Source: an uncultured Chloroflexia bacterium (GTDB taxonomy: Bacteria; Chloroflexota; Anaerolineae; B4-G1; SLSP01). Taken from it: a stretch of DNA of 64,000 nt. Location of the stretch: assembly GCA_963751345.1 (NCBI GenBank), contig CAVVUS010000030.1:1-64000 (forward strand), written 5' to 3'. Under the pieces are notes generated by a model. The model was not told the DNA's origin. It saw only the letters and a program-made list of their open reading frames with translations, and did no database searches. Of this stretch, positions 1 through 64,000 are shown piece by piece. Numbering within the stretch: the stretch's first letter is position 1; each line of letters begins with the position of its first letter. Both the position numbers and the translations under genes were made by a program.

Positions 1-1118
1 AGAAGCCATCGATCATATCGAGACGTGGATCGCAAGGAAGGGGCCGAACCCCGAGCGGGTGGTTAACTGGCCTGGACCAAGGGCTGTATGGCTGATTACG
101 CAGCGGCACAGGCACTGTGGGCACAGCACTTGCATTTAGCGCATGCGTTGGCCGCTGAAATGACGGAGACGGATACGTTGATCGATACGGCTCTTAGATC
201 GCTTTAACCCTTGTCGACTGTTTTGCAGCGGCGGTCTCCTCGCGCAGGCAGGCAGCGTTGCCGAAGACGCGTGGGCTCTCTGCCAAGACCTGGGTGATAT
301 CAGCCTCAACACGTCTCGGGGCGATCCCGACTGGCTGTGGATCCACCATATGGCGGGTCTCCCTCCTGGCAATGTGGCTCAGTTCCTCATCGACAAGTGG
401 TCGCTGCGCGCCGGCGATGAAGCCGAGGGCTTGGTGCTCTGTCTTAGAGAATGGACTGAGCCATCTGAAGCGCTACTGGACGACTGGCTGGCTTGGGTGA
501 AACGACAGGCCGTCGCAAAGAATTGGGACGTCATTGGGTGGATGCGCGGCCAGATCACCCGGGGCTTTCACGCGCGCGGCCTTCCCCGAAGCCCGCACGG
601 CACTCTCCGAGGCGACGTGGAATCTGCTGACGCTCGCGCCGGAGGCCATGCGTGTGCCCTGGCAGTGGGAATGCTTTGACGTCTGGGCCTATCTTGACGT
701 CGGCGACCTGGAGGGCGCGGCGAGGGTGGCGGAGCGTGCTACGGAGGCGATGGGACCGGCCTTTGGGGGACCACTTCAAATCCAAGTCGCTGCCGCACGA
801 GGTGCTTCCACGCCGTCGGAACTCGTACGCCTGGTCGAAGACAACGGGATTCAGGCCGTGGACAGCTACGGGATGTCCGGCTGGTACCTGGTTGCCCGTG
901 AGGCCGCGGCATCCGGGGACAAGGCAACGGCGGTCAACGCCCTCCGGCGCACGTTGAGCTACTGGACCAATCCACCCCTGGGCTTCCTATCGCTTTGGGA
1001 AAACGACTCCTATTGGGGCGCGGTGGCCGACGAGCCTGAAGTCCTAGCGCTCTTCGCGGAGAGACGTGCCCGGATTGGGCCGATTCATGGGTTGCTTCAC
1101 TATTTCCCTGGTTGGTGA
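1..1118 (+). CDS. 3' part of a hypothetical helical (possibly TPR-like) protein, broken by several frameshifts
   Basis: Overlapping ORFs 350-679 and 534-1118 read as one Trp/Ala-rich helical protein if one base is removed near 585 (ggc ctt ccc c gaa gcc); plausible coding continues to the window start. Confidence 0.5.
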
Positions 1119-1226
1119 GCGGATATCTCAACCAGCGTGGCTCGATTTGGGACCTTTATAGTAGGCAATTGTCCCGTCGAGTCGCACAGATGGGAAACAC
1201 GCAAGTTTCAAACCAAGGGAATCCCA

Positions 1227-3080
1227 ATGACTGCAACGCAACCACTGCTAGCTTACCTTAGGACCACGACTCAAGCGACGCGTCGCACAACTCGGGTACT
1301 CACCCAAGCCATCCGGCTTCTCTGGGAGGCGAGCCCGACCCACACACTCCTCTCCGGCGTGCTCTATGCCGTGCAAGGCATTGTCCCACCGGTCAAGATC
1401 TGGCTGATGAAGGTGCTCATCGACCGGATTGCGGCTTCCATACAGGGAGCCTCGCTGACGGGCTGGCACGACTGGCTCTGGCCCGCGGCCTTACTTCTAG
1501 TCAGCAAGCTGGTCGAGATGTGGGCCCAGTCGGCCTCGCAGGCAGTCTCCGAACTGCTGGAGAACCAAGTAGTGCTCCGCACGCAATACCTGATCTTCAA
1601 GAAGACGGCGGAACTCGACATGGCCTTCTTCGAGAACGCCGCATTCTACGATCGACTCGTAAATGCCCGCAATGAGATCTGGCGGCTGCACAACGTGCCG
1701 TTCCTCTCCCTGAGCATCGTGCAGCAGATCCTGGCTCTGATCTTCACGCTGAGCTTGCTCATGCAGCTTCAGCCTTTCGCGATCGTCATTCTCTTCTTCA
1801 CCGCGGTTCCGTACGCACTCCTGAAGAGCTACTTCCAGACCCAACAATTCAACCTGGCCGTTGGCCGTATTCCGGCTCAGCGCATGGTAGACTATTTGGG
1901 CTACCGGCTCCTGGGCGTGCGAGAAGCCGTCAAGGAGATCCGCATCTTCGGGTTGGAACCCATTCTCCTGCAGCGTTTCGTTGACTTCTGGCAAGAACGC
2001 ATCGAGGAGCAGGCACGCCTTAGCCGAAGAGAGGTGCACGTTACCTCCATTCTGGCTCTGCTGCCAGCCGCGGGTGTGGTCTCCGTTTGGGGCTACGCTC
2101 TCGCCCAGGCGGCGGTTGGCACGATCACGATCGGTACGTTGGCCCTGGCGTTCCAGGCCGCCGAGCAAGCTCAAGCCGGGTTCAGGCTGCTCTTTCAACA
2201 AACCGGCTACCTTTACGGTCACACCCTCTACTTGACGGAGCTCTTCAAGCTTCTCAGCCTCTCGTCTGCATCGGTTCAGGGGGCGATCGAGAAGGCTTCT
2301 CTTGCGCATCCCGTGCCAGATCCTATCAAACAGGGCATCGAGTTCCGCAACGTCTCCTTTCGCTATCCGGGCAGCGAGACCTACGTGCTCAAGAGTGTAA
2401 GCTTCACGCTACGTCCGGGTGAGACGGTTGCACTGGTAGGGGAGAACGGTGCTGGTAAGACTACGGCAGCCAAGCTGCTCGCCCGGCTCTACGATCCTAC
2501 CGAGGGCACAATCCTTTTGGACAACCGCGATCTGCGGGACTACGATCTCGAGAGCTACCAGCGCCAGATCGGGATCATCTTTCAGGACTTCGTGCATTAT
2601 CACCTCACAGCCCGCGAAAACGTAAGCTTTGGTTACGTGGAGGCGATGGATGACGAGGCGAGAATCCTGGAAGCCGTAGCGCTGGGCGGGGCACAGTCAC
2701 TCATCCACGATCTTCCTCAGGGCCTCGACACAACGTTGGGCAAGACCTTCGAGGGTGGGGTAGATCTATCGGGCGGCCAGTGGCAGAAGCTTGCCCTCAG
2801 TCGTGCCTTTATGCGGGCCGGCCAACTTCTGGTTCTGGACGAACCAACAGCCGCGCTTGACCCTCTGGCCGAGTATGAAGTCTACCAGCGTTTCGCCGAC
2901 CTGGTGAACGGCAAGATGGCCATCCTAGTCTCTCATCGCTTTTCGACGGTCAAAATGGCAGATCGGATCCTCGTCCTGCGTGCCGGAACGTTGATCGAGG
3001 AGGGAACCCACGAAGAGTTGGTAGCCCTGCAGGGACGCTATGCCGAGATGTTCAGCAAACAGGCAGAAAGTTTCCAATGA
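1227..3080 (+). CDS. ABC transporter, fused permease/ATP-binding (exporter)
   Basis: N-terminal TM helices; Walker A GENGAGKT, signature LSGGQWQK, Walker B LLVLDEPT, H-loop VSHRFS; ATG at 1227 after aaggga. Confidence 0.92.
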   Translation: MTATQPLLAYLRTTTQATRRTTRVLTQAIRLLWEASPTHTLLSGVLYAVQGIVPPVKIWLMKVLIDRIAASIQGASLTGWHDWLWPAALLLVSKLVEMWAQSASQAVSELLENQVVLRTQYLIFKKTAELDMAFFENAAFYDRLVNARNEIWRLHNVPFLSLSIVQQILALIFTLSLLMQLQPFAIVILFFTAVPYALLKSYFQTQQFNLAVGRIPAQRMVDYLGYRLLGVREAVKEIRIFGLEPILLQRFVDFWQERIEEQARLSRREVHVTSILALLPAAGVVSVWGYALAQAAVGTITIGTLALAFQAAEQAQAGFRLLFQQTGYLYGHTLYLTELFKLLSLSSASVQGAIEKASLAHPVPDPIKQGIEFRNVSFRYPGSETYVLKSVSFTLRPGETVALVGENGAGKTTAAKLLARLYDPTEGTILLDNRDLRDYDLESYQRQIGIIFQDFVHYHLTARENVSFGYVEAMDDEARILEAVALGGAQSLIHDLPQGLDTTLGKTFEGGVDLSGGQWQKLALSRAFMRAGQLLVLDEPTAALDPLAEYEVYQRFADLVNGKMAILVSHRFSTVKMADRILVLRAGTLIEEGTHEELVALQGRYAEMFSKQAESFQ

Positions 3081-3340
3081 GGGCGACAGATACCAATCGC
3101 TCTTTCCGTAGGGACATCACACACTCCGCCGCCATCGTGTTCTCCTGAAGAGAATACCTTCAGCTAATCAATTCTGCGGTCACGCCGGAGCAGTTCTGGT
3201 CTCCTGCATAGGCAGAAGCCACACCATGGAGTTGGACCTCTAAGGCAAGGCTATGCCTTTTGGGCCTATCACACCACTGTCACGCTCGCCGGCACCCATC
3301 AGAATCGAAAAGATTGCGCATCGTCACGGAAGCGGGCATC

Positions 3341-6300
3341 CTATTCTTCCATCACCGTGAATTGACCGCCCTCGCTGCGCCCAAAGACGTCCGGGAAGTA
3401 CATCTCCGACGCCGTCGCCGGGAGGACATTGTAGACGCCGGGCACGCTGGCGCGCATCACGTAGCTGTACTCGTAGGTGCCGCGCGGGAGATAGGTCGAG
3501 AAGAGCGTCACCTTCTCATCGCGCATCTCGGCGTGAGAGAACCACCACCAACCCCACCCGTACCACCGGTACCAGTTATCCTCTTGCTCGGCGGTCAGGT
3601 TGCGCACGGTGGGCGCCTCGCCGACAACGCTCGTCGTGTTGAGCGTGACGTCCACGGCCTCACACCCGGCGGGGAGCGGGTCCTCGACGGTGACGTAGTA
3701 GAGGTCGGTGGGCGCCACGATGGTCAGCTTGACACGAATGGTGTCCCCGACCGCGGCCTGGCTCACGTCGGCATCGGGCTGATCCACCAGGCTGTACTGC
3801 CGCGCGACGATGATGCCGCGGTCCAGCGCCTGTACGTCCTGGACGGGGACGAAGTATCTGAGCTGGGCCGTGTAGTAGAGCTGCCCCTCGCCGCTCTGTT
3901 CGCCGGTGGGCGGCTGGCGCTCGATAATCAGCCGGTTCACCTGATCCGCGAAGAGCTGGGCGATCTCGACCTGCGCGCGCTGGGTCTCGACCCCGCTGTT
4001 CTCACGCCGGATCGTGTCGGCATTCACGTCGCCGCTCAGCAGCGTCTCGCCGTTGAGCGACACCGTATAGCTGAACTGCCCCTGTAGCTCCCCGGTCGCC
4101 CGCATATAGGCTACGAGCGCCATCAGCGACCAGGAGGTCGTGTTCGTTGACTCCCAGTACCCGGCCTGGCGCACGTCCATCAGCCACCGGACGACGTTGG
4201 GCAGCAGCTCGCTGTCAGGATTGTGGCGCGCCATTGCCCACAGCACGATCGCCGTCGTGCGAACGTCGGTGTTCATGTTCCAGTAGTCGGGCTCCGCCTC
4301 CTCCCAATGCGTGCCCGTTGCGCTCAGTACGGCATCACCGGCAAGGTTGGAGATGAGCGTATCCACCCGTGTCTGCTCCCCCGGCTGCAGCAGCCCAAGC
4401 GCCATGGCGACCAGTGCCTGGCCGTAGTGGTCAAGTTGGTCGCGCTGGCTGTAGAGGTTCACAGCACGCCCGAGCTCGCCCGCCGCCTCTGCCCCCGGCA
4501 CCAGGTTGACGTACTCTGCCAGGACGTAGAGCTGGTACGCCAGCCGGTTGAGCTGCCAGCGGGAAGAATTCCGCGTGACTGAGACCAGGTTGTCACGCAG
4601 ATACGCAGCCGCATCGCTCATCACACCTGGGTCAACGGTGAAACCCGCCCGATAGGCCTCCAGCAGTCCCTGGAGGGCGTAGGTCGTCAGATAGGGGTCG
4701 CTCTCATCGGTGACCCACCAGCCCCAGCCGCCATCGTAATGCCGCTCATTGTAGAGCCGCTGGAGCGCGAGACCTACCTGCTGCCGGAGGTCGCGCTCCA
4801 GGTCGGGGCGGGAGAGCCCCATCTCGTCCAGCGCCTGGAACGTCATCACGTTGGGCAAGAACCGGCTTACGGTTTGCTCGACACACTCGTAAGGATAGTG
4901 CTTCAGATAGTCGAGCGCATCAGCCGTCGCGCCGGTCAGCGAGCCATTCACCTGCACCGTGAGCTCGCCCTGCGCAGGATCGAATTCGTGGGGCAATTGC
5001 ACGACCTCCTGGCGGAGCCCGGCCTCGGAGAGCCTGCCGGCGGTCGCAATAATCTCGGGCGTCGCATAGGCGTAGACAGGGAGTGCATCCTCCCTCCCGT
5101 CAAAGAGCGAACCCGCACGAGCTTCCATCCGGACGGTCACCTGCTCCCCCTGCAAGACCGTGACGGGCCACACGACCTTGGCCTCACCACCTGCGGGGAG
5201 CGAGGTCGTCTGCACCGTCGCACCTTCCACCGTCAGGCCCTCGACGGCGATCGACACGTCCGCGGAGACGTCCTCTGCGGTGTTGTTGTGCACGATCGTG
5301 GCGATCTCGGCCCGATCGCCGACGACGAAAAAGCGCGGCAGCACCGGGCGAACCAGCATGTCGAGCGTGGTGCGTATATCGACCTCGCTGCGCCCCACCA
5401 ACGTGTCCGCCGTGATCGCGCGCGCCTGCATCCGCCACGTCGTCAGGTTGTCCGGCAGAGCCACTTCGACGCGCGCGTGTCCGGTGGCATCGGTCCGGAC
5501 GACAGCGGCCCAATATGCGGTGTCAGCAAATCGGGTACGGATAAGACCCGTGTTATCCTCTCCACCGCCGCCCCCGCCCTTCGCGCCCGGCGCCAGGTCG
5601 CGGTTGTAGGCCTCCATCGCGATGGCCAGCGGCGTGCTGGTGCGCACACTCAATCCCCGCTCGCTCCAGAAACGCTCCATCAGCGTGGGCTCGGTCTCAT
5701 CCGCCAACGCCAGCACGGCCAGATCGGCCAGGCGTAAGGATAGCTCTGCCTCGACCGGATTCCCCGCGCTGTCGGTCACGTGGACGTCGTAGACCGCCGT
5801 TTCGCGTGGGCGATAGGTCTCGCCTTGCGTCATGTCCCGGTCCGGGGTCAGCGTGACCTGCAATTGCTTGCTCTCGGTAGAGACCGGCAGCATCGCCTCG
5901 CCCATCCTGAAGCTGGCGAGGCGGTCCGGCGTCTGTCCCGCGCCCTGCATCAGGACGACGGAGACGAAGACGTTCGGCACGTAGCTCTCCTTGATGGGAA
6001 TACGCAGGACTTCGGTGGTGCCCTGCAGCTCGCGAACCTCGGTCTCCAGAATGTGGCCGCGCTCAATCGTGATCAGGGCCTGGACCGTGCCACTGTAAGG
6101 CGAGGGGATCAAGATCTCGGCGACGTCCCCGATCTGGTAAAGGTCGCGGTCGGTGATCAGGTCGATACGACTGGTGCTCTCACGCCGCCAGGAGGCCTCG
6201 CCCCCGCCCCACACCCAGAGATAGGTGCTGCTCCGGATGACGTTGCCCTTTGCATCCTCGCCGGTGGCCCGCACGCGGTAGCTGCCCGATTTCTCCGGCG

Positions 6301-9300
6301 TGAACGAGATCACGGCCATGCCGGCGGCGTCCGTCCTGGCGGTCGTCGTGTAGACGGGCACATCCTCCGTCGTCCAGGTCCAGTAAGCGTTGCCATCGTC
6401 AGCCTCCTGGCGCACGCTGTACCAGCGATGCTCCATCACCACCACGTCCAGCGCCACGCGCGCCATCAGGTGCGCTCTCCCAGTCCACCGTCAGGACGTC
6501 CACCGCCTGGGCCTCACCAGCCTGGGCCACCCGCTCCTCCGGTGCAAGGCCGACATAAAAGTCTCCCTTGTGCACCACTGTCGTCGTACGCTGGCTCACG
6601 ACTTGGTCGTTGATATCGGTGACATTGGCCTCGATGGTAAAACTCCGGCTGCTGATCTCCTCGGCAATATCCGCCGAGACCTGAAAGGTCGCACGTCCCT
6701 GGGAATCGGTGGTCGTCGATCCATCGGCGATCAGCCGGCCATAGCTGCCATAGACCTGGCCGTAATCCGCTCCGTACTCGTAGTCGGTCCAGCTATAGCG
6801 TGGGCAGGTCTGCCCGGTCGGGCAATCGTAGGTGAACTCATAGGGCGCACTCAGCACATTCCAGTCCAGTGTCGCATTCGCCACCGCGCCCCCGAAATAG
6901 TAGGACGCCTGAACCGTCACGTTGATGGGGTCGCCGCTCAGATAGCCGGCGCGATCGGTCTCGACGGAGACCTCAAACTCGGGCTGGCGGTATTCTGCGA
7001 CGCGGAAGCTCGTGCCCGCGTAGAAGTCCTGGTCCGGCGATGCGGGATCCTGGCCCTGCATCTGCAGGAAGTAGGTGCCGAGGGGGGCTTCCTCGCCCAA
7101 CGATAGCTCATCGTAGAAGGTACCCATCTCGCTGGCCTGCAGCGACGCGCTGTAGAGCTCCTTGCCCTGCGGATCGCTGACCGTGACGTCCAACAGCCCG
7201 ACGTCGTAAGGGATCGTGTAGTCGGCATCGTCATCCTGGCGGAGAATCCCCTTGAAGTAGACGGTCTGGCCGGGGCGATAGATCGGCCGATCGGTGTAGA
7301 GATACGAAACGTACGGGCTGGCCCCGTAGTCACTGTTGAGATCGAAGTTCCACGGGCGGATCCCATTGTCCCAATCATTGAAGGCGACGGCGAAGTTGGC
7401 GTCGCCGGGATCGCCTGACGCCACGAAATACTCGTCCCAGAGGTCGACGCCGGTGAGATTGCGGGCAATCCACAGCCCGTTTTCGTCCGTGATCCCCTCC
7501 CCGGGCTGTAGCCGCCCTCCCCGGTAGAAACGGATCTGCTGATCGGCCAGCGGCTCCCCCGTTCGCAGATCGGTGGCCCAGACGAGGGACTCCGCCGACG
7601 CCTGCTTCACCACCAAGTTGAGACGACTTCGCACCAGCGTGAAGGTCGCGGGTCCGGCATCCGGATTGCGCGCCAGGACTTCAGGCGCGGTGAGTTGCAG
7701 ATAGTAGATCCCAGGCGGCAGTTGAGCCTCGGCGGCATCAACGATATCGAGGCTGTGGAGGTAGGCCACGTTACGCGTCGCCTCCAGAGGTACCGACCAC
7801 TGGCGGATCAGGTCTGCAGGCGACGGGCTGAACTCGTTACGATAGTCGTAGCTACCGTATCCGTGCAACTGCATGAACGTGGTAATCGACAGGCGGTAGA
7901 GCGCGACGTCCAGGCGCGTCACATTGCGGTGACGCACGTAGACGAGCGTGTCAGTGTAGGCATCGAAGGTGCCGATGGTCCCGAGCGTGCTCAGGCTTGC
8001 GTAAGGCGATAGATCGCCCGTGGTAAAGCGCAGCGTAAACGCCGCGCCCAGCGGTGCACCATAAGTGTCCGGCGTGTCTGCGTCCAGCGTGAGTCGGTAG
8101 GACGTCGCCGGCTCCTTGGGGAACGAGAGGCGGAGCATCGTGTCGGATTCGTGCCAGTAGGTGTAGACCTCTGTGGGCTTTGGCACGATCGTAAGGTGAT
8201 CCAGGAGGACGTCCGTCTGCATAGGGCTGGCAAAGGTGATCTCCACGTCACTCAGCGGCTCGACGTCACGCTCGCCGTCATCAGGGGTAACGTTTACGAT
8301 GCCGGGATCTCGCACGGTCCAGAAGCGCCAGGCCAGATCGTCAGCCAAGGTGCTCTGGCTGCCGCGGGCCCGAGCCGAGCCCTTGAGATTCGCGCTGACC
8401 ATCACGTTGCGCAGGAAGGGCTGGTCCGGTGAAAACAACAGCGTCTCGCTATCTGTTGGATGGGTCCCGCCCATCCATCGCAAGGATCCCTTCACGTCTT
8501 CCCCATCGACCTGGAGTGCGAAGGCAGCCTCCGTGGACGCGTGATCCATCGGCTGGTTAAACGTGACGCTGATCACGTCGCCGGGCCCGACGTATTGGGC
8601 GTTGCTGCGCGGGGAAAACGCGGTGACCATCGGCCCGACGGTGGAGAAGCTCCACGTATAGTCCCCCTCCATCTCGAAGCCCAGCGTGTCCTGCAGCCCG
8701 GCGGCGATCGTCGCCTCATAGGTCGTCGCGGGGGCAAACCCCTGTGCCGGATGAAAGCGGTAGACCGCGGTGTTGAGCCATTCCCCTTCGCCGTCGACCG
8801 GCGGGTCAAAGGTCAGGGGGTCGGGCAGATCGCCCTGTTGGGCCACCGAGGTCAAGGGGACCACAGGGCGGTTGAAGACGACCGTCACGGTGGTGTCGGG
8901 GTCGATCTCCTCGCTGCCCGGTGCCGGCTGGACCTCGGCGACTTCCAGGAATCCTATCGTCTGGAAATCAAAGGAGACGGGCTCCAGGAGTTGGGCGCCT
9001 TCGGCGTTCCGGGCAGTATCGCCCACGATCACCTCATAGGAGGCACCTCTCTCAAAAGCTCCGGCAGGCGTGAACCGCAGCGTGCGTGCATCTGCCCACG
9101 TGAGCTGTCCCGCAACCTGAGGCTCGATGGCAAAAGCACGGGCTACACTCTGTTGGTCCATCGGCTGATCGAAGACCAGCTCGACCGGTGCATCGAGCGC
9201 CTGGGGTTCATAGGGCTCGGGAGTGCGGGAGAGTAGCTTCGGCGCGGGCAGCGGCGGGTACGATTCGGGTGTTGGCGATGCCGTGGCCTGCGGTGACCCG

Positions 9301-9410
9301 GACGTCGGCGTCGCCTCCTCGCGTCCGAGCGATCCAATGAAGTCACACGAAAGCGTGACGAGCAGCGTGATCACCAAGGCTATGCGATTGAGCGCCGTCC
9401 TCTTCTTCAT
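3341..9410 (-). CDS. Bacterial alpha-2-macroglobulin (MG2/YfhM family) lipoprotein with N-terminal Ig-like (Big_5-type) repeats; one frameshift near 6470
   Basis: ORFs 6399-9470 and 3341-6466 join; lipobox TLSC; repeated VxFNQPMD Ig-like motifs; YTDRPIYRPGQTV, LPDNLTTWR, thioester motif YPYECVEQ, C-terminal EMYFPDVFGRS. Confidence 0.92.
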
Positions 9411-9490
9411 ACTGTCACTCCTCAGACCTATCGAACGAGGTAACGCCGGGTCCCGCGAGAGGCAGACCAATCATCATGTAGACGAGAGAA

Positions 9491-9499
9491 AGTGTAGCA
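9491..9499 (-). promoter_or_regulatory. Putative extended -10 promoter of the alpha-2-macroglobulin gene
   Basis: TGCTACACT on the minus strand about 80 bp upstream of the ATG, divergent from the tRNA promoter. Confidence 0.45.
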
Positions 9500-9541
9500 T
9501 TGTTCCCAAGGTCTGTCACTCCGCACGCGTGAAAATCGACC

Positions 9542-9569
9542 TTGACTTATCCCGCGAGGCTGATATACT
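9542..9569 (+). promoter_or_regulatory. Sigma70-type promoter of tRNA-Met
   Basis: TTGACT-N16-TATACT with TGn extension, 14 bp before the tRNA. Confidence 0.75.
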
Positions 9570-9583
9570 GTGGAACATAACGA

Positions 9584-9655
9584 TGCGGGGTAGAGCAGTG
9601 GCAGCTCGTCGGGCTCATAACCCGGAGGTCGGTGGTTCGAATCCACCCCCCGCTA
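9584..9655 (+). tRNA. tRNA-Met (CAT), initiator type; CCA not encoded
   Basis: Cloverleaf TGCGGGG...CCCCGCTA, anticodon loop CTCATAA, three G-C pairs in the anticodon stem, unpaired 1:72, TTCGAAT T-loop. Confidence 0.97.
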
Positions 9656-9658
9656 CTC

Positions 9659-9690
9659 AAGAGAGAGGCCTTTCGGCCTCTCTCTTTTTT
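9659..9690 (+). terminator. Rho-independent terminator after the tRNA (may also serve convergent mobA)
   Basis: aagagagaggcc-tttc-ggcctctctctt followed by a T run. Confidence 0.85.
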
Positions 9691-9708
9691 GCTTGTATGG
9701 GGCAATGC

Positions 9709-10305
9709 CTACCGCGCCAGCTTCCTTTGGACCACCTCCCAGTCGTGGGGCGTGTTCACGTTGAAAAACGAGTCGCCCGATGGATCCCAGCGGCGGATCT
9801 GGCTCTCGGGCATCAAACAGACGCGCACCTCGGGATAGAATGCAACGACGCGGCGTCGACCACTGACAAGCGCCCGCTCGGCGGCCCTGGCACAGACGGT
9901 GGCTCGATAGAGCGCGTGGAGCGGCTCGAACTCCTCATGCCAGCGGGGAACGACCACGTCACACACGGCGGGATCGGCTTGCCGAGACATCGCCTGCAGC
10001 AGATCAGGGTTGAGGAACGGCATATCACCTGCTACCACAAATGCCCAATCGTCTTGCGCCGCATCGAGTCCCGCGTGCACACCGGCCAGCACCCCCATCC
10101 CCGGATAGCGATCCGCTACAACGTGCGCATCCAGACCGGTAAGGGATCCAGGATCCTGGGTCACGACGATGAGCTCAGTGACCAACGGGCGCAAGCGCGC
10201 CAACACCCATCCCAGCAACGTCGTACCGTTCAGCGTCAAGAATCGCTTATCGCGCCCCATACGCTCACTGGATCCTCCCGCGAGCACAACTCCGCTATAG
10301 GCCAC
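9709..10305 (-). CDS. mobA: Molybdenum cofactor guanylyltransferase
   Basis: LAGGSSERMGRDK, VAGDMPF, EPLHALY, FFNVNTPHD motifs. Confidence 0.92.
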   Translation of the reverse strand: MAYSGVVLAGGSSERMGRDKRFLTLNGTTLLGWVLARLRPLVTELIVVTQDPGSLTGLDAHVVADRYPGMGVLAGVHAGLDAAQDDWAFVVAGDMPFLNPDLLQAMSRQADPAVCDVVVPRWHEEFEPLHALYRATVCARAAERALVSGRRRVVAFYPEVRVCLMPESQIRRWDPSGDSFFNVNTPHDWEVVQRKLAR

Positions 10306-10326
10306 GATAGCCTTCTTCGCTGCAGA

Positions 10327-10713
10327 CTACGACTCGAGTCTTTCAACGCGGACAGCACTCACCTTGTATTCGGGGATCTTTGCCACAGGATCAAGGAATG
10401 CCCCGGTAGCCCAATTGGCGTTCCCCTCGGGGAAATGGAAGGTGCCAAAGACCAGCCCCAGGGCGACGCGGTCCGTCAGCCACGCGCGGGCGACGAACTC
10501 CCCACGGCGCGAGACGATCTTCACCTTGTCTCCCTCGGCGATACCCAATCGGCTGGCATCGTCCGGGTGTATTTCTACCCACGGCTCGGGATAGAGAGAC
10601 ATCAAGCTCTTGGAGCGCCGTGTCATTGTGGACTTGCCATACCCCTCTAGGAACGACCTCGGCGACAAATCAGTATGACCACCCATCGGATCGTTGAGCC
10701 GCTGTGTAGCCAT
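10327..10713 (-). CDS. Stand-alone molybdopterin dinucleotide-binding domain (C-terminal domain of formate dehydrogenase alpha); possibly a gene remnant
   Basis: TMTRRS...VEIHPDDASRLGIAEGDKVKIVSRRG...FHF...ANWAT...DPVAKIPEYKVSAV; no catalytic domains upstream. Confidence 0.75.
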   Translation of the reverse strand: MATQRLNDPMGGHTDLSPRSFLEGYGKSTMTRRSKSLMSLYPEPWVEIHPDDASRLGIAEGDKVKIVSRRGEFVARAWLTDRVALGLVFGTFHFPEGNANWATGAFLDPVAKIPEYKVSAVRVERLES

Positions 10714-10977
10714 AGCGACGCTCGACGATCGGGCAACAAAGACGAGGGGAAAAAGGGGGGTTGAAGGGTACCAGCGTTGTCCACGCTACAGTCTAGCAGA
10801 CTCGACGCGTTAGGCTACCTTGTGGAGCTACGGGGCACAGTACCTCATGCAAAACCGTGCCGCATGGCGCGACACGGTACGCCCAATCGCCCTAGGGCCG
10901 GCCCGGAAAGCTGTCGGGGCGGCTGCCCCCTCTATCGCTGTCGCCCAACCCATTCAATGTCAAATCGGTTGTCAATT

Positions 10978-13447
10978 CTAGTTATGCTGTACCGCAATAT
11001 CCACGACCTGGCTCGTCACCGTCCGGCCCTGTGCGTCGACGCCGCGGGCCTGGAAACGATGCGCGCCCTCGGTCAGCGGCCATAGTGCCTCGTACGGCGG
11101 CGCATCGAACTCGGCAAAGGGCACGCCGTCGACCAGGAGCGTCACGCGGTCGAGGGCCACGCCCGCTGCTGCCGCGATGCGGATCTTCTGCTGCGCCGGA
11201 GGCAACGTGGCATCGAGGCGATAGACTGCACCCGTGTCGGGACTCGTCAGGATCAGGCCCGCCTCAGGCGCGGAGACGCCGCCATCGGTCGGAGGCTGGG
11301 GGATGCCGTGCTCCCGGCCCCACGCCTGCGCCTCCGGAGGCAGCACCACGTAGACCTGGTCGCCGATCCGTTGGTGCATCTCACACGTGGTCGTGGGCTC
11401 GGTGCCTTCAAGGAAGAGCTCGGTGACGCGGTGGGGGCAGTCGGGATTCGGCAGCTCGCCCGAGAGCGTGCAGACCTCGACCTCCACCAGGCCATCGGGC
11501 CGCACGAAGTCGTGGACGGGGAGGCCCTTGTGCGCCGCCTCCATCACGTCCCGCCAGAGCGGCGCGGCGCCGCTGACGCCGGTGACGCCCTTCATCGGCT
11601 CGCTGTCCGCATTGCCGACCCAGACGCCGACGACGAGGTCGGGCGTGGTGCCCACGGTCCAGTTGTCGCGAAAATCGGTCGTGGTGCCGGTCTTCACCGC
11701 GGCGGGGCGCGTCAGGTTGAGCACACTGCCCTCGCCGAAGGTCGGGATGCGGGCGCGGTCATCACTCAGGATGTCGGTGAGCTGATAGGCGACCCGCGCG
11801 TCAAGGACACGGTCCTGCAGACAGGCGGCGGGTGAGTCACAGGGGCGCTGCCAGATCACGTGACCATCGCGCATCCGTCACCGAGCGCACCACCTGCGGC
11901 GCGACGGCATAGCCTCCGTTGGCGAGCGCCGCGTAGGCCGCGGAGAGCTCCAGCAGCCGCACCTCGCCACCCCCGAGGGCCACGGCGAGCCCGATGCGGT
12001 CGGGGTCGTCGAAGGTCGTGATCCCCATTCGGCGTGCCAGCGAGGTCATGTTCTCGATGCCGACAGCGTCGAGCACCTTGACCGCGATGACGTTGTACGA
12101 AGAGGCCAGCGCCTCGCGCAGCCGGACAGGCCCGCGGAAGGTAAGGTCGTAGTTGAGCGGCACGTAGGGCGTCCCCTCCCGCGTCACGAAGCTGGTGCGC
12201 ACGTCCATCATCACGGTGGCGGGCGTCATTCGAGACCCGGACGCCGTCCGCGCGCCGGCGAAGGCCGCGGCATAGGTGATCGGCTTGATCGACGAGCCGG
12301 GTTGGCGCAGCGCCGTCGTGCCGTTGACGGCACCGTCGATCTGCGCTGAGAAGTAGTCAGGGCTGCCCACCATCGCCAGGACCTCGCCGGTGGAGGGATC
12401 GAGCGCCACGATCGCGGCATTGCGGACGTTGTAGCCACCCGGAGGGCACGGCTCCTCGTGGTCGCAGACGGCCAACTGGTCGAGCCGGTAGCGCATCATG
12501 TCGCGCGCGGCCTCGTTGAGATCGAGATCGAGCGTCGTATGGATCTCCAACCCGCCCGCCTGGAGCTGCTCCAGGCCGATCTCCTGCTCCAGAAGCCCCC
12601 GTACGTACATCACAAAGTGGGGAGCGCGGATCGGGAAGGGTGCAGCGGCGAAGTCGAGCTTCTCCGAGCGGGCCAGGTCCGCGGCGTCAGCCGTGACGTA
12701 GCCCTCTGCCACCATCCGATCCAACACAATGGACTGGCGAAACTTGGCGTCCTCAAGGTGCTCCAGCGGGTTCCACAGCGCGGGGGCCTGGGGTAGGATG
12801 GCCAGCATCGCGCATTCTGCCAGATCCAAGTCGCGGACGTGTTTCCCGTAGTAGGCCTGGGCAGCCGCTTCGACGCCGTAGGCCAAGTTGCCGTAGTAAG
12901 TCTCGTTGAGGTAGAAGCCCAGGATCTCGTCCTTGGAGTAGCGGGCCGTCACCCGGACGGCGAGAAAGGCCTCACGCACTTTCCGGCGCAACGTCTGCTC
13001 GTATCGCTCGCCGGGGGAGAGCACGAGGTTCCGGACGAGCTGTTGTGTGAGCGTGCTGCCACCCATGGGGCGGGCGTCCTTGTCGCGGCTCAGATCGTAC
13101 CAGACCGCCCGCATGATCCCACGCAGGTCAAAGCCGGGGTTGGCATAGAAGTCCTTGTCCTCCAGCGCGATCGTGGCCTGGACCAGGGCCTCCGGGACCT
13201 CGTCGAGCGGCACGGGCGTGTGGCTACCGGAATAAGGAGGGGGCATTTCGAAGAGAAGACGCCCGTTGCGGTCGTAGATCTTGCTGCTGGGTGCCGCCGT
13301 GTATGCACTGAGATCCTCAGGCGAGGGGAGGTCGCGGAATGCCCACAGATAGAGGCCCAGGACCAGGGCCGCCAGGAGCAAGAGGGGGATGCCCCAGCGG
13401 AGGAGGGGCGTCTGAACCACGGATTTAGCGGATGACACGGATTTCAC
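10978..13447 (-). CDS. pbpC: Penicillin-binding protein 1C-like bifunctional transglycosylase/transpeptidase; frameshift near 11865; start uncertain
   Basis: TG motifs EDKDFY, GGSTLTQQLVRN, RKVRE; TP motifs SSIK, SYN, KTGTT; C-terminal PBP1C-like Ig domain. Confidence 0.88.
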
Positions 13448-13616
13448 GGATGACTTCGGTGGATCGCGGGCGTCTCGCCTGCTCTGCTCTGTGTGGGCTG
13501 TGTGCGCAATTGGAATGTTGTCTCGTGAGGTCTAGCCCGCGCTTGCGGGCGAGACGCCCGCGGTCCGTCCGACTCACATTCTGTTCCGTCGGCTTCGTGT
13601 CTAGCTGAATCCGTGA
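13417..13616. repeat. Composite repeat: four 9-bp CACGGATT-type units, plus a 22-bp REP/MITE-like inverted repeat (13461-13482 / 13545-13566)
   Basis: ccacggatt tagcggatg acacggatt tcacggatg; ggatcgcgggcgtctcgcctgc ... gcgggcgagacgcccgcggtcc; inverted unit aatccgtg at 13608. Confidence 0.75.
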
Positions 13617-13629
13617 TTCAGACGGCTCC

Positions 13630-14583
13630 CTACGCCACGACCTCATTCACCACCGTCGTGCCGGCGGACACCTCTGCACCGCGGAGCAGGATCGCATCGC
13701 GCACGGTCACGCCATCCTCCACCTTGCAGTTGCGCTCGATGTAGACGTTGGGACCGATCACGCAGCCCTTGCCGATGACCGTGCCCTCCTCAATATGAAG
13801 CGGCGTGATCAGTTGCGTGCCCGGGCCCACGGTCATCGGCGCCAACTGCGGCTGGCCATTGCCGTGGATCAGGTACTCTCGATTGAGCGCCAGCAGATCG
13901 GCGGCATTGGTCAGGGTGAGACGGCGGTCGACGACGATGCCCCCGACGCGACCGTCGCGCTCGATAAGCATCTGGATGGCGTCCTGTAGCTCGTATTCAC
14001 CCCGCGCGGACACCGGCACCTCCGGCAGATAGTCGAGGATGCGTCGCGAGAAGGCGTAGAGCGGCAGGCTCGATATGTTGGAATGGACCTCCTCGGGCCG
14101 AGCCTTCTCGACGATACGCGTGACCCAGGCGCCATCCATCTCCACGATGGCCATCGTGCCCATTCTGGCGGGATCCATAGGCAACAGCGCCAGTGCGCCG
14201 TTGGGCGCAGGGTCATCCTGCATAAAGGCAACCAGCCGCCCCACTGCCGCACTGGAGACAAGGTTGTCGCAGGCCGAGAGGACGAAGTCCTCCGTGATGA
14301 GAGGGGCCGCACAGCTCAACGCGTTTGCCATGCCCTTACGCTCGGGCTGGTAGACGAAGCGGATATCCACGTCAAGGGTGAACTCGCGGCGAAAGTGCCG
14401 CGTGATGTCGCGGTCCGCGGGGCTGACGACGAGGATGAAATCGTTGATTCCATTGACGACGAGCAGCTCCATCACTCGTTCGACGATGGGCTTGCCGAGG
14501 ATCGGCAGCATGGCCTTGGACCGGTCCAACGTGATCGGATGGAGGCGGGAGCCCTTGCCCGCAGCCAGAATAACGCCTTGCAT
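13630..14583 (-). CDS. Sugar-phosphate nucleotidyltransferase (glucose-1-P thymidylyltransferase-like) with C-terminal hexapeptide region
   Basis: GVILAAGKGSRLHP, KAMLPILGKP, SARGEYEL, C-terminal IGKGCVIGPN. Confidence 0.88.
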   Translation of the reverse strand: MQGVILAAGKGSRLHPITLDRSKAMLPILGKPIVERVMELLVVNGINDFILVVSPADRDITRHFRREFTLDVDIRFVYQPERKGMANALSCAAPLITEDFVLSACDNLVSSAAVGRLVAFMQDDPAPNGALALLPMDPARMGTMAIVEMDGAWVTRIVEKARPEEVHSNISSLPLYAFSRRILDYLPEVPVSARGEYELQDAIQMLIERDGRVGGIVVDRRLTLTNAADLLALNREYLIHGNGQPQLAPMTVGPGTQLITPLHIEEGTVIGKGCVIGPNVYIERNCKVEDGVTVRDAILLRGAEVSAGTTVVNEVVA

Positions 14584-14645
14584 AGGTCAGATGTCCTCCA
14601 GTGCCGGCCTGCGGCAGCGCGGGCCGGAGTTCGATAGGATACGAA

Positions 14646-16310
14646 TTAGCGGCTCAAGCCCAACCAGCGGTAGCCGTAACGCTCCAGCGATAGCGCTAAG
14701 GTTCCGGACGCAGACAGCTCCAGCTCGGACCCGGTGAAGAGATCGGTCAGCGCTCGCCCGCGATAGGCACCCAAATCCAACGTCACCCCCTGCGGTTCCG
14801 ATGAGAGATTGTTGACCACCAGCACCGTCTCATCGCCATAGGTTCGAGCGTAGGCAAGGATCGCAGGCGGCGTGCTATCAGACCCGACCAGCGCCAGGCT
14901 CCCACGCCCGAAGGCTGGATGCTGCTTCCGCACGGCCAGCGCCGCCCGCGTCCAGTTCAGGAGCGATTCGGGATCGTCGACCTGCGCGGCGACGTTGACC
15001 TTGGTATAGCCGAAGGTCTCGCTCTCGATGACGGGCTCGTAGAGAAGCTCCGCAGGCACGGACGCGCCGGTGAACCCGGCGTGCGGCGCGGCACTCCACT
15101 GCATCGGCGTGCGCACGCCATTTCGGTCGTCCAGCCATATGTTGTCGCCCATGCCGATCTCGTCGCCATAGTAGAGGAAGGGGGAGCCGACAAAGGTAAG
15201 GAGGATCGAGGCAGCACATTGGATGCGGGCCATATCGTTGTCCAATAACGGTGCGAGGCGGCGGCGGATGCCCAGATTGAGACGCATCCGGGGCTCGGGC
15301 GCGTAGAAGTCCCACATAAACGTGCGCTCTTCAAGCGTCACCATCTCGAGCGTGAGCTCATCGTGGTTGCGCAGAAAAGTCCCCCACTGACAGGCAGCGG
15401 GCAGGTCGGGCGTCCGCGCCATGATCCACTCGATCGGGGAACGGTCCCCCTTCGCCAGCGCCATGAAGATGCGGGGCATGAGCGGAAAGTGGAAGTTCAT
15501 ATGCATCTCATCGCCGTCGCCAAAGTAGGGGCGGACGTCCTCCGGCCACTGGTTGGCCTCAGAGAGCAACATCGTGCCGGGGGCGTAGGCATCCACAAAC
15601 GCGCGGAGCCGCTTGAGATAGGCGTGGGTCTCGGGCAGATTCTCGCAGTTGGTACCCTCGCGCTCGAAGAGATAGGGCGGCGCGTCGATCCTCAGCGCAT
15701 CGGCGCCTTCATCGATCCAGAACTGGACAATCCGCAGCATCTCGCGCTGCACCTCGGGATTGTCGAAGTTGAGATCCGGCTGATGGCTGAAAAAGCGATG
15801 CCAATAATACTGCCCGCGAAGCGCGTCGTAGGTCCAGTTGGAGGGCTCGTAGTCGATGAAGATGATCCGCGCGTCGCTGTAAGCCTGGTCAGTGTCGCTC
15901 CAGACGTACCAATCGCGATACTTGGCGTGCTCCGGGTGATGGGGATCCCGCGACGCCTGGAACCAGCGATGCTGGTCCGAGGTGTGGTTCGGCACAAGCT
16001 CGACGACGATCTTCAGACCCTGCTTGTGCGCCTCCTCGACGAGGTGCCGGAAGTCATCGAGCGTCCCGTAGTCGGGATGGATCGAGCGGTAATCGGCGAC
16101 ATCGTAGCCGTCGTCGCGCAGGGGTGACGGAAAGATCGGCAGCATCCAGATGGCGTCGATGCCCAGGTCAGCGAGGTAGTCCAGCTTGGAGGTCAAGCCC
16201 GCCAGATCACCGATACCGTCGTCATTGCTGTCGGCGAAGGCTCGAACGGAGACTTCATAGAAGACAGCATCCTTGTACCATCGGGTGTCCGCTTTCGTAT
16301 CGCCGGCCAT
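14646..16310 (-). CDS. treS: Trehalose synthase / maltose alpha-D-glucosyltransferase (GH13)
   Basis: WYKDAVFYE, SPLRDDGYD, catalytic RIDAPPY, EANQWP, FLRNHDELTLEMV, NLGIRRRLAPL. Confidence 0.95.
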   Translation of the reverse strand: MAGDTKADTRWYKDAVFYEVSVRAFADSNDDGIGDLAGLTSKLDYLADLGIDAIWMLPIFPSPLRDDGYDVADYRSIHPDYGTLDDFRHLVEEAHKQGLKIVVELVPNHTSDQHRWFQASRDPHHPEHAKYRDWYVWSDTDQAYSDARIIFIDYEPSNWTYDALRGQYYWHRFFSHQPDLNFDNPEVQREMLRIVQFWIDEGADALRIDAPPYLFEREGTNCENLPETHAYLKRLRAFVDAYAPGTMLLSEANQWPEDVRPYFGDGDEMHMNFHFPLMPRIFMALAKGDRSPIEWIMARTPDLPAACQWGTFLRNHDELTLEMVTLEERTFMWDFYAPEPRMRLNLGIRRRLAPLLDNDMARIQCAASILLTFVGSPFLYYGDEIGMGDNIWLDDRNGVRTPMQWSAAPHAGFTGASVPAELLYEPVIESETFGYTKVNVAAQVDDPESLLNWTRAALAVRKQHPAFGRGSLALVGSDSTPPAILAYARTYGDETVLVVNNLSSEPQGVTLDLGAYRGRALTDLFTGSELELSASGTLALSLERYGYRWLGLSR

Positions 16311-16333
16311 CTGGAGCCTCCTTTCGTAGCTTT

Positions 16334-16393
16334 ACCTTCCGGGTTGCGCGCCTCAGACGGCGCGCGCCGTCTGAGGCGCGCAACCCGGAAGGT
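16334..16393. repeat. Perfect 60-bp palindrome between divergent genes
   Basis: accttccgggttgcgcgcctcagacggcgc followed directly by its exact reverse complement. Confidence 0.95.
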
Positions 16394-16461
16394 CAGAACG
16401 AGCTTATCTTAGCACCAAGGAGGCGCCTGGAAAATGTCACGACCTGCACTACAATCGAGAC

Positions 16462-17175
16462 ATGGCCGAAGGGGATCGCCTGGAGCACTACCGGCATCGC
16501 TATGCGGCGCTCAGACCCGGCTGGCGTTCGGCGACGGCACGCTTTCAACATCGGGTCGCTGCATCGCTAACGGCAGAGAGCCGCGTCCTGGATCTTGGCT
16601 GTGGCCGCGGGGGAATCGTGGAACGCCTGGGGGCCCTGGGAACGTGGGTCGGCATCGACCCCGATCTCGTGTCGCTGCAGCAGCATCGGTCCGCAAGACT
16701 GCGGCGCGGCTGTGCCGATTCTGAGCATCTACCCTTTGCCTCAGGGACCTTTGACATCGTGACAGCGTCGTGGGTGCTGGAGCATCTGCCTCATCCGGCA
16801 GCGACGTTCGAGGAGATCACGCGCGTGATGCGGCCGGGCGGTCGATTCTTCTTCCTGACGCCCAACGCTGCACATCCGCTTCCCCGTCTGAGCGCTGCGC
16901 TGGCACGCCTCCAGAACGTGCAGGACCTGGCTGTAGGCAGCGTCTATGGGCGCTCGGCGGACGACACCTTTCCGGTCACCTACCGGGCAAATACGATTGA
17001 GGCTATCGAGCGCTTGGCTATCCGGGCCGGCCTGAGATTGGTCGACGTGTCTATGGTCGACGACCCTACCTACTTCGCGTGGAATGACTTCACATTCACT
17101 GTAGCGGCCATCGCAGAACTGTTGTTGCCGGCCGGTTGGCAGGTGCATCTGGTCGGTGAACTCAGGATGAGATGA
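16462..17175 (+). CDS. Class I SAM-dependent methyltransferase
   Basis: VLDLGCGRG, LPFASGTFDIV, VLEHL, RVMRPGG; TACAAT 6 bp upstream suggests a leaderless mRNA. Confidence 0.88.
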   Translation: MAEGDRLEHYRHRYAALRPGWRSATARFQHRVAASLTAESRVLDLGCGRGGIVERLGALGTWVGIDPDLVSLQQHRSARLRRGCADSEHLPFASGTFDIVTASWVLEHLPHPAATFEEITRVMRPGGRFFFLTPNAAHPLPRLSAALARLQNVQDLAVGSVYGRSADDTFPVTYRANTIEAIERLAIRAGLRLVDVSMVDDPTYFAWNDFTFTVAAIAELLLPAGWQVHLVGELRMR

Positions 17176-17208
17176 TCGGCAAATGAGCAAATCAGCCAAT
17201 GGAGGTGA

Positions 17209-17898
17209 ATGATGTCCCCAGTCGACGGCGATCAACTCAGTGCGTTACTTGTACCGGTCCTCATCATCCTTGGCATCAGCATCGTCGCCGTCGTGGGATG
17301 GCTGATCTGGGCGCTTACGCACCCGAAAGGAGGCGAGGCCTCAGACGCGATGAAGACATCTGTAGTCGCGAGCGATGTATCGACGCCCTGCTTCGTGGGC
17401 ATCACGCGTGGCAACCGGGGCGAGTGGAAGATCAGCGTCGAGGGACGACCTTATCCCAGACTTGACGCCGTTCCCAACCCGGACACGCGCGCCCAGGTGA
17501 CGAACGCGATCAGGGCGCTGGCGACGTTCGCGGGATACGCACGGCAGCCCTCGGAGTCGCCGGCAGCGGTGCAGGCCCCCGACATCCAGGTTGATGTGAC
17601 GACCGGCCCAAGATCGGGCCCGCGCGCGCGTGCCTCTGCCGCCGCGGCTGTGACGCCGGTGCGGGGCGGGGCTGCAACACTGGCCATCGACTTGGCCGAT
17701 GAGATCGGGGAGATCATCGGCGAGATGATGGCACAACGGCCCGACCTTCGCGGTCACGCCGTCACGCTGCAGAACCGCACAGAGCAGGGCATTGCCTTCG
17801 TCGTAGATGGTACGATCTATCAAGAGATCTCGGATATACCCAGCCCCGAGATCCAGGCGCTGATCCGCGACGCCACAAAAGAGTGGGAGCGGCGGTAA
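17209..17898 (+). CDS. Hypothetical membrane-anchored protein with an internal duplicated motif
   Basis: ggaggtg SD; N-terminal TM; two VxGxxYxxIxxVPxP-type repeats. Confidence 0.75.
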   Translation: MMSPVDGDQLSALLVPVLIILGISIVAVVGWLIWALTHPKGGEASDAMKTSVVASDVSTPCFVGITRGNRGEWKISVEGRPYPRLDAVPNPDTRAQVTNAIRALATFAGYARQPSESPAAVQAPDIQVDVTTGPRSGPRARASAAAAVTPVRGGAATLAIDLADEIGEIIGEMMAQRPDLRGHAVTLQNRTEQGIAFVVDGTIYQEISDIPSPEIQALIRDATKEWERR

Positions 17899-17921
17899 GG
17901 CCATACATATGGGACCTCTCC

Positions 17922-17949
17922 TTGACCCGACCCCTGTGTGCGGTAGAAT
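17922..17949 (+). promoter_or_regulatory. Putative sigma70 promoter of miaB
   Basis: TTGACC-N16-TAGAAT. Confidence 0.55.
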
Positions 17950-18017
17950 GCCACGGTTAACCTTGCGAAACCAGCCCTCCTGCTGGCTAATCTTCGCAAG
18001 GGCACTGTCAAGGAAAA

Positions 18018-19370
18018 ATGCGATATCACATCTGGACGATCGGCTGTCAAATGAACGTCGCCGACTCGCAGCGCGTCGCCGCCGGGCTGGAGCGCCTGGG
18101 CTACACCCCGGCTGAACGCGCGCGCGATGCCGACGTGATGGTGCTCAACACCTGCGTCGTACGGCAACAGCCGGAGGATAAAGCGGTTGGGCGACTGAAC
18201 CAACTCAAGCGACTCAAAGAAGAGCACCCTGATAAGGTGCTGGCCCTGATGGGGTGTATGGTCGGCGTGAAAGACGCGGCGCCATTACAGGCACGGTTTC
18301 CCTGGGTCGACCTCTTCCTGCCCCCTTCCGACCCCACGGAGCTGTGGGCGCACCTGGCAGCGCGCGGCGACCTGAGCGAAGCACAGACCCTGATTGCCGA
18401 TGCAGAGGCGCGCCGGCTGGCGCTGAGCCGGACGGACACGGTGCTCCCGCCCTCGGAGAAGGAGACGGCGGTCAGTGCTTATCTGCCCGTGGTACTGGGC
18501 TGCTCGCACGCCTGCACCTACTGCGTGATCCCCTACCGGCGCGGTGCCGAGCGCAGCCGCCCGATGACTGCGATCCTGGCCGAAGCCGAGCAGATGGCCG
18601 CACAAGGTGTCCAGGAACTCACGCTTCTGGGTCAGATCGTCGACCGCTATGGCTACGACCTGCCTGAGTTTGCGGACGCGAAGACGACACCTCTGGTGAC
18701 GCTGCTACGCCGCGTTCACGACATCGATGGCTTCAAGCGGATCCGCTTCCTGACGAGCCACCCGAACTGGATGAAGGACGACCTGCTGGATGCGGTCGCC
18801 GAGCTGCCACGCGTCTGCCCGCATATTGAGGTGCCGGTCCAGGCCGGAGATGACGAGGTGTTGGCCCGAATGCGGCGAGGGTACACGGTCGACGACTATC
18901 GCAAGTTGGTCGCCCGGCTCCGCGAACACATCCCCGGGGTCTCCATCGCCACGGACGTTATCGTGGGCTTTCCGGGTGAGACCGAGGCCCAGTTTCAGCA
19001 CACCTACGATCTCCTCAAAGAGCTCCGGTTGGACAAGGCCCACATTGCCCGGTATTCCTCGCGGCCCCTGACGGTGGCAACGCGCCAGTTCGAGGACGCC
19101 CTGTCCCACGAGGAGAAGGAGCGTCGCCGTAGAGCGCTGGACGACCTTCAGGCCGAGATCCTGGCGGACCTCAATGCCCGCTATCAGGGCCGGACCGTCG
19201 AGGTACTCGTCGAGGGATGGCACGCCCGCAAGCGACGCTGGTTCGGGCGCACGCCCACAGACCGCCTGGTCTTCTTCGAAGCGGATGGCGATGATTGGCT
19301 GGGCCGCCTGGCACAGGTCGAGGTCACGTGGACCGGGCCATGGTCGCTGATCGGAACAACAGAATCATAG
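18018..19370 (+). CDS. miaB: tRNA-2-methylthio-N6-dimethylallyladenosine synthase (radical SAM methylthiotransferase)
   Basis: TIGCQMNVADS, NTCVVRQ, CSHACTYC, DVIVGFPGET, C-terminal TRAM domain. Confidence 0.93.
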   Translation: MRYHIWTIGCQMNVADSQRVAAGLERLGYTPAERARDADVMVLNTCVVRQQPEDKAVGRLNQLKRLKEEHPDKVLALMGCMVGVKDAAPLQARFPWVDLFLPPSDPTELWAHLAARGDLSEAQTLIADAEARRLALSRTDTVLPPSEKETAVSAYLPVVLGCSHACTYCVIPYRRGAERSRPMTAILAEAEQMAAQGVQELTLLGQIVDRYGYDLPEFADAKTTPLVTLLRRVHDIDGFKRIRFLTSHPNWMKDDLLDAVAELPRVCPHIEVPVQAGDDEVLARMRRGYTVDDYRKLVARLREHIPGVSIATDVIVGFPGETEAQFQHTYDLLKELRLDKAHIARYSSRPLTVATRQFEDALSHEEKERRRRALDDLQAEILADLNARYQGRTVEVLVEGWHARKRRWFGRTPTDRLVFFEADGDDWLGRLAQVEVTWTGPWSLIGTTES

Positions 19371-19433
19371 AATGCAAGAATGAAGAATCAAGGAATACAG
19401 ATTCTTCCATTCTCGATCTTGATTCTTCATTCT
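19361..19433. repeat. 7-8 bp AGAAT tandem repeats folded into a hairpin
   Basis: agaatgaagaatcaag (19377-19392) and its exact reverse complement (19418-19433). Confidence 0.8.
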
Positions 19434-19462
19434 CTGGCCACTCGCACAAAGGATATCCCTTA

Positions 19463-20845
<1,383 letters not shown>

Positions 20846-20927
20846 AGCTAACCCAACCTCCCCAAGTGACGAGGACGGGGCACGCGAGCACGCCCTGGAA
20901 AACTCCCGGCACCTAGAAGGGTGACAT

Positions 20928-23066
20928 ATGGACCAAGAACGCATCGTTGCAGCCGTCGCAGCCGATCTGGAGATCTCCCTGGCGCGGGTACAGCCCGCCG
21001 TCCGGCTGCTGGATGGAGGAAACACAATCCCCTTCATCGCTCGCTACCGGAAAGAGATCACCGGATCGTTGGATGAGGAACAACTCCGCGGCGTGGCCGA
21101 TCGGCTGGGATACCGGCGGAACATGGAGGAACGGCGTGAGACGATCCTCCACAGCCTGGTGGAACAGGAGGTGCTCACCCCCGAACTCGAGACCCAGATC
21201 GTAACGGCGGACACCCTGCAGCGCCTGGAGGACCTCTACCGGCCCTTCCGCCCCAAGCGCCAGACGCGAGCGACGCTCGCCCGCGACAAGGGGCTGCAGC
21301 CGCTGGCGGACCTGATCCTAGCCCAGCCGCTGGATGGAAGTCGGGCGGAGTTGGTGAAGCCCTTTGTCGGCAAGGGTGTCGGCTCTCTTGACGAAGCCTA
21401 CCAGGGGGCGCGTGACATCGTAGCCGAGACCATCGCGGATGATGCCGAGGTCCGGGCGGGGATGCGACGCCTCACCCAACGGCATGGGGTCCTCTCCATT
21501 GCCGAAGCAGATCGCAGCAAGGACCCCAAGGGCATCTACCAACTCTACTACGATTTCTCCGGCGACTTGCGCGGCTTGCGCCCGCACCAGATCCTGGCCT
21601 TCAACCGCGGCGAACGTGAAGGCGTGCTGCGGATCACCCTGGAGGTGCCCGAATCAGAGGGGCTGGGGATCCTGGCGTTGCGCTACCCGGCAGATGCGGG
21701 TAGTTCGCTGGCCGAAGACCTGCTCGAAGCGCGCAAAGACAGCTATGCCCGGTTGCTCTTTCCGTCGATTGAGCGCGAGGTCCGCCGGGACCTGACGGAC
21801 GTGGCAGACGAGCACGCCATCGGCGTCTTTGCGACAAATCTGCGATCGCTGTTGCTGCAGCCGCCTATGCGAGGCCAGACCGTGCTGGGCATCGATCCGG
21901 GATTCAGGACCGGATGCAAGGTAGCCGTGGTCGATCCCACGGGTAAAGTCCTTGACACCCGCACCATCTATCCCGAGCGCGACCGCGCCCAGGCCAAAGA
22001 CACCCTTCGACACCTCGTCAGGCGGGACGCCGTCACCGTTATCGCCATCGGCAACGGCACGGCGAGCCGGGAGACGGAGGCCTTAGTCGCCGAACTTATC
22101 GGCGAGAACATTGACGCCAGATACACGATCGTGAGTGAGGCGGGTGCGTCGGTCTACTCGGCCTCGCGGCTTGCACGAGCAGAGCTCCCCGACCTGGATG
22201 TCTCCATCCGCGGCGCGGTGTCCATCGCGCGCCGGCTGCAGGATCCCCTGGCTGAGCTGGTGAAGATCGAGCCGAAGGCCATCGGCGTGGGGCTATACCA
22301 GCACGACGTCGATCAGAAAGCGCTCGCAGAGGCCCTGGACGTGGTCGTCGAGTCGACGGTCAACACCGTCGGAGCAGACCTGAACACGGCTTCGCCGGCG
22401 CTGCTGCGCCACATCTCCGGCATCGGCCCAAAGGCGGCGGAAGGGATCGTGGCCTTTCGGAATGCTAACGGGGCCTTCCCCACACGCGAGGCCCTGACCA
22501 ACGTGTCGGGTATCGGGCCCAAGACGTTCGAGCAGGCCGCGGGCTTCTTACGCCTGCCGGCAAGCCAGGTCGCGCTGGACAACACGCCGATCCACCCTGA
22601 GAGTTATGACGTGGCTTATGCCCTTCTGGACCTCATTGGCCTGCCGCTGGGGCACCCCGATCTGCCCGAAACCATCCGGCAGCTTCGGCGCGAGATGGAT
22701 CTGGATGGCCTGGCTCGCGATCTCCAAACCGGGCGGCCCACCCTCGATGACATCCTTGAGGCACTGATCCGGCCCGGACGCGATCCGCGAGATGACCTGG
22801 AAGGGCCGGTCCTGCGCAGTGACGTGCTCTCGATGGAGGATCTTCATGCCGGGATGCAGCTAAAGGGCACGATCCGCAATGTCGTGGACTTCGGCGCCTT
22901 CGTCGACATCGGCGTCAAGCGCAACGGCCTGATCCATGTCAGCCAGATGGGCAATGAGTACGTCCGCAACCCACACGACAAAGTGGCCGTGGGTGACGTC
23001 GTCGAAGTCGAGGTGCTCAATGTGGACGTTGAGCGCGGCAGGATCGGGTTGGCGCTGATCGACTGA
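20928..23066 (+). CDS. tex: Tex family RNA-binding transcriptional accessory protein
   Basis: TIPFIARYRKE, GIDPGFRTGCK, EAGASVYSAS, GVGLYQHDV, C-terminal S1 domain. Confidence 0.95.
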   Translation: MDQERIVAAVAADLEISLARVQPAVRLLDGGNTIPFIARYRKEITGSLDEEQLRGVADRLGYRRNMEERRETILHSLVEQEVLTPELETQIVTADTLQRLEDLYRPFRPKRQTRATLARDKGLQPLADLILAQPLDGSRAELVKPFVGKGVGSLDEAYQGARDIVAETIADDAEVRAGMRRLTQRHGVLSIAEADRSKDPKGIYQLYYDFSGDLRGLRPHQILAFNRGEREGVLRITLEVPESEGLGILALRYPADAGSSLAEDLLEARKDSYARLLFPSIEREVRRDLTDVADEHAIGVFATNLRSLLLQPPMRGQTVLGIDPGFRTGCKVAVVDPTGKVLDTRTIYPERDRAQAKDTLRHLVRRDAVTVIAIGNGTASRETEALVAELIGENIDARYTIVSEAGASVYSASRLARAELPDLDVSIRGAVSIARRLQDPLAELVKIEPKAIGVGLYQHDVDQKALAEALDVVVESTVNTVGADLNTASPALLRHISGIGPKAAEGIVAFRNANGAFPTREALTNVSGIGPKTFEQAAGFLRLPASQVALDNTPIHPESYDVAYALLDLIGLPLGHPDLPETIRQLRREMDLDGLARDLQTGRPTLDDILEALIRPGRDPRDDLEGPVLRSDVLSMEDLHAGMQLKGTIRNVVDFGAFVDIGVKRNGLIHVSQMGNEYVRNPHDKVAVGDVVEVEVLNVDVERGRIGLALID

Positions 23067-23168
23067 TAGCGGGAGTGACACAACCCTATGACGGTTCGGA
23101 CCCAAGCCTCGCGCCGCAAGGTTGGGCACTCGGCGTATACCACCCCGATGCAATAAAATTAGCGCCTA

Positions 23169-23197
23169 TTGACTGTATCGCTAGTTTGATCTACAAT
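23169..23197 (+). promoter_or_regulatory. Sigma70 promoter of the PAS kinase gene
   Basis: TTGACT-N17-TACAAT. Confidence 0.7.
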
Positions 23198-23250
23198 GGA
23201 TCATGGTGCAGCTTTTATCTCATGTAGCATGACCAGACGCACGGTGATCC

Positions 23251-24378
23251 ATGCACGAGGACCTTGAGGAACTCGCAGGGCTTCTACAACTAGAGAAACG
23301 TCGGTTCGCGGCTCTGGCAGAACACAGCCGCGATGGCATCATCGTGCTGGACAGCGACGCGCAGGTAGTGACGATCAACCCCACGGCCCTACACCACCTC
23401 GACCTCGTGGATCATCCCGACAACTGGATCGGGCACCCCTTCCTCGACGTCGTACGAGAGGTTCGCGACCGCATTCCCGAAGTAGCGACCCAGACTTTGG
23501 GGGAACTCCGTCGCGTTCTATATGGAGACGTTCAGCCCAGCGAGGGTGAGTACCGCATCGGACCGCGGAGCATCCATTGGCTCAGCCTCCCGGTTCAGAT
23601 TAGCGGCCTTCAGGTGGGACAACTCGTGATCCTGAGCGACGTGACCGAGGCGAGACAGCTCAAGGCACTACGAGCGGATCTCACCCAACTGATGGTGAAC
23701 GATCTGAAAGGACCCCTCGGCGACCTCGCGACATCTCTTCAGACGCTCGACCGGGCAATTGGGGGGCAAGTGCAGCAGGATCAGCGTCAAGTCCTGCAAC
23801 ACTCTGTCGACTGCGTGCAGGACTTGCTTTCGAGCATCACGGTGTTCATTGAGATCAGCGCGTTGGAGAGTGGGCGGATGCCGCTCAGTCCCAGTGCATT
23901 CTCGTTTCCGGAGTTGGTCGACCACGTGCTGGAGATCGAGCAGCCGCTCGCGGAACGGCGCCAGTTGCAGTTGGAGCGCCACATGTCTCACAGTCTGCCG
24001 CTTACGTGGGGCGACCGCAACTTGATTCTGCGCGTACTCCAGAACCTTGTCTCGAACGCGGTACGATTTACCCCTCCGGGCGGCAAAGTCGACATCGAGG
24101 CCGGTCCGAAGCCACGCGACATAGACAAGATCCAGGTCTCCGTCACCGACACGGGCTGCGGGATTCCCTACGCACTCACCGACCGGCTCTTCGAGAAGTT
24201 CGCGGCAGGGGGCCATGAGAGTGCCGGATCCGGGTTAGGTCTGGCCTTCTGCCGGCTGGTTCTCGAGGCTCACGGCGAGAGAATCTGGATCTCCCGTTCC
24301 TCCACCGCAGGGACCACGATCACCTTCACCCTGCCGCAGCTTGCCGATCCCCTCAGCAGCATCTATCCGGTTCAATAA
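23251..24378 (+). CDS. Cytoplasmic PAS-domain sensor histidine kinase-like protein (H-box His replaced by Asn)
   Basis: PAS (DGIIVLD...IN); H-box MVNDLKGPL; N box NLVSNAVRFT; G1 DTGCGI; G2 GSGLGL. Confidence 0.88.
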   Translation: MHEDLEELAGLLQLEKRRFAALAEHSRDGIIVLDSDAQVVTINPTALHHLDLVDHPDNWIGHPFLDVVREVRDRIPEVATQTLGELRRVLYGDVQPSEGEYRIGPRSIHWLSLPVQISGLQVGQLVILSDVTEARQLKALRADLTQLMVNDLKGPLGDLATSLQTLDRAIGGQVQQDQRQVLQHSVDCVQDLLSSITVFIEISALESGRMPLSPSAFSFPELVDHVLEIEQPLAERRQLQLERHMSHSLPLTWGDRNLILRVLQNLVSNAVRFTPPGGKVDIEAGPKPRDIDKIQVSVTDTGCGIPYALTDRLFEKFAAGGHESAGSGLGLAFCRLVLEAHGERIWISRSSTAGTTITFTLPQLADPLSSIYPVQ

Positions 24379-24444
24379 CCCCGGCTGCACCCCACCGCCA
24401 TCGCCCCGTGGCAGAGCGAGGCGTTTCGTGCTACACTCCTTGCC

Positions 24445-25497
24445 ATGAGCATACTCAAGTTGCCCCGGCGACTGCAGGACGTCCAGACCCTCTTGCGGTC
24501 GCTGGACTGGCACGCCATCGAACAAGAGGTCGCGCAGGAGACCGCGTCGCGGCTCGTCATCGTTGGCCCCGTCAACAGCGGAAAGTCCACACTCTTCAAC
24601 CGGCTCCACGGGCGACAGCTCTCCGCGACGAGCGCTGTCCCCGGGACGACGACCGGTATTGTGGAACACCCGCTGGGTCCGTTTCTGTTGGTGGATACGC
24701 CCGGCTTCGGCGAGGTGTGGGGCATCGACAGAGCTTCCGTGGCCGAGGAGGCCGCCTCCCACGCGGATCTCGCGCTCCTGCTCCTCGATGCGGGCGCGGG
24801 GGTGCGACAGACTGACCTCGACCTCTATCAGAAGCTCCTGGGAATGAAGATTCCCGTCATTATCGCGCTCAACAAGATCGACCTGATCCAGAAGGAACTG
24901 CCCTACGTGCTGGAGAGTGCGGAGCGACTCCTGGATGCCCGCCCGGTGCCCATCTCCGCCCAGACGGGCAGCGGGATCGTGGACAAACTAATCCCCGCGA
25001 TTCTGTCTGCCGAACCCGGCGTAGCCGTCGCCATGGCCAGGGCGCTGCCTGCGGTTCGCATCCATATCGTCAACCGCATCATCCGGCGATCTGCAGGGAC
25101 GAGCGCCCTGATCTCTCTCGAGCCCATTCCCGGCCTCGATATACCTCTGCTGTTGATCTCGCAGACGCGTCTGGTCCTGCGCATCGCCGCAGTCTACGGT
25201 CAGTCGATGTCGGCTTCTCATGCAAGAGAACTGCTCACAACGATGGCAGGGAGCCTGCTCTCGCGCTACCTGGGCCTGGAATTGGCAAAGGTGGTGCCCG
25301 GCCCCGGCTGGCTTATCTCGGCGACGCTCTCGGCAATGGCCACGTGGGGCATCGGCCAGGCTGCGAGGCGCTATTTCGAGGCGGGGGGCCAGATCAAAGC
25401 GCCCGACTTGCAGGCCTTGTACAAACGGATGCGGCGGCTCGCACCGGATCGTCTGTTCGCATCGAAACGACGAAAAGCATCCACAACCGAGGATTGA
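24445..25497 (+). CDS. Era-like/YcjF-family GTPase with C-terminal DUF697-like domain
   Basis: G1 GPVNSGKS, G2 PGTT, G3 DTPG, G4 NKID, G5 ISA; EPIPGLDIPLL; TGCTACACT 7 bp upstream (leaderless). Confidence 0.85.
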   Translation: MSILKLPRRLQDVQTLLRSLDWHAIEQEVAQETASRLVIVGPVNSGKSTLFNRLHGRQLSATSAVPGTTTGIVEHPLGPFLLVDTPGFGEVWGIDRASVAEEAASHADLALLLLDAGAGVRQTDLDLYQKLLGMKIPVIIALNKIDLIQKELPYVLESAERLLDARPVPISAQTGSGIVDKLIPAILSAEPGVAVAMARALPAVRIHIVNRIIRRSAGTSALISLEPIPGLDIPLLLISQTRLVLRIAAVYGQSMSASHARELLTTMAGSLLSRYLGLELAKVVPGPGWLISATLSAMATWGIGQAARRYFEAGGQIKAPDLQALYKRMRRLAPDRLFASKRRKASTTED

Positions 25498-25557
25498 GCG
25501 AAGACCCAGCCTTAGCCTGAGGCCGCGTCGGAAAGATTCGGGGGGCTGAGACGCCAG

Positions 25558-26259
25558 GTGAACGAGAAAGCTACAGACTCGGCAGCCCGTGAACGCGTGC
25601 GCCGGGAAGCGGAGGCCAGGGCTCGAGCCCAGGCGCGTGAGGAGGCGCGAGCCGAGGCCTGGTCGCAGACCCGCGCCCGGATTCGCGTCGCGGTTGCCGG
25701 CACCGTCCTGGTGAGCTTGTTGGTCGGCATCCTGATCGGAGCCTACGGCTTCCGACCTCACGTGGGCCGCGACGGGCAGGACATCCTCCCACCTGTAGCG
25801 TGGGACAGGTCTGGAGGGGCTGACGTGGCCCTCACGCCGTGGCCAATCCGCGTTTATGTAAGCGGCGCCGTCGCGGAGGCACGGATCGTCGAGCTGCCGC
25901 CGGGCAGCCTGGTTGCCGATGCCCTGGATGCAGTCGGTGGCACCAAGCCAGACGCCGACCCGGAGGCGCTGAACCTCGCGGCGCCCCTCTCGGACAACCA
26001 GCACGTGGTCGTGCCAACGCGCGGGGCCACCACACAGGATGGAGATGCAGCCGCGGCGCCATCGCCCATCGACATCAACACTGCGACGGCGGATGAGTTG
26101 CAGGCCCTGCCCTCCATCGGCGTCACCCGAGCGCAGGACATTGTGACATATCGGGAGGCCAATGGACCCTATCAGCGAATTGACGATATACTCTCGGTGC
26201 CGGGGATCGGCCCGGTTATCTTCGAACGCATTGCCCCGTTCATTACGGTCGAGCCGTGA
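25558..26259 (+). CDS. comEA: ComEA-family DNA receptor (TM, SLBB, helix-hairpin-helix)
   Basis: VYVSGAV, LNLAAPLSD, IDINTATADELQALPSIG, VPGIGP. Confidence 0.9.
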   Translation: MNEKATDSAARERVRREAEARARAQAREEARAEAWSQTRARIRVAVAGTVLVSLLVGILIGAYGFRPHVGRDGQDILPPVAWDRSGGADVALTPWPIRVYVSGAVAEARIVELPPGSLVADALDAVGGTKPDADPEALNLAAPLSDNQHVVVPTRGATTQDGDAAAAPSPIDINTATADELQALPSIGVTRAQDIVTYREANGPYQRIDDILSVPGIGPVIFERIAPFITVEP

Positions 26260-26262
26260 CGA

Positions 26263-28857
26263 ATGGCGGCGACGGTTACCTGGAATGATCCTATGCTTCT
26301 ATCGATTCTGACGTGGTACGTAGCCCTGCAGTCGCTCGCTCTAGCCGGGCTGCCTGTAGCCTTTGCGACGCTGAAACGGCTTCCCTCACGGGGCTATGCA
26401 ACCGCGAAGGCGCTGGGGCTGCTCCTCACGGGCGTCATCTTCTGGTGGGGCGGCATCCTGAGGCTATGGCCCAACACCGGCAGCGCTGCACTGGCAGCCG
26501 GGGGCATCGTCTTGGTCGTGGGCCTGCTGCTGATGCGCGGGCAGTGGGGCGACGTGCGTCCGTGGTGGATAGCTCACCGCCGATACGTGGCCGTGGTCGA
26601 GGTCCTCTTCCTCGCCGCGCTCGTCGGATGGGCGTGGGTTCGATCCACACAGCCCGAACTCCAGACGGCAGGGGGCGAGAAGTGGATGGAGATCGCCTTC
26701 CTGAACGCCAATCTCCGGGCCCCCACGATGCCGCCCCAGGACCCCTGGCTGTCGGGGTTCGCCATCTCCTACTATTACCTTGGCTACCTGCTTCTGGCCC
26801 TGGTCACGCGCCTCACGGGCATTGTCTCGACGATCGCGTTCAACCTGGGCAACGCGGGGTGGTATGCCCTGGTTGCCGTGCAGGCTTACAGCATCGTCTA
26901 TGACATGCTGCCGAGGAAGCACCCTGAGGAAGGAGGGTACGGTGTGCTGCGGCCCCTCCTGGCCCCACTGATGCTGCTGGTCACGGGAAACGGGGAGGGC
27001 CTGCTGGAGGTATTGCACGCCCGCGGACTCCTGCCGGCGGCGTTCTGGCGATGGCTCGACATCGGCGCGCTCAGCGAGGCGCCGCAGCCCCCCTTCAGTT
27101 GGGTGCCGCAGCGCTTCTTCTGGTGGTGGCAGGCCTCTCGGACGCTGCGTGACACCACGCCCTGGGGCGACCCACAGGAGATCATCGACGAGTTCCCCGC
27201 CTTTAGCTTTATCCTGGGCGACATGCACCCGCACCTGCTGGCCCTTCCCTTTGTACTCGTCGCAGTCGCGCTGGCGCTTCACGCGTATCGTGCCGCCATC
27301 AACACGCCGTGGCTCACCACACCGCTCCCTAACGACGAGAGGGCCCGGGGCTCGCAGAAGCTGCTCCGGAGGTGGGCACCGCATTGGGCGGGGCTGTCCC
27401 CAAGGGAAGTACCCCGCGCCGTTGCGACCAGGCTGGGCGGCTACGCGATCGTGCTCGGCGCGCTGGGATTCCTCAATACGTGGGATTTCCCGATCTACTG
27501 GGCACTGCTGGTGGGGGCCTGGGTGCTGGGCCGCTACGCACAGGTCGAAAAGTCACCGGCGGCCTTCTTCGACACACTGCTCAAGACGATACCTGAAGCC
27601 GCGGTGCTGGGCGTCCTGAGCGTCGTATGTTACCTGCCGTTCTGGATCGCGCTCCGGTCGCAGGCCGGCGGCATCCTGCCCAACCTGTTCAACGCCACGC
27701 GACCCCAGCAATTCGCCGTGATGTTCCTGCCCCTCGGCATACCGGTGACGGGTCTCGTGCTGACCGCCGCTCGGCGGAGGGGAATCCGCTGGTACCAGGC
27801 CGTGGGCCTGGGCGTGGCAGTGATGGTCGGGATCGCGCTCATCGGTCTGCTGGTAGGATCGGTCGCAGCCTATCCCTATCTGATGGTCATCCTGCGCGGC
27901 GAATCGGTGCAGGGATATGCCCTGCCGCCGGAGACGGCGATGGCCGCGTTGTGGCGCCGCCTGGCGGATCCATGGACCGGCCTGCTGCTCGCGACCGGCG
28001 TCGGCGCGGTGCTGCTCGCGCTGATCCGGGCCAACCGGAATCGGCATTCCGGACAGGAGGCCGGGGAAAGCGAGGTGGCGATTTCCCCGGAGCCCCTTCC
28101 CCTGTCCGATACGTTCCCTTTGCTTCTCGCGATCCTCGGGCTTCTGCTGACGCTGGCGCCGGAGTTCGTCTATCTCAAAGACGTGTTCATGACGCGGATG
28201 AACACGATTTTCAAGTTCTACTTCCAGGCGTGGGTCCTGTGGAGCCTGGCCGGGGCGTGGCAAATCGCCCGATGGCTGGGGCCAACGAGGCGTGCCGGGG
28301 CGCGGCCCGTCTGGCGATGGATTGGGGTCACGACATCCGCAGTGTTGATCGCCGTCGGGCTGGTCTACACCGTCCTCGCCATCCCCGAACGGGGCCGGGA
28401 GCAAGGGCTGCCCGGGACGCTGGACGGCGCGGCGTGGCTGCAGACAACGCATCCCGAGGACAGTGAGGCCATCGCGTGGCTCAATGCGAACGTTGAGGGA
28501 ACGCCAGTCATCGTCGAAGCACCGGGAGACCAACACCGCGCCTACATCTACGAGGGCCGGGTCTCGGCGCTGACGGGGCTCCCCACGATCCTGGGGTGGA
28601 GTGGGCACGAGCTGCAGTGGCGTGGCAACTATGACGAGCCCGCGCGGCGTGAGGCGGATCTCGAGCTGTTGTTCGCCTCCCAGAACCCCGACGTGGTGCG
28701 GGCCATCCTGAGCCGCTACGATGTCCGCTACATCTACATCGGTCCAACCGAGCGCCAACGCTACCCTGCCGAAGAGCTGGCGAAATTCGGTGACATGTTC
28801 CCCGCAGTCTACGATCAAGACGGCGTCGTCATCTACTTCGTAAGTGAGAACGTTTGA
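26263..28857 (+). CDS. DUF2298 (YYY) polytopic membrane protein, putative GT-C glycosyltransferase
   Basis: GEKWME, DPWLSGFAISYYYLG, EFPAFSFILGDMHPH, NTWDFP, RMNTIFKFY. Confidence 0.88.
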   Translation: MAATVTWNDPMLLSILTWYVALQSLALAGLPVAFATLKRLPSRGYATAKALGLLLTGVIFWWGGILRLWPNTGSAALAAGGIVLVVGLLLMRGQWGDVRPWWIAHRRYVAVVEVLFLAALVGWAWVRSTQPELQTAGGEKWMEIAFLNANLRAPTMPPQDPWLSGFAISYYYLGYLLLALVTRLTGIVSTIAFNLGNAGWYALVAVQAYSIVYDMLPRKHPEEGGYGVLRPLLAPLMLLVTGNGEGLLEVLHARGLLPAAFWRWLDIGALSEAPQPPFSWVPQRFFWWWQASRTLRDTTPWGDPQEIIDEFPAFSFILGDMHPHLLALPFVLVAVALALHAYRAAINTPWLTTPLPNDERARGSQKLLRRWAPHWAGLSPREVPRAVATRLGGYAIVLGALGFLNTWDFPIYWALLVGAWVLGRYAQVEKSPAAFFDTLLKTIPEAAVLGVLSVVCYLPFWIALRSQAGGILPNLFNATRPQQFAVMFLPLGIPVTGLVLTAARRRGIRWYQAVGLGVAVMVGIALIGLLVGSVAAYPYLMVILRGESVQGYALPPETAMAALWRRLADPWTGLLLATGVGAVLLALIRANRNRHSGQEAGESEVAISPEPLPLSDTFPLLLAILGLLLTLAPEFVYLKDVFMTRMNTIFKFYFQAWVLWSLAGAWQIARWLGPTRRAGARPVWRWIGVTTSAVLIAVGLVYTVLAIPERGREQGLPGTLDGAAWLQTTHPEDSEAIAWLNANVEGTPVIVEAPGDQHRAYIYEGRVSALTGLPTILGWSGHELQWRGNYDEPARREADLELLFASQNPDVVRAILSRYDVRYIYIGPTERQRYPAEELAKFGDMFPAVYDQDGVVIYFVSENV

Positions 28858-28911
28858 TCTTGTAAGCACTTTTGGTACTATTGAAGGCCATGAGGGAAGG
28901 AGTGTGGCCTG

Positions 28912-30642
28912 ATGAATGACGCCAAGAAAGACTTCGACGATACCACAAGCCTGAGCGACGAGGAGCTCGACGCGCTGGCAACGGACTTTATCCGTACCGC
29001 CGTCGTGGAGGACATCCGATCCGGACGCTTTGACCGGCGGGTGCACACGCGGTTTCCGCCCGAGCCCAATGGGTACTTGCATATCGGGCATGCAAAAGCG
29101 TTGGCCATCGACGCCGGGGTCGCAAGAGACTTCGGGGGCAAGTTCAACCTGCGCTTCGACGACACCAATCCGGTGAAAGAGGAGGAGGAGTACGTCGACG
29201 GCATCGTGAACGACGTGAGGTGGCTGGGGTGGGACTTCGGCGACCAGGTGCTCTTTGCCTCTGACTACTTCGAGCAGATGTACGAATGGGCCGAGCAGCT
29301 CATCCTCCAAGGGCAAGCCTACGTCGATGACCTGAGCCCTGACGAGATCCGCGCCTATCGTGGCACGTTGACCGAGCCGGGCGAGGATAGCCCCTATCGA
29401 GATCGATCCGTCGAAGAGAACCTTGACCTTTTCCGCCGCATGCGCGCCGGCGAGTTTCCGGAGGAGTCCCGCGTCCTACGGGCCAAGATCGACATGGCCT
29501 CACCCAACCTGAACCTGCGCGATCCGGTCATGTATCGGATCCTGCACGAGGCTCATCATCGACAGGGCGAGGCTTGGTGCATCTACCCCATGTATGACTG
29601 GGCGCACGGACTCGAGGATTCTATCGAGGGTGTCACCCACTCGCTCTGCGACCTCGGCTACCGCGACCACAGACCGCTCTACGATTGGTTCCTGGATCAA
29701 CTCGGCATCTACCACCCACAGCAACTCGAGTTCGCCCGGCTCTACATGACGTACACGGTGCTGAGCAAGCGCAAGCTGCTCCAGCTCGTTCAGGGCGGCC
29801 ACGTCCGGGGGTGGGACGATCCCCGCATGCCGACCCTCGCCGGCATGCGACGCCGAGGCTACACGCCTGAGGCCATCAGCGACTTCTGCGACCGCATCGG
29901 CGTCTCCACCTCAAACAGCGTCGTCGACGTAGCGCTCCTGGAGCACTGCGTCCGCGAGGACCTCAACGAGCGGACGCCACGCGTGATGGCGGTTCTCGAT
30001 CCCCTCAAGGTGGTGATTGACAACTATCCGGAGGGCCAGGTCGAGTGGATGGAGGCCGAAAACCACCCGCAGCATCCGGAGATGGGTGTGCGCCAGATTC
30101 CCTTCTCGCGAGAACTCTATATCGAGCGCGACGACTTCGCGGAGAATCCCCCGCGCAAGTACTACCGTCTCGCACCGGGGCGTGAGGTGCGGCTGAAGAA
30201 TGGCTATCTGGTCACCTACAAGGATGTCGTCAAGGACGGCGCCGGCAACGTTCTCGAAGTGCACTGCACGTATGATCCTGAAACCCGTGGTGGGGAGGCG
30301 CCCGACGGTCGGAAGGTGCGCGGCACGATTCATTGGGTCTCTGTGGCCCATGCGCTCGACGCAGAGGTCAGGCTCTACGATCGCCTCTTCCAGGACGAGA
30401 ACCCCGAGGATGCTGAGGAGGGAGAGAGCTTCCTCGATAATCTGAACCCGAACTCGCTCGAAGTGCTTACCGCATGCAAGGTCGAGTCCACACTGGCGGA
30501 GGCGAAGCCGGGAGATCGCTATCAGTTCATGCGAATCGGCTATTTCTGCGCCGATCGCGACTCGGCCAGGGGCCGGCTGACCTTCAACCGCACCATCGCG
30601 CTCCGCGACACGTGGGCGAAGATCCAGGCGCAAGGCAGATAA
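28912..30642 (+). CDS. glnS: Glutamine--tRNA ligase
   Basis: [47 protein letters not shown]. Confidence 0.96.
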
Positions 30643-30716
30643 AAACGTTTGAACGTTTCCACGTTGGCACGTTTGAACGTTCAAACGTGCCAACGTGGAA
30701 ACCTGCAGACGTGCAA
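30643..30716. repeat. 8-bp ACGT-core tandem repeats containing a perfect 48-bp palindrome (30655-30702)
   Basis: gtttccacgttggcacgtttgaac followed by gttcaaacgtgccaacgtggaaac. Confidence 0.92.
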
Positions 30717-30742
30717 GCGCGGCTTCTACTGGAGGATCCACC

Positions 30743-31849
30743 TTGACCGACATTGAGACCATCGCAGCCCAATTCGAACCTGTCACAACGGCAGGCGTCG
30801 CGCGCGTCGAGCCCTTTGGCTCGGGGAACATCAATGACACGTATTTGGTCCATGTCTCCGCAGACAGCGACACCAGGTTCATCCTCCAAAGGATCAACCA
30901 GAATGTCTTTCCCTATCCCAAGCTCATCATGGCCAACATGCGTGCGCTGACCCAGCACGTCGCCAGGCACTCCGGCGCATCCACGGCCACAAGATGGGAG
31001 CTTCCCGCCGTCGTGTCGACCCACAGCGGGGAGGATTATGTGATCGACGATAAGGACGGGTTTTGGCGGGCCATCACGTTCATCGAGGGTGCGCGGACAT
31101 ACCCGAAGGTCAAGGATGCCCGGCACGCCGGAGAGGCCGGCTTTGCCCTGGGAACCTTCCAGCGGCAGATCAGCGACCTCGATGTAAAGACGCTGCACGA
31201 CACGCTGCCGGGCTTTCACCTCGTACCGCACTACTTGCGCCAGTACGCCGAGGGACTGCAGGCCTTCTCCGGCAATCGTGACGCTCCTGCCATTCGCTAT
31301 GGCACGAAGGCTATCGCCGACCGCCGCGCATGGGCGACGGTGCTCCAAGATGCCGACGCTGCGGGACGTCTTCGCGAGCGCCCCATCCACGGCGATCCCA
31401 AGATCGACAATATCATGATCGACGATGAGACCGGATGTGCTGTGAGCATCATTGATCTCGATACGGTAAAGCCCGGCCTCGTCCAATATGACATCGGGGA
31501 TTGTCTGCGCTCCAGCTGCAACCCCCTCGGCGAGGAGACACTGGAGATCGATCAGGTGAGATTCGAGCCGGATCTGTGTGAGAGCATCCTGAAGGGGTAT
31601 CTCCCGGAGGTCAAGGAGTTCTACAGCCCCGAGGATTACGCCTATCTCTTCGATTCGGTACGGGTGCTGGCCTTTGAGATGGCCCTGCGCTTCTTCACCG
31701 ACTATCTGAAGGGCGACGTCTATTTCAAGACCCGCTACCCCGAACACAACCTGAACCGCGCGCTGGTGCAGTTCCATCTCATGGAGAGTATCGAGGCGCA
31801 GGAGCGGCAGATCCGGGAGATGATTCGCTCACTCTCGGGGGCCGCCTAG
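30743..31849 (+). CDS. Aminoglycoside-phosphotransferase-fold kinase (N-acetylhexosamine 1-kinase-like)
   Basis: GSGNINDTY, ILQRIN, HGDPKIDN, IDLDTV, RFFTDYLKGDVYF; TTG start after ggagg. Confidence 0.85.
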   Translation: MTDIETIAAQFEPVTTAGVARVEPFGSGNINDTYLVHVSADSDTRFILQRINQNVFPYPKLIMANMRALTQHVARHSGASTATRWELPAVVSTHSGEDYVIDDKDGFWRAITFIEGARTYPKVKDARHAGEAGFALGTFQRQISDLDVKTLHDTLPGFHLVPHYLRQYAEGLQAFSGNRDAPAIRYGTKAIADRRAWATVLQDADAAGRLRERPIHGDPKIDNIMIDDETGCAVSIIDLDTVKPGLVQYDIGDCLRSSCNPLGEETLEIDQVRFEPDLCESILKGYLPEVKEFYSPEDYAYLFDSVRVLAFEMALRFFTDYLKGDVYFKTRYPEHNLNRALVQFHLMESIEAQERQIREMIRSLSGAA

Positions 31850-31861
31850 GCCTTCTCCTCT

Positions 31862-33604
31862 ATGTTAGCTATCCCATCCTCGCGCACCGTGCGTTGGGCC
31901 TGGGCCGCGATCTTGACAGCGGCTGTGGCTACACGGCTCCTCGGACTCGCCACGCCCTTGCTCTCTCCTGATGAGGCGACACGGGCATTGGCCTCTCTGG
32001 ATGCCGCCCGAGGAAACGGTTGGCCGGCGTTCGCAGAGAGCCCCTTGCTCTTGGTAGGTAACGCCCTGCTTTTCACGCTCCTCGGGCCCGGGGATGCCAT
32101 TGCGCGACTCCTGCCGGCCATGGCCGGCGTTGCCCTTGTGGCGCTGCCCCTGCTCTGGCGACGGCGTCTGGGCGACGTCGGAGCCCTCACCGCAGCAGGC
32201 CTGCTGCTCATTTCGCCACTGACACTCTTCGCGGCTCGCCGGGCAGATGGTGCGGCGTTAGGCGCCCTGGGAAGCGCGGCTCTCATCACCTGGCTGTTCG
32301 CGCCGCACGATGATGCCACGGGTAACCGTTGGTCGGAGGGATTTCTTGCCTTCGGCATTGCCGTGGGCGTGATCGGCGGGCCCGGGTTCTACGACCTGCT
32401 GATTCCCGGCCTCGTCGCGTGGCTATTCTTGGTGCGTGGGACACCACAAGCGACCGCGCGCGTGACCTGGCGACCTGTGGTGATAGGGTTGGCGATCGCC
32501 GCTCTCATTTCGCTGGCTTTCGGACTGAGATGGTCAGGATGGGCCGGCGTCACGGATGGCCTGCGGGCATGGCTGGAGGCGTGGAGCAGGTCCGGTGGGC
32601 GTGGAGCGCCGGCACTTGAATCGTTGCTGCTCTACGAGCCCCTCCTGCTGCTCCTATGGCTGGCCGGAATCATCCTTCTCTTTAGGCGCCCGCCCACGAG
32701 CCAGCCCGTGATGTTGTGGCCGGTCGTCCTCTGGGGGTGCCTGGCCATCGCAATCGCCATCCTGCAGCCCGGAAGTTCTCCGGAATCCCTGAGCACGGCA
32801 CTCTTGCCGCTAGCCCTACTGGGAGGTTATGCCGTTCAGCGCATTGTGTCGGAGGCACACCCCGGCGCCCTGCGCTGGATGGGCCTGCACGCACTGCTCG
32901 CGTTCTTCTTCTGGCTCCCCGGCCTGCTGGCGCTCGCACAACACGCCGGCGGGTTTGCCTTCACCGACCAGGTCGCACTGATCGTGCTCGGCATCGTGGT
33001 CCTCTGTGTACTTCAGATCCTGCTGGTCTTTGTCTTCACATTGCTCGTGGCGCCCGGCGACTTGTGGCGGAGCAGCTTCCTGGGTGCCGCGGCCGTCTTT
33101 TTGCTGCTGCAGGCGAGTTTTGCCACCAGCTTGGCCTACGTTCGTCCGGACTCGCCCATTGAACCTGCCGTGAGAGCAGCAACGTCACAGGATGTATCTC
33201 ACCTGGTCACGATGTTACGCGACATCGAGTTCCTGCGCGATGAGCGTCAAGATACGCTCCCCGTCGTCGTGATCGACGGTGATCCACAACTCACTGCAGT
33301 TCTTCGCTGGAACCTGAGGCAATACACAGAACTGAAAATCACCCAGGCGTGGCCGGACGACGATACGGCGCTCGTGATAACACCCGACGGCGAAGCTGAA
33401 GCGCAACCCCCGGACCCCGGAGCGTGGAGAGGTGCGTCATTCGTGTCGACGACGACCTACCAGGGCGGGATCCCGCGCTGTGAAGCGATCCTACCCCCAC
33501 GATGTTCCGGCCCTCTTCAATGGTATCTCTACCGGACCATCCCTGAGGCCGTCGAGACCAACCACCTGATCCTTTGGCAAACGGCCACCACCGCCGGGTG
33601 GTAG
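31862..33604 (+). CDS. Polytopic membrane protein, GT-C/TIGR03663-like
   Basis: RLLGL...LSPDEA, ARLLPA, LLLISP...ARR, LLLYEP; about 12 TM segments and a soluble C-terminal domain. Confidence 0.65.
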   Translation: MLAIPSSRTVRWAWAAILTAAVATRLLGLATPLLSPDEATRALASLDAARGNGWPAFAESPLLLVGNALLFTLLGPGDAIARLLPAMAGVALVALPLLWRRRLGDVGALTAAGLLLISPLTLFAARRADGAALGALGSAALITWLFAPHDDATGNRWSEGFLAFGIAVGVIGGPGFYDLLIPGLVAWLFLVRGTPQATARVTWRPVVIGLAIAALISLAFGLRWSGWAGVTDGLRAWLEAWSRSGGRGAPALESLLLYEPLLLLLWLAGIILLFRRPPTSQPVMLWPVVLWGCLAIAIAILQPGSSPESLSTALLPLALLGGYAVQRIVSEAHPGALRWMGLHALLAFFFWLPGLLALAQHAGGFAFTDQVALIVLGIVVLCVLQILLVFVFTLLVAPGDLWRSSFLGAAAVFLLLQASFATSLAYVRPDSPIEPAVRAATSQDVSHLVTMLRDIEFLRDERQDTLPVVVIDGDPQLTAVLRWNLRQYTELKITQAWPDDDTALVITPDGEAEAQPPDPGAWRGASFVSTTTYQGGIPRCEAILPPRCSGPLQWYLYRTIPEAVETNHLILWQTATTAGW

Positions 33605-33713
33605 CCTTGCCGGGCTGTGCGGCACCTGCTCGAGAAGCTACCAGGCAACGCGACAACACCTCGCTAACCCGGCATCTAGCGTAACCTTGCCCAGGTCAAA
33701 CGTTCTGCTGGGC

Positions 33714-33741
33714 TTGCCCTTCATAAGCCATCGCTTATAAT
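33714..33741 (+). promoter_or_regulatory. Putative sigma70 promoter
   Basis: TTGCCC-N16-TATAAT upstream of the small zinc-finger gene. Confidence 0.6.
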
Positions 33742-33831
33742 GCCGTGCAGATGCCGGGGCGTATCCGGTCATATTCCCGACAGGGATGTCCCTATAAGGA
33801 TACCGGTTGGGCCGCTCCGCAAGGGAGAGCA

Positions 33832-34131
33832 ATGCCCGCATATCGTAAAGCAAGTATTCGAGAATTGACCCAGGCTGCGTCACATATCGATGGCCGGTTT
33901 GTTCAAGGCGTCCTCCACCAGGATTCCGAGAAGGGCTCGTGGTTGGTCGGTGGCACACCCCTCAACGATTGGCTGGCTCACCACGAAGGCGAGGAAGTTA
34001 CCCTGATTCTAGTGTCGATGGACGAAGAGCGTCCGCTGGAAAAGCGAACGTGCAGAACGTGCGGACGTGAATACTACGGTTTCGAGTGCCCGCATTGTCG
34101 AGAAGTCCGCTATCGTCTGCGCGGACAGTAG
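33832..34131 (+). CDS. Small hypothetical protein with C-terminal zinc finger
   Basis: CRTCG...CPHC; gggag SD. Confidence 0.75.
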   Translation: MPAYRKASIRELTQAASHIDGRFVQGVLHQDSEKGSWLVGGTPLNDWLAHHEGEEVTLILVSMDEERPLEKRTCRTCGREYYGFECPHCREVRYRLRGQ

Positions 34132-34223
34132 GTACGTAGCGGGCGTTGCGCCTGCAGCCAGGCGTCCGCGCCCGCAGCCGGGCGTCTGAGCCCGCATATC
34201 CTCAATTGCTCCTGGAGGCATAG

Positions 34224-34895
34224 GTGAAGATTCAGGACTATATTCGTGTTCTCCGGCGTCGTGGCTGGATCATCATCCTGGCCACGGTCGTCACGGCGGC
34301 GAGCGCGTTTGTGTTTGGCAAGCTCCAAACACCCATGTACCGCTCCAGTATTGTCGTATCCATCCAGCTTGCCCGTCCGGACCTCAGCTTGACCCAATCG
34401 GCCAAACAGCTTCTGCGCTCTTATGCCAACGTGATGCTGTCCGAGAAACGTGCGACGACGGTGATCGAGACCTTAGGGCTCTATATGGACCCACGGGATC
34501 TCAAGGGTGACGTGGCAATCGTCGCAGATGATTCCATTATGGCCATCAAGATCGACGTGGACAACGCCGACGGCGAGGTAGCCAACCAGATCGCCAACAC
34601 CTGGGCTCAACTGCTGGTCCAGTGGCGCGAAGCACAGAACGCCAAACAGAACAAAGAGGACCGCGTTTTCGCCGAGATTATCGACCTCGCCTCTTACCGG
34701 TTGCTGCGACCGAAGATGTCCATCAACGTGGCAGCAGGTGCGGCCCTGGGATTTGTGTTGGGCACGTTCGCGGTCCTGGCACTGGAGTGGCTGGAGACCG
34801 GTATCATCCGCGACCCTACGTCGATAGAGGCGGATACCGGGTTGACGCTGATCGGAATTATCCCCCCGGTACAGCGGTCGTCAGGCTCGCGGTAG
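34224..34895 (+). CDS. Polysaccharide chain-length determinant (CpsC/CapA/YveK-like)
   Basis: DYIRVLRRRGWII, TPMYRSS, two TM segments, C-terminal LIGIIP. Confidence 0.85.
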   Translation: MKIQDYIRVLRRRGWIIILATVVTAASAFVFGKLQTPMYRSSIVVSIQLARPDLSLTQSAKQLLRSYANVMLSEKRATTVIETLGLYMDPRDLKGDVAIVADDSIMAIKIDVDNADGEVANQIANTWAQLLVQWREAQNAKQNKEDRVFAEIIDLASYRLLRPKMSINVAAGAALGFVLGTFAVLALEWLETGIIRDPTSIEADTGLTLIGIIPPVQRSSGSR

Positions 34896-34929
34896 GGCCC
34901 GTTTCCACATTACCCAAGGGAGTTCATGC

Positions 34930-35583
34930 ATGGATGTTGATCTGATCACCGTGCGCGAGCCACAAAGCGCGGCAGCAGAGGCTTATCGCGCCCTGCGGAT
35001 GAACCTCGCCTTTACCAGCTTGGATCATGAGCTGCAGACCTTGGTGGTAGCGTCGCCGGCAGCAAATGACACCGATCACAAGGTCGCCGGGAACCTCGCC
35101 GTGGTCATCGCGCAGTCCGGAAAGCACGTGTGCCTCGTCGACGCCGACCTCCGCCGGCCGAGTCTCCACGCCCTCTTTGGCATCTCTCAGGAACCTGGGG
35201 TGACTACCTTTATGTTGAGCCGTGAGGAGCGTCCAACCGTCACGTGCGTCGAGACAAACGTGCCCGGACTCTCTTTGCTGCCATCAGGCGCCCTGCCCCC
35301 GAATCCGGCAGATATCCTGGGCTCCAACAAAATGAGCCTGCTACTGGATCAGCTCAAGGCAAGCGTCGATGTTGTGGTATTGCAGGCACCGCCGGTGACC
35401 GTCGCCGTGGACGCTTCGGTGCTGGCAGCCCTGACCGACGGGCTGCTTCTGGTCGTACGGACAGGGCACACGCGGCGGGATCGGGTAGAGCAGGCCAAAG
35501 AGCTGCTGGATCGCTTCAGGGTGCGCATCCTGGGTGCGGTCCTGACCGACGCACCGGAGCGGGGGCTGCTGACGGGATACTAA
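34930..35583 (+). CDS. CpsD/CapB-family BY-kinase homolog with degenerate Walker A/B
   Basis: EAYRALRMNL, LVDADLRRP, LPPNPADIL; Walker A reads SPAANDTDHK and Walker B reads LQAPP. Confidence 0.85.
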   Translation: MDVDLITVREPQSAAAEAYRALRMNLAFTSLDHELQTLVVASPAANDTDHKVAGNLAVVIAQSGKHVCLVDADLRRPSLHALFGISQEPGVTTFMLSREERPTVTCVETNVPGLSLLPSGALPPNPADILGSNKMSLLLDQLKASVDVVVLQAPPVTVAVDASVLAALTDGLLLVVRTGHTRRDRVEQAKELLDRFRVRILGAVLTDAPERGLLTGY

Positions 35584-35603
35584 ATGCGGCTTCGCGGTTA
35601 CGG

Positions 35604-36722
35604 CTACTCCGTGGGCTCCTGTGTTTCATAGGCATAGACGTCAAACGCAGCCTCGAACGGCGTCCCTGCGATCTCCAGTGTCACCGTATACGCGCCCGGT
35701 GCCAGAAATGGGTTATCGGGCTGACCGGTGAGGCTATCCCAGACGACACCTTCCGATGCTCCCTGCCAGGCGCCGCTCGCCTCACGGATGAGGGCACCCT
35801 CATGCCACCAGGCACTGCGCCACACGGTGCCGGGCACCAGGTTCCGGCACGTACTGCCCGCATAGACCACCTGGGTATACCAGTCAAAGAGCGTCAAAGG
35901 CAGGAAGGGTTCCCCCTCTGACGTCACACCGGCAGCCGTGAACAAAGGCTCGCAGGAGACAATCTCGGGTGTCGGGGTCCGCGTCGGCGCCGGCGTCGCG
36001 GCAGCAGGATCAAGTTGGATGGCGAAGTCCAGTACCCGCGTGACCTCGCCCATCAGGGTCATCTCCGCCTCGTAACTTCCCACCTCAAAGAGACGTTCAT
36101 CGCCAAGATAGCAGGCCATCGCGCCCGTCCCACCGAGTGTGTCCAGAACACCGCTCGTGTTGCAGACTGTCGCGCCTGCACGATCGCGGACGGTCACCCA
36201 GTACGGCGCACCGAGGCACCCTCCCTCATACGCATACCCGACGTAGAAAAGCTCGGTATTCGGATCGAGGCGGGAGACGGCCTCCCCATCCGGCACCCTG
36301 CGAACCGCGAGATCGGTGATCGCAGGCGACTGTGGGCTGACGGAGAGATCAAGCTGGCCCAGGTCAACCTCCTGCCAGGCCAGGTCGAGGGTATAGGATC
36401 CGGAGGGCAGGGGGCGACCGTCAGGGAAGGCAACGATGAACGTCCCGTCGCGAAGCACCCAGGTCCCTTCGCCAACTAACTGCCCCGCGGCACCGGTCAA
36501 TCTCCAGGTTGCAGGCGACTCGGCCGGCCAATTCTCCGATGTCTGGACGCGAACTCTGATTTGGGTCGCGCTGCCGCAGACCACGTCAGGAGCGTCTACC
36601 AGTTGCACATCGGGGACGCGAGGTGCGATAGCCGTTGGCGCGGGAGCACGCGAGCAGGCCGCCCAGGTCAAGGCCAGGATGCCTACAAAGGCACGCTGCC
36701 AACCGGCGCGTCGGGTGTCCAT
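35604..36722 (-). CDS. Hypothetical lipoprotein with repeated beta-rich (Ig-like) domains
   Basis: Signal peptide ending WAAC; repeated GxYxxxL motifs; PTPT linker. Confidence 0.7.
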   Translation of the reverse strand: MDTRRAGWQRAFVGILALTWAACSRAPAPTAIAPRVPDVQLVDAPDVVCGSATQIRVRVQTSENWPAESPATWRLTGAAGQLVGEGTWVLRDGTFIVAFPDGRPLPSGSYTLDLAWQEVDLGQLDLSVSPQSPAITDLAVRRVPDGEAVSRLDPNTELFYVGYAYEGGCLGAPYWVTVRDRAGATVCNTSGVLDTLGGTGAMACYLGDERLFEVGSYEAEMTLMGEVTRVLDFAIQLDPAAATPAPTRTPTPEIVSCEPLFTAAGVTSEGEPFLPLTLFDWYTQVVYAGSTCRNLVPGTVWRSAWWHEGALIREASGAWQGASEGVVWDSLTGQPDNPFLAPGAYTVTLEIAGTPFEAAFDVYAYETQEPTE

Positions 36723-37141
36723 TCGACAAGCTCCTTAATCATGCTCTCGGCGTATTCACGCCAATGTGGATGATCACCTTCCACCAGATACGCGCGGAAG
36801 TCGGTGAGCGCTTCCTCATACTCTCGCAACTGTTGGTGAGCGATCCCCCGATTGAACCTGGCCTCACTCAGGCCCGGATCCAGTTCGAACGCCCGGGTCA
36901 GGTCAAGAATGGCGCGGCGCGGGTGATCCACTTCCCGCCAATAGAGGATACCCCGCTCCATATAAGCACGGGCGAAATCCGGCTTGTAGCTGATGGCGCG
37001 GGTAAAGGCATCGATGGCCTTCTCATACTCCGTTAGCAGCCCATACTTGTTGCCGAAGTGCCGGTAGCTGCCGGCAAGCCTATAGTGGAATTGTGCCAGG
37101 ATCAGCGCAAACAACTTCCGAATGATCGTCATTTTCCTCAC
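36683..37141 (-). CDS. Tetratricopeptide repeat protein
   Basis: AIDAFTRAISYKP, AYMERG, AFELDP, ARFNRG TPR pattern. Confidence 0.82.
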   Translation of the reverse strand: MRKMTIIRKLFALILAQFHYRLAGSYRHFGNKYGLLTEYEKAIDAFTRAISYKPDFARAYMERGILYWREVDHPRRAILDLTRAFELDPGLSEARFNRGIAHQQLREYEEALTDFRAYLVEGDHPHWREYAESMIKELVEWTPDAPVGSVPL

Positions 37142-38247
37142 ACCGGTGCCAGAACCGACCGATAGGTCGCCAACGTCGATCGAGCAATCTCTGTCTGGGT
37201 ATAGTGACTCAGCACCCGCTCGCGTCCTTGCCGCCCAAGGTTCCGGCGGAGTTCGGGCTGATGGATGACCTCATCGAGGACGCGGCTCAACGCGACGGCA
37301 TCCGCCTCAGGGAACACGCGTCCGGCGTCCCCAATCACGTGTGGGATTTCGCCCGTGTCGGATCCGATGACCGCGACCTCACACGCCATCGCCTCGATCA
37401 GGACGCGCCCGAATTGCTCGGTCCAGTTCGTGCGACTCAGCGAGGGAAGCACCAGGACGTCCGTCTCGCCATAGAAACGTGGCATCGCGGCTGACGGCAG
37501 CCACGCCCGGAAGGACACGCGATCCTCCAATCCCAGGGCCGTCACCTGCTCATGGAGGGCGCCGGCGAGCGGGCCACTGCCCAGAAGGGTCGCACGCCAT
37601 CTGCCAGGCGTGCGAGCCAATGCGTTCAGCAGGACATCGATGCCTTTCTCAGGGACGAACCGACCTACATAGGCGATGTGGACGGGTGCGCCAACTCGCG
37701 GTCCAAGCGGGGGGAGGAAGTCGTCCGGGTCAACGCCAAATTGGGGGACGACCGACAGCGGGCCGGCATAGCCCTTGTCCCGCCAGACCCGGGCAGATGT
37801 ATGGCTGCCAACGATGGCGTGGTCGATCCGGGTGAGATTATAGCGCTCGAGCCAGGAGAAGGGTGGTGGGTAGCGGCGTGCCAGGTTCTGCCAGGAGAAC
37901 CAGAGGGTCCGGGCACCGGACCGGCGAGCAAGGACGTTCGCATGATAGGTAGCGAAATTGTAAGGTTCCTCGTCAATGTGCACCAGATCGGGTTGCACAC
38001 GACGGATGAGACGGTTAAGGCCCGGATAGAAGTGCAGGTGGAAAGAGCCATTGAAAAGGATGGGCAGCACCTCGAGTCGATATCCATGCGTATGGGACCG
38101 TTCCAGCCGCGTGGTTCCCCGTTCGTCCCGCCACGCTGGCGGCACGACGACGGTTAGTGAAAGGTCGGGAGACGCCTTCGCCATGGCCTCCAGCTTTTTC
38201 TGATATGCGCCGACGATACACGCCTTGGATACCATTACGACGCGCAA
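37138..38247 (-). CDS. Glycosyltransferase family 4
   Basis: YVGRFVPEKG, EQFGRVLIEAMAC, GSDTGEIP. Confidence 0.92.
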   Translation of the reverse strand: MRVVMVSKACIVGAYQKKLEAMAKASPDLSLTVVVPPAWRDERGTTRLERSHTHGYRLEVLPILFNGSFHLHFYPGLNRLIRRVQPDLVHIDEEPYNFATYHANVLARRSGARTLWFSWQNLARRYPPPFSWLERYNLTRIDHAIVGSHTSARVWRDKGYAGPLSVVPQFGVDPDDFLPPLGPRVGAPVHIAYVGRFVPEKGIDVLLNALARTPGRWRATLLGSGPLAGALHEQVTALGLEDRVSFRAWLPSAAMPRFYGETDVLVLPSLSRTNWTEQFGRVLIEAMACEVAVIGSDTGEIPHVIGDAGRVFPEADAVALSRVLDEVIHQPELRRNLGRQGRERVLSHYTQTEIARSTLATYRSVLAPV

Positions 38248-38344
38248 CTGTCACCCACATGTTTCCCATCTGAGCATAAACTGTAGTATAACGCCAAGGG
38301 AGTGCTAAGCAATGCACCCCCCGTTTAGTTAGGATTTGGATGGC

Positions 38345-38373
38345 TTTACACGGTTCTCAAACCGTGCTATACT
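38345..38373 (+). promoter_or_regulatory. Promoter of the 38.5-46.4 kb operon with an overlapping 7-4-7 palindrome (candidate operator)
   Basis: TTTACA-N17-TATACT with TGn; CACGGTT-ctca-AACCGTG at 38349-38366. Confidence 0.6.
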
Positions 38374-38473
38374 GAGAAAGCTGTCAGATTATGCAATATC
38401 AATGTGCGGGCCTGGCACAGCCGAGCAGGGACGTGGTCTCGTGGTTCTTTCTGAGCGCAGAGCGAGGATCCCA

Positions 38474-38746
38474 GTGGAACATAATGCTTACCTCCCATCA
38501 GCCCTCGTGCTCTGGTTTGATGATCTGCGGGACCGCCAACTGGGAGACCTGGCCGGCATATTGGTCAAAGTTCTTCGGCTGTGGGGATTCGCAATCAGCC
38601 AAATCCTCTGGATGTTAACGCCCCTCGTCGGGCAGTCAAAGGTGGCTGCCATAGCAGAAGCATTGGAGGATCCCGAAGCGATGGACGTCCTCTACGCCCA
38701 CGTAGTCGAAGGACTGCCGGTGATAGGCAGGGTCGAAGGAGAATAG
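38474..38746 (+). CDS. Small hypothetical protein, first gene of the operon
   Basis: GTG after gagga; ends 1 bp before the next start. Confidence 0.6.
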   Translation: MEHNAYLPSALVLWFDDLRDRQLGDLAGILVKVLRLWGFAISQILWMLTPLVGQSKVAAIAEALEDPEAMDVLYAHVVEGLPVIGRVEGE

Positions 38747-38747
38747 C

Positions 38748-39503
38748 ATGGGCACCCAACTCGTCGCACTGGGTATGGCCTTCATCGGCACCGTTGCCCT
38801 CCTGCTCTACGGTCTCCAGCGGAATCGCCGCCAGCGCGATCGGACCATTGTCCCCGCCTTCAAAGCGTTTTCCGGCGAAGTCGGGCGCGTCGCGGAGGAA
38901 GGCGCCGTCATCCACGTGGCGTTGGGCAGCGGCGGCCTTCTCGGTGAGGACAGTATGGTCTCTGTCGCGGCCCTGCAGGGACTCAGTGGCCTGACCGAGC
39001 TCTCGGCTGCCTACGACACGCCTCCTTACATAACTACGGGGGATCCCACCCTTTACCTGCTGGCCGACAACCAGATCCGCGCGGCTTACGCCCGACTGGG
39101 AAGCATGGATCACTACAAACCCGGTTTCGTTCGCTTCGTGGCCCCTTCCCCCATTCTGTATGCTGCCGCAGCCGCCACGCTTACCGGCGACGAGCCGGTG
39201 GGTACCAACATCAACCTTGGCAGCTTCGGACAGGAAGTCAGCCTTCTGTCGCACGCCGCGTCCGTCAGCAACGTCAAGATGTACGGCGGCGTCACGTCAG
39301 CGACTGGATCGGCGGCTCTCTATCCCGAACTCGACGACACCCATCTGGCCATCGGCGAGGAGATGTTTGCAGGTGGGGCTGAGGTCACGGGCCGGTCGAT
39401 GTTCTGGGCCGGACTGTGGAGCCAGGATTTCCTGCGGTGGCTGATTGTCGTGGGTATCGTGGTCGCGGCAGCCGCCGCCCTGCTGGGGATCGGAGGCCTA
39501 TGA
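38748..39503 (+). CDS. Membrane protein with N- and C-terminal TM flanking an alpha/beta domain (resembles DUF6754)
   Basis: VGRVAEEGAVIHVALGSGG, LAIGEEMFAGGA, QDFLRWLIV; family assignment from recognition, not from a search. Confidence 0.65.
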   Translation: MGTQLVALGMAFIGTVALLLYGLQRNRRQRDRTIVPAFKAFSGEVGRVAEEGAVIHVALGSGGLLGEDSMVSVAALQGLSGLTELSAAYDTPPYITTGDPTLYLLADNQIRAAYARLGSMDHYKPGFVRFVAPSPILYAAAAATLTGDEPVGTNINLGSFGQEVSLLSHAASVSNVKMYGGVTSATGSAALYPELDDTHLAIGEEMFAGGAEVTGRSMFWAGLWSQDFLRWLIVVGIVVAAAAALLGIGGL

Positions 39504-40118
39504 TGCTCAGATGGTTCATCCCCACCGTCGTGGCCGTCGTCGTCGGCCTCGTAACACTGCTCGGTTTCCTGCTGCCGGTCTCGGCTTTTGAATCCTTGCG
39601 CGTCATCCTGGTCCGAGGGGCTACGGTCCTGGCCGCGTTCGCGTTCGTCCTGGCCTATGGCAACTTGCTCCGCGTGCACGCCGCACGCGTTCTGAAAAGA
39701 CAGGCCAAGCATCTGATTCCGAGCCTCATATTGATCGTTTCAGCGGTGGTGAGTCTTGTCCTGGTCCTTGTGCAGGGGCAGGATGGCCCGGCGGTGCGCT
39801 ATCTCGTGCAGGCCGATACTCGTCCCCGGAGAGTCCGCGCTGCTGGCGCTTACTGCCGTGACCCTGCTATTAGCAGGCATGCGACTCTATCGAAGTCGGC
39901 GCCACGTCAACAGCGTGCTCTTCATCGTAGTTGCGCTTCTCACGTTACTCAGTGCAGCCCCTTTGATCTATCCCCCACTTGTGAAAACCGTGATGGATTT
40001 CGTCAATGCGGTGGCTACCGGCGGCTTGCGTGGTCTGCTCCTTGGCGTAGCACTTGGGACGGTCGTCACGGGTCTGCGCGTGATCCTGGGTATCGATCGA
40101 CCGCAGAGCGGCGGATAA
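39500..40118 (+). CDS. Small polytopic membrane protein; frameshift near 39812
   Basis: ATGA overlap; two hydrophobic ORFs join; C-terminal RGLLLGVALG...LRVILGIDRP. Confidence 0.75.
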
Positions 40119-40138
40119 GATAGGCCTGGATAGAGATC

Positions 40139-42530
40139 ATGATTCGTTGTACATCGTGCGGCACACTCAATCAGGATAACCGGAAGGCATGTAGGAACTG
40201 CGGTAGCGTCCTTCCCCAGACGAGGTTGCGCTGTCCAAAATGCGGCACGCTCAATCCCGTCGGCAACCTCTTCTGCGACAACTGCAACACGAGGCTTGTC
40301 CACCCTGAGGATGCCCTTCCCCCTGAACACCCCAGCACGCCTGAGGACGATCGCAGCAGTGCTGCTGTCAAGGGGATTTCATTGCCGACACGTTCGGCCC
40401 CATCGGAGGGGAGTGAGGAATCACCCATCGGATTGCCTGACTGGCTCTCAGGTCTCATCGATGAAGACGCGGAGTTCGGGACGACGAATGCCGAAGCCGA
40501 ATCGGATGAAGATCTCCCTCTCGGTCCAGATGTGCTTCCCGATTGGCTGAAGAGCGAAGAGGGTGAAGAGCCGGAAACCGCAGAAGAAGGCGAGCCGGCG
40601 GCTCAGCCACTGCCCGACTGGTTGGCAGCGATGTCTGGAGAGACGGGCGGCATCGACGAGCCGGAGGAAGATGAGACCGAGCTCCCCGATTGGTTCGCTC
40701 AAATGGCCGCTTCGGTGTCGCCTGAAGAACCGGCGTCTTCAGAGAACCAGAACCTCGAAGAGACGGAATCCGATGAGGAGACCGAAACTGACACAGGGGA
40801 GGCGGACTCTGAGCTCCCGGACTGGCTCCTCGACATATCGGATGAGGATACCGACCAGACGGAGCTGCCTCAATGGCTCACGGATCTGACTGAAGAAGCT
40901 TCACCGGAAATTACCGCGGAGCCTGAGCAGGTCCCGGAACTCGCCGCAGACGAGGTCGAGGAAGAAGAGAGAGCAGAAAAGCCCTCAGAGCCGGTCCAGT
41001 CCGAGCCGGAGTTGGTACCTGATTGGCTCGCAGGGCTCGACCTCACCCTCTCTTCAGAACCCCAGGCTGGACATCTTCTCAGATGAAACCGCAGATACTG
41101 AGGAGGCGGAGTCTGAGACGGTGGAACCGCTGCTGACCGAAGGACCCAGCTGGCTTCAAGGTCTGAGGCCCGAAGAGAGCCTCACAGAAGATAGCCGTGG
41201 CACGCCGGCCTTCCTGGAACAGGAATCTCCGGAAGAACCTGAGGAAGAGGCCGCCGAATTTGGCCTGGAAGGTCCCGAGGAGATACCCGAGTGGCTGCAG
41301 GGCTTGGACTTCACGGCACCAACCGCGGCACGCCTCGAAACACCCTCATCCCTGATGGGTGAGCTCGCCCCTGCGGAAGTGCCTTCGTGGCTCCAGGAAC
41401 TAGCTCCACCCGAGGCAGCCGGGATAAGCCCAAGAGCTCAGAGCGTAGAGTCGTTCGGCGATTTGGCGCCTGCCGACATACCTGATTGGGTCCAGGCACT
41501 GCGTCCCAAGCCGCAGGATGGCCAGGAGCCCCCGGCCGAACGGGCGGCCTTTCCCACCCCGGCTGAGCCCGAGGGACCTCTCCAGGGCATCCCTGGGGTC
41601 CTGCCCTCGCTGATTGCAGTGGATGTACCTTCCGACGCGAAGCTCTCTGTGGCCACTGCGATACCGGATTCGGTCATCGCGCAGGCCCAACTGTGGCAGC
41701 AATTGCTTGAACAGCCGCGCAGTGCGGAGCGCCCTGTCCCACAGGAACGACTGCAGATGCCGGCTAACACCCGCCTTACCCGATGGCTCGTGGCTGCCGT
41801 CCTGCTTCTCGCGACCTTCGCCGCATTCTGGCTCTTGCCTGAGGGCGTGTCCCTCTCAAAGATCCCCGGATCCGAAATCGCCCCAGGCGTGGCGCCCTTT
41901 GTCGATAGCCTCAACCAACTTCAGGCCGGGGACCGCGTCATCCTGGCCATCGAGTACACACCGGGCTATGCCGAGGAAATGGCGCAGATCGCGGCGCCGG
42001 TCCTGGACCAACTCAATGCGCTGGATGCCGAGGTCCTGGTCGTGACCACACTTCCCCAGGGCATTGGCCTCAGCTACGCGCTATCTCCGCAGCCCCGTAA
42101 TCGAGTAGCGCTGCCTGGAAGCGGCTATGTTGCGGGCAACGTCACCGGCATTGCGGAGTTCCTGGCACGACCGGAAGCGCAGGCAGCGAGCCATTTGGTG
42201 GTCCTGACGTCGGATCCGCAGCGGCTCAGATGGTGGATCGAGCAGAATATGCTTACCAGCCACCAGGGTGGCGCATCTGAATTGCCTCTGAGCGTCGGCG
42301 TGAGCGCTGCCACAGGCGCACTCGTCACACCCTATCTCCACACCCAAAACGTCACGGGGTGGATTTCCGGATTCCCACAGGCGTTGGCCTATCGCGAGCT
42401 GACCGGGATCGGAAGCAACCAGGCCTACGCCCGGATCCTCGACGTGCTTACGTTGGCACAATGGGTCGTCGTCGGGCTGCTGTTGATGGCACTTGTTTAC
42501 CACATGGTCGAGCGGAAAGGGGCGAGTTAG
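40139..42530 (+). CDS. Double zinc ribbon + acidic PxWL-repeat linker + TM-flanked alpha/beta domain; frameshift near 41066
   Basis: Four CxxC motifs; 11 PxW[LFV] repeats; TM, soluble domain (IEYTPGYAEEM), C-terminal TM. Confidence 0.8.
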
Positions 42531-42532
42531 CT

Positions 42533-43210
42533 ATGGATCTCCTTGGGCTGATCACCGGCGCCGTCCTGACCCTCGTGATCTTCAGCTATCTCCTCCGCGA
42601 TAACCAGCTCTATCGCTGGGCGCTGGCACTCCTGGTCGGTACGGCGTCCGGGTACGCGACGGGCGTCGCAGTAAGGTTTGTATTGCGCGACTGGATCGCC
42701 CAGACGCTGTCCGGACAGGATCCCGTCGTCAAGTTCGTCTACCTCATCGCGCTATTACTGGGTTGTTTCCTGTTGCTGAAAGGTTTCAAGCCGACCCGCT
42801 TCGTAGGCTTGATCATGACCATCAGCGACATTCCCCTAGGATATCTCGTGGGCGTCGGCGCTGCCGTCGCCGTCTCCGGCGCTCTGACGGGAACGCTCCT
42901 GCCCCAGATCCTGGCAACGGGCGCGGGAGTTCGGATTGATCGTGGCGTCATTGGCATCCTACAGGGCGTCGTGGTCCTCTTGAGCACGATCGTTACGCTC
43001 CTTTCCTTCTCCATCCGCTTCAACGATCGGTCCGCAGAACATCCGAGCAAGTGGGGACTCGGAGTACGGCGCACCGGTAGGGCCGTCTTGGCGGTAGCAC
43101 TGGGCACGGCTTTCTCCGGGGCAGTCACCTCTGCCCTGACCGCGATGGTTATGCGCCTGTGGCAATTGGCCGATCTTCTCAGTCGGTTGTTCAACCTGGT
43201 TGGAGGATAG
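42533..43210 (+). CDS. Polytopic membrane protein
   Basis: LTLVIFSYLLRDNQLYR, about 7 TM segments; abuts its neighbours. Confidence 0.8.
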   Translation: MDLLGLITGAVLTLVIFSYLLRDNQLYRWALALLVGTASGYATGVAVRFVLRDWIAQTLSGQDPVVKFVYLIALLLGCFLLLKGFKPTRFVGLIMTISDIPLGYLVGVGAAVAVSGALTGTLLPQILATGAGVRIDRGVIGILQGVVVLLSTIVTLLSFSIRFNDRSAEHPSKWGLGVRRTGRAVLAVALGTAFSGAVTSALTAMVMRLWQLADLLSRLFNLVGG

Positions 43211-44962
43211 GTGGCAGAGGCACAGAACATCGAATCGGTGTTGGTGGCCGACTGCGGCACAGTCATCACGAAACTGTTGCTGGTCGACCGTGTTGCCGAC
43301 GGCTATCGTTTCGTCGCGCAGGCGGAGGCCCAGACAACAGGCAAGCCGCCCTGGAACGATTTGAGCGTGGGGGTCACCCAGGCGGTCCAGGAGTTGGAGT
43401 CCATCACGGGGCGCAGACTGTATGAGCGCGGTCGGATTATCACACCGAGGCAGGATCTTGAGGGCGTCGACGCGTTTGTCATCACGCTCAGCTCGGTGGC
43501 CCCCTTGCGGGTTATCCTGGCAGGGCTGGTGCGGGAGATGAGCCTGGAAAGCGGCAAGCGAGCGGTAACAGGGACCTATGCATCCGTGGAGGCCATTCTC
43601 TCCCGCGAGGGAAATCTCCGTTCCCCACAGGAGGCATGGGCACGCACGGTCCGGGATCTCATGCCCGATGTGGTGATGCTGGTCGGCGGTGTCGATGGCG
43701 GTGCCCGCCGCCCGGTACTCGAACTCGCCGAGGCCATCGCGCTGGCGACGTCGATGTTGGAGGAAGACCTTCGGCCCATCGTCCTCTATGCAGGCAACAG
43801 TGCTCTGCGCTCGAACGTCTCCCGGCTGTTGAGCGACATCACCCGAGTCGTGATCGCGGACAACGTGCATCCGACCGCCGGCACCGAGCACCTGGGGCCG
43901 GCACAGGGTGCGCTTGAGGAGATCTATAACGAGGAGCGGCTCAGGAAGGCGCCGGGAATGGAGAGCCTGAGCGCATGGAGCCGCCTGCCCTTCTTGCCCG
44001 TCGCCACGACATTTTCTCGTGTCGTGGATTTCCTGTGGCATCGTGAGGGAAACGTGGACCGGGGGGTCTTGGGCGTCGATATAGGTGCGGCGACGACAAC
44101 GATGGCCGTCAACTTCGAGGGCCGCCCGTACGTCACAGTATACGAGCACGGCGTCGCCCACGGCCTCGTGGACTGGGCCGAGGACCACGGGACGGACCGT
44201 CTGATGCAATGGATTCCCGAGGGTTTGGACGAAGACACCTTGATGGCAATGCTCTACAATGCCGAGCTCCATCCCACGACCATCCCGCAGACTTCGCTGG
44301 AGTTGTGGGTAGAACTCGCAATAGCGCGAGAGATGCTGAGGGCAACCTACGACATCGCGCGCCCGACCTGGGATATCAGCGGCTCGGAGTTCAGTGAGAG
44401 CGAGGCTATGCCGCGGGTGGATCCGATCCTGATATCGGGTGGCGGTATTGTCCGCACACCACGACCGGGTCTGGCGCTGCTGGCGATCCTCGACGGTCTG
44501 CAGCCGGTCGGCATCTCGACCGTGCTATTGGACGTGAACCGTGCAGCGCCGGCCATTGGGGCGATTGCGGGCGTGAAACCCCTGATTGCCGCCTCCGCCC
44601 TGGATGCCGGGACGCTCGTCTCTCTGGGCACGGTGATCTCACCGGTGGGCCAGGCGCGGCCCGGTGATGTCGTGATGCGGGTGCACATCACGTACGACAA
44701 CGGAAGCGAATTGGACGTGGAGGCGCACTACGGCGAACTTGAGATCTGGCCGCTCGCGGCCGACCAACGTGCTACGCTCGAAGTCAGGCTCCACCGGCGT
44801 TTCGACATTGGTATGGGACCAGGGCAGGGCGGAAGGATAGAGGTGCTTGGCGGACGGGTAGGGCTCGTCGTCGATGCTCGGGGGCGCCCGATCACGCTGC
44901 CGAGGAACACGGACCAACGGCGTCGAGTGCTCAAACGCTGGCTTTGGGACGTTGGAGGCTGA
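43211..44962 (+). CDS. GlmL/MutL (glutamate mutase L)-like actin-fold (ASKHA) ATPase
   Basis: Phosphate-1 VADCGTVITK, PDVVMLVGGVDGG, LYAGN, phosphate-2 GVDIGAATT, adenosine ISGGG, C-terminal GLVVDARGRP. Confidence 0.8.
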   Translation: MAEAQNIESVLVADCGTVITKLLLVDRVADGYRFVAQAEAQTTGKPPWNDLSVGVTQAVQELESITGRRLYERGRIITPRQDLEGVDAFVITLSSVAPLRVILAGLVREMSLESGKRAVTGTYASVEAILSREGNLRSPQEAWARTVRDLMPDVVMLVGGVDGGARRPVLELAEAIALATSMLEEDLRPIVLYAGNSALRSNVSRLLSDITRVVIADNVHPTAGTEHLGPAQGALEEIYNEERLRKAPGMESLSAWSRLPFLPVATTFSRVVDFLWHREGNVDRGVLGVDIGAATTTMAVNFEGRPYVTVYEHGVAHGLVDWAEDHGTDRLMQWIPEGLDEDTLMAMLYNAELHPTTIPQTSLELWVELAIAREMLRATYDIARPTWDISGSEFSESEAMPRVDPILISGGGIVRTPRPGLALLAILDGLQPVGISTVLLDVNRAAPAIGAIAGVKPLIAASALDAGTLVSLGTVISPVGQARPGDVVMRVHITYDNGSELDVEAHYGELEIWPLAADQRATLEVRLHRRFDIGMGPGQGGRIEVLGGRVGLVVDARGRPITLPRNTDQRRRVLKRWLWDVGG

Positions 44963-44963
44963 T

Positions 44964-46016
44964 ATGTATACGCCCTATGCCATAGCCAATCCACTGACGA
45001 CGGTGCGCATCCCAAGACTCCTCCCTCAATCGGGTGAAGTCCTGGTGAGGTCGGGCGATTCGGTCGAGCCCACTCAGATCGTAGCCCAGGCCGTCAAGCC
45101 CCCTGATTTCCGCATCGTGGAGTTCGCGCAGGAACTCGACGTCCTGAGCAAGAACGCCAATGCCTATCTGAAGGTGAAGCGCGGACAAGCCATTTCGGAG
45201 GGCGACATCCTCGCCACGAGGGGAGGGTTGAGCGATCGAGCCTGTCGCGCGCCCATCAGCGGAAAGATCATCGGGGTTGGGCGCGGCAGGCTGCTGCTGG
45301 AGGCGGAACCGCAAGTTTTGCGGCTCAACGCATTGGTACCGGGCTACGTCATCGAGGTACGGGCCGGAGAAGGGGCGGTGATCGAGACGGTAGGTGGGCT
45401 GATTGAGGCGGCCTGGGGCAACGGACAGGAAGCCTACGGCCTGCTCCGGATGGTCGTCCGGGACCTCAGCCATCCGATCCGGGCCACTCACATCAACGCA
45501 TCGTCGCAGGGCGCTATCCTGGTAGGCGGATCCACCGTTGAGGAGGAGTGCATCGCGCAGGCTGCGGAAGTGCAAGTTCGGGGTATGATCGTCGGAAGCA
45601 TTCCGACATCCCTCATCCCGAAGGTAAGACAGGCGAACTTCCCCATCGTAGCTACCGAGGGGATAGGGACCGCGCCGATGACCCGGCTGGTATTCGATCT
45701 GCTGCACTCATTGGATGGTCGGGAGGCAGCGCTGAGCGGGGACATCGGGAGCCGTTGGCACGAGAAGCGCCCTTTTGTGCTTGTCCCTATGCCCACGCAG
45801 GCAGCACGCCCTATCGATGTCAATGCGCCCGTGGCGACCGGCCATCGCATCCGTGTCCTCAGGGGAGATTACAGGGGACGCTCCGGCACGATCTCACAAC
45901 TGCTCGTCAAGCTGATTGTCCTGGAGACGGGGGCGCGGCTGCCCGGTGTCTTGGTCACCCTCGACGACGGCGAACAGGTGCAAATCCCTTATGCGAATCT
46001 GGAACGCTTGCTCTAG
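44964..46016 (+). CDS. Hypothetical protein with barrel-sandwich hybrid (biotinyl/lipoyl-like) motifs and C-terminal KOW-like motif
   Basis: GEVLVRSGDSV, KVKRGQAISEGDIL, RAPISGKI, ATEGIG, GHRIRVLRGDYRGRSGTI. Confidence 0.75.
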   Translation: MYTPYAIANPLTTVRIPRLLPQSGEVLVRSGDSVEPTQIVAQAVKPPDFRIVEFAQELDVLSKNANAYLKVKRGQAISEGDILATRGGLSDRACRAPISGKIIGVGRGRLLLEAEPQVLRLNALVPGYVIEVRAGEGAVIETVGGLIEAAWGNGQEAYGLLRMVVRDLSHPIRATHINASSQGAILVGGSTVEEECIAQAAEVQVRGMIVGSIPTSLIPKVRQANFPIVATEGIGTAPMTRLVFDLLHSLDGREAALSGDIGSRWHEKRPFVLVPMPTQAARPIDVNAPVATGHRIRVLRGDYRGRSGTISQLLVKLIVLETGARLPGVLVTLDDGEQVQIPYANLERLL

Positions 46017-46038
46017 CCAAGGAGAGGTCTGAGTCGAC

Positions 46039-46362
46039 ATGCCAATTCGCAAACTACTCCGTGAGAGCGCGTTTCATTTGGCCCGCAAGGATCTCGCGTC
46101 TTTCCTGGCCGACCATGAAGAGGACCTATTGTCCATCTTTCGTGAGGAAATGCAGATCCTCGACGATGAGATACCGGAGGAAAGCCTCTTCATCGACATC
46201 AAAATGGTGCCGCTCGGAGAGGCGATCCTGAAGGCAGCTCTCCACGCCATAACGCGCTTCCTCACCGAGGAATTCCCATCTAGCTCGACCGGCAAAGCGA
46301 AGGTGGTGATCGAGGAGCAGGAGGAAGGAAAGGGGCTTATCCTGAAAGACTCGAAATCTTGA
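46039..46362 (+). CDS. Small acidic helical hypothetical protein
   Basis: aaggagagg SD, 107-aa ORF continuing the operon. Confidence 0.7.
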   Translation: MPIRKLLRESAFHLARKDLASFLADHEEDLLSIFREEMQILDDEIPEESLFIDIKMVPLGEAILKAALHAITRFLTEEFPSSSTGKAKVVIEEQEEGKGLILKDSKS

Positions 46363-46505
46363 CTTCCCCTTCGACAAGAGCATTGGATGATCACTTGTGT
46401 CTTTTCCGTCTTCTATTTACAATAATCATAAGCAGCCGCTCGATCTCTGCAAAGGCGTGGCTCCTGTGCGCCTGATGGGCACACGCAGAAAAGGAGGAGA
46501 GGATC

Positions 46506-47144
46506 ATGTCGGATGACATTTTCGAGGCCTTTGGCGACGAGGATACGTACCAGGAAGAGGAAGCCGAGGCTCAAGTAGACCAGACTCAAGGCCAGAACCG
46601 CGTCTTTATCATCGCGGTGGCCGTCTTGGGTGGCCTCCTGGTGTGCGCCTTGATATCGTTTGGCGTCTGGGCCCTTGTCCTCAATCGGCCACAACAGGCA
46701 GCTCCGCCGCCGACTGAGGTCGCAGCTTCCCCGACCGCTGAAATGGTGGTGGAGGCGACGTCAACACCCGCGGCGCCGGAGGCCACGAATACGCCGCAAC
46801 CAACAGACACGCCGGAGCCCACATCGACACCCGTACTCGGCCCCACCGCAACACCCACAGCCGAGGGAGGCGGAGACGACCCACTGGCTGTAGGAGGGGC
46901 TGCGACGGCCACCGAGCCGGCAGAGGAAGCCACGCCCACGGCAACGCAAGAGCCCCGACGCACGCCGACGCCGACACGCACGCCAAGGGCTACCGCCACA
47001 CCGCGTGTAACCGGTGCGGGCACGAGCCTTGGCGGCAACTCGGGCCAGCTCTCGCAGACGGGTCTGGGCGAGTGGCTGTTGATCGGTGCGGCTGTCCTGC
47101 TGGTCGGGGTGATGATCACCGCGCGCAGGCTTCGCCGCACTTGA
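46506..47144 (+). CDS. Pro/Thr-rich surface protein with N-terminal TM and LPxTG-like C-terminal sorting signal
   Basis: Strong SD; acidic N-terminus, TM, PT-rich stalk, LSQTG + hydrophobic helix + RRLRRT. Confidence 0.8.
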   Translation: MSDDIFEAFGDEDTYQEEEAEAQVDQTQGQNRVFIIAVAVLGGLLVCALISFGVWALVLNRPQQAAPPPTEVAASPTAEMVVEATSTPAAPEATNTPQPTDTPEPTSTPVLGPTATPTAEGGGDDPLAVGGAATATEPAEEATPTATQEPRRTPTPTRTPRATATPRVTGAGTSLGGNSGQLSQTGLGEWLLIGAAVLLVGVMITARRLRRT

Positions 47145-47246
47145 GACTGCGCCGATCGACTGTCAAAGATACGCACGGAGCCGTAGGGCTCCGTGCTTCT
47201 TATTTGGCCGCCTTGCCGGTTTCCGCACGAACAGAGTTCGTCCAAG

Positions 47247-48477
47247 ATGAGCACCAGATGCCATAGGTTGTCACTGACCTTCTCAGCCATCGCAGTGGTT
47301 TGTGCAGCGATGGCAACCATACTGTCGGGGTGCGCCCTGCCGCTTGCACCTCAACGCCGAATTGTGACCACCAACGTCCGCGTTGGCACCAACGTCTGCG
47401 TTGGCAGCACCGGCGTCTGAGTCGGCACCGACATCTGTGGCGCCAACATCCCCGGCCACAGCCACGCCGGCTTCCAGCCCCGTGCCCACGGCTACGCCAA
47501 CCCTCGTGCCGACGCCCGATCCGGAGCTCGTGCAAGCTGCCGCCGACGAAGGACTGGTCCGCGCGCAAGCACTGGCAGGAGAGGACGAACTGGTCTGCCT
47601 GCGTTACGAGGACACCGACGCCGACGGAGCGCCGGAGTGGGTCGCCCTGGTCCACCAATCCACTGACGTAGGCGCTCGCCTCGCAGCTTACGTGCTGGAC
47701 GGCGAAGCTGTCTATGCCCTCGAACCCGCACAGCCCAAGCCCGGCGCGGCAGATGTCGGCTTCGGGCAGTACGCCACCTGTGATATTGCCATCCGAGACG
47801 TCAACGCAGATGGTATGCCGGAGCTGGCGATCTTCGGCTACGCCGAGGGGAACCAAACGCTGCTGCATCTCTTTGCCTGGGAAGGGGCCGACTCCGACGC
47901 CGGTGGCGCGTACCGGCGGTTGGGCTTCTTTTCGGGGGACGCAGGCATCAAGTTCGCGGACGCCGACGGAGATCTCGAAGAGGAAATCTGGGAAGGCTAT
48001 CGGGTCCGGGGCGCCCCAAGCCTCGCGTTTTACATCGTGTTCACGTGGGAGAACGAGACGTATGGTTGGACCTCGGAGCACTACGATTGGTATTTTGCGG
48101 ACCGACCGCAGACCTATCCCACCGGTGCGCCGGAGTTCGCCGTCGTCTCTTTTTACCTGGCGCTGAACGACCGTGACATACCCGGTGCTTACGCGCTCCT
48201 CGCCCCGTCGTCCAGGCCCGACTATGATAGCTGGGCATTGGGCTATGCTACGACGCTCCGGGTGAGCGTCGGTGGGGTGCACACGATATCAGGCTCAACG
48301 GGAGAGAACTACGCGCGGATCGCGGCTATGGTCACCGCGTGGGATAATGAGGGCGGCGTGATCACGGGACGGCTCTGGGACGTCGAGTGGGACACGATCG
48401 GCACCGACGCGGGATGGCAACTCGTGTCGTCGACGGCAGATCTGCTGGAGACGTGGCCCGTCACCTACTGGCGGTAA
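47247..48477 (+). CDS. Hypothetical lipoprotein (PT-rich linker, DxDxDG calcium-binding-like motifs); frameshift near 47368
   Basis: Lipobox LSGC in ORF 47193-47420 joins ORF 47383-48477; DTDADG, DVNADG, DADGD motifs. Confidence 0.7.
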
Positions 48478-48526
48478 TCCCCCTCCCCATCCTTCCCTGC
48501 AGGGAGAGGAAGCCCGCAGGTGGGCA

Positions 48527-49090
48527 TCACGGCGTTTCGTAGACGAAGTTGTTATCCGCCTCGCTGAGGCGCGGCTGGACCGCATCCCGGGCCGATAGCT
48601 CGGGGGCTTGAATCGGCCACTCGATCCCGATCTCGGGATCATTCCACAGAATGCCCCGCTCGTGCTCCGGCGAGTACTCGTCCGTGACCTGGTAGATCAG
48701 GTCCACAGACTCACTCAACACACAGAATCCATGGGCGAAGCCGGGCGGAACGTAGAGAAAGTGGTGGTTGTCGCCTGACAACACCTCGCCCACCCAGGCT
48801 CCGTACGTCGGCGACCCCGCCCGGATATCGACGGCGACGTCGAAGATAGCGCCGGTGACCACAGTCATCAGTTTCCCCTGGGCGCGTGGTGATTTCTGGT
48901 AGTGGAGGCCCCGTAACACTCCCCTGGCCGAACGCGAGTGATTGGCCTGGACAAAGGCGCCGGATATGCCGGCAGCCTCAAACTCCGTCCGTTTGTACGT
49001 CTCCATAAAAAAGCCCCGCGCATCACCAAATACCCGCGGCTTGATCAGTTGTACGCCAGGAATCCGGAGCGTCTCGAATGTGAAAGGCAT
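48527..49090 (-). CDS. rfbC: dTDP-4-dehydrorhamnose 3,5-epimerase
   Basis: FGDARGFFMET, GVLRGLHYQ, DVAVDIR, VPPGFAHGF, WNDPEIGIEWP. Confidence 0.95.
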   Translation of the reverse strand: MPFTFETLRIPGVQLIKPRVFGDARGFFMETYKRTEFEAAGISGAFVQANHSRSARGVLRGLHYQKSPRAQGKLMTVVTGAIFDVAVDIRAGSPTYGAWVGEVLSGDNHHFLYVPPGFAHGFCVLSESVDLIYQVTDEYSPEHERGILWNDPEIGIEWPIQAPELSARDAVQPRLSEADNNFVYETP

Positions 49091-49107
49091 AGGTATCGTC
49101 TCCTCAC

Positions 49108-49437
49108 TCAGTGGGGCCAGGCCCACACCAGGATGAGCGCGGCAACGAGCCAAGTCAGTGTGGCGCCCAAGAGAGCTAGTGTCAGGCTCACACGGTCGAC
49201 CAGGACGTAAAGCGCGCCCATGTAGGCACAATACGGCAACAGGGAGACCATGCCAAATCGGATCGTGGCCTTCAGGTCGCCCACCGTCCGTTGTGTGCCG
49301 ACGATGTAGTGCGATATCAGCGTGAACGTCGGAAACAAGGGAACCAAGCCGGCAAGATAGGACCGCTGCGACCGGGCTACAAGCTGGATGATCACGACAA
49401 CGACAGCGCCGAAGAGTGCTTTGAGCAGCAGATCCAT
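49108..49437 (-). CDS. GlpM/YdgC family membrane protein
   Basis: LLLKALFGAVVV, YLAGLVPLFPTF, HYIVG. Confidence 0.85.
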   Translation of the reverse strand: MDLLLKALFGAVVVVIIQLVARSQRSYLAGLVPLFPTFTLISHYIVGTQRTVGDLKATIRFGMVSLLPYCAYMGALYVLVDRVSLTLALLGATLTWLVAALILVWAWPH

Positions 49438-49465
49438 GGCTCGCCTTTACCTGGTCGCCGAGCAG

Positions 49466-50552
49466 CTAGCGGAGGCCCCGGTAGAATCGGGAAGCGAGTG
49501 GATAGAGCGGGTTCAGCGCGCGTTCCCACAAGCCCAGTGTAGCGCACAACCTCACCGCCGAACCCCCGCTTGAACCGGTAGACTCCCCACAGACCGTCGC
49601 TGCGCTCTGTGAATTCCGCTTCCAGCGTCTCCTCGTCGGCATCGGGTATGCCCCATAGGTCATACGTCGTGCATCCGCGCGCCCTTGCCCAACGAATTGC
49701 GGCCCATTGGACGGCATAGGCCGGCATGAGATTTCGATGCCGGTCGGATGAGGCGCCGTAGATGTACCATGACTTCTTCCCGACCGCAAAGACCATCAGC
49801 CCGGCCAGCGGTTCTCCTTCGTGCTCGGCGAGGAGCAGGGCAACCTCGCCCTCGGGTGCAAAGAGTTCGAGCGCTTTCCTGTAGTAGGCCAGCGTGTGCA
49901 CCCCGAATTCATCCCGTTCGCCGGTTACCTCCATCAGGTCGTGGTACGTCTCCACATCGGCTATCGAGCCCTCTCGGACGGTGACCCCCTTGCGCTCTGA
50001 AAGCCGGATGTTATAGCGGGTTTTTGACTTCATCGTCATCAGGATATCCTCCTCGGGAGGGGAGATATCCAATACGATGGTCCGTCGCGGCTGTATGGTG
50101 CGGACGGCTCGGCGGTAGCCGATATCCGCCAAGAAAGCTTCGGTGTGCGGCAGCGATGCAGGATGGGCTGATGCGTTGCCCACCTCGGGCTCGATCCAGC
50201 AGGCCCAAGCCCTGCGCTTGCGCGCAGCAGCATGGAGTGCCGCAAAGAGCTCGGTGGCCGCCGTGCGGTCCGACCAGTCGACGAGCGGGCCGCGTGGCAC
50301 GTAGGCCAGGGTGCCGAGACCTAACGGCAGCTTGCGATAGAGCACGATGGCCCCCGCCCTGGGAGCGTCCTTATCACCAACAGTGACCAGTTCCCAGTCC
50401 CACCCAAAGCCCGCCTTCAGCCTTCCCCATTGGGTCGTCTGGAGCAGATTACCGCAGGGGTGCGCCGCCACAAATCGGTTCCACGATTCGAAGCGGACAC
50501 CCTCCGTCGTCGTCCCCAGCCGACCCACAAAAGCCATAGCCGACCTATCCAC
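49466..50552 (-). CDS. FemAB/FemX family peptidoglycan bridge aminoacyltransferase; frameshift near 49525
   Basis: LLQTTQWGRLK, YVPRGP, KSKTRYNIR, YIYGAS, YDLWGI, GVYRFKRGFGG. Confidence 0.9.
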
Positions 50553-51415
50553 CCTTCTCGCCTACAACGAGCAGTCCGCCCCCAACGCCATCCGCCGGAA
50601 CGTCCGCCGTGTAGGCCTCTCGCCAACGCTGCCCCAACGTCCGCACGACCCATCGTCTGATCCAGCGCTGATAGCCGAAGCGGCGCAGCCGGGGAGACGC
50701 AAGCCAGCGATAGAGGGTGCCACGCTGCAAAAGGCCCGAATGCGCCCCCGGGCACACTCCGAACGCCGTAGGCGGTATTACCCTGATCCCACAGGGCCAT
50801 CACAGCGGGGGGCACGTAGTAGACCGTGCGGACGAGCCGCAGCCCCACACGCTCCAGGATTGCGCCCCATTCCTCCGGGGTAGGATAGCGGTAGTGTGCG
50901 AGCCACGCATCGACGCCCGCAGCGTAAGCCTCAGCCCCTGCCATATCTCCGGCAGCCGCTCGATCGCGGTAGCCAGCCAACAGGCGTCGAAACGCGTCAC
51001 TCGGTACGGTGAAGATGACCCGACCACCGGGACGGACGACACGGGCAGCTTCGCGCAAGACCGGGTCGAGATCCGGTATGTGTTCGAGGACGGAGTTGCT
51101 GAGCAGGGAGCCAAACGCCACGCTGGCGTAGGGCATCGCGTCGCCCATTGCCTGCTGGACCGAACAATAGGCACGCGTTGCGGGGGCCTTCCGCACTTGA
51201 TCAAGCCAGGGGTCGAAGCCTACTTCGATCGGCGGGTCGCCGCCGAACAGCACCTGTGCGATGAGGCCGTCCCCACATCCCAGATCCAAGATCGGGCGAG
51301 GGAATTCCTCGGCGGCCAACGTACGCAACTCGATCGCCCGCCACAGTGCGACCGGCGGTGCAAACCAGTACTGGTCGAGCAGCAGCGTCAGATAATCACG
51401 TGATGGGTCGGGCAT
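50545..51415 (-). CDS. Class I SAM-dependent methyltransferase; frameshift near 50730
   Basis: LWRAIE, ILDLGCGDG, SNSVLEHI, RVVRPGG. Confidence 0.82.
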
Positions 51416-51594
51416 TTGGGATATCGGCGATCCTAATCTGGGTTGGCACTACGTCATCCACGGTAGCACGGGCGCCACCGATGCCGTGCGCGCAGGTCGT
51501 TTGTACCACGAACGTGCCGGAACACAATTCTGCAAGGGGTAGCAATGCGTCGCACAGGCCGGGCGCCTCGCGAGGATGATGGGCCCGCCAGAGC

Positions 51595-52122
51595 CTAGAC
51601 GTCAATATCCCGGGCATGGGGAGCAGCATCGAAAAGCTGTCCCAGCATCCATCGTGTCAAGGTCAGGACCAAGGCCACCGCGAGCCCCAAGCCGATGGCG
51701 AGCCCGATGAACCCGGCGAGCACGTACCCCCCGGCAGCGAAAGTGAGGGCGCCCAGAACCGTGCCTCCAAGCGTGATCAGCCCGACGACGCCATGACGAA
51801 CTTCCCGGCGAATGAAGAGGCGGCGCGCTGTGCGCTGAACTGCCTGGCAATATGGACACCTGATCCGGCGCCGAAGTTCGCGCTCCAATCTGGGCGTCAC
51901 CATCGTCACATCCATTGTCCGGCGGCCTCTGCTGACGGCGCCGTCGACGCCCACCTGGAAACCATAGCTGAAAGAACGTCCACACAACTCGCAGACGACA
52001 TCACGGCGCATCTGAAGCCGCACGTCGTGCCAGCGCCCGGTGCCGTTCCCGCCCGTCTGCACGCCGGCAATCGAGAACCCGTACAATTTCATCAGATCCG
52101 ACAGATAAGGGTCGGGCAACAT
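51595..52122 (-). CDS. Hypothetical protein with split zinc ribbon and two C-terminal TM helices
   Basis: CELCG...CPYC followed by two hydrophobic segments. Confidence 0.7.
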   Translation of the reverse strand: MLPDPYLSDLMKLYGFSIAGVQTGGNGTGRWHDVRLQMRRDVVCELCGRSFSYGFQVGVDGAVSRGRRTMDVTMVTPRLERELRRRIRCPYCQAVQRTARRLFIRREVRHGVVGLITLGGTVLGALTFAAGGYVLAGFIGLAIGLGLAVALVLTLTRWMLGQLFDAAPHARDIDV

Positions 52123-52169
52123 ACATCTATTTCCGGTCTATCTGCAACTCTACGATCGGACTTCTCTCG

Positions 52170-53527
52170 TCAGTCCAGGAGGCGGAGCAGGCCTGCGACG
52201 GTATCGCCCCACCCAACCATATTCAGCGCCAGCGGCAGCAGCAAGACTCCCATAGCGTTCATGCGTCGAGCGCCCCACAGGGCCGGGATGAGCCCGATAC
52301 CGGTAGCGACGGCGCAAATCCCCAATCCCACGGGCCCCGTCACACCCACAACCACGAGCAGCAGCAAGGCCAGGGTCGCCCAACTGATCACCCGATAGGC
52401 CACGTGAGACACCAGCGCCATCACGGCCCGCGCCAAGCTCAGCGATAGCAGAAAGGCGATCACGCCCGCTACCAAGGCCCCAGCCGTTGCCCTCAGATAC
52501 TGCCTCGGGCGTGGTGGCAGTATACCGCGTACTGACCATCCAGGCCATACCCCCACGTGTGAGATGGAGCCCGGGGACAAAGAAGAGCAGAAAGCCACCC
52601 ACGTAGTAGACCATCTTTGCCGCTCCCTGGGCGATCAGAAACGTGCGCTCGTCACGTTGGCCGGTCGCCTGGCCCGCAAGGAAGCCACCGATCCCCCCGG
52701 TTACTACCGGGAAGAACGCCGCAAAGACGCCGCCGAGGGTGCCGGACGCGACCCCCTGGACTACGTTGAGCCACGAGACATCCACGCTGCGCGCCGCAAC
52801 CTGTGACGGCAGCGCCACTCGCCCCACCAGATTGAGCACGACCCAGGGCACGGCAAAGAGTCCCACGAACGCCGGCAGAAGGTTTTGATAGGCCACCTGG
52901 ACGGGCACCGGAGACCGGTAGAGGAGGATGAGCCCTAGCGCTCCCGAGAGCACAAAGGTCGCCAGACCGGCCACCAGCGACCGCCATCCATCCCACCATC
53001 GCTGCCAGCGACCGATCGCCGCATGGCTGTCTGCAGCCGCACGGTTCGCCGCAGCCGCACGGCCCGTCCCCTTGGGCCACTCGGACGCCAACATAGTAGG
53101 CGATGACCGCCCATAGCAGCCAACCCAGGTGCGGCTGCAGGATCTGACGGATGGCCGGTAGGACTCGCGACGCGACAGGCGTCCAGGCGACCAGCGCCGC
53201 CAGCCCCCCAAGGCTCCCGAGGCCCGTCAGAACTACCGCCTCATAGCCCCTTCTCTGCAGCAGATAGGTCTGGCCGGGCAGGACCACGAAGATCATACTC
53301 TCGTCGGGAGCCGAGAAAAAGACGCTCGGGATCGTGTTCACCATCGCATAGCCGGTCACCATACCGAGGAAGAGAAAAGCCAGCGGCTCGCCGCCGATGG
53401 AGAGGCGCCCGGACCCCACGAGCAGAAGGAGCAGGCCCGCCACATTGTAGATGTGCAGGGCGGGGATCAGGGCCAGCACGGAGGCACCCACGGCGCCCGC
53501 AAGGGCCCACAGGAGCAGACTAGCCAT
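52170..53527 (-). CDS. TctA/DUF112-type permease (short, archaeal-like form); frameshifts near 53097 and 52500
   Basis: LIPALHIYN, NTIPSVFFSAPD, VLPG, LLPAFVGLFAVP, AFFPVVTG, C-terminal MNAMGVLLLP; three ORF pieces join. Confidence 0.78.
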
Positions 53528-55154
53528 CGGGTGGCCTCACACGCCAGTCATAGAGAGAGCGGGGAATCAGCTCCAGTGCCTCGCGGTAGACATTGAGCGT
53601 GCCCACAATCTCGGCCAGCTCGCCGGCTTGCGGGACCGGGTTCAGCCCCGTGTAGAGATCCGACCACAGAACCACCGTGATCTCACCTGTACCATCATTA
53701 AGCGGCACCATCACCCCTGCGGAGAAGCCCCGCGGCTCGCCGAGTACGCCGCGGATCCTGACCACACGTCCGGCGTCACCCAATGTGAGGCCGGCAACCT
53801 CGACCCAGGTCGCCGGCTCCGCCGCGACGAGAATCAACACGTCTGCGGCGTCTGCCGGAATCACCTCCACACTTCCCTCGTAGATCGAGACGATCCCGAG
53901 CGCCTCGACATCAGCGCCGGCATCAAAGGCCGTCGGCACAGCCATGGCCTGATACACGTCATTCCAGAGCAGAAGTGTGATCTGTGCGGTCCCGTCATCG
54001 AGTGCGGCTTTGACACCTCCCTTAAGCCCTTCGAGCAACGCAATCCGCCCGCGCACCCTCACCATCTGACCCTCGAGCTGCGCATCGACCTGGCTCAATG
54101 GCAGCACCGGGATGGGTGTCGGCTCAGGCGTGGGCTCGGAGGTCGGCGTGAACGTCAGGGTAGGAGGGACCTCAGGCACAGCCTGGGCGACGGGTGTGGG
54201 ACCACCCTCATTCTCAGGTGTAGGCACCGGTGTGGGACCCCGCTCATTCGCGGGGGTGGGCACAGGCACGACCTCCTCCGCAAGGGCGAAGGTCGCAGGC
54301 AGTAGCTTGATATCGGCGACACTTGCGGGGGCGATCTGCGGCGTTGACCCATAGAGTGTGATAACGCCCTCCACCTCGGCGGTCTGGCCAACGGTGCACT
54401 CGGGAAGAGGACCCGTCAACGATGTCACGACGTCATCCACGGCGACGACAATCTCCCCGCTGTCGTCGCCAATCGTCCATAGAACGAGGCCGTCATAGGG
54501 TTCGTAGATCCGCCGCACCTCACCCGAGAGCCGTACCCGTGTGCCCTCATCCAGAAGGGTGACGTCACCGGCTTTGAACGGGATCGCGTCAGGACGATCG
54601 AGTGTCACATGATCGGCCACGTTGATCGTCAAAGAGGTATAGTCCTCGCGGATCCCGAGGGTCCCGGCCACGGACACCTGATCCCCAATGGCAGGCGGGG
54701 TCCCACGGGCCAGCAGCTCTGCCGTGACATCGCGATATGCGTTGACGTAAGCTTCCCCGGTGCCGTCATCCAACCAGAACCCAAGATAGCCGCTCTCGGC
54801 GTCGTAGCTGAGATTTCTGGAGATGCGGCCCTCCAGCCGTACATAGGCGAAGTTCATGGCGCCGGTAGCCTCGGCGACCGAGATGATGGGTACCTCAACG
54901 CGACGTGCCTGCCACCACAGCAGCGCCAGGCCGACCGTCGCCATCAGGAGGGCCATCGCCTTGACCACGCGGATCTGCAGCCGTCCGTGGATGCGGGCGC
55001 CACAATAGGGGCAGCGTTCGTAGGGCCCGACAAAGCGCCCGCAACTGTCACACAAAGCAGAGCGAGGAGAGTCTACAGGAGGGTCGGAGTCAGAGGGGGC
55101 GTCCGGGAGGGAGGATCGGTCGTCAATCGGCGGCTGAACGGAATCCAAGGGCAC
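53520..55154 (-). CDS. Zinc ribbon + single TM + four OB-fold nucleic-acid-binding domains
   Basis: CDSCG...CPYCG, TM, four repeats of VRxxGxx...[DN]D[GS][TG]x...V/IxG; PT linker containing a 12-aa duplication. Confidence 0.8.
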   Translation of the reverse strand: MPLDSVQPPIDDRSSLPDAPSDSDPPVDSPRSALCDSCGRFVGPYERCPYCGARIHGRLQIRVVKAMALLMATVGLALLWWQARRVEVPIISVAEATGAMNFAYVRLEGRISRNLSYDAESGYLGFWLDDGTGEAYVNAYRDVTAELLARGTPPAIGDQVSVAGTLGIREDYTSLTINVADHVTLDRPDAIPFKAGDVTLLDEGTRVRLSGEVRRIYEPYDGLVLWTIGDDSGEIVVAVDDVVTSLTGPLPECTVGQTAEVEGVITLYGSTPQIAPASVADIKLLPATFALAEEVVPVPTPANERGPTPVPTPENEGGPTPVAQAVPEVPPTLTFTPTSEPTPEPTPIPVLPLSQVDAQLEGQMVRVRGRIALLEGLKGGVKAALDDGTAQITLLLWNDVYQAMAVPTAFDAGADVEALGIVSIYEGSVEVIPADAADVLILVAAEPATWVEVAGLTLGDAGRVVRIRGVLGEPRGFSAGVMVPLNDGTGEITVVLWSDLYTGLNPVPQAGELAEIVGTLNVYREALELIPRSLYDWRVRPPDG

Positions 55155-55163
55155 CTCCTCAGA

Positions 55164-56051
55164 TCAGGTCACCTCGTGGACGGGCCAGATCATCTCGTGT
55201 TGTCGCTGCCAGACCCGGTAACCCACCGCCATGTAGGCCGGGAGCAGCGGATCATCGGCCGGTACGTTGACGGTATGCCCCCCAAAGTCAGGCCGTGTGC
55301 CGTGGAGTGCAGAGAGGAGCTCCCCGGCGACCTGCAGACGCCGGGGATGCGCCGGATCGACCCCCAGGTCGAGAACCGCATAGGCGTCCGACTGCGGCTG
55401 ATAGAGCAGATAGCCGGCCAGATCCGGCCCCTCCCGAAGGGAGAGGCCCAACAGGCGCCCCGCGCGGTGAGTGAGCGAGGCGAGGTCCCTCTGCCAGGAG
55501 GGATCGACTTCGTGGAAGCGGCCATGCGCGGGCAATAGCCGGCTTGGCGGTTCTTCCGATACGTCGTGTGTTGGTGAAGTGAGTGGCACCCAGCCGGGCT
55601 CAAACGTCAACACCAAGAGGTCCCGGACCTTGACGAATCCGAGTCCCTCGTAGAGCAAGATAGCCGCGCCATTCTGCTCCAACACCTCGAGGCGAAGACG
55701 GTCGAAGCTGTCTTGCTGTGACACCCGTTGGATCCACTGAATCATCTGCCGCGCGATGCCGCGGCGCCGCCAGATGGGATGAACGCCAACACCGCTAATC
55801 CACCCCTCGGTCCCCCGGCAGGAAAGCAGGGCCAACCCTACCGGGAGCTCGCCCAGGGTCCCGCCCGGGGCCCTGCCCTGCATCGCTACGACAGATCGCT
55901 CGAGGTCAACATCCATATCGTCACACATCAGCTTGAACTGAAAAGGATCAAGCCTGACCGGGACGAAATAGTCGGCGTACGCCTGATTCAGAAGCTGGGA
56001 GAGACGCTTGGCAGTCAAGGATGCTGCAGGCGTCAAGGTCAACCTGTCCAT
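55164..56051 (-). CDS. GNAT family N-acetyltransferase (tandem domains)
   Basis: GVGVHPIWRRRGIAR, LEVLEQNGAAILLYEGLGF. Confidence 0.88.
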   Translation of the reverse strand: MDRLTLTPAASLTAKRLSQLLNQAYADYFVPVRLDPFQFKLMCDDMDVDLERSVVAMQGRAPGGTLGELPVGLALLSCRGTEGWISGVGVHPIWRRRGIARQMIQWIQRVSQQDSFDRLRLEVLEQNGAAILLYEGLGFVKVRDLLVLTFEPGWVPLTSPTHDVSEEPPSRLLPAHGRFHEVDPSWQRDLASLTHRAGRLLGLSLREGPDLAGYLLYQPQSDAYAVLDLGVDPAHPRRLQVAGELLSALHGTRPDFGGHTVNVPADDPLLPAYMAVGYRVWQRQHEMIWPVHEVT

Positions 56052-56160
56052 TGTCCACCTCACTGGCCCATCATAGCATGGCTGGGGGAACTACACAACA
56101 CTTTGTTGTCTGGCGCCACCCGGCAAAGGAGCCACACTCAGGCTGGGGCCTCTCGATAAG

Positions 56161-56193
56161 GACCCTTGTCATGACCCTTGACGTAGCTATACT
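56161..56193 (+). promoter_or_regulatory. Putative promoter with GACCCTTG direct repeats
   Basis: TTGTCA-N16-TATACT; GACCCTTG at 56161 and 56173. Confidence 0.5.
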
Positions 56194-56253
56194 GGGCGCT
56201 GACGATAGCGCACAGACATACCATGACGCATCTATGAAACAAAGAGGGTTAAG

Positions 56254-57297
56254 ATGACACTTCCCACGGTCCCGATCGACGAGACGCTGGATTTCCTGGT
56301 CGGTCTGCTCAATACCCCAAGCCCAACAGGTGACACAGCACGAGCCTGTCTCTACGTGCAGACGGCCCTGGCAGAGTTGCCCCTGACGGTTTCCCACACC
56401 CGCAAGGGCGGGTTGGTGGTCACCTGGGCAGGCGACAACAGCTGCCCGCGCGCCCTCACGGCTCACGTTGACACGCTGGGCATGATGGTCCGCCAGGTCA
56501 AGGCAAATGGACGATTGATGCTTACCCAGATCGGGGGCTACGATTGGCACTCCGTCGAGGGCGAGGGATGCACGGTCATGACGGGCACCGGAGAGATGAT
56601 CCGGGGCAGCATTCTGCCAACCAAGGCCTCGGTGCATATCTACGGCAACGAGGCTCGCGAGCTGAAACGCGAGGCCGGGAACTACGAGGTGCGCCTGGAT
56701 GTCCGCACTCAGAGCAAGGATGAAACCGAATCCCTGGGGATCGGCGTTGGGGACTTCGTCTTCGTCGATCCGCGGGTGGAGGTGACGAACGGTTTCGTCC
56801 GCTCGCGACACCTCGACGACAAGGCCGGCGTCGCTGCCATCTATGGCGCACTGATGGCACTGCACCAGACGGGTCGAGCACCCCGTTACCGCCTGGACGT
56901 ATTGATCTCCAATTACGAAGAGGTCGGCCACGGCGGGTCCGTGGGGATCCCCGGTGACGTTGAGGAGCTGGTTACCGTGGATATGGCAGCCGCCGGAGAG
57001 GATCAGAACTCGGACGAGTTCTCGGTCGGGATCTGCGCCAAGGACTCGGGGGGGCCCTATCATCTGGGTCTGCGACGGCGCCTTGAACGGCTTGCAGCCT
57101 CCAACAGCATCCCATATCGTACGGATACGTACCCCTACTACGGCTCCGACGGTGAGGCTGCATGGCGGGCAGGTGCCGACCTTGCGGTCGGCCTGATCGG
57201 GCCCGGCGTCGATAGCTCTCACGCCTATGAGCGCACGCATCTTGACTCGCTGGACGCAACCATCCGGCTGCTGCTGGCCTATCTCCTGAGCGAGTGA
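56254..57297 (+). CDS. M42 family metallopeptidase
   Basis: PSPTG, AHVDTLG, SRHLDDK, EEVGHG, KDSGGPY, SHAYER. Confidence 0.92.
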   Translation: MTLPTVPIDETLDFLVGLLNTPSPTGDTARACLYVQTALAELPLTVSHTRKGGLVVTWAGDNSCPRALTAHVDTLGMMVRQVKANGRLMLTQIGGYDWHSVEGEGCTVMTGTGEMIRGSILPTKASVHIYGNEARELKREAGNYEVRLDVRTQSKDETESLGIGVGDFVFVDPRVEVTNGFVRSRHLDDKAGVAAIYGALMALHQTGRAPRYRLDVLISNYEEVGHGGSVGIPGDVEELVTVDMAAAGEDQNSDEFSVGICAKDSGGPYHLGLRRRLERLAASNSIPYRTDTYPYYGSDGEAAWRAGADLAVGLIGPGVDSSHAYERTHLDSLDATIRLLLAYLLSE

Positions 57298-58370
57298 CGA
57301 TGGCCGATCTGGACGCGCGGCTTGACTGGCAGGTACCGTATCTTACGGAAGATCTGCCGGGAATTGGAGGGGTGATCCGCGACGAGGCGGAGGACTTCGT
57401 GGTGGACGAGGTCCCGGCGTACGAGCCCTGTGGCGACGGCGAGCACACCTACTTTCGCGTCGAAAAGCGCAACGTCGACACGATGCGGCTCGTGAGAGAG
57501 ATCGCGCAGAAGTTGGACCTACCTCCACGCGCCATCAGCTACGCAGGGCTCAAGGACGCCCGCGCCGTCGCGCGGCAGACCTTCTCGGTGCAGTTTGTAC
57601 CGGTCGAGACCATCGAGTCGCTCCAGCTCGACAACGCGCGCATTCTATGGGTGTCGCGCCATCGCAACAAGCTGCGCATCGGACACTTGCGTGGAAATCG
57701 CTTCACCCTTCGTGTTCGCGAGGTCGAAGCCGACGCGGAATCTCGAGCGGCAGCCATACTCAAAACGTTGATGGCGCGCGGCGTCCCTAACGCCTATGGA
57801 CCTCAGCGATTCGGCAACCACGGCGACAACCATATCGCCGGATTTCACCTGCTTCACGATGACAAGGCGGCGTTGGCCGAAATGGGCATCCGTCACCTCT
57901 CGCGCCGTTTGCACGGGCTGTTCATCAGCTCGCTGCAGTCGGCGCTGTTCAACCAGGTCGTTGCCCTTCGCATTCGGCAGGGCACCCTGGACACCGTCAT
58001 TCCCGGCGACATCGCCCGCAAAGAGGACACCGGTGGGATCTTCACCGTGACCGATGTCGCCGTCGATCGTCCGCGTGCAGCGGCCTGGGAGATCTCTGCA
58101 ACGGGGCCCGTCTTCGGGGATAAGATCATGCAGGCTCAAGAGGAGGCCGGGGAGATCGAATCACAGATCCTCGCCGCTGCAGGCCTGAGCCTGGAAGATT
58201 TCCGAGCGAGCAAGGAGCACGGGGTGCGGCGCCCTTTGCGCTTCAACCCCGAGGGCCTGACATGGCACGTCGAGGATCGTGATCAGTTGGTGGTGAGTTT
58301 CTTCTCGCCCAAGGGTTCGTTTGCGACGATGCTCCTCCGCGAGTTGATGAAGACCGGAGACGTACGATGA
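57294..58370 (+). CDS. truD: tRNA pseudouridine(13) synthase
   Basis: EDFVVDE, GEH, YAGLKDARA, GHLRGNRF, PNAYGPQRFG, KGSFATMLLREL. Confidence 0.95.
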   Translation: MTMADLDARLDWQVPYLTEDLPGIGGVIRDEAEDFVVDEVPAYEPCGDGEHTYFRVEKRNVDTMRLVREIAQKLDLPPRAISYAGLKDARAVARQTFSVQFVPVETIESLQLDNARILWVSRHRNKLRIGHLRGNRFTLRVREVEADAESRAAAILKTLMARGVPNAYGPQRFGNHGDNHIAGFHLLHDDKAALAEMGIRHLSRRLHGLFISSLQSALFNQVVALRIRQGTLDTVIPGDIARKEDTGGIFTVTDVAVDRPRAAAWEISATGPVFGDKIMQAQEEAGEIESQILAAAGLSLEDFRASKEHGVRRPLRFNPEGLTWHVEDRDQLVVSFFSPKGSFATMLLRELMKTGDVR

Positions 58371-58414
58371 CCAACCTTCGCAAGGGTTCCGGATCATCGT
58401 GAGGTGAGTTGACC

Positions 58415-59197
58415 ATGGCTGACCCGCCCACAGGAGAAGAACGTGACGTCACGCCCCGCGGGGGAGCGTCGATTGATGGCGCATCCCTGGCCCTTGTCAT
58501 TGTGTTGGCGGCTGTCGTCGCCGCCCTATCCTTTATTCCTTTCTCGGTCATGCTGGGGTCCGCCGGTAGCATTGAGATGTCCGAAGGCGTCTATCCCCTG
58601 GTGGGCTGGATTCTGGGGCCAATTGCGGGAGCGGTCGCGTCGGGTATTGGCCGGCTCGTAGGCGTCTTCCTGGCGCCGCAGACGGCGGGCGTGCCGATTG
58701 TGTCGGTGCTAGGCGCAGCGATCGGCAGTTTCGCCGCCGGATCGATGGTTCTGGCGGGGCGGCGCAAGCACTGGTGGATCTGGTTGACCATCCTGTTCGT
58801 CATCGAGTATCTGTTGTTTGCCGGGCGGGCAGTAGTGCAGAACGGCGTGGGCCTGTGGCCCGCCATCGGGGCGTCCTTCATCGATTGGTCGGGCATCCTG
58901 CTCTTCGCGCTGCCCACGCGGCGTTGGGTGGCGCGCTGGCTCAAGAGTCCGAATCTCGCGTGGGTGGCTGCGGGGCTCTTTCTTGGCACATGGATGGTCT
59001 CAGGGCTGACCCACCTCGACTCAGGCGTCATCACCTATTTCATCTACAATTGGCCGGAAGCGGTCTGGTTAGTCCTCATCCCGATCATCCCGGTCGAAAA
59101 CCTCTTCCGCTGTCTCATCGGCACCGTCATTGGCACGGGGGTCATCGCCGGTCTGCGTGCGATTGGCATTGTCAAGCCCCGTGAGGCCGTCTACTGA
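58415..59197 (+). CDS. ECF transporter substrate-binding (S) component, putative
   Basis: Polytopic; PLVGWILGPIAGAVA motif; lies upstream of the ECF A and T genes. Confidence 0.72.
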   Translation: MADPPTGEERDVTPRGGASIDGASLALVIVLAAVVAALSFIPFSVMLGSAGSIEMSEGVYPLVGWILGPIAGAVASGIGRLVGVFLAPQTAGVPIVSVLGAAIGSFAAGSMVLAGRRKHWWIWLTILFVIEYLLFAGRAVVQNGVGLWPAIGASFIDWSGILLFALPTRRWVARWLKSPNLAWVAAGLFLGTWMVSGLTHLDSGVITYFIYNWPEAVWLVLIPIIPVENLFRCLIGTVIGTGVIAGLRAIGIVKPREAVY

Positions 59198-59220
59198 GCC
59201 GCGATCACGTTAGCGCGGGC

Positions 59221-61094
59221 TTGATGGCGTCCATCGCGACCCTGGACAACGTCTCCTACCTCTACCCACGATCCGACGAGCCTGTGCTCAGGGACGTCTC
59301 GCTGGAGATCGCGCGGGGGGAGTTCCTCGGCCTGATCGGTCCGACGGGCGCAGGAAAGACCACGCTCTGCCTCACGCTGAATGGCATCGTCCCGCAGTTC
59401 TACGGGGGGCGGTTTTTCGGTCGCGTGACGGTAGCCGGCCTCGATAGTCTCGACCACCCCATCAGCACGATGGCGCAGCACGTCGGGATGGTCTTCGAGG
59501 ATCCGGAGACGCAGATCACGGCGACCTCGGTGGAGAATGAGATCGCCTTCGGTATGGAAAACCTCCGCGTACCCCGCGAGGAGATCGAGGCACGCATTCC
59601 CCGGATACTGGAAGCCGTCCGTCTCACAGGCAGCGAGAAAAAGCGCCCCGACGAACTCTCAGGAGGTGAGAAGCAGCGCCTGGCCATTGCCGCCGCACTT
59701 GGCGTTGCAGCCCGACCTCCTGGTCCTCGACGAGCCCACGTCTCAACTGGATCCCGTGGGATCCGGGGATATCTTCGCCACCTTACGCGAGCTGAATCGT
59801 CAACTCGGCATAACAATCGTCATCGCAAGCCACGCGGCCGAGGAAATGGCGGAGTACACAGATCGCGTCGCCCTACTCTCACGGGGAGAGCTGATCCGCG
59901 TCGGCTCACCCGACGACATCTATGGTGACGTCGACCAACTCCATGCGCGCCGGCCTGCGCCCGCCCCAGGTGGCCGAGACATTCTTCCTGCTCCGCAGCC
60001 GCGGCGTCCCCGTCCCCACCATTCCCATCACGCTCGCCGACGCCCTGCCGCTTCTCGACGATCTTCCTACTCCCACCAACCTTCGCGAGGTTAAGCCCGA
60101 GCAGCCTCGGGCCGAAACCTTGCGAAGGTTTCCGGACATCTCGCCGGGCACAGCAACACCGTCAGTTGACGCTATTCGCCCTTCAAACCGGGCTGCTGAC
60201 CTCGCGACGGTTGGCACTGCCTCTCCTGTGCCCGATCCCCGATCACCCAGTCCCCAATCCCTGGCCCTATCGGCCCGCGACTTGCACCACGTCTACCCCG
60301 ACGGCACCCACGCGCTGCGCGGCATTTCGGTCGACATCAGTGCGGGAGAATATGTGCTCATCGCCGGACAGAATGGCGCCGGAAAGAGCACGCTGGTCAA
60401 GCACTTTCTCGGGCTGCTGCAGCCGACATCGGGCCAGGTGCAGGTCGGCGGCATCGACAGCCGGAAGCTCTCGGTCAGCGACCTGGCGCGGACCGTCGGT
60501 TACGTCTCTCAGAATCCCGACAACCAGATCTTCAATGCCACGGTGGAGGAGGAGGTGGCGTTTGCCCTCAAGAACCTGGGCTTTCCGAAGCGCCAGGTGG
60601 AATCCGCGGTCACCGAAAGCCTGGCGGAGATGGGGCTGCTTGACGTCAGGGACCGGCATCCCCTGGCGCTCCCAAAGGGCGACCGCGCGCGGGTGGTGAT
60701 CGCAGCCGTCCTGGCCATGGACCCGCAGATCCTCATCTTCGACGAACCCACCACGGGCCAGGATGACCGGGGCGCGAAATCCATCCTGGAGATCACCCGC
60801 CGGCTTCACAAAGAAGGCAGAACCGTCGTCATCATCACCCATCACCTTTACCTGATGCCCAAGTACGCGGAGCGTATGGTCGTCATGGGAAAAGGCATCA
60901 AGCTCCTCGACGCACCCATGCGCCAGGCGTGTCACGAGGCAAAGGTGCTGGCATCGACGTATCTGAGCCCTCCTCAGGCTGTGCTCTTGGCGCAGGCGCT
61001 CGACCGGCGAAAGTACCCCGAGGCCGGTCAGTTGATCACACCCGAGGAGGTCGCGGCCTACGTTGCGGGGCAGGATAGGGCGCCCACGTTATGA
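59221..61094 (+). CDS. ECF transporter fused double ATPase (A-A'); frameshifts near 59701 and 59948
   Basis: GPTGAGKT, LSGGEKQR, LDEPTSQLD; second domain GQNGAGKS, FDEPTTGQD. Confidence 0.88.
60078..60130. repeat. REP-like hairpin in-frame inside the ECF ATPase linker
   Basis: aaccttcgcgaggtt ... gcccgag-cagc-ctcgggc ... aaccttgcgaaggtt. Confidence 0.75.
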
Positions 61095-61942
61095 CGCCCC
61101 ATACGTTCCAGAGTGTCGACCGCGCTTCGTTCTTCACCCGGATGGACTTTCGCCCGAAACTGGCGCTGATGACCTCATTGACGATCGTCGCATTCACTTG
61201 GGAGAGCCCCACACTGGGGGGACTGTTGGCCCTGGCGGTCATCCTTGGCGGGCTCGCGGCAGGCGTGAGGCCAAGCTACGTCCTCAAGGCGTTTCTGGCG
61301 ATGCTTCCCTTCTACCTTTTCGTTGTCGTGACACAGGGATTCTTCGGCGGCGAAATCGTCCGCGCACGCACGGGGCAGACGACGCTGACGCCGCTGTTTA
61401 CCTTGCCGAAGGGCTGGTGGTTAGTCGGCGGGGCCACGATGTCGGTCGAAGGGATCAAATATGCCCTGAACATCGTGTTCAAGGCCCTCACGATGACAAT
61501 GGTGATCCCGTTGGTCGTCTTTACGACGGACGTCAACGCGATGATCGTGGGCCTGGTGAAAGCGCGTATCCCCTACACGATCGCCTTTGTCTTCTCGTCG
61601 ACGCTGCGGTTTTTCCCACTGCTGGTGGCCGACCTGCAATCGATCATTGAGGCGCAGCGATTGCGCGGCCTGGCTTTCGAAAGAATGGGTCCCATCCGTC
61701 GCGCCAGGGTCTACGCAAAGGTCGCCGTGCCCCTGATCCTGGGCGCGATCGTGAAGTCCCAGATGCTGGAGGTCGTGCTACAATCCAAAGCCTTCTCCGG
61801 CTCCCCCGACCGCACCTATTATCACGAATCGCGGTTGGCCTTCGCGGATTACACGGTCTTTGCCCTCTCCGCCCTCTTCCTCCTCGCCGCCGCCGTGCTC
61901 TATCTTGGTCTCGGGATCGGCAAGTTCGGGGGTCCGGTATAA
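61091..61942 (+). CDS. ECF transporter transmembrane T component
   Basis: MDFRPKL, LRFFPLL, EAQRLRG, VPLI, QSKAF. Confidence 0.9.
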   Translation: MTPHTFQSVDRASFFTRMDFRPKLALMTSLTIVAFTWESPTLGGLLALAVILGGLAAGVRPSYVLKAFLAMLPFYLFVVVTQGFFGGEIVRARTGQTTLTPLFTLPKGWWLVGGATMSVEGIKYALNIVFKALTMTMVIPLVVFTTDVNAMIVGLVKARIPYTIAFVFSSTLRFFPLLVADLQSIIEAQRLRGLAFERMGPIRRARVYAKVAVPLILGAIVKSQMLEVVLQSKAFSGSPDRTYYHESRLAFADYTVFALSALFLLAAAVLYLGLGIGKFGGPV

Positions 61943-62010
61943 TAAGGGGAGCATACCCTTCCGGGAAGCTGCTTTCGCCTCCCGGAAGGTAACCTGCAGC
62001 AAAGGAGCCC

Positions 62011-62883
62011 ATGACGACTCTATCATCACGCAACGGAACCCTGCGGATCGGCCCCGGCGTGCCGATTGTCCTGATCAGCGACCAACTACGCGTCAAGCCG
62101 CAGAAATCAGGGGAGGTCGAACCCACGGAGGACCTTCTGGCACATATGGTGGAACTCGCCCGCAGCGGAGCGACTGCCGGTATGGACGTGATGGATATCA
62201 TGACCTCATATCCCGGCGTGGACGAACTCGCGCTACTCCCACAGATCGCCGTCGCCGTTCACGAAGCCGTCGGATGCCCCATCTCGCTGGACTCCCGCCA
62301 TTCGGATGCCCTGCGGGCGGCCCTGACGGCATTGAGACCTTACAAAGCCCTGATCAACTCCGTCACTGCGGAGGCGCCCGTTCTGGAGGCACTGCTGCCG
62401 ATCGCCGCGGAGTTCGGTGCCGCGATCGTCGGGATGCCCATTGGCGACGTGCACGGGCTGCCGAAGAATACGGAAGGGCGCATAGCCGAAGCGGGCGTGA
62501 TCGTCGATCGCGCCGCCGCCTACGGCATCCCCAGAGAAGATATCCTTATGGACGCCATCTGCCTGGCTTCATCGGCCGAACCTGGCTCGATGGCGACCAC
62601 GCTGGAGACACTCCGAAGATACCACGACGATCTCGGTGTGGCCACGATCCTCGGTATCAGCAACGCCGGGCACGGTATGCCCACCCCTTCGCACATCGCC
62701 CTGGCCTACCTCGTTGCCGCGGTGCCCTGGGGATTGGACGCCGCGCTCGTCAGCCCGCGCACGCCCCAGTTGATCGAGGAGGTGCGGGCGATCGACTTCC
62801 TGACCGCTCGCGATCCCTACGGGAAACGCTATCTGCGACACTACCGAACGACACACGACAAGCACGTCTCGGGGAGATCCTGA
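62011..62883 (+). CDS. Pterin-binding TIM-barrel protein (methyltetrahydrofolate:corrinoid methyltransferase / MetH folate domain-like)
   Basis: PISLDS, LINSVT, DILMDAI, ILGISNAGHGMP, GLDAALV. Confidence 0.82.
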   Translation: MTTLSSRNGTLRIGPGVPIVLISDQLRVKPQKSGEVEPTEDLLAHMVELARSGATAGMDVMDIMTSYPGVDELALLPQIAVAVHEAVGCPISLDSRHSDALRAALTALRPYKALINSVTAEAPVLEALLPIAAEFGAAIVGMPIGDVHGLPKNTEGRIAEAGVIVDRAAAYGIPREDILMDAICLASSAEPGSMATTLETLRRYHDDLGVATILGISNAGHGMPTPSHIALAYLVAAVPWGLDAALVSPRTPQLIEEVRAIDFLTARDPYGKRYLRHYRTTHDKHVSGRS

Positions 62884-63377
62884 TGCAATTGACCTTTGTC
62901 TTGAACGGCAAGACCGTCACCTTGGATGACATCCCCCAGGATATGCTGCTGGTGGACCTATTGCGCACCACGCTTGGCCTCACCGGGACCAAACGCGGAT
63001 GTGAAAGCGGCACCTGCGGCGCATGCTCCGTCCTCGTCGACGATGCCCTCGCCCGCTCCTGTAGGACCGCGGTATCCGGCATTGCCGGGCATCACGTGAC
63101 GACGATCGAGGGACTCCAGGGGCCCGACGGCAGCCTGAGCGAGCTACAGCAGGCATTCCTGGCCCAGGGCGCCGTACAGTGCGGGTACTGCACGCCGGCG
63201 ATGGTCCTCGCCGGGGAAGCACTGCTCCGCCGCAATCCGGCGCCCACCCGCGTTGAAATCCGGTCCGCCATCAACGGCATCCTCTGTCGCTGCACGGGGT
63301 ATATGCAGATCGTCGACGCGATAGAGGCCGCGGCAGCGTCTCGCCACCGTCTGGGTGCAGGGGAGCCCACCCCATGA
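62883..63377 (+). CDS. (2Fe-2S)-binding small subunit of a xanthine/CO dehydrogenase family enzyme
   Basis: LGLTGTKRGCESGTCGACSV, QCGYCTP, LCRCTGY. Confidence 0.93.
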   Translation: MQLTFVLNGKTVTLDDIPQDMLLVDLLRTTLGLTGTKRGCESGTCGACSVLVDDALARSCRTAVSGIAGHHVTTIEGLQGPDGSLSELQQAFLAQGAVQCGYCTPAMVLAGEALLRRNPAPTRVEIRSAINGILCRCTGYMQIVDAIEAAAASRHRLGAGEPTP

Positions 63378-64000
63378 CAACTCTCACTTACGTGGGAAGA
63401 TCCTCCCTTCAGAACGTCGATGGCGCCGACAAGGTGACCGGACGTGCGCGTTACGTCGGCGATATGAGTGTGCCCGGTATGCTGGTCGGAAAGGTGCTGC
63501 GGAGCCCGCTGCCACACGCGCGCATTATCGAGCTTGATGTGACCCCGGCGCTCGCCGTCCCCGGCGTCAGGGCGGTTATCACCCACGCCGACTTCGTCGA
63601 CCACGGCAGCTTCGGCTGGCCCATCCAGGACGCTTACATCCTGGCCTATCGCAAGGTGCGCCATGTCGGTGAGCCTGTCGCGGCCGTGGCAGCGGTGAGT
63701 GAGGAAGCTGCCCTCGCGGGTATCGCGGCGATTCGGGTCTCCTATGAGCCCCTGCCGGTGGTGTCGGACACGGCCCAGGCGCTCGACGCCGGTGCCCCGC
63801 TCATCCCCGAGGTCTCGCCGACGGGACGGGGGAATCTCTGCAACACCCACCTCCTGCGCAACGGCGACCCGGACCCGCTGATCGCTGGCGCTCCGGTGGT
63901 CTTCGAGGTCGGCTACGATCTACCCCATCAGGAGCACGCCTACCTGGAGACCGAGGGTGCCCTCGCCATCCCGGAACTCGACGCCGGTGGCCCTCAGGCT
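63374..64000 (+). CDS. Xanthine dehydrogenase family molybdopterin-binding subunit (5' part, runs off the window)
   Basis: Read by hand: MTTLTYVGR...DGADKVTGRARYVGDM...LRSPLPHARI...QEHAYLETEG. Confidence 0.9.
   Translation, partial: MTTLTYVGRSSLQNVDGADKVTGRARYVGDMSVPGMLVGKVLRSPLPHARIIELDVTPALAVPGVRAVITHADFVDHGSFGWPIQDAYILAYRKVRHVGEPVAAVAAVSEEAALAGIAAIRVSYEPLPVVSDTAQALDAGAPLIPEVSPTGRGNLCNTHLLRNGDPDPLIAGAPVVFEVGYDLPHQEHAYLETEGALAIPELDAGGPQA

What the first reader, a model, noticed from the sequence alone, without database searches (positions are those of the whole stretch)
38345..46362. Uncharacterised 8-gene membrane operon built around an orphan GlmL-like actin-fold ATPase
Seen: eight same-strand genes with gaps of roughly 0-20 bp or overlaps. 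In order: a small protein, a DUF6754-like 2-TM protein, a small polytopic protein, a Zn-ribbon/PxWL-repeat/2-TM protein, a ~7-TM protein, a GlmL-like ASKHA ATPase (DCGTVITK, DIGAATT, SGGG), a barrel-sandwich-hybrid/KOW protein and a small acidic protein. Known: GlmL/MutL proteins are assigned as reactivating factors of B12-dependent mutases, but no mutase gene is in this window. Inference: this is a dedicated ATP-driven envelope machine (transporter, secretion/assembly platform or cytoskeleton-like membrane complex). I recall similar gene strings in other anaerobes (Cloacimonadota, Bathyarchaeia) with no assigned function; this recollection needs verifying.
Basis: partly seen in the sequence, partly recalled or inferred. 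Interest (0 to 1): 0.85.

Follow-up and report, generated by a model that had tools for sequence, protein, structure and literature searches.

The report
Actin-fold ATPase membrane operon, Chloroflexota
This is a real, deeply conserved operon of filamentous Chloroflexota that joins an actin-like ATPase, wrongly labelled a vitamin-B12 enzyme helper, to a set of membrane proteins that match no studied machine.

Summary
Eight co-directional, tightly packed genes lie at 38.35-46.36 kb, and a ninth (g10) probably belongs to the same unit. Two genes look split in the window, but each split is a 1-base error or strain variant: relatives and short-read contigs have them whole. The order g1-g2(DUF6754)-g3-g4/5-g6-g7 is kept in 13 of 20 loci from diverse Chloroflexota families and in 20 of 20 metagenome loci with enough upstream DNA. 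g8 follows g7 in 79 of 80 metagenome loci. The ATPase g7 (PF13941) is not a glutamate mutase helper: GlmE is missing from this genome and from 219 of 224 g7-positive genomes.

New here:
- g8 is a barrel-sandwich domain, then a PTS-Enzyme-I-like swivelling domain without a conserved His, then KOW.
- The acidic arm of g4/5 carries 10 to about 49 copies of [DE][LVI]PxWL[RQ], which resembles the FtsZ C-terminal peptide that FtsA binds.

Best reading: an ATP-dependent membrane machine whose ATPase is tethered by these motifs. This scan noted the same system earlier on other DNA. No paper was found.

The parts
38345..38373 (+). promoter-like site TTTACA-17-TATACT with TG before the -10
   Evidence: 10 of 12 matches. 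It is a consensus match only, not shown to be active.
38402..38746 (+). g1: small protein. About 85 aa are conserved, with a hydrophobic helical hairpin. The start codon is uncertain.
   Evidence: The profile finds it upstream of g2 in 18 ORFs of the window and 27 loci (L002-L028). No Pfam family.
38748..39503 (+). g2: TM, then the DUF6754 domain, then TM. The domain is probably cytoplasmic, because basic residues follow TM1.
   Evidence: PF20539, E 5.4e-18; invariant E50, G60, G158, L166, G203, E204, D227, R230, G247; single copy in 92 of 401 Chloroflexota genomes.
39500..40118 (+). g3: membrane protein of about 205 aa with 6 TM. In the window it is split by one extra base near 39813-39816.
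   Evidence: Invariant H59, S74, P108, R176, G177, G181, G185, R192. No Pfam or PDB relative.
40139..42530 (+). g4/5, one gene. It has an N-terminal double zinc ribbon and an acidic disordered arm with 10-11 PxWL motifs. Then come TM, a conserved outside domain with a WIEQ motif, and a second TM. In the window it is split by one extra base near 41067-41069.
42533..43210 (+). g6: membrane protein of about 225 aa, 6 TM in most relatives (5 counted in the window's copy), with conserved D23, N24, R28 and a GTLxPQ motif
   Evidence: No detectable kinship to g3 (hhalign probability 0.6%). No PDB relative.
43211..44962 (+). g7: actin-fold (ASKHA) ATPase of family PF13941. It has an inserted flavodoxin-like domain (about residues 96-250) and an extra C-terminal beta domain (about 470-583) that carries an invariant DARGRP motif.
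   Evidence: model pLDDT 90.4; fold searches.
44964..46016 (+). g8: cytoplasmic partner made of a barrel-sandwich hybrid domain, a swivelling beta/beta/alpha domain (144-279) and a KOW domain (287-350)
   Evidence: pLDDT 88.7; fold searches.
46039..46362 (+). g9: small acidic protein, found only in close relatives
   Evidence: In one search it was found in the window and L002-L006 only. In one search it was found in 6 of the 80 metagenome loci.
46506..47144 (+). g10: acidic N-terminus, TM, Pro/Thr-rich linker, then LSQTG followed by a TM and a basic tail, which looks like a sortase-type wall-sorting signal. It probably belongs to the same transcript.
   Evidence: weak LAXTG_small_WW, 17.2 bits against a cut-off of 65; it follows g8 or g9 in most loci; no terminator-like site before it and a strong one after it.
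47173..47196 (+). terminator-like hairpin with a 10-bp stem (8 GC pairs) followed by a T-rich tail

Best explanation
What is shown. The unit g1-g10 encodes the Chloroflexota form of an unstudied machine with two parts. One part is a cytoplasmic-membrane complex made of the g1 hairpin, g2 (DUF6754), g3 (6 TM), the TM-ectodomain-TM core of g4/5, and g6 (about 6 TM). The other part is a cytoplasmic pair: g7, an actin-fold ATPase, and g8, a protein of three domains (barrel-sandwich, swivelling, KOW).

What is inferred. g7 binds and hydrolyses ATP, since its nucleotide motifs are intact. It works on the cytoplasmic face of the membrane complex, with g8 as its adaptor. The ATP-driven movement or ATP-dependent oligomerisation of g7 drives or gates passage of an unknown, probably envelope-related, substrate through the polytopic subunits g3 and g6.

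The Chloroflexota-specific addition is the cytoplasmic arm of g4/5: a zinc ribbon followed by 10 to about 49 copies of [DE][LVI]PxWL[RQ]. I propose that these motifs tether several copies of g7 to the complex, in the way that the FtsZ C-terminal peptide is bound by the actin-fold protein FtsA.

g7 is not a reactivase of glutamate mutase.
For: Conserved unit:
- g2-g3-g4/5-g6-g7 is kept in order in 13 of 20 loci taken from diverse Chloroflexota families.
- The same order holds in 20 of 20 metagenome loci with at least 6400 nt upstream of g7.
- g6 lies upstream in 58 of 60 metagenome loci with at least 597 nt upstream.
- g8 lies directly downstream of g7 in 79 of 80 loci; the 80th has only 86 nt downstream.
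- DUF6754 is single-copy in 92 of 401 genomes, and 88 of these 92 also have g7.
- Where g8 is not adjacent, it is still in the genome, in 5 of 5 genomes checked.
- An ESM Atlas cluster with PF13941 on 98% of members aligns with the whole of a g8 relative. This is a lead for a g7-g8 fusion.

ATPase: the ASKHA motifs are kept in 19-21 of 21 sequences, and the model is confident (pLDDT 90.4).

Not a mutase helper:
- NCBIfam GlmL scores 91.8 bits against a cut-off of 475.
- GlmE was not found in the own genome.
- GlmE is over its cut-off in only 8 of 401 genomes. None of the 8 is among the 92 DUF6754 genomes.

Tether idea:
- 318 PxWL motifs occur in 28 g4/5-like proteins, spaced 16-55 residues apart.
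- In the own genome, clusters of 3 or more motifs occur only in g4/5 and in one TPR protein.
- The FtsZ of this genome ends in IEIPAFLRRRG, and the FtsZ of 5 other Chloroflexota genomes end in D[LI]D[IV]P[APT]FLR.
- FtsA binds the FtsZ C-terminal peptide and uses a C-terminal amphipathic helix to bind the membrane (PMC5832921, passages read).
- In five families g7 carries a disordered tail that ends in a basic-aromatic peptide such as KRRGWFGKKK. In reduced forms the zinc-ribbon/PxWL protein has no TM but ends the same way.
Against: - No binding, ATPase activity, transport or expression was tested.
- Foldseek ranks hydantoinase-type enzymes above FtsA: N-methylhydantoinase 9h03_A (E 2.6e-11), then acetone and acetophenone carboxylase subunits, with FtsA at ranks 6-9. 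All are generic actin-fold matches with low TM-scores.
- The likeness of PxWL to the FtsZ tail was seen post hoc. The pattern that covers both was written after seeing both, so one search gives no statistics. The motifs differ in F against W and in the charge that follows.
- The window's own g7 has no C-terminal membrane tail.
- The membrane subunits match no known transporter fold or family, so 'transport' rests on architecture alone.
- The multi-phylum and archaeal range, and the docking of the ATPase on the DUF6754 subunit, come from earlier unchecked scan notes.
Confidence: 0.35

Rival explanations
1. A cytoskeleton-like or division-linked scaffold rather than a transporter. In this reading g7 polymerises on the membrane like FtsA, MreB or PilM. 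The PxWL arms of g4/5 and of the TPR protein compete with or mimic the FtsZ tail. They link the complex to FtsA/FtsZ, so that it acts in septation or wall growth of the multicellular filaments.
For: - FtsA is the top VIA-align match of g7, and PilM and MreB are also listed.
- PxWL resembles the FtsZ tails.
- The genome has FtsA next to FtsZ, and no SepF was found.
- Basic-aromatic tails resemble membrane-targeting helices.
- The neighbours are envelope genes: GT4, FemAB, rmlC, and a wall-sorted g10.
- In four genomes g8 lies beside a receiver-domain protein.
Against: - Relatives of g8 occur in other phyla: Eisenbacteria by name, and Planctomycetota, Fidelibacterota and Cloacimonadota as ESM Atlas clusters. 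Earlier unchecked notes place the system in non-filamentous lineages and in archaea.
- Four conserved membrane subunits with polar residues in their helices are more than an anchor needs.
- No polymer interface was tested.
Confidence: 0.2
2. An enzyme-coupled system. In this reading g7 acts like its hydantoinase-A and acetone carboxylase relatives, as an ATP-dependent kinase or activase on a small or lipid-linked substrate that the membrane complex handles. g8 is a mobile carrier-like arm.
For: - The top Foldseek hits of g7 are N-methylhydantoinase, acetone carboxylase, acetophenone carboxylase and caprolactamase.
Against: - g8 has no invariant His, Cys, Lys or Asp. Its invariant positions are A84, G127, G154, G159 and G233, so a covalent carrier role is unlikely.
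- No hydantoinase-B-like catalytic partner is in the unit.
Confidence: 0.12
3. A signalling or regulatory membrane complex. In this reading the outside domain of g4/5 senses something, and the zinc ribbon with its arm and g7/g8 relay it. No transport is involved.
For: - The outside domain of g4/5 is conserved.
- g4/5 has a cytoplasmic zinc ribbon.
- A receiver-domain protein lies next to the unlinked g8 in 4 of 4 loci.
Against: - No kinase, cyclase or DNA-binding output domain is in the unit.
- Two polytopic subunits are kept with conserved intramembrane polar residues.
Confidence: 0.08
4. g7 is what databases call it: GlmL, the accessory or reactivating protein of a B12-dependent mutase. Its membrane neighbours would then be incidental.
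For: - g7 matches PF13941.
- Sources name relatives 'glutamate mutase L'.
- The genome has a methylmalonyl-CoA mutase gene on another contig.
Against: - g7 scores far below the GlmL, Or-4 and TIGR01319 cut-offs.
- It has an extra conserved C-terminal domain.
- GlmE is not found in the genome.
- GlmE is over its cut-off in 8 of 401 genomes and in none of the 92 DUF6754 genomes.
- Linkage to the membrane genes is conserved across the phylum.
Confidence: 0.03

Closest known systems
GlmL/MutL accessory protein of glutamate (methylaspartate) mutase, and the Or-4 relative (Pfam PF13941; NCBIfam NF040745, NF040744, TIGR01319)
   Same: Same Pfam family (4e-63), with the actin-fold core and its nucleotide motifs.
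   Different: - Scores of 61-92 bits fall far below cut-offs of 204-600.
- It is about 120 residues longer, with a conserved C-terminal domain carrying an invariant DARGRP motif.
- No mutase genes are nearby, and GlmE was not found in the genome.
- It is always linked to membrane genes and to g8.
FtsA tethering FtsZ through the FtsZ conserved C-terminal peptide
   Same: - An actin-fold protein at the membrane.
- The neighbouring protein carries motifs like the FtsZ tails of the same phylum, D-[LIV]-P-x-[FW]-L-[RQ].
- Some lineages have basic-aromatic C-terminal tails like a membrane-targeting helix.
   Different: - g7 has no Pfam FtsA or SHS2 match, and the genome has its own FtsA.
- The motif has W where FtsZ has F. 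It is followed by acidic rather than basic residues, and it comes in arrays of 10 to about 49.
- Binding is untested.
Hydantoinase A-type ATPases (N-methylhydantoinase, acetone and acetophenone carboxylase, caprolactamase)
   Same: They are the best Foldseek matches of g7 (E 2.6e-11 to 1e-8). By my recollection, Pfam describes PF13941 as related to this branch.
   Different: - TM-scores are low (0.17-0.35).
- No hydantoinase-B-type partner is present.
- The context is a membrane complex.
Swivelling phosphohistidine domain of PEP-utilising enzymes (PTS Enzyme I, PPDK, rifampin phosphotransferase)
   Different: No conserved His at or near the carrier position, and no invariant polar residue at all.
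Pfam DUF6754 (PF20539) and its four-gene membrane cassette, which is catalogued but uncharacterised
   Same: g2 is a member. It sits with two polytopic proteins and a second TM-domain-TM protein in a fixed order.
   Different: In Chloroflexota the second TM-domain-TM subunit has gained the zinc ribbon and the PxWL arm, and the small g1, g9 and the wall-sorted g10 are added. Reduced forms keep only the zinc-ribbon/PxWL protein, g7 and g8.

Membership tests
GlmL (methylaspartate mutase accessory protein, NF040745 equivalog) | Whole-protein score over the curated cut-off | tested here: not met
   91.8 bits against 475. Or-4 scores 88.2 against 600, and TIGR01319 scores 60.6 against 204.
GlmL (methylaspartate mutase accessory protein, NF040745 equivalog) | Encoded with glmS/glmE, or at least in a genome that has glutamate mutase | tested here: not met
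   PF06368 was not found in the own genome, which is 93% complete. It is over its cut-off in 8 of 401 Chloroflexota genomes, and 219 of the 224 g7-positive genomes lack it.
Pfam MutL (PF13941) | Domain match over the gathering score | tested here: met
   214.2 bits against 27, covering residues 10-464.
ASKHA (actin/Hsp70/sugar kinase) ATPases | Phosphate-1, phosphate-2 and adenosine motifs, and the two-lobed fold | tested here: met
   motifs kept in 19-21 of 21 sequences; the model matches FtsA, PilM, Hsp70, sugar kinases and DdrA.
FtsA | Sequence family match (Pfam FtsA or SHS2_FTSA) | tested here: not met
   One search gives only PF13941 for g7. The genome's FtsA is elsewhere, on C20.
FtsA | Binds an FtsZ-type C-terminal peptide, and has a C-terminal membrane-targeting helix | not testable with these tools
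Tails of the right kind exist in some lineages but not in the window's g7.
DUF6754 membrane cassette | PF20539 protein followed by polytopic and TM-domain-TM partners in a fixed order | tested here: met
PEP-utiliser / PTS phosphocarrier domain | Conserved phospho-accepting His on the swivelling domain | tested here: not met
   [not shown]
Rnf/Nqr complex | RnfA/E- or NqrD/E-type polytopic subunits, and an RnfC/NqrA subunit | tested here: not met
   [not shown]

The most novel reading that the evidence does not exclude
A new class of membrane machine powered by an actin-fold ATPase rather than by a P-loop, P-type or rotary ATPase. In Chloroflexota the ATPase would be gathered on the complex by a long arm of FtsZ-tail-like motifs, as a multivalent version of the FtsA-FtsZ contact. 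The same motif on a conserved TPR protein would tie the machine to a wider cytoplasmic network.
Probability: 0.25. Interest if true: 0.9.

Novelty: categorically new. Interest (0 to 1): 0.74.

Why it matters
No known transporter, secretion system or envelope assembly machine uses an actin-fold ATPase as its cytoplasmic engine.

This unit is widespread:
- g7 is kept in 224 of 401 sampled Chloroflexota genomes.
- The g8 family has 3915 clusters at 50% identity.
- Relatives of g8 occur in at least one other phylum.

Its ATPase is routinely mis-annotated as 'glutamate mutase L', which sends metabolic reconstructions astray.

The motif arm gives a concrete, cheap test: peptide binding to g7, g8 or FtsA. 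That test could connect the machine to cell division or wall growth in multicellular filamentous bacteria.

Tried and rejected
A stored homologue was used instead.
- Complex prediction (g7 with a 60-residue PxWL segment) was not available. No binding claim was tested.
- No RNA holder was listed for the stretch.
- The search for homologous proteins with the g8 alignment and lengths 'longer' found no fused forms. The tool itself calls this weak evidence.
- g3 against g6, and g2 against the g4/5 core, show no detectable kinship (hhalign probabilities 0.6% and 0.9%).
- Profiles of g3, g6, g2, the g4/5 core and g7 have no meaningful PDB sequence relative.
- The Rnf/Nqr-like idea (two 6-TM proteins plus a barrel-sandwich protein) was dropped, because only a generic fold is shared.
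- The phosphocarrier idea for g8 was dropped, because there is no conserved His.
- The C-terminal domain of g7 (470-583) was not identified.
The g7 alignment was used instead.
- Paper searches found nothing on this system. 'DUF6754', 'PF13941' and 'GlmL'+'ASKHA' each returned 0 papers. The 'glutamate mutase L/GlmL/MutL' search listed 13 papers, judged from titles and the starts of abstracts as shown in the listing; 12 are unrelated and one (PMC4682846) concerns mesaconase of the methylaspartate pathway, not this operon. The 'ASKHA/membrane complex/uncharacterized/operon' search showed 15 of 233 papers, none relevant by the same listing.
- The generalised motif count uses a pattern written after seeing both motifs. 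It is not evidence.
Full report
**The observation.** One search lists ten + strand ORFs between 38336 and 46362. Two pairs of them are halves of single genes. The g3 pieces and the g4 and g5 pieces lie in different frames in the window. They lie in one frame in all five long relatives fetched from public genomes, L002-L006, whose g7 is 73-95% identical. A DNA alignment to L002 puts one extra base in the window near 39816 and one near 41068. Short-read contigs of four soil metagenome runs that hold 95-99% identical DNA leave out exactly one base at 39813 (runs X1 and X7) and at 41067 or 41069 (runs X2 and X4). The methylmalonyl-CoA mutase gene of the same assembly, on contig C27, is also spread over three adjoining frames.

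With the likely true starts, the gaps between genes run from -4 to 22 nt. A promoter-like site (10 of 12 matches) lies at 38345-38373. The only strong terminator-like hairpin lies at 47173-47196, after g10. So g10 probably belongs to the unit. These are consensus matches only.

**Family assignments.**
- g2 is DUF6754 (E 5.4e-18).
- g4/5 starts with a double zinc ribbon.
- g7 is PF13941 MutL (4e-63), but it scores 61-92 bits against NCBIfam cut-offs of 204-600 for GlmL, Or-4 and TIGR01319.
- g8 has only sub-threshold barrel-sandwich matches.
- g1, g3, g6 and g9 match nothing.
- g10 has an acidic head, a TM, a Pro/Thr linker and an LSQTG-TM-basic tail.

**Conservation.** The genome is a 5.4-Mb, 49-contig, 93%-complete assembly. 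Record titles of its nearest relatives name Anaerolineae and Chloroflexia MAGs.

g7 was found in 224 of 401 sampled Chloroflexota genomes, in 190 of 322 high-quality ones, and in 99 of 218 genera. Most matches are full length and include the roughly 120-residue C-terminal extension. Several families had no match (for example 0 of 17, 0 of 12, 0 of 12 and 0 of 9). These tallies, and those, include one unpublished genome, G038.

I fetched 20 kb around g7 in 20 genomes of different families. I then searched them with BLAST and with profiles iterated from the close relatives.
- Thirteen of the 20 loci have g2-g3-g4/5-g6-g7 in order, and 12 of those 13 also have g1 (L019 lacks it).
- Eight of the 13 have g8 directly behind g7.
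- In the other five, g7 is 690-770 aa long and g8 is not adjacent. A profile search of five such genomes found g8 elsewhere in all five.
- The remaining seven loci have g7, six of them with g8. Five of the seven have an upstream zinc-ribbon/PxWL protein but no g2, g3 or g6. One of these, L028, is cut by its contig end.

An independent sample came from metagenome contigs found through the g7 motif G[LV][VI][VI]DARGRP. At least 595 stretches matched, 566 encode relatives, and the best 80 were kept. In that sample:
- g8 follows g7 in 79 of 80 loci. The 80th has only 86 nt downstream.
- g6 precedes g7 in 58 of 60 loci with at least 597 nt upstream.
- g2-g3-g4/5-g6-g7 is present in 20 of 20 loci with at least 6400 nt upstream.

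DUF6754 is single-copy in 92 of 401 genomes and in none of 14 control genomes. By my reading of the two tables, 88 of the 92 also have g7.

**Not a mutase helper.** GlmE (PF06368) was not found in the own genome. It is over its cut-off in 8 of 401 genomes. None of the 8 is a DUF6754 genome, and only 5 of the 8 have any g7 hit. Three of those five hits are weak (E 1e-9 to 1e-14), as expected for true GlmL; the other two are strong (G394, 1.4e-44; G281, 6.8e-83, where the GlmE match is only a 113-aa fragment). The 23 window ORFs that I scanned, of 44 outside the operon, hold no B12 enzyme.

**g7.** The 21-sequence alignment keeps the actin-fold nucleotide motifs and, most strictly of all, D555-A-R557-G-R559-P560 in the C-terminal domain. 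The model is confident (pLDDT 90.4, pTM 0.89).
- Foldseek ranks N-methylhydantoinase, acetone carboxylase and acetophenone carboxylase first, then FtsA, DnaK and PilM. Diol dehydratase reactivase comes at rank 31.
- No PDB chain matches the g7 profile by sequence.

**g8.** The model (pLDDT 88.7) has three parts.

No His or other polar residue is invariant in 18 sequences, so a phosphocarrier role is unlikely.

The g8 family has 3915 clusters at 50% identity with E up to 0.001, and 1331 with E up to 1e-30. Of ten clusters looked up, two carried organism names: Ardenticatena maritima and a Candidatus Eisenbacteria MAG. ESM Atlas look-alikes of the Ardenticatena protein are commonest in Chloroflexota, Planctomycetota and Fidelibacterota. 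One 876-aa cluster, commonest in Cloacimonadota, carries PF13941 on 98% of members and aligns with the whole protein (TM 0.83). This is a lead for a g7-g8 fusion.

**The membrane proteins.**
- g2 has basic residues right after TM1, so its domain should be cytoplasmic.
- The g4/5 core has basic residues before TM1 and after TM2, so its conserved domain should be outside.
- g3 and g6 keep polar residues in or next to their helices: H59, R176, R192 and D198 in g3; D23, N24, R28 and PQ in g6.
- None has a detectable relative in PDB or a detectable kinship to another subunit.

**The motif arm.** The cytoplasmic part of g4/5 is acidic and disordered, and it repeats [DE]-[LVI]-P-[DAS]-W-L-[RQ]. There are 318 instances in 28 proteins, 10-11 in the window's gene and up to 49 elsewhere, spaced 16-55 residues apart. 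The last motif before TM1 is fixed in position.

In the own genome, clusters of three or more motifs occur only in g4/5 and in one TPR protein on contig C14. The N-terminal part of that TPR protein has relatives in 5 of 5 other genomes. PxWL motifs were seen in 2 of the 5 partial sequences that I held.

The FtsZ of this genome ends in ...DNIEIPAFLRRRG. The FtsZ of five other Chloroflexota genomes end in D[LI]D[IV]P[APT]FLR.... FtsA binds this peptide and holds the membrane by a C-terminal amphipathic helix (PMC5832921, three passages read).

Three things therefore point the same way:
- An FtsZ-tail-like motif array sits on the protein encoded next to it.
- Basic-aromatic C-terminal tails occur on g7 in five families and on the TM-less zinc-ribbon/PxWL proteins of reduced forms.

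This is an inference from resemblance. I saw the likeness after the fact, and I could not test binding.

**Verdict.** The unit is real, old and under selection. It is not what its database name says. No paper in the library describes it.

This scan has noted the same system before on other DNA: 87 notes with DUF6754 and 28 with GlmL. Those notes report a multi-phylum and archaeal range, and a predicted docking of the ATPase on the DUF6754 subunit. I did not test either.

I commit to an ATP-dependent membrane machine with a motif-tethered actin-fold ATPase, at confidence 0.35. The main rival is a division- or wall-linked scaffold.

Noticed in passing
L029:7377-9815 (-), which is G000:C14:199379-201838: A second protein of this genome carries the same motif array: N-terminal TPR repeats followed by an acidic arm with 7 PxWL motifs and further LAWLxSL motifs. 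An overlapping 442-aa ORF with C-terminal TPRs (L029:6458-7786) may be its frameshifted continuation. The N-terminal part has relatives in 5 of 5 other Chloroflexota genomes, in open frames of 1054-1805 aa.
   Followed up: partly
L030:6695-7885 (-), L031:5319-6284 (-), L032:10723-12042 (+), L033:6822-7937 (-): In four genomes where g8 is unlinked from g7, a conserved receiver-domain protein (Response_reg, E 1e-8 to 6e-11) lies next to g8 or within about 2 kb of it, on the same strand. One of the four also has a weak Roadblock-like (MAPKK1_Int) match.
   Followed up: partly
L018, L019, L021, L022, L023 (C-terminal 100-200 residues of g7): g7 of these families has a disordered tail that ends in a conserved basic-aromatic peptide (such as KRRGWFGKKK or KKRGFFRRK). 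The L022 tail also holds PxWL motifs. Zinc-ribbon/PxWL proteins without a TM (L016, L017, L020) end in similar peptides.
   Followed up: partly
[not shown]
   Followed up: no
G000:C27:41892-43441 (outside the window): The methylmalonyl-CoA mutase gene of this assembly is spread over three adjoining frames. This suggests frequent single-base indel errors in the assembly.
   Followed up: no
window 38419 and 38424: One short-read contig (run X7) leaves out one base at each of these two places, inside the ORF extension upstream of the conserved part of g1. So the 5' end of g1 as assembled is doubtful.
   Followed up: no
window 34930-38247 and 47383-50552: Synteny with close relatives runs beyond the operon. 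Upstream lie a ParA/BY-kinase-like P-loop protein, a 372-aa protein, a TPR protein and a GT4 glycosyltransferase. Downstream lie a 364-aa protein, rmlC and a FemAB-family gene. This is an envelope-flavoured neighbourhood, kept in L002-L006.
   Followed up: partly

Follow-up and report, generated by a model that had tools for sequence, protein, structure and literature searches.

A soil Chloroflexota bacterium carries a pair of genes that is real, translationally coupled and conserved: one gene encodes a membrane-anchored protein with four OB folds, the other a short TctA-like permease. By analogy, we consider it about an even bet that this locus is the Chloroflexota counterpart of the OB-fold/TctA-like transformation module of Methanococcus, with a function in nucleic-acid import. 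Modules of this kind are known and poorly understood. Our literature search found no report of an OB/TctA-like pair in bacteria. The pair lies in a window of 64,000 nucleotides (the whole stretch of DNA that was analysed), from a genome that is 93.4% complete. The features are as follows.

51595..52122, minus strand: accessory gene, 175 aa; the product has two CxxC motifs and two hydrophobic segments (open reading frame; lineage-restricted)
52170..53527, minus strand: short TctA-like (PF01970) permease gene, in three frames in the assembly (Pfam matches in two pieces)
53520..55154, minus strand: gene, with GTG start, for the 544-aa OB-array protein that is anchored in the membrane (open reading frame, Pfam, AlphaFold2, homologues)
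53523..54113, minus strand: OB folds 3 and 4, residues ~348-445 and 446-544 (Pfam PF13742 and PF01336; AlphaFold2)
54114..54290, minus strand: disordered spacer rich in Pro/Thr/Glu, residues ~289-347 (pLDDT 45-51)
54291..54869, minus strand: OB folds 1 and 2, residues ~96-188 and ~196-288 (AlphaFold2 strands, Foldseek)
54900..54974, minus strand: single membrane helix, residues 61-85 (AlphaFold2)
55002..55052, minus strand: zinc ribbon, predicted to be cytoplasmic, residues 35-51, CxxC...CxxC (conserved Cys; Pfam DZR)
55164..56063, minus strand: GNAT acetyltransferase gene (Pfam PF00583, E 2.6e-15)

The stop codon of the OB gene is a TAG at 53522-53520 and the permease starts with an ATG at 53527-53525. 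The two genes therefore overlap by 8 bp (ATGGCTAG), just as the earlier note had read them. The GNAT gene lies 9 bp upstream of the OB gene and is also found in L001, L002 and 19/80 metagenome loci; it is a local synteny partner. The genes that neighbour the pair have no relation to competence or pili, and scans for promoters and terminators around the operon gave nothing usable.

Pfam, the AlphaFold2 model and the conserved cysteines agree on the architecture first proposed for the OB protein, namely a zinc ribbon, one transmembrane helix and four OB folds. Pfam identifies PF01336 at residues 461-534 (E 2.9e-20) and PF13742 at residues 357-428 (E 4.5e-10). A homologue search returned 179 proteins at E≤0.001, and both families are present in all 46 homologues that were scanned. 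The model (mean pLDDT 87.4) contains a single helix and four OB barrels. Of 46 aligned homologues, 45 retain any given one of the four zinc-ribbon cysteines (Cys35, Cys38, Cys48 and Cys51); the Pfam DZR match itself is weak (E 0.072). Among 46 homologues, the 20 residues ahead of the helix contain on average 1.96 K+R, and the 20 that follow it 0.24. The number is greater before the helix in 38/46 members, and equal in 7. The N-terminus is therefore predicted to be inside and the C-terminus outside, which agrees with the earlier suggestion that the OB folds face outward. These folds are predicted to be of a nucleic-acid-binding type: Foldseek matches for OB folds 1 and 2 are tandem-OB DNA binders (p204 HINab 5z7d, Teb1 3u58, RPA 4gop and POT1). 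All four OB domains are acidic (pI 4.4 and 4.1 for OB folds 1 and 2, 4.1 and 4.5 for OB folds 3 and 4), with more D+E than K+R. Such values are unusual among DNA binders, and they count against a DNA-binding reading.

What kind of permease is encoded by the second gene? PF01970 (TctA) is found in two pieces of the gene (E 1.2e-12 and 2e-09), which together represent the only PF01970 match in the genome. P0121, a protein of the same type, matches PF01970 along its whole length (residues 5-419; positions 1-422 of the 423 in the profile). It scores 104 bits, and copies of this type in genomes score 67-127 bits, whereas canonical Chloroflexota TctA proteins score 357-556 bits. Relatives have the gene intact, at 445-451 aa; canonical TctA open frames are ~500-520 aa. 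In a phylogenetic tree, 7 canonical TctA rows are split from 99 short-type rows by a long branch (SH-aLRT 100), and the permease falls apart from the canonical rows. This short form of TctA has diverged and stands well apart from the canonical proteins. The absence of adjacent TctB and TctC genes, on which the earlier note had remarked, extends to the whole 93.4%-complete genome, with 0 matches to PF07331 (TctB) and 0 to PF03401 (TctC). Thus, the system shares with TctABC, which mediates citrate uptake in Salmonella, a permease type that matches PF01970 from end to end, but differs from it in permease length (~445 aa here), in profile score, and in having a tethered OB array as the partner. 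It is not a canonical TTT transporter.

The structure of the permease was also compared with known folds. The AlphaFold2 model (pLDDT 92.7) has 17 helices, and a crude script scan of hydropathy gave roughly 10-12 hydrophobic segments. NCBIfam has no family for the permease. No PDB sequence matched its profile at E≤0.01, and a Foldseek search of the PDB with the model gave no match at E≤0.001. A single structural match stands out, to the metal-chelate transporter 7wsr_A of the OPT family (Z 10.9); INDY, ArsB and TRAP have Z 5-6. The fold is helical and secondary-transporter-like, and no fold match suggests a polymer channel.

The pair is conserved. Within this Chloroflexota order, the permease is present in 56/60 relatives, at 60-75% identity, and the OB protein in 57/60. 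An OB match is found in the upstream flank of the permease in 28 of 35 genome loci. Among the 56 metagenome loci in which 1200 nt or more of upstream sequence is available, the OB gene adjoins the permease in 37 and is within 4 kb in 10 more. These metagenome loci came from a narrow permease alignment and are close relatives at 58-73% identity, with no archaeal loci. Hence, the genes are usually adjacent, and the conservation on which the earlier note made its reading depend is observed. The dN/dS values of 0.07-0.12 (0.10 for the OB gene relative to L001) indicate that the pair is under purifying selection.

Across the phylum, the permease type is found in 4 of 301 sampled Chloroflexota, and elsewhere in the phylum in 3 of 300. 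A YdjM-like membrane hydrolase is found in exactly the same 4 of 301 genomes. The permease, the OB protein and the YdjM-like protein are all absent from G307, G351 and G353. In the source genome the YdjM-like gene is unlinked to the pair (G000:C10), and, judged by ORF translations alone, its neighbours appear to encode a membrane protein of glycosyltransferase-like type and a LysM-like protein. The Bacillus protein named YdjM is an unrelated namesake. Separately, the 852-aa protein P0279 has apparent OB-like repeats fused ahead of a TctA-like domain; comparison with the alignment of OB proteins (hhalign) gives a probability of only 15% and an E of 0.0017, and we treat this protein as a lead.

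The earlier note mentioned a further zinc-ribbon gene with two transmembrane segments. The gene does follow the permease here, but its membership of the module is not supported: it is downstream of the permease in only 5/61 metagenome loci. It is 74% identical in L001/L012, with a weak, degenerate copy in L027, its dN/dS is 0.23, and it has no Pfam or NCBIfam family. This accessory gene is sporadic and lineage-restricted, and is not a core part of the module.

The methanogen result to which the earlier note referred is genuine. The published report describes deletions of MMJJ_13020 (an OB fold and one transmembrane segment) and MMJJ_13030 (TctA-like, 11 transmembrane segments) that abolish natural transformation of Methanococcus maripaludis, both of them complemented, and states that a TctA-like homologue is also essential for transformation in M. 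thermophilus (PMC10133366). In that text, a transporter role is a hypothesis in the authors' own words, and many of the screen matches are pilus or surface genes. A second report lists MMJJ_13030 with transporter genes whose mRNA increases under selenium depletion (PMC11097638). The Methanococcus pair resembles ours in layout: a single-pass OB-fold protein is encoded next to a short permease of the TctA family, the OB folds are of a nucleic-acid-binding type, and there is no TctB/TctC. The pair described here differs in its bacterial host, which has ComEC, ComEA and DprA. Its OB protein carries a zinc ribbon at the N-terminal end and has four OB folds; how many the archaeal protein has is not stated in the archaeal report (PMC10133366).

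The earlier description of the locus as archaeal-type in a bacterium stands in part. P0396, an archaeal protein with a Hydrothermarchaeales name, aligns over its full length to P0121 (27% identity, E 1e-41), and its neighbours in the Atlas are for the most part archaeal, although only as a lead. In contrast, the closest “archaeal” match, P0247 (“Methanomethylicaceae”), is doubtful: the contig that carries it is 3.4 kb long, and the best matches of P0247 itself are Chloroflexota-named.

Is a second DNA importer needed in this organism? The earlier note suggested uptake independent of ComEC, and proposed looking for comEC and dprA. Both genes were found: ComEC is encoded elsewhere in the genome (G000:C18:17280-18086), DprA is present, and a ComEA-like gene lies within this window. 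ComEC is also present in 54/60 relatives of the order. Therefore, a second DNA importer is not needed, and independence from ComEC as a requirement is not supported. With ComEC, DprA and ComEA in place, the module would offer an additional route rather than a replacement. ComEC has three domains: OB, channel and nuclease. The proposed logic of the module is similar, with an extracytoplasmic binder, a polytopic membrane protein and a putative metal hydrolase, the YdjM-like protein. Moreover, 10/46 homologues of the OB protein weakly match DUF4131 (E≤0.01, best E 5.2e-07), which we take to be the N-terminal domain of ComEC. However, the window's own OB protein has no DUF4131 match at E≤0.1, the PF03772 Competence domain is found neither in the OB protein nor in the permease pieces or P0121, and the genuine ComEC of the host is encoded apart from the module. 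No staphylococcal-type nuclease (PF00565) is found in the genome.

We propose that the module probably captures and imports nucleic acid. The analysis establishes the genes, their folds and predicted topology, their conservation and co-occurrence, and the separation from canonical TctA; the substrate, the direction of transport and physical contact between the proteins are inferred. The bitopic OB protein would keep its zinc ribbon in the cytoplasm and display two pairs of OB folds, with the flexible Pro/Thr spacer between them, outside the membrane. The OB array would most likely play the part that a soluble binding protein has in tripartite transporters. Nucleic acid outside the cell (single-stranded DNA or oligonucleotides) would be captured by the array and passed to the permease for import. 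The YdjM-like hydrolase, whose gene lies at another place in the genome, would probably work with the pair. The module could then act beside ComEC, for example in scavenging. A broader proposal is that OB array, TctA-like permease and YdjM-like hydrolase constitute one nucleic-acid importer, common to archaea and several bacterial lineages, with a ComEC-like logic of binder, conduit and hydrolase, and serving here as a second route beside ComEC. We offer this broader proposal as a speculation that is more likely wrong than right by a good distance.

The main rival to nucleic-acid import is import of another solute. The pair could be a secondary transporter that depends on a binding domain and carries some solute other than nucleic acid, for example an organic anion, a metal chelate or an oligosaccharide. 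The OB array would stand in the place of TctC, and the archaeal defect would be indirect. We regard this as possible, at clearly less than an even chance. PF01970 is a family of carboxylate transporters, the best structural match of the permease is an OPT-family protein, and there is weak likeness to elevator-type anion transporters. The OB domains are acidic (pI 4.1-4.5), and for OB1 there is a weak match to NF033674, the periplasmic stress/BOF OB family (E 9e-05), with BOF matched by 2/46 homologues. The increase in MMJJ_13030 mRNA under selenium depletion (PMC11097638) points the same way, and the 60-75% identity of the permease across the order is what would be expected of a metabolic transporter. 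However, there are no catabolic genes beside the pair, and the co-occurrence is with a membrane hydrolase, not with metabolic enzymes. Furthermore, the OB folds match nucleic-acid-binding families and structures, and each archaeal gene is essential for transformation, with both deletions complemented (PMC10133366).

An alternative explanation, which we consider improbable, is that the trio acts in biogenesis of the cell envelope or of surface structures, for example by export or turnover of a surface polymer, and that archaeal DNA uptake is affected only via pili or the cell wall. The pilus and surface genes among the archaeal screen matches (PMC10133366) are consistent with this, as are the FemAB-family and dTDP-sugar epimerase genes among the neighbours in the window and the glycosyltransferase-like and LysM-like genes beside the YdjM-like gene. 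Nonetheless, the window neighbours are kept in close relatives only, with FemAB in 10/35 genome loci and 3/80 metagenome loci, and nothing in the trio looks like a known flippase or polymerase.

Compared with the gene of the relative L001, the permease gene has two extra single bases, at ~53095 and ~52504, which spread it over three frames. We conclude that both frameshifts are most likely assembly errors, since relatives are intact, dN/dS of the segments is ~0.1, and an independent contig is without one of the extra bases. It is very unlikely that the gene is a true pseudogene in a decaying locus, despite the two frameshifts in the assembled sequence and the position of ~53095 outside the coverage of any independent contig: dN/dS relative to L001 is 0.12, 0.07 and 0.07 for the three frame segments; the intact 451-aa P0123 tiles the three frames (1-165, 145-354 and 340-451) with no gaps or stops; 9 single-base insertions relative to L001 occur over 13.6 kb of the window, several inside other genes (for example, an ABC ATPase gene broken at ~59700); and the contig from run X1 is without one letter at 52502 (depth 4, weak on its own).

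What is the significance of a putative nucleic-acid import module of this kind in Chloroflexota? For the passage of DNA across the archaeal membrane, no candidate importer other than the OB/TctA-like pair has been found so far. Here, a whole bacterial order keeps such a pair, with a co-occurring membrane hydrolase, alongside ComEC. The bacterial systems are therefore a place to examine the substrate of the module, and ComEC alongside provides a natural contrast between a true DNA importer, which would be redundant, and a transporter for scavenging or for another solute.

The locus carries a gene pair followed by a small gene, as an earlier note had described, and open reading frames, Pfam matches and an 8-bp overlap agree with that layout:

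53520–55154, minus strand: OB protein gene, 544 aa (ORF; PF01336, E 2.9e-20; PF13742, E 4.5e-10; Pfam)
52170–53527, minus strand: permease gene, two pieces of which match PF01970 (TctA; Pfam)
51595–52122, minus strand: small gene, an ORF 3ʹ of the permease, 175 aa (two CxxC motifs; two hydrophobic segments)

The TAG stop of the OB gene (53522–53520) lies within the first codons of the permease gene, whose ATG is at 53527. A GNAT acetyltransferase gene (55164–56063, minus strand) stops 9 bp short of the OB gene and recurs near the pair in loci L001 and L002 and in 19/80 metagenome loci. Two ORFs in the window without a Pfam family, 46506–47144 and 47383–48477 (both plus strand), have long Pro/Thr-rich stretches and may encode surface proteins.

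The earlier note's link between such a pair and natural transformation of a methanogen proved correct. In PMC10133366, in-frame deletion of either MMJJ_13020 (OB fold, single TM) or MMJJ_13030 (TctA-like, 11 TM) abolishes natural transformation of Methanococcus maripaludis, with complementation in each case, and a TctA-like homologue is also essential in M. thermophilus; DNA transport by the TctA-like protein is the authors' proposal and not a demonstration. MMJJ_13030 mRNA is among those listed as raised upon selenium depletion in PMC11097638. Our literature search found no paper describing an OB-fold/TctA-like pair in bacteria.

The gene pair is not a canonical tricarboxylate transporter. 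P0121, the intact permease of L001, aligns with the whole of PF01970, yet scores just 104 bits. The PF01970 copies in 151 sampled Chloroflexota genomes form two classes: canonical TctA, with 357–556 bits and open frames of ~500–520 aa, and the P0121 type, with 67–127 bits. The permease also stands apart from canonical TctA by phylogeny: in a quick maximum-likelihood tree of 7 of 12 canonical loci, 8 Chloroflexota rows and 91/150 library representatives (those of 380–470 aa, with 59 of other lengths left out), canonical TctA is split from all short forms (SH-aLRT 100). TctBC partners are missing beyond the locus as well: in the genome (93.4% complete) we found neither TctC nor TctB and no other PF01970 match. 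For the AlphaFold2 model of P0121 (pLDDT 92.7, pTM 0.91), Foldseek found no clear solved relative (nothing at E≤0.001). The best VIA-align match is the barley OPT transporter YS1 (Z 10.9), followed by Pho90, INDY, ArsB and TRAP transporters at Z 5–6, a level that a similar packing of helices may be enough to produce.

Modelling of the OB protein (AlphaFold2, 46 homologues, mean pLDDT 87.4) agrees with the earlier description of four nucleic-acid-type OB folds, placing a helix at residues 61–85, barrels at ~96–188, ~196–288, ~348–445 and ~446–544, and a low-confidence Pro/Thr-rich spacer at ~289–347. Each of the four zinc-ribbon cysteines is kept in 45/46 homologues. Mean K+R is 1.96 in the 20 residues before the helix versus 0.24 in the 20 after, with an excess before the helix in 38/46 homologues. 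This bias, together with the spacer, predicts from sequence that the zinc ribbon is cytoplasmic and that the OB array faces outward. All 46 homologues match PF01336 and PF13742; other family matches are RMI2 (23), DUF4131 (10, best E 5.2e-07) and DUF5689 (9). The top Foldseek PDB matches are all tandem-OB DNA binders, namely p204 HINab on dsDNA (5z7d, E 1.7e-13), Teb1 AB, the Oxytricha telomere end-binding protein, RPA and POT1; a profile search of PDB sequences gave only weak matches, to RPA32 and STN1. However, all four OB domains are acidic (pI 4.1–4.5), which counts against simple DNA binding. The main rival reading, a transporter for another solute with a tethered binding domain, is possible but rather unlikely.

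Is the permease gene functional? In the window it is read in three frames, and alignment with L001 (from a Chloroflexota MAG, 88% DNA identity) shows two single-base insertions, at ~53095 and ~52504, and an in-frame 18-bp insertion. We attribute the frameshifts to assembly errors, because the L001 gene is intact (445 aa); P0123, a database protein of 451 aa that is likewise intact, covers the three frames without gaps (residues 1–165, 145–354 and 340–451; 87–94% identity); single-base insertions over the common 13.6 kb number 9 in the window and 4 in L001, several within other genes; dN/dS against L001 is low for the segments, each in its own frame (0.12, 0.07 and 0.07); and a contig from an independent public sequencing run (52368–52525; depth 4, weak alone, with ~53095 outside its coverage) lacks one letter at 52502. 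A real pseudogene is very improbable. An ABC ATPase is broken at ~59700 (ORFs 59221–59928 and 59537–60094) and a methyltransferase at ~50752, both in an insertion-rich stretch, 47500–61100; frameshifts should be kept in mind when reading gene calls of this genome.

This is a real gene pair, intact in nature and strongly conserved in one Chloroflexota order. Among 60 relatives of the order, 56 have the permease and 57 the OB protein, and both are absent from G307, G351 and G353 (97%, 91% and 90% complete); in a phylum-wide sample, only 3/300 other genomes have this permease type. Of 35 genome loci, among which L001 and L012 are the same place in one genome, 28 have an OB match within 1.5 kb upstream. 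The other seven (L006, L007, L009, L023, L025, L034 and L040) have no such match, and for several the OB gene is elsewhere in the genome. All 80 metagenome loci are 58–73% identical, hence of the same lineage; 56 of them extend 1200 nt or more upstream, and in these the OB gene is next to the permease in 37, no more than 4 kb away in 10 and not detected in 9. In other families of the order (f70/f71, e.g. G337, G340, G344 and G355), a short OB paralogue lies directly upstream of the permease and the long Zn-ribbon OB protein is on another contig. The Zn-ribbon/2-TM gene does follow the permease in the window, but it is a lineage-restricted accessory, since its presence is sporadic (L001/L012, degenerate in L027, and 5/61 metagenome loci with enough downstream sequence) and a methyltransferase gene takes its place directly 3ʹ of the permease in most same-genus loci.

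The proposal of an archaeal-type module stands only in part. P0396, from a Hydrothermarchaeales-named MAG, aligns with P0121 over its full length (27% identity, E 1e-41), and most ESM Atlas neighbours of P0121 are archaeal, which is a lead only. Atlas neighbours of the OB protein are bacterial (Chloroflexota, Kiritimatiellota and Verrucomicrobiota). The closest "archaeal" match, P0247 (43% identity), comes from a contig of 3.4 kb, and its top matches in turn carry Chloroflexota names; hence, we do not trust its label. The family spans both domains.

Independence from ComEC, also suggested earlier, was not borne out. ComEC is encoded in the genome (E 9.1e-54) and in 54/60 relatives of the order; therefore, the module is no replacement for ComEC here. 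DprA (E 1.3e-78) and two PilB-type ATPases are also encoded, as is a canonical competence receptor, ~26 kb from the module in the window:

25558–26259, plus strand: ComEA-like protein, 233 aa, with an N-terminal hydrophobic segment (SLBB, E 3.4e-10; HHH_3, E 2.7e-20)

In L007, L034 and L040, and in 10/61 metagenome loci, the gene 3ʹ of the permease encodes a membrane protein of the YdjM family (PF04307, E 5.5e-14). The genome under study encodes a full-length orthologue on a different contig (G000:C10:141428–142411; L058:1498–2541; 45–50% identity by tblastn and genome search; PF04307, E 5.3e-14), with an inserted soluble domain. A protein search of 301 phylum-level genomes found this form in four (G000, G002, G015 and G121), exactly those with the permease type. 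The YdjM-like protein occurs in 52/60 relatives of the order; G307, G351 and G353, which have neither gene of the pair, lack it too. This co-occurrence and joint loss of unlinked genes argues for a putative functional trio of OB protein, permease and YdjM-like protein, although the genomes are kin and the pattern does not amount to a statistical test.

What might such a trio do? P0279 (852 aa) is an apparent fusion of OB-like repeats N-terminal to a TctA-like permease (hhalign probability 15%, weak); such a fusion, if genuine, would be a Rosetta-stone link between OB array and permease. In the most likely reading, at roughly even odds, the OB array would capture extracellular nucleic acid and the TctA-like permease would import it, and the YdjM-like hydrolase may process it.
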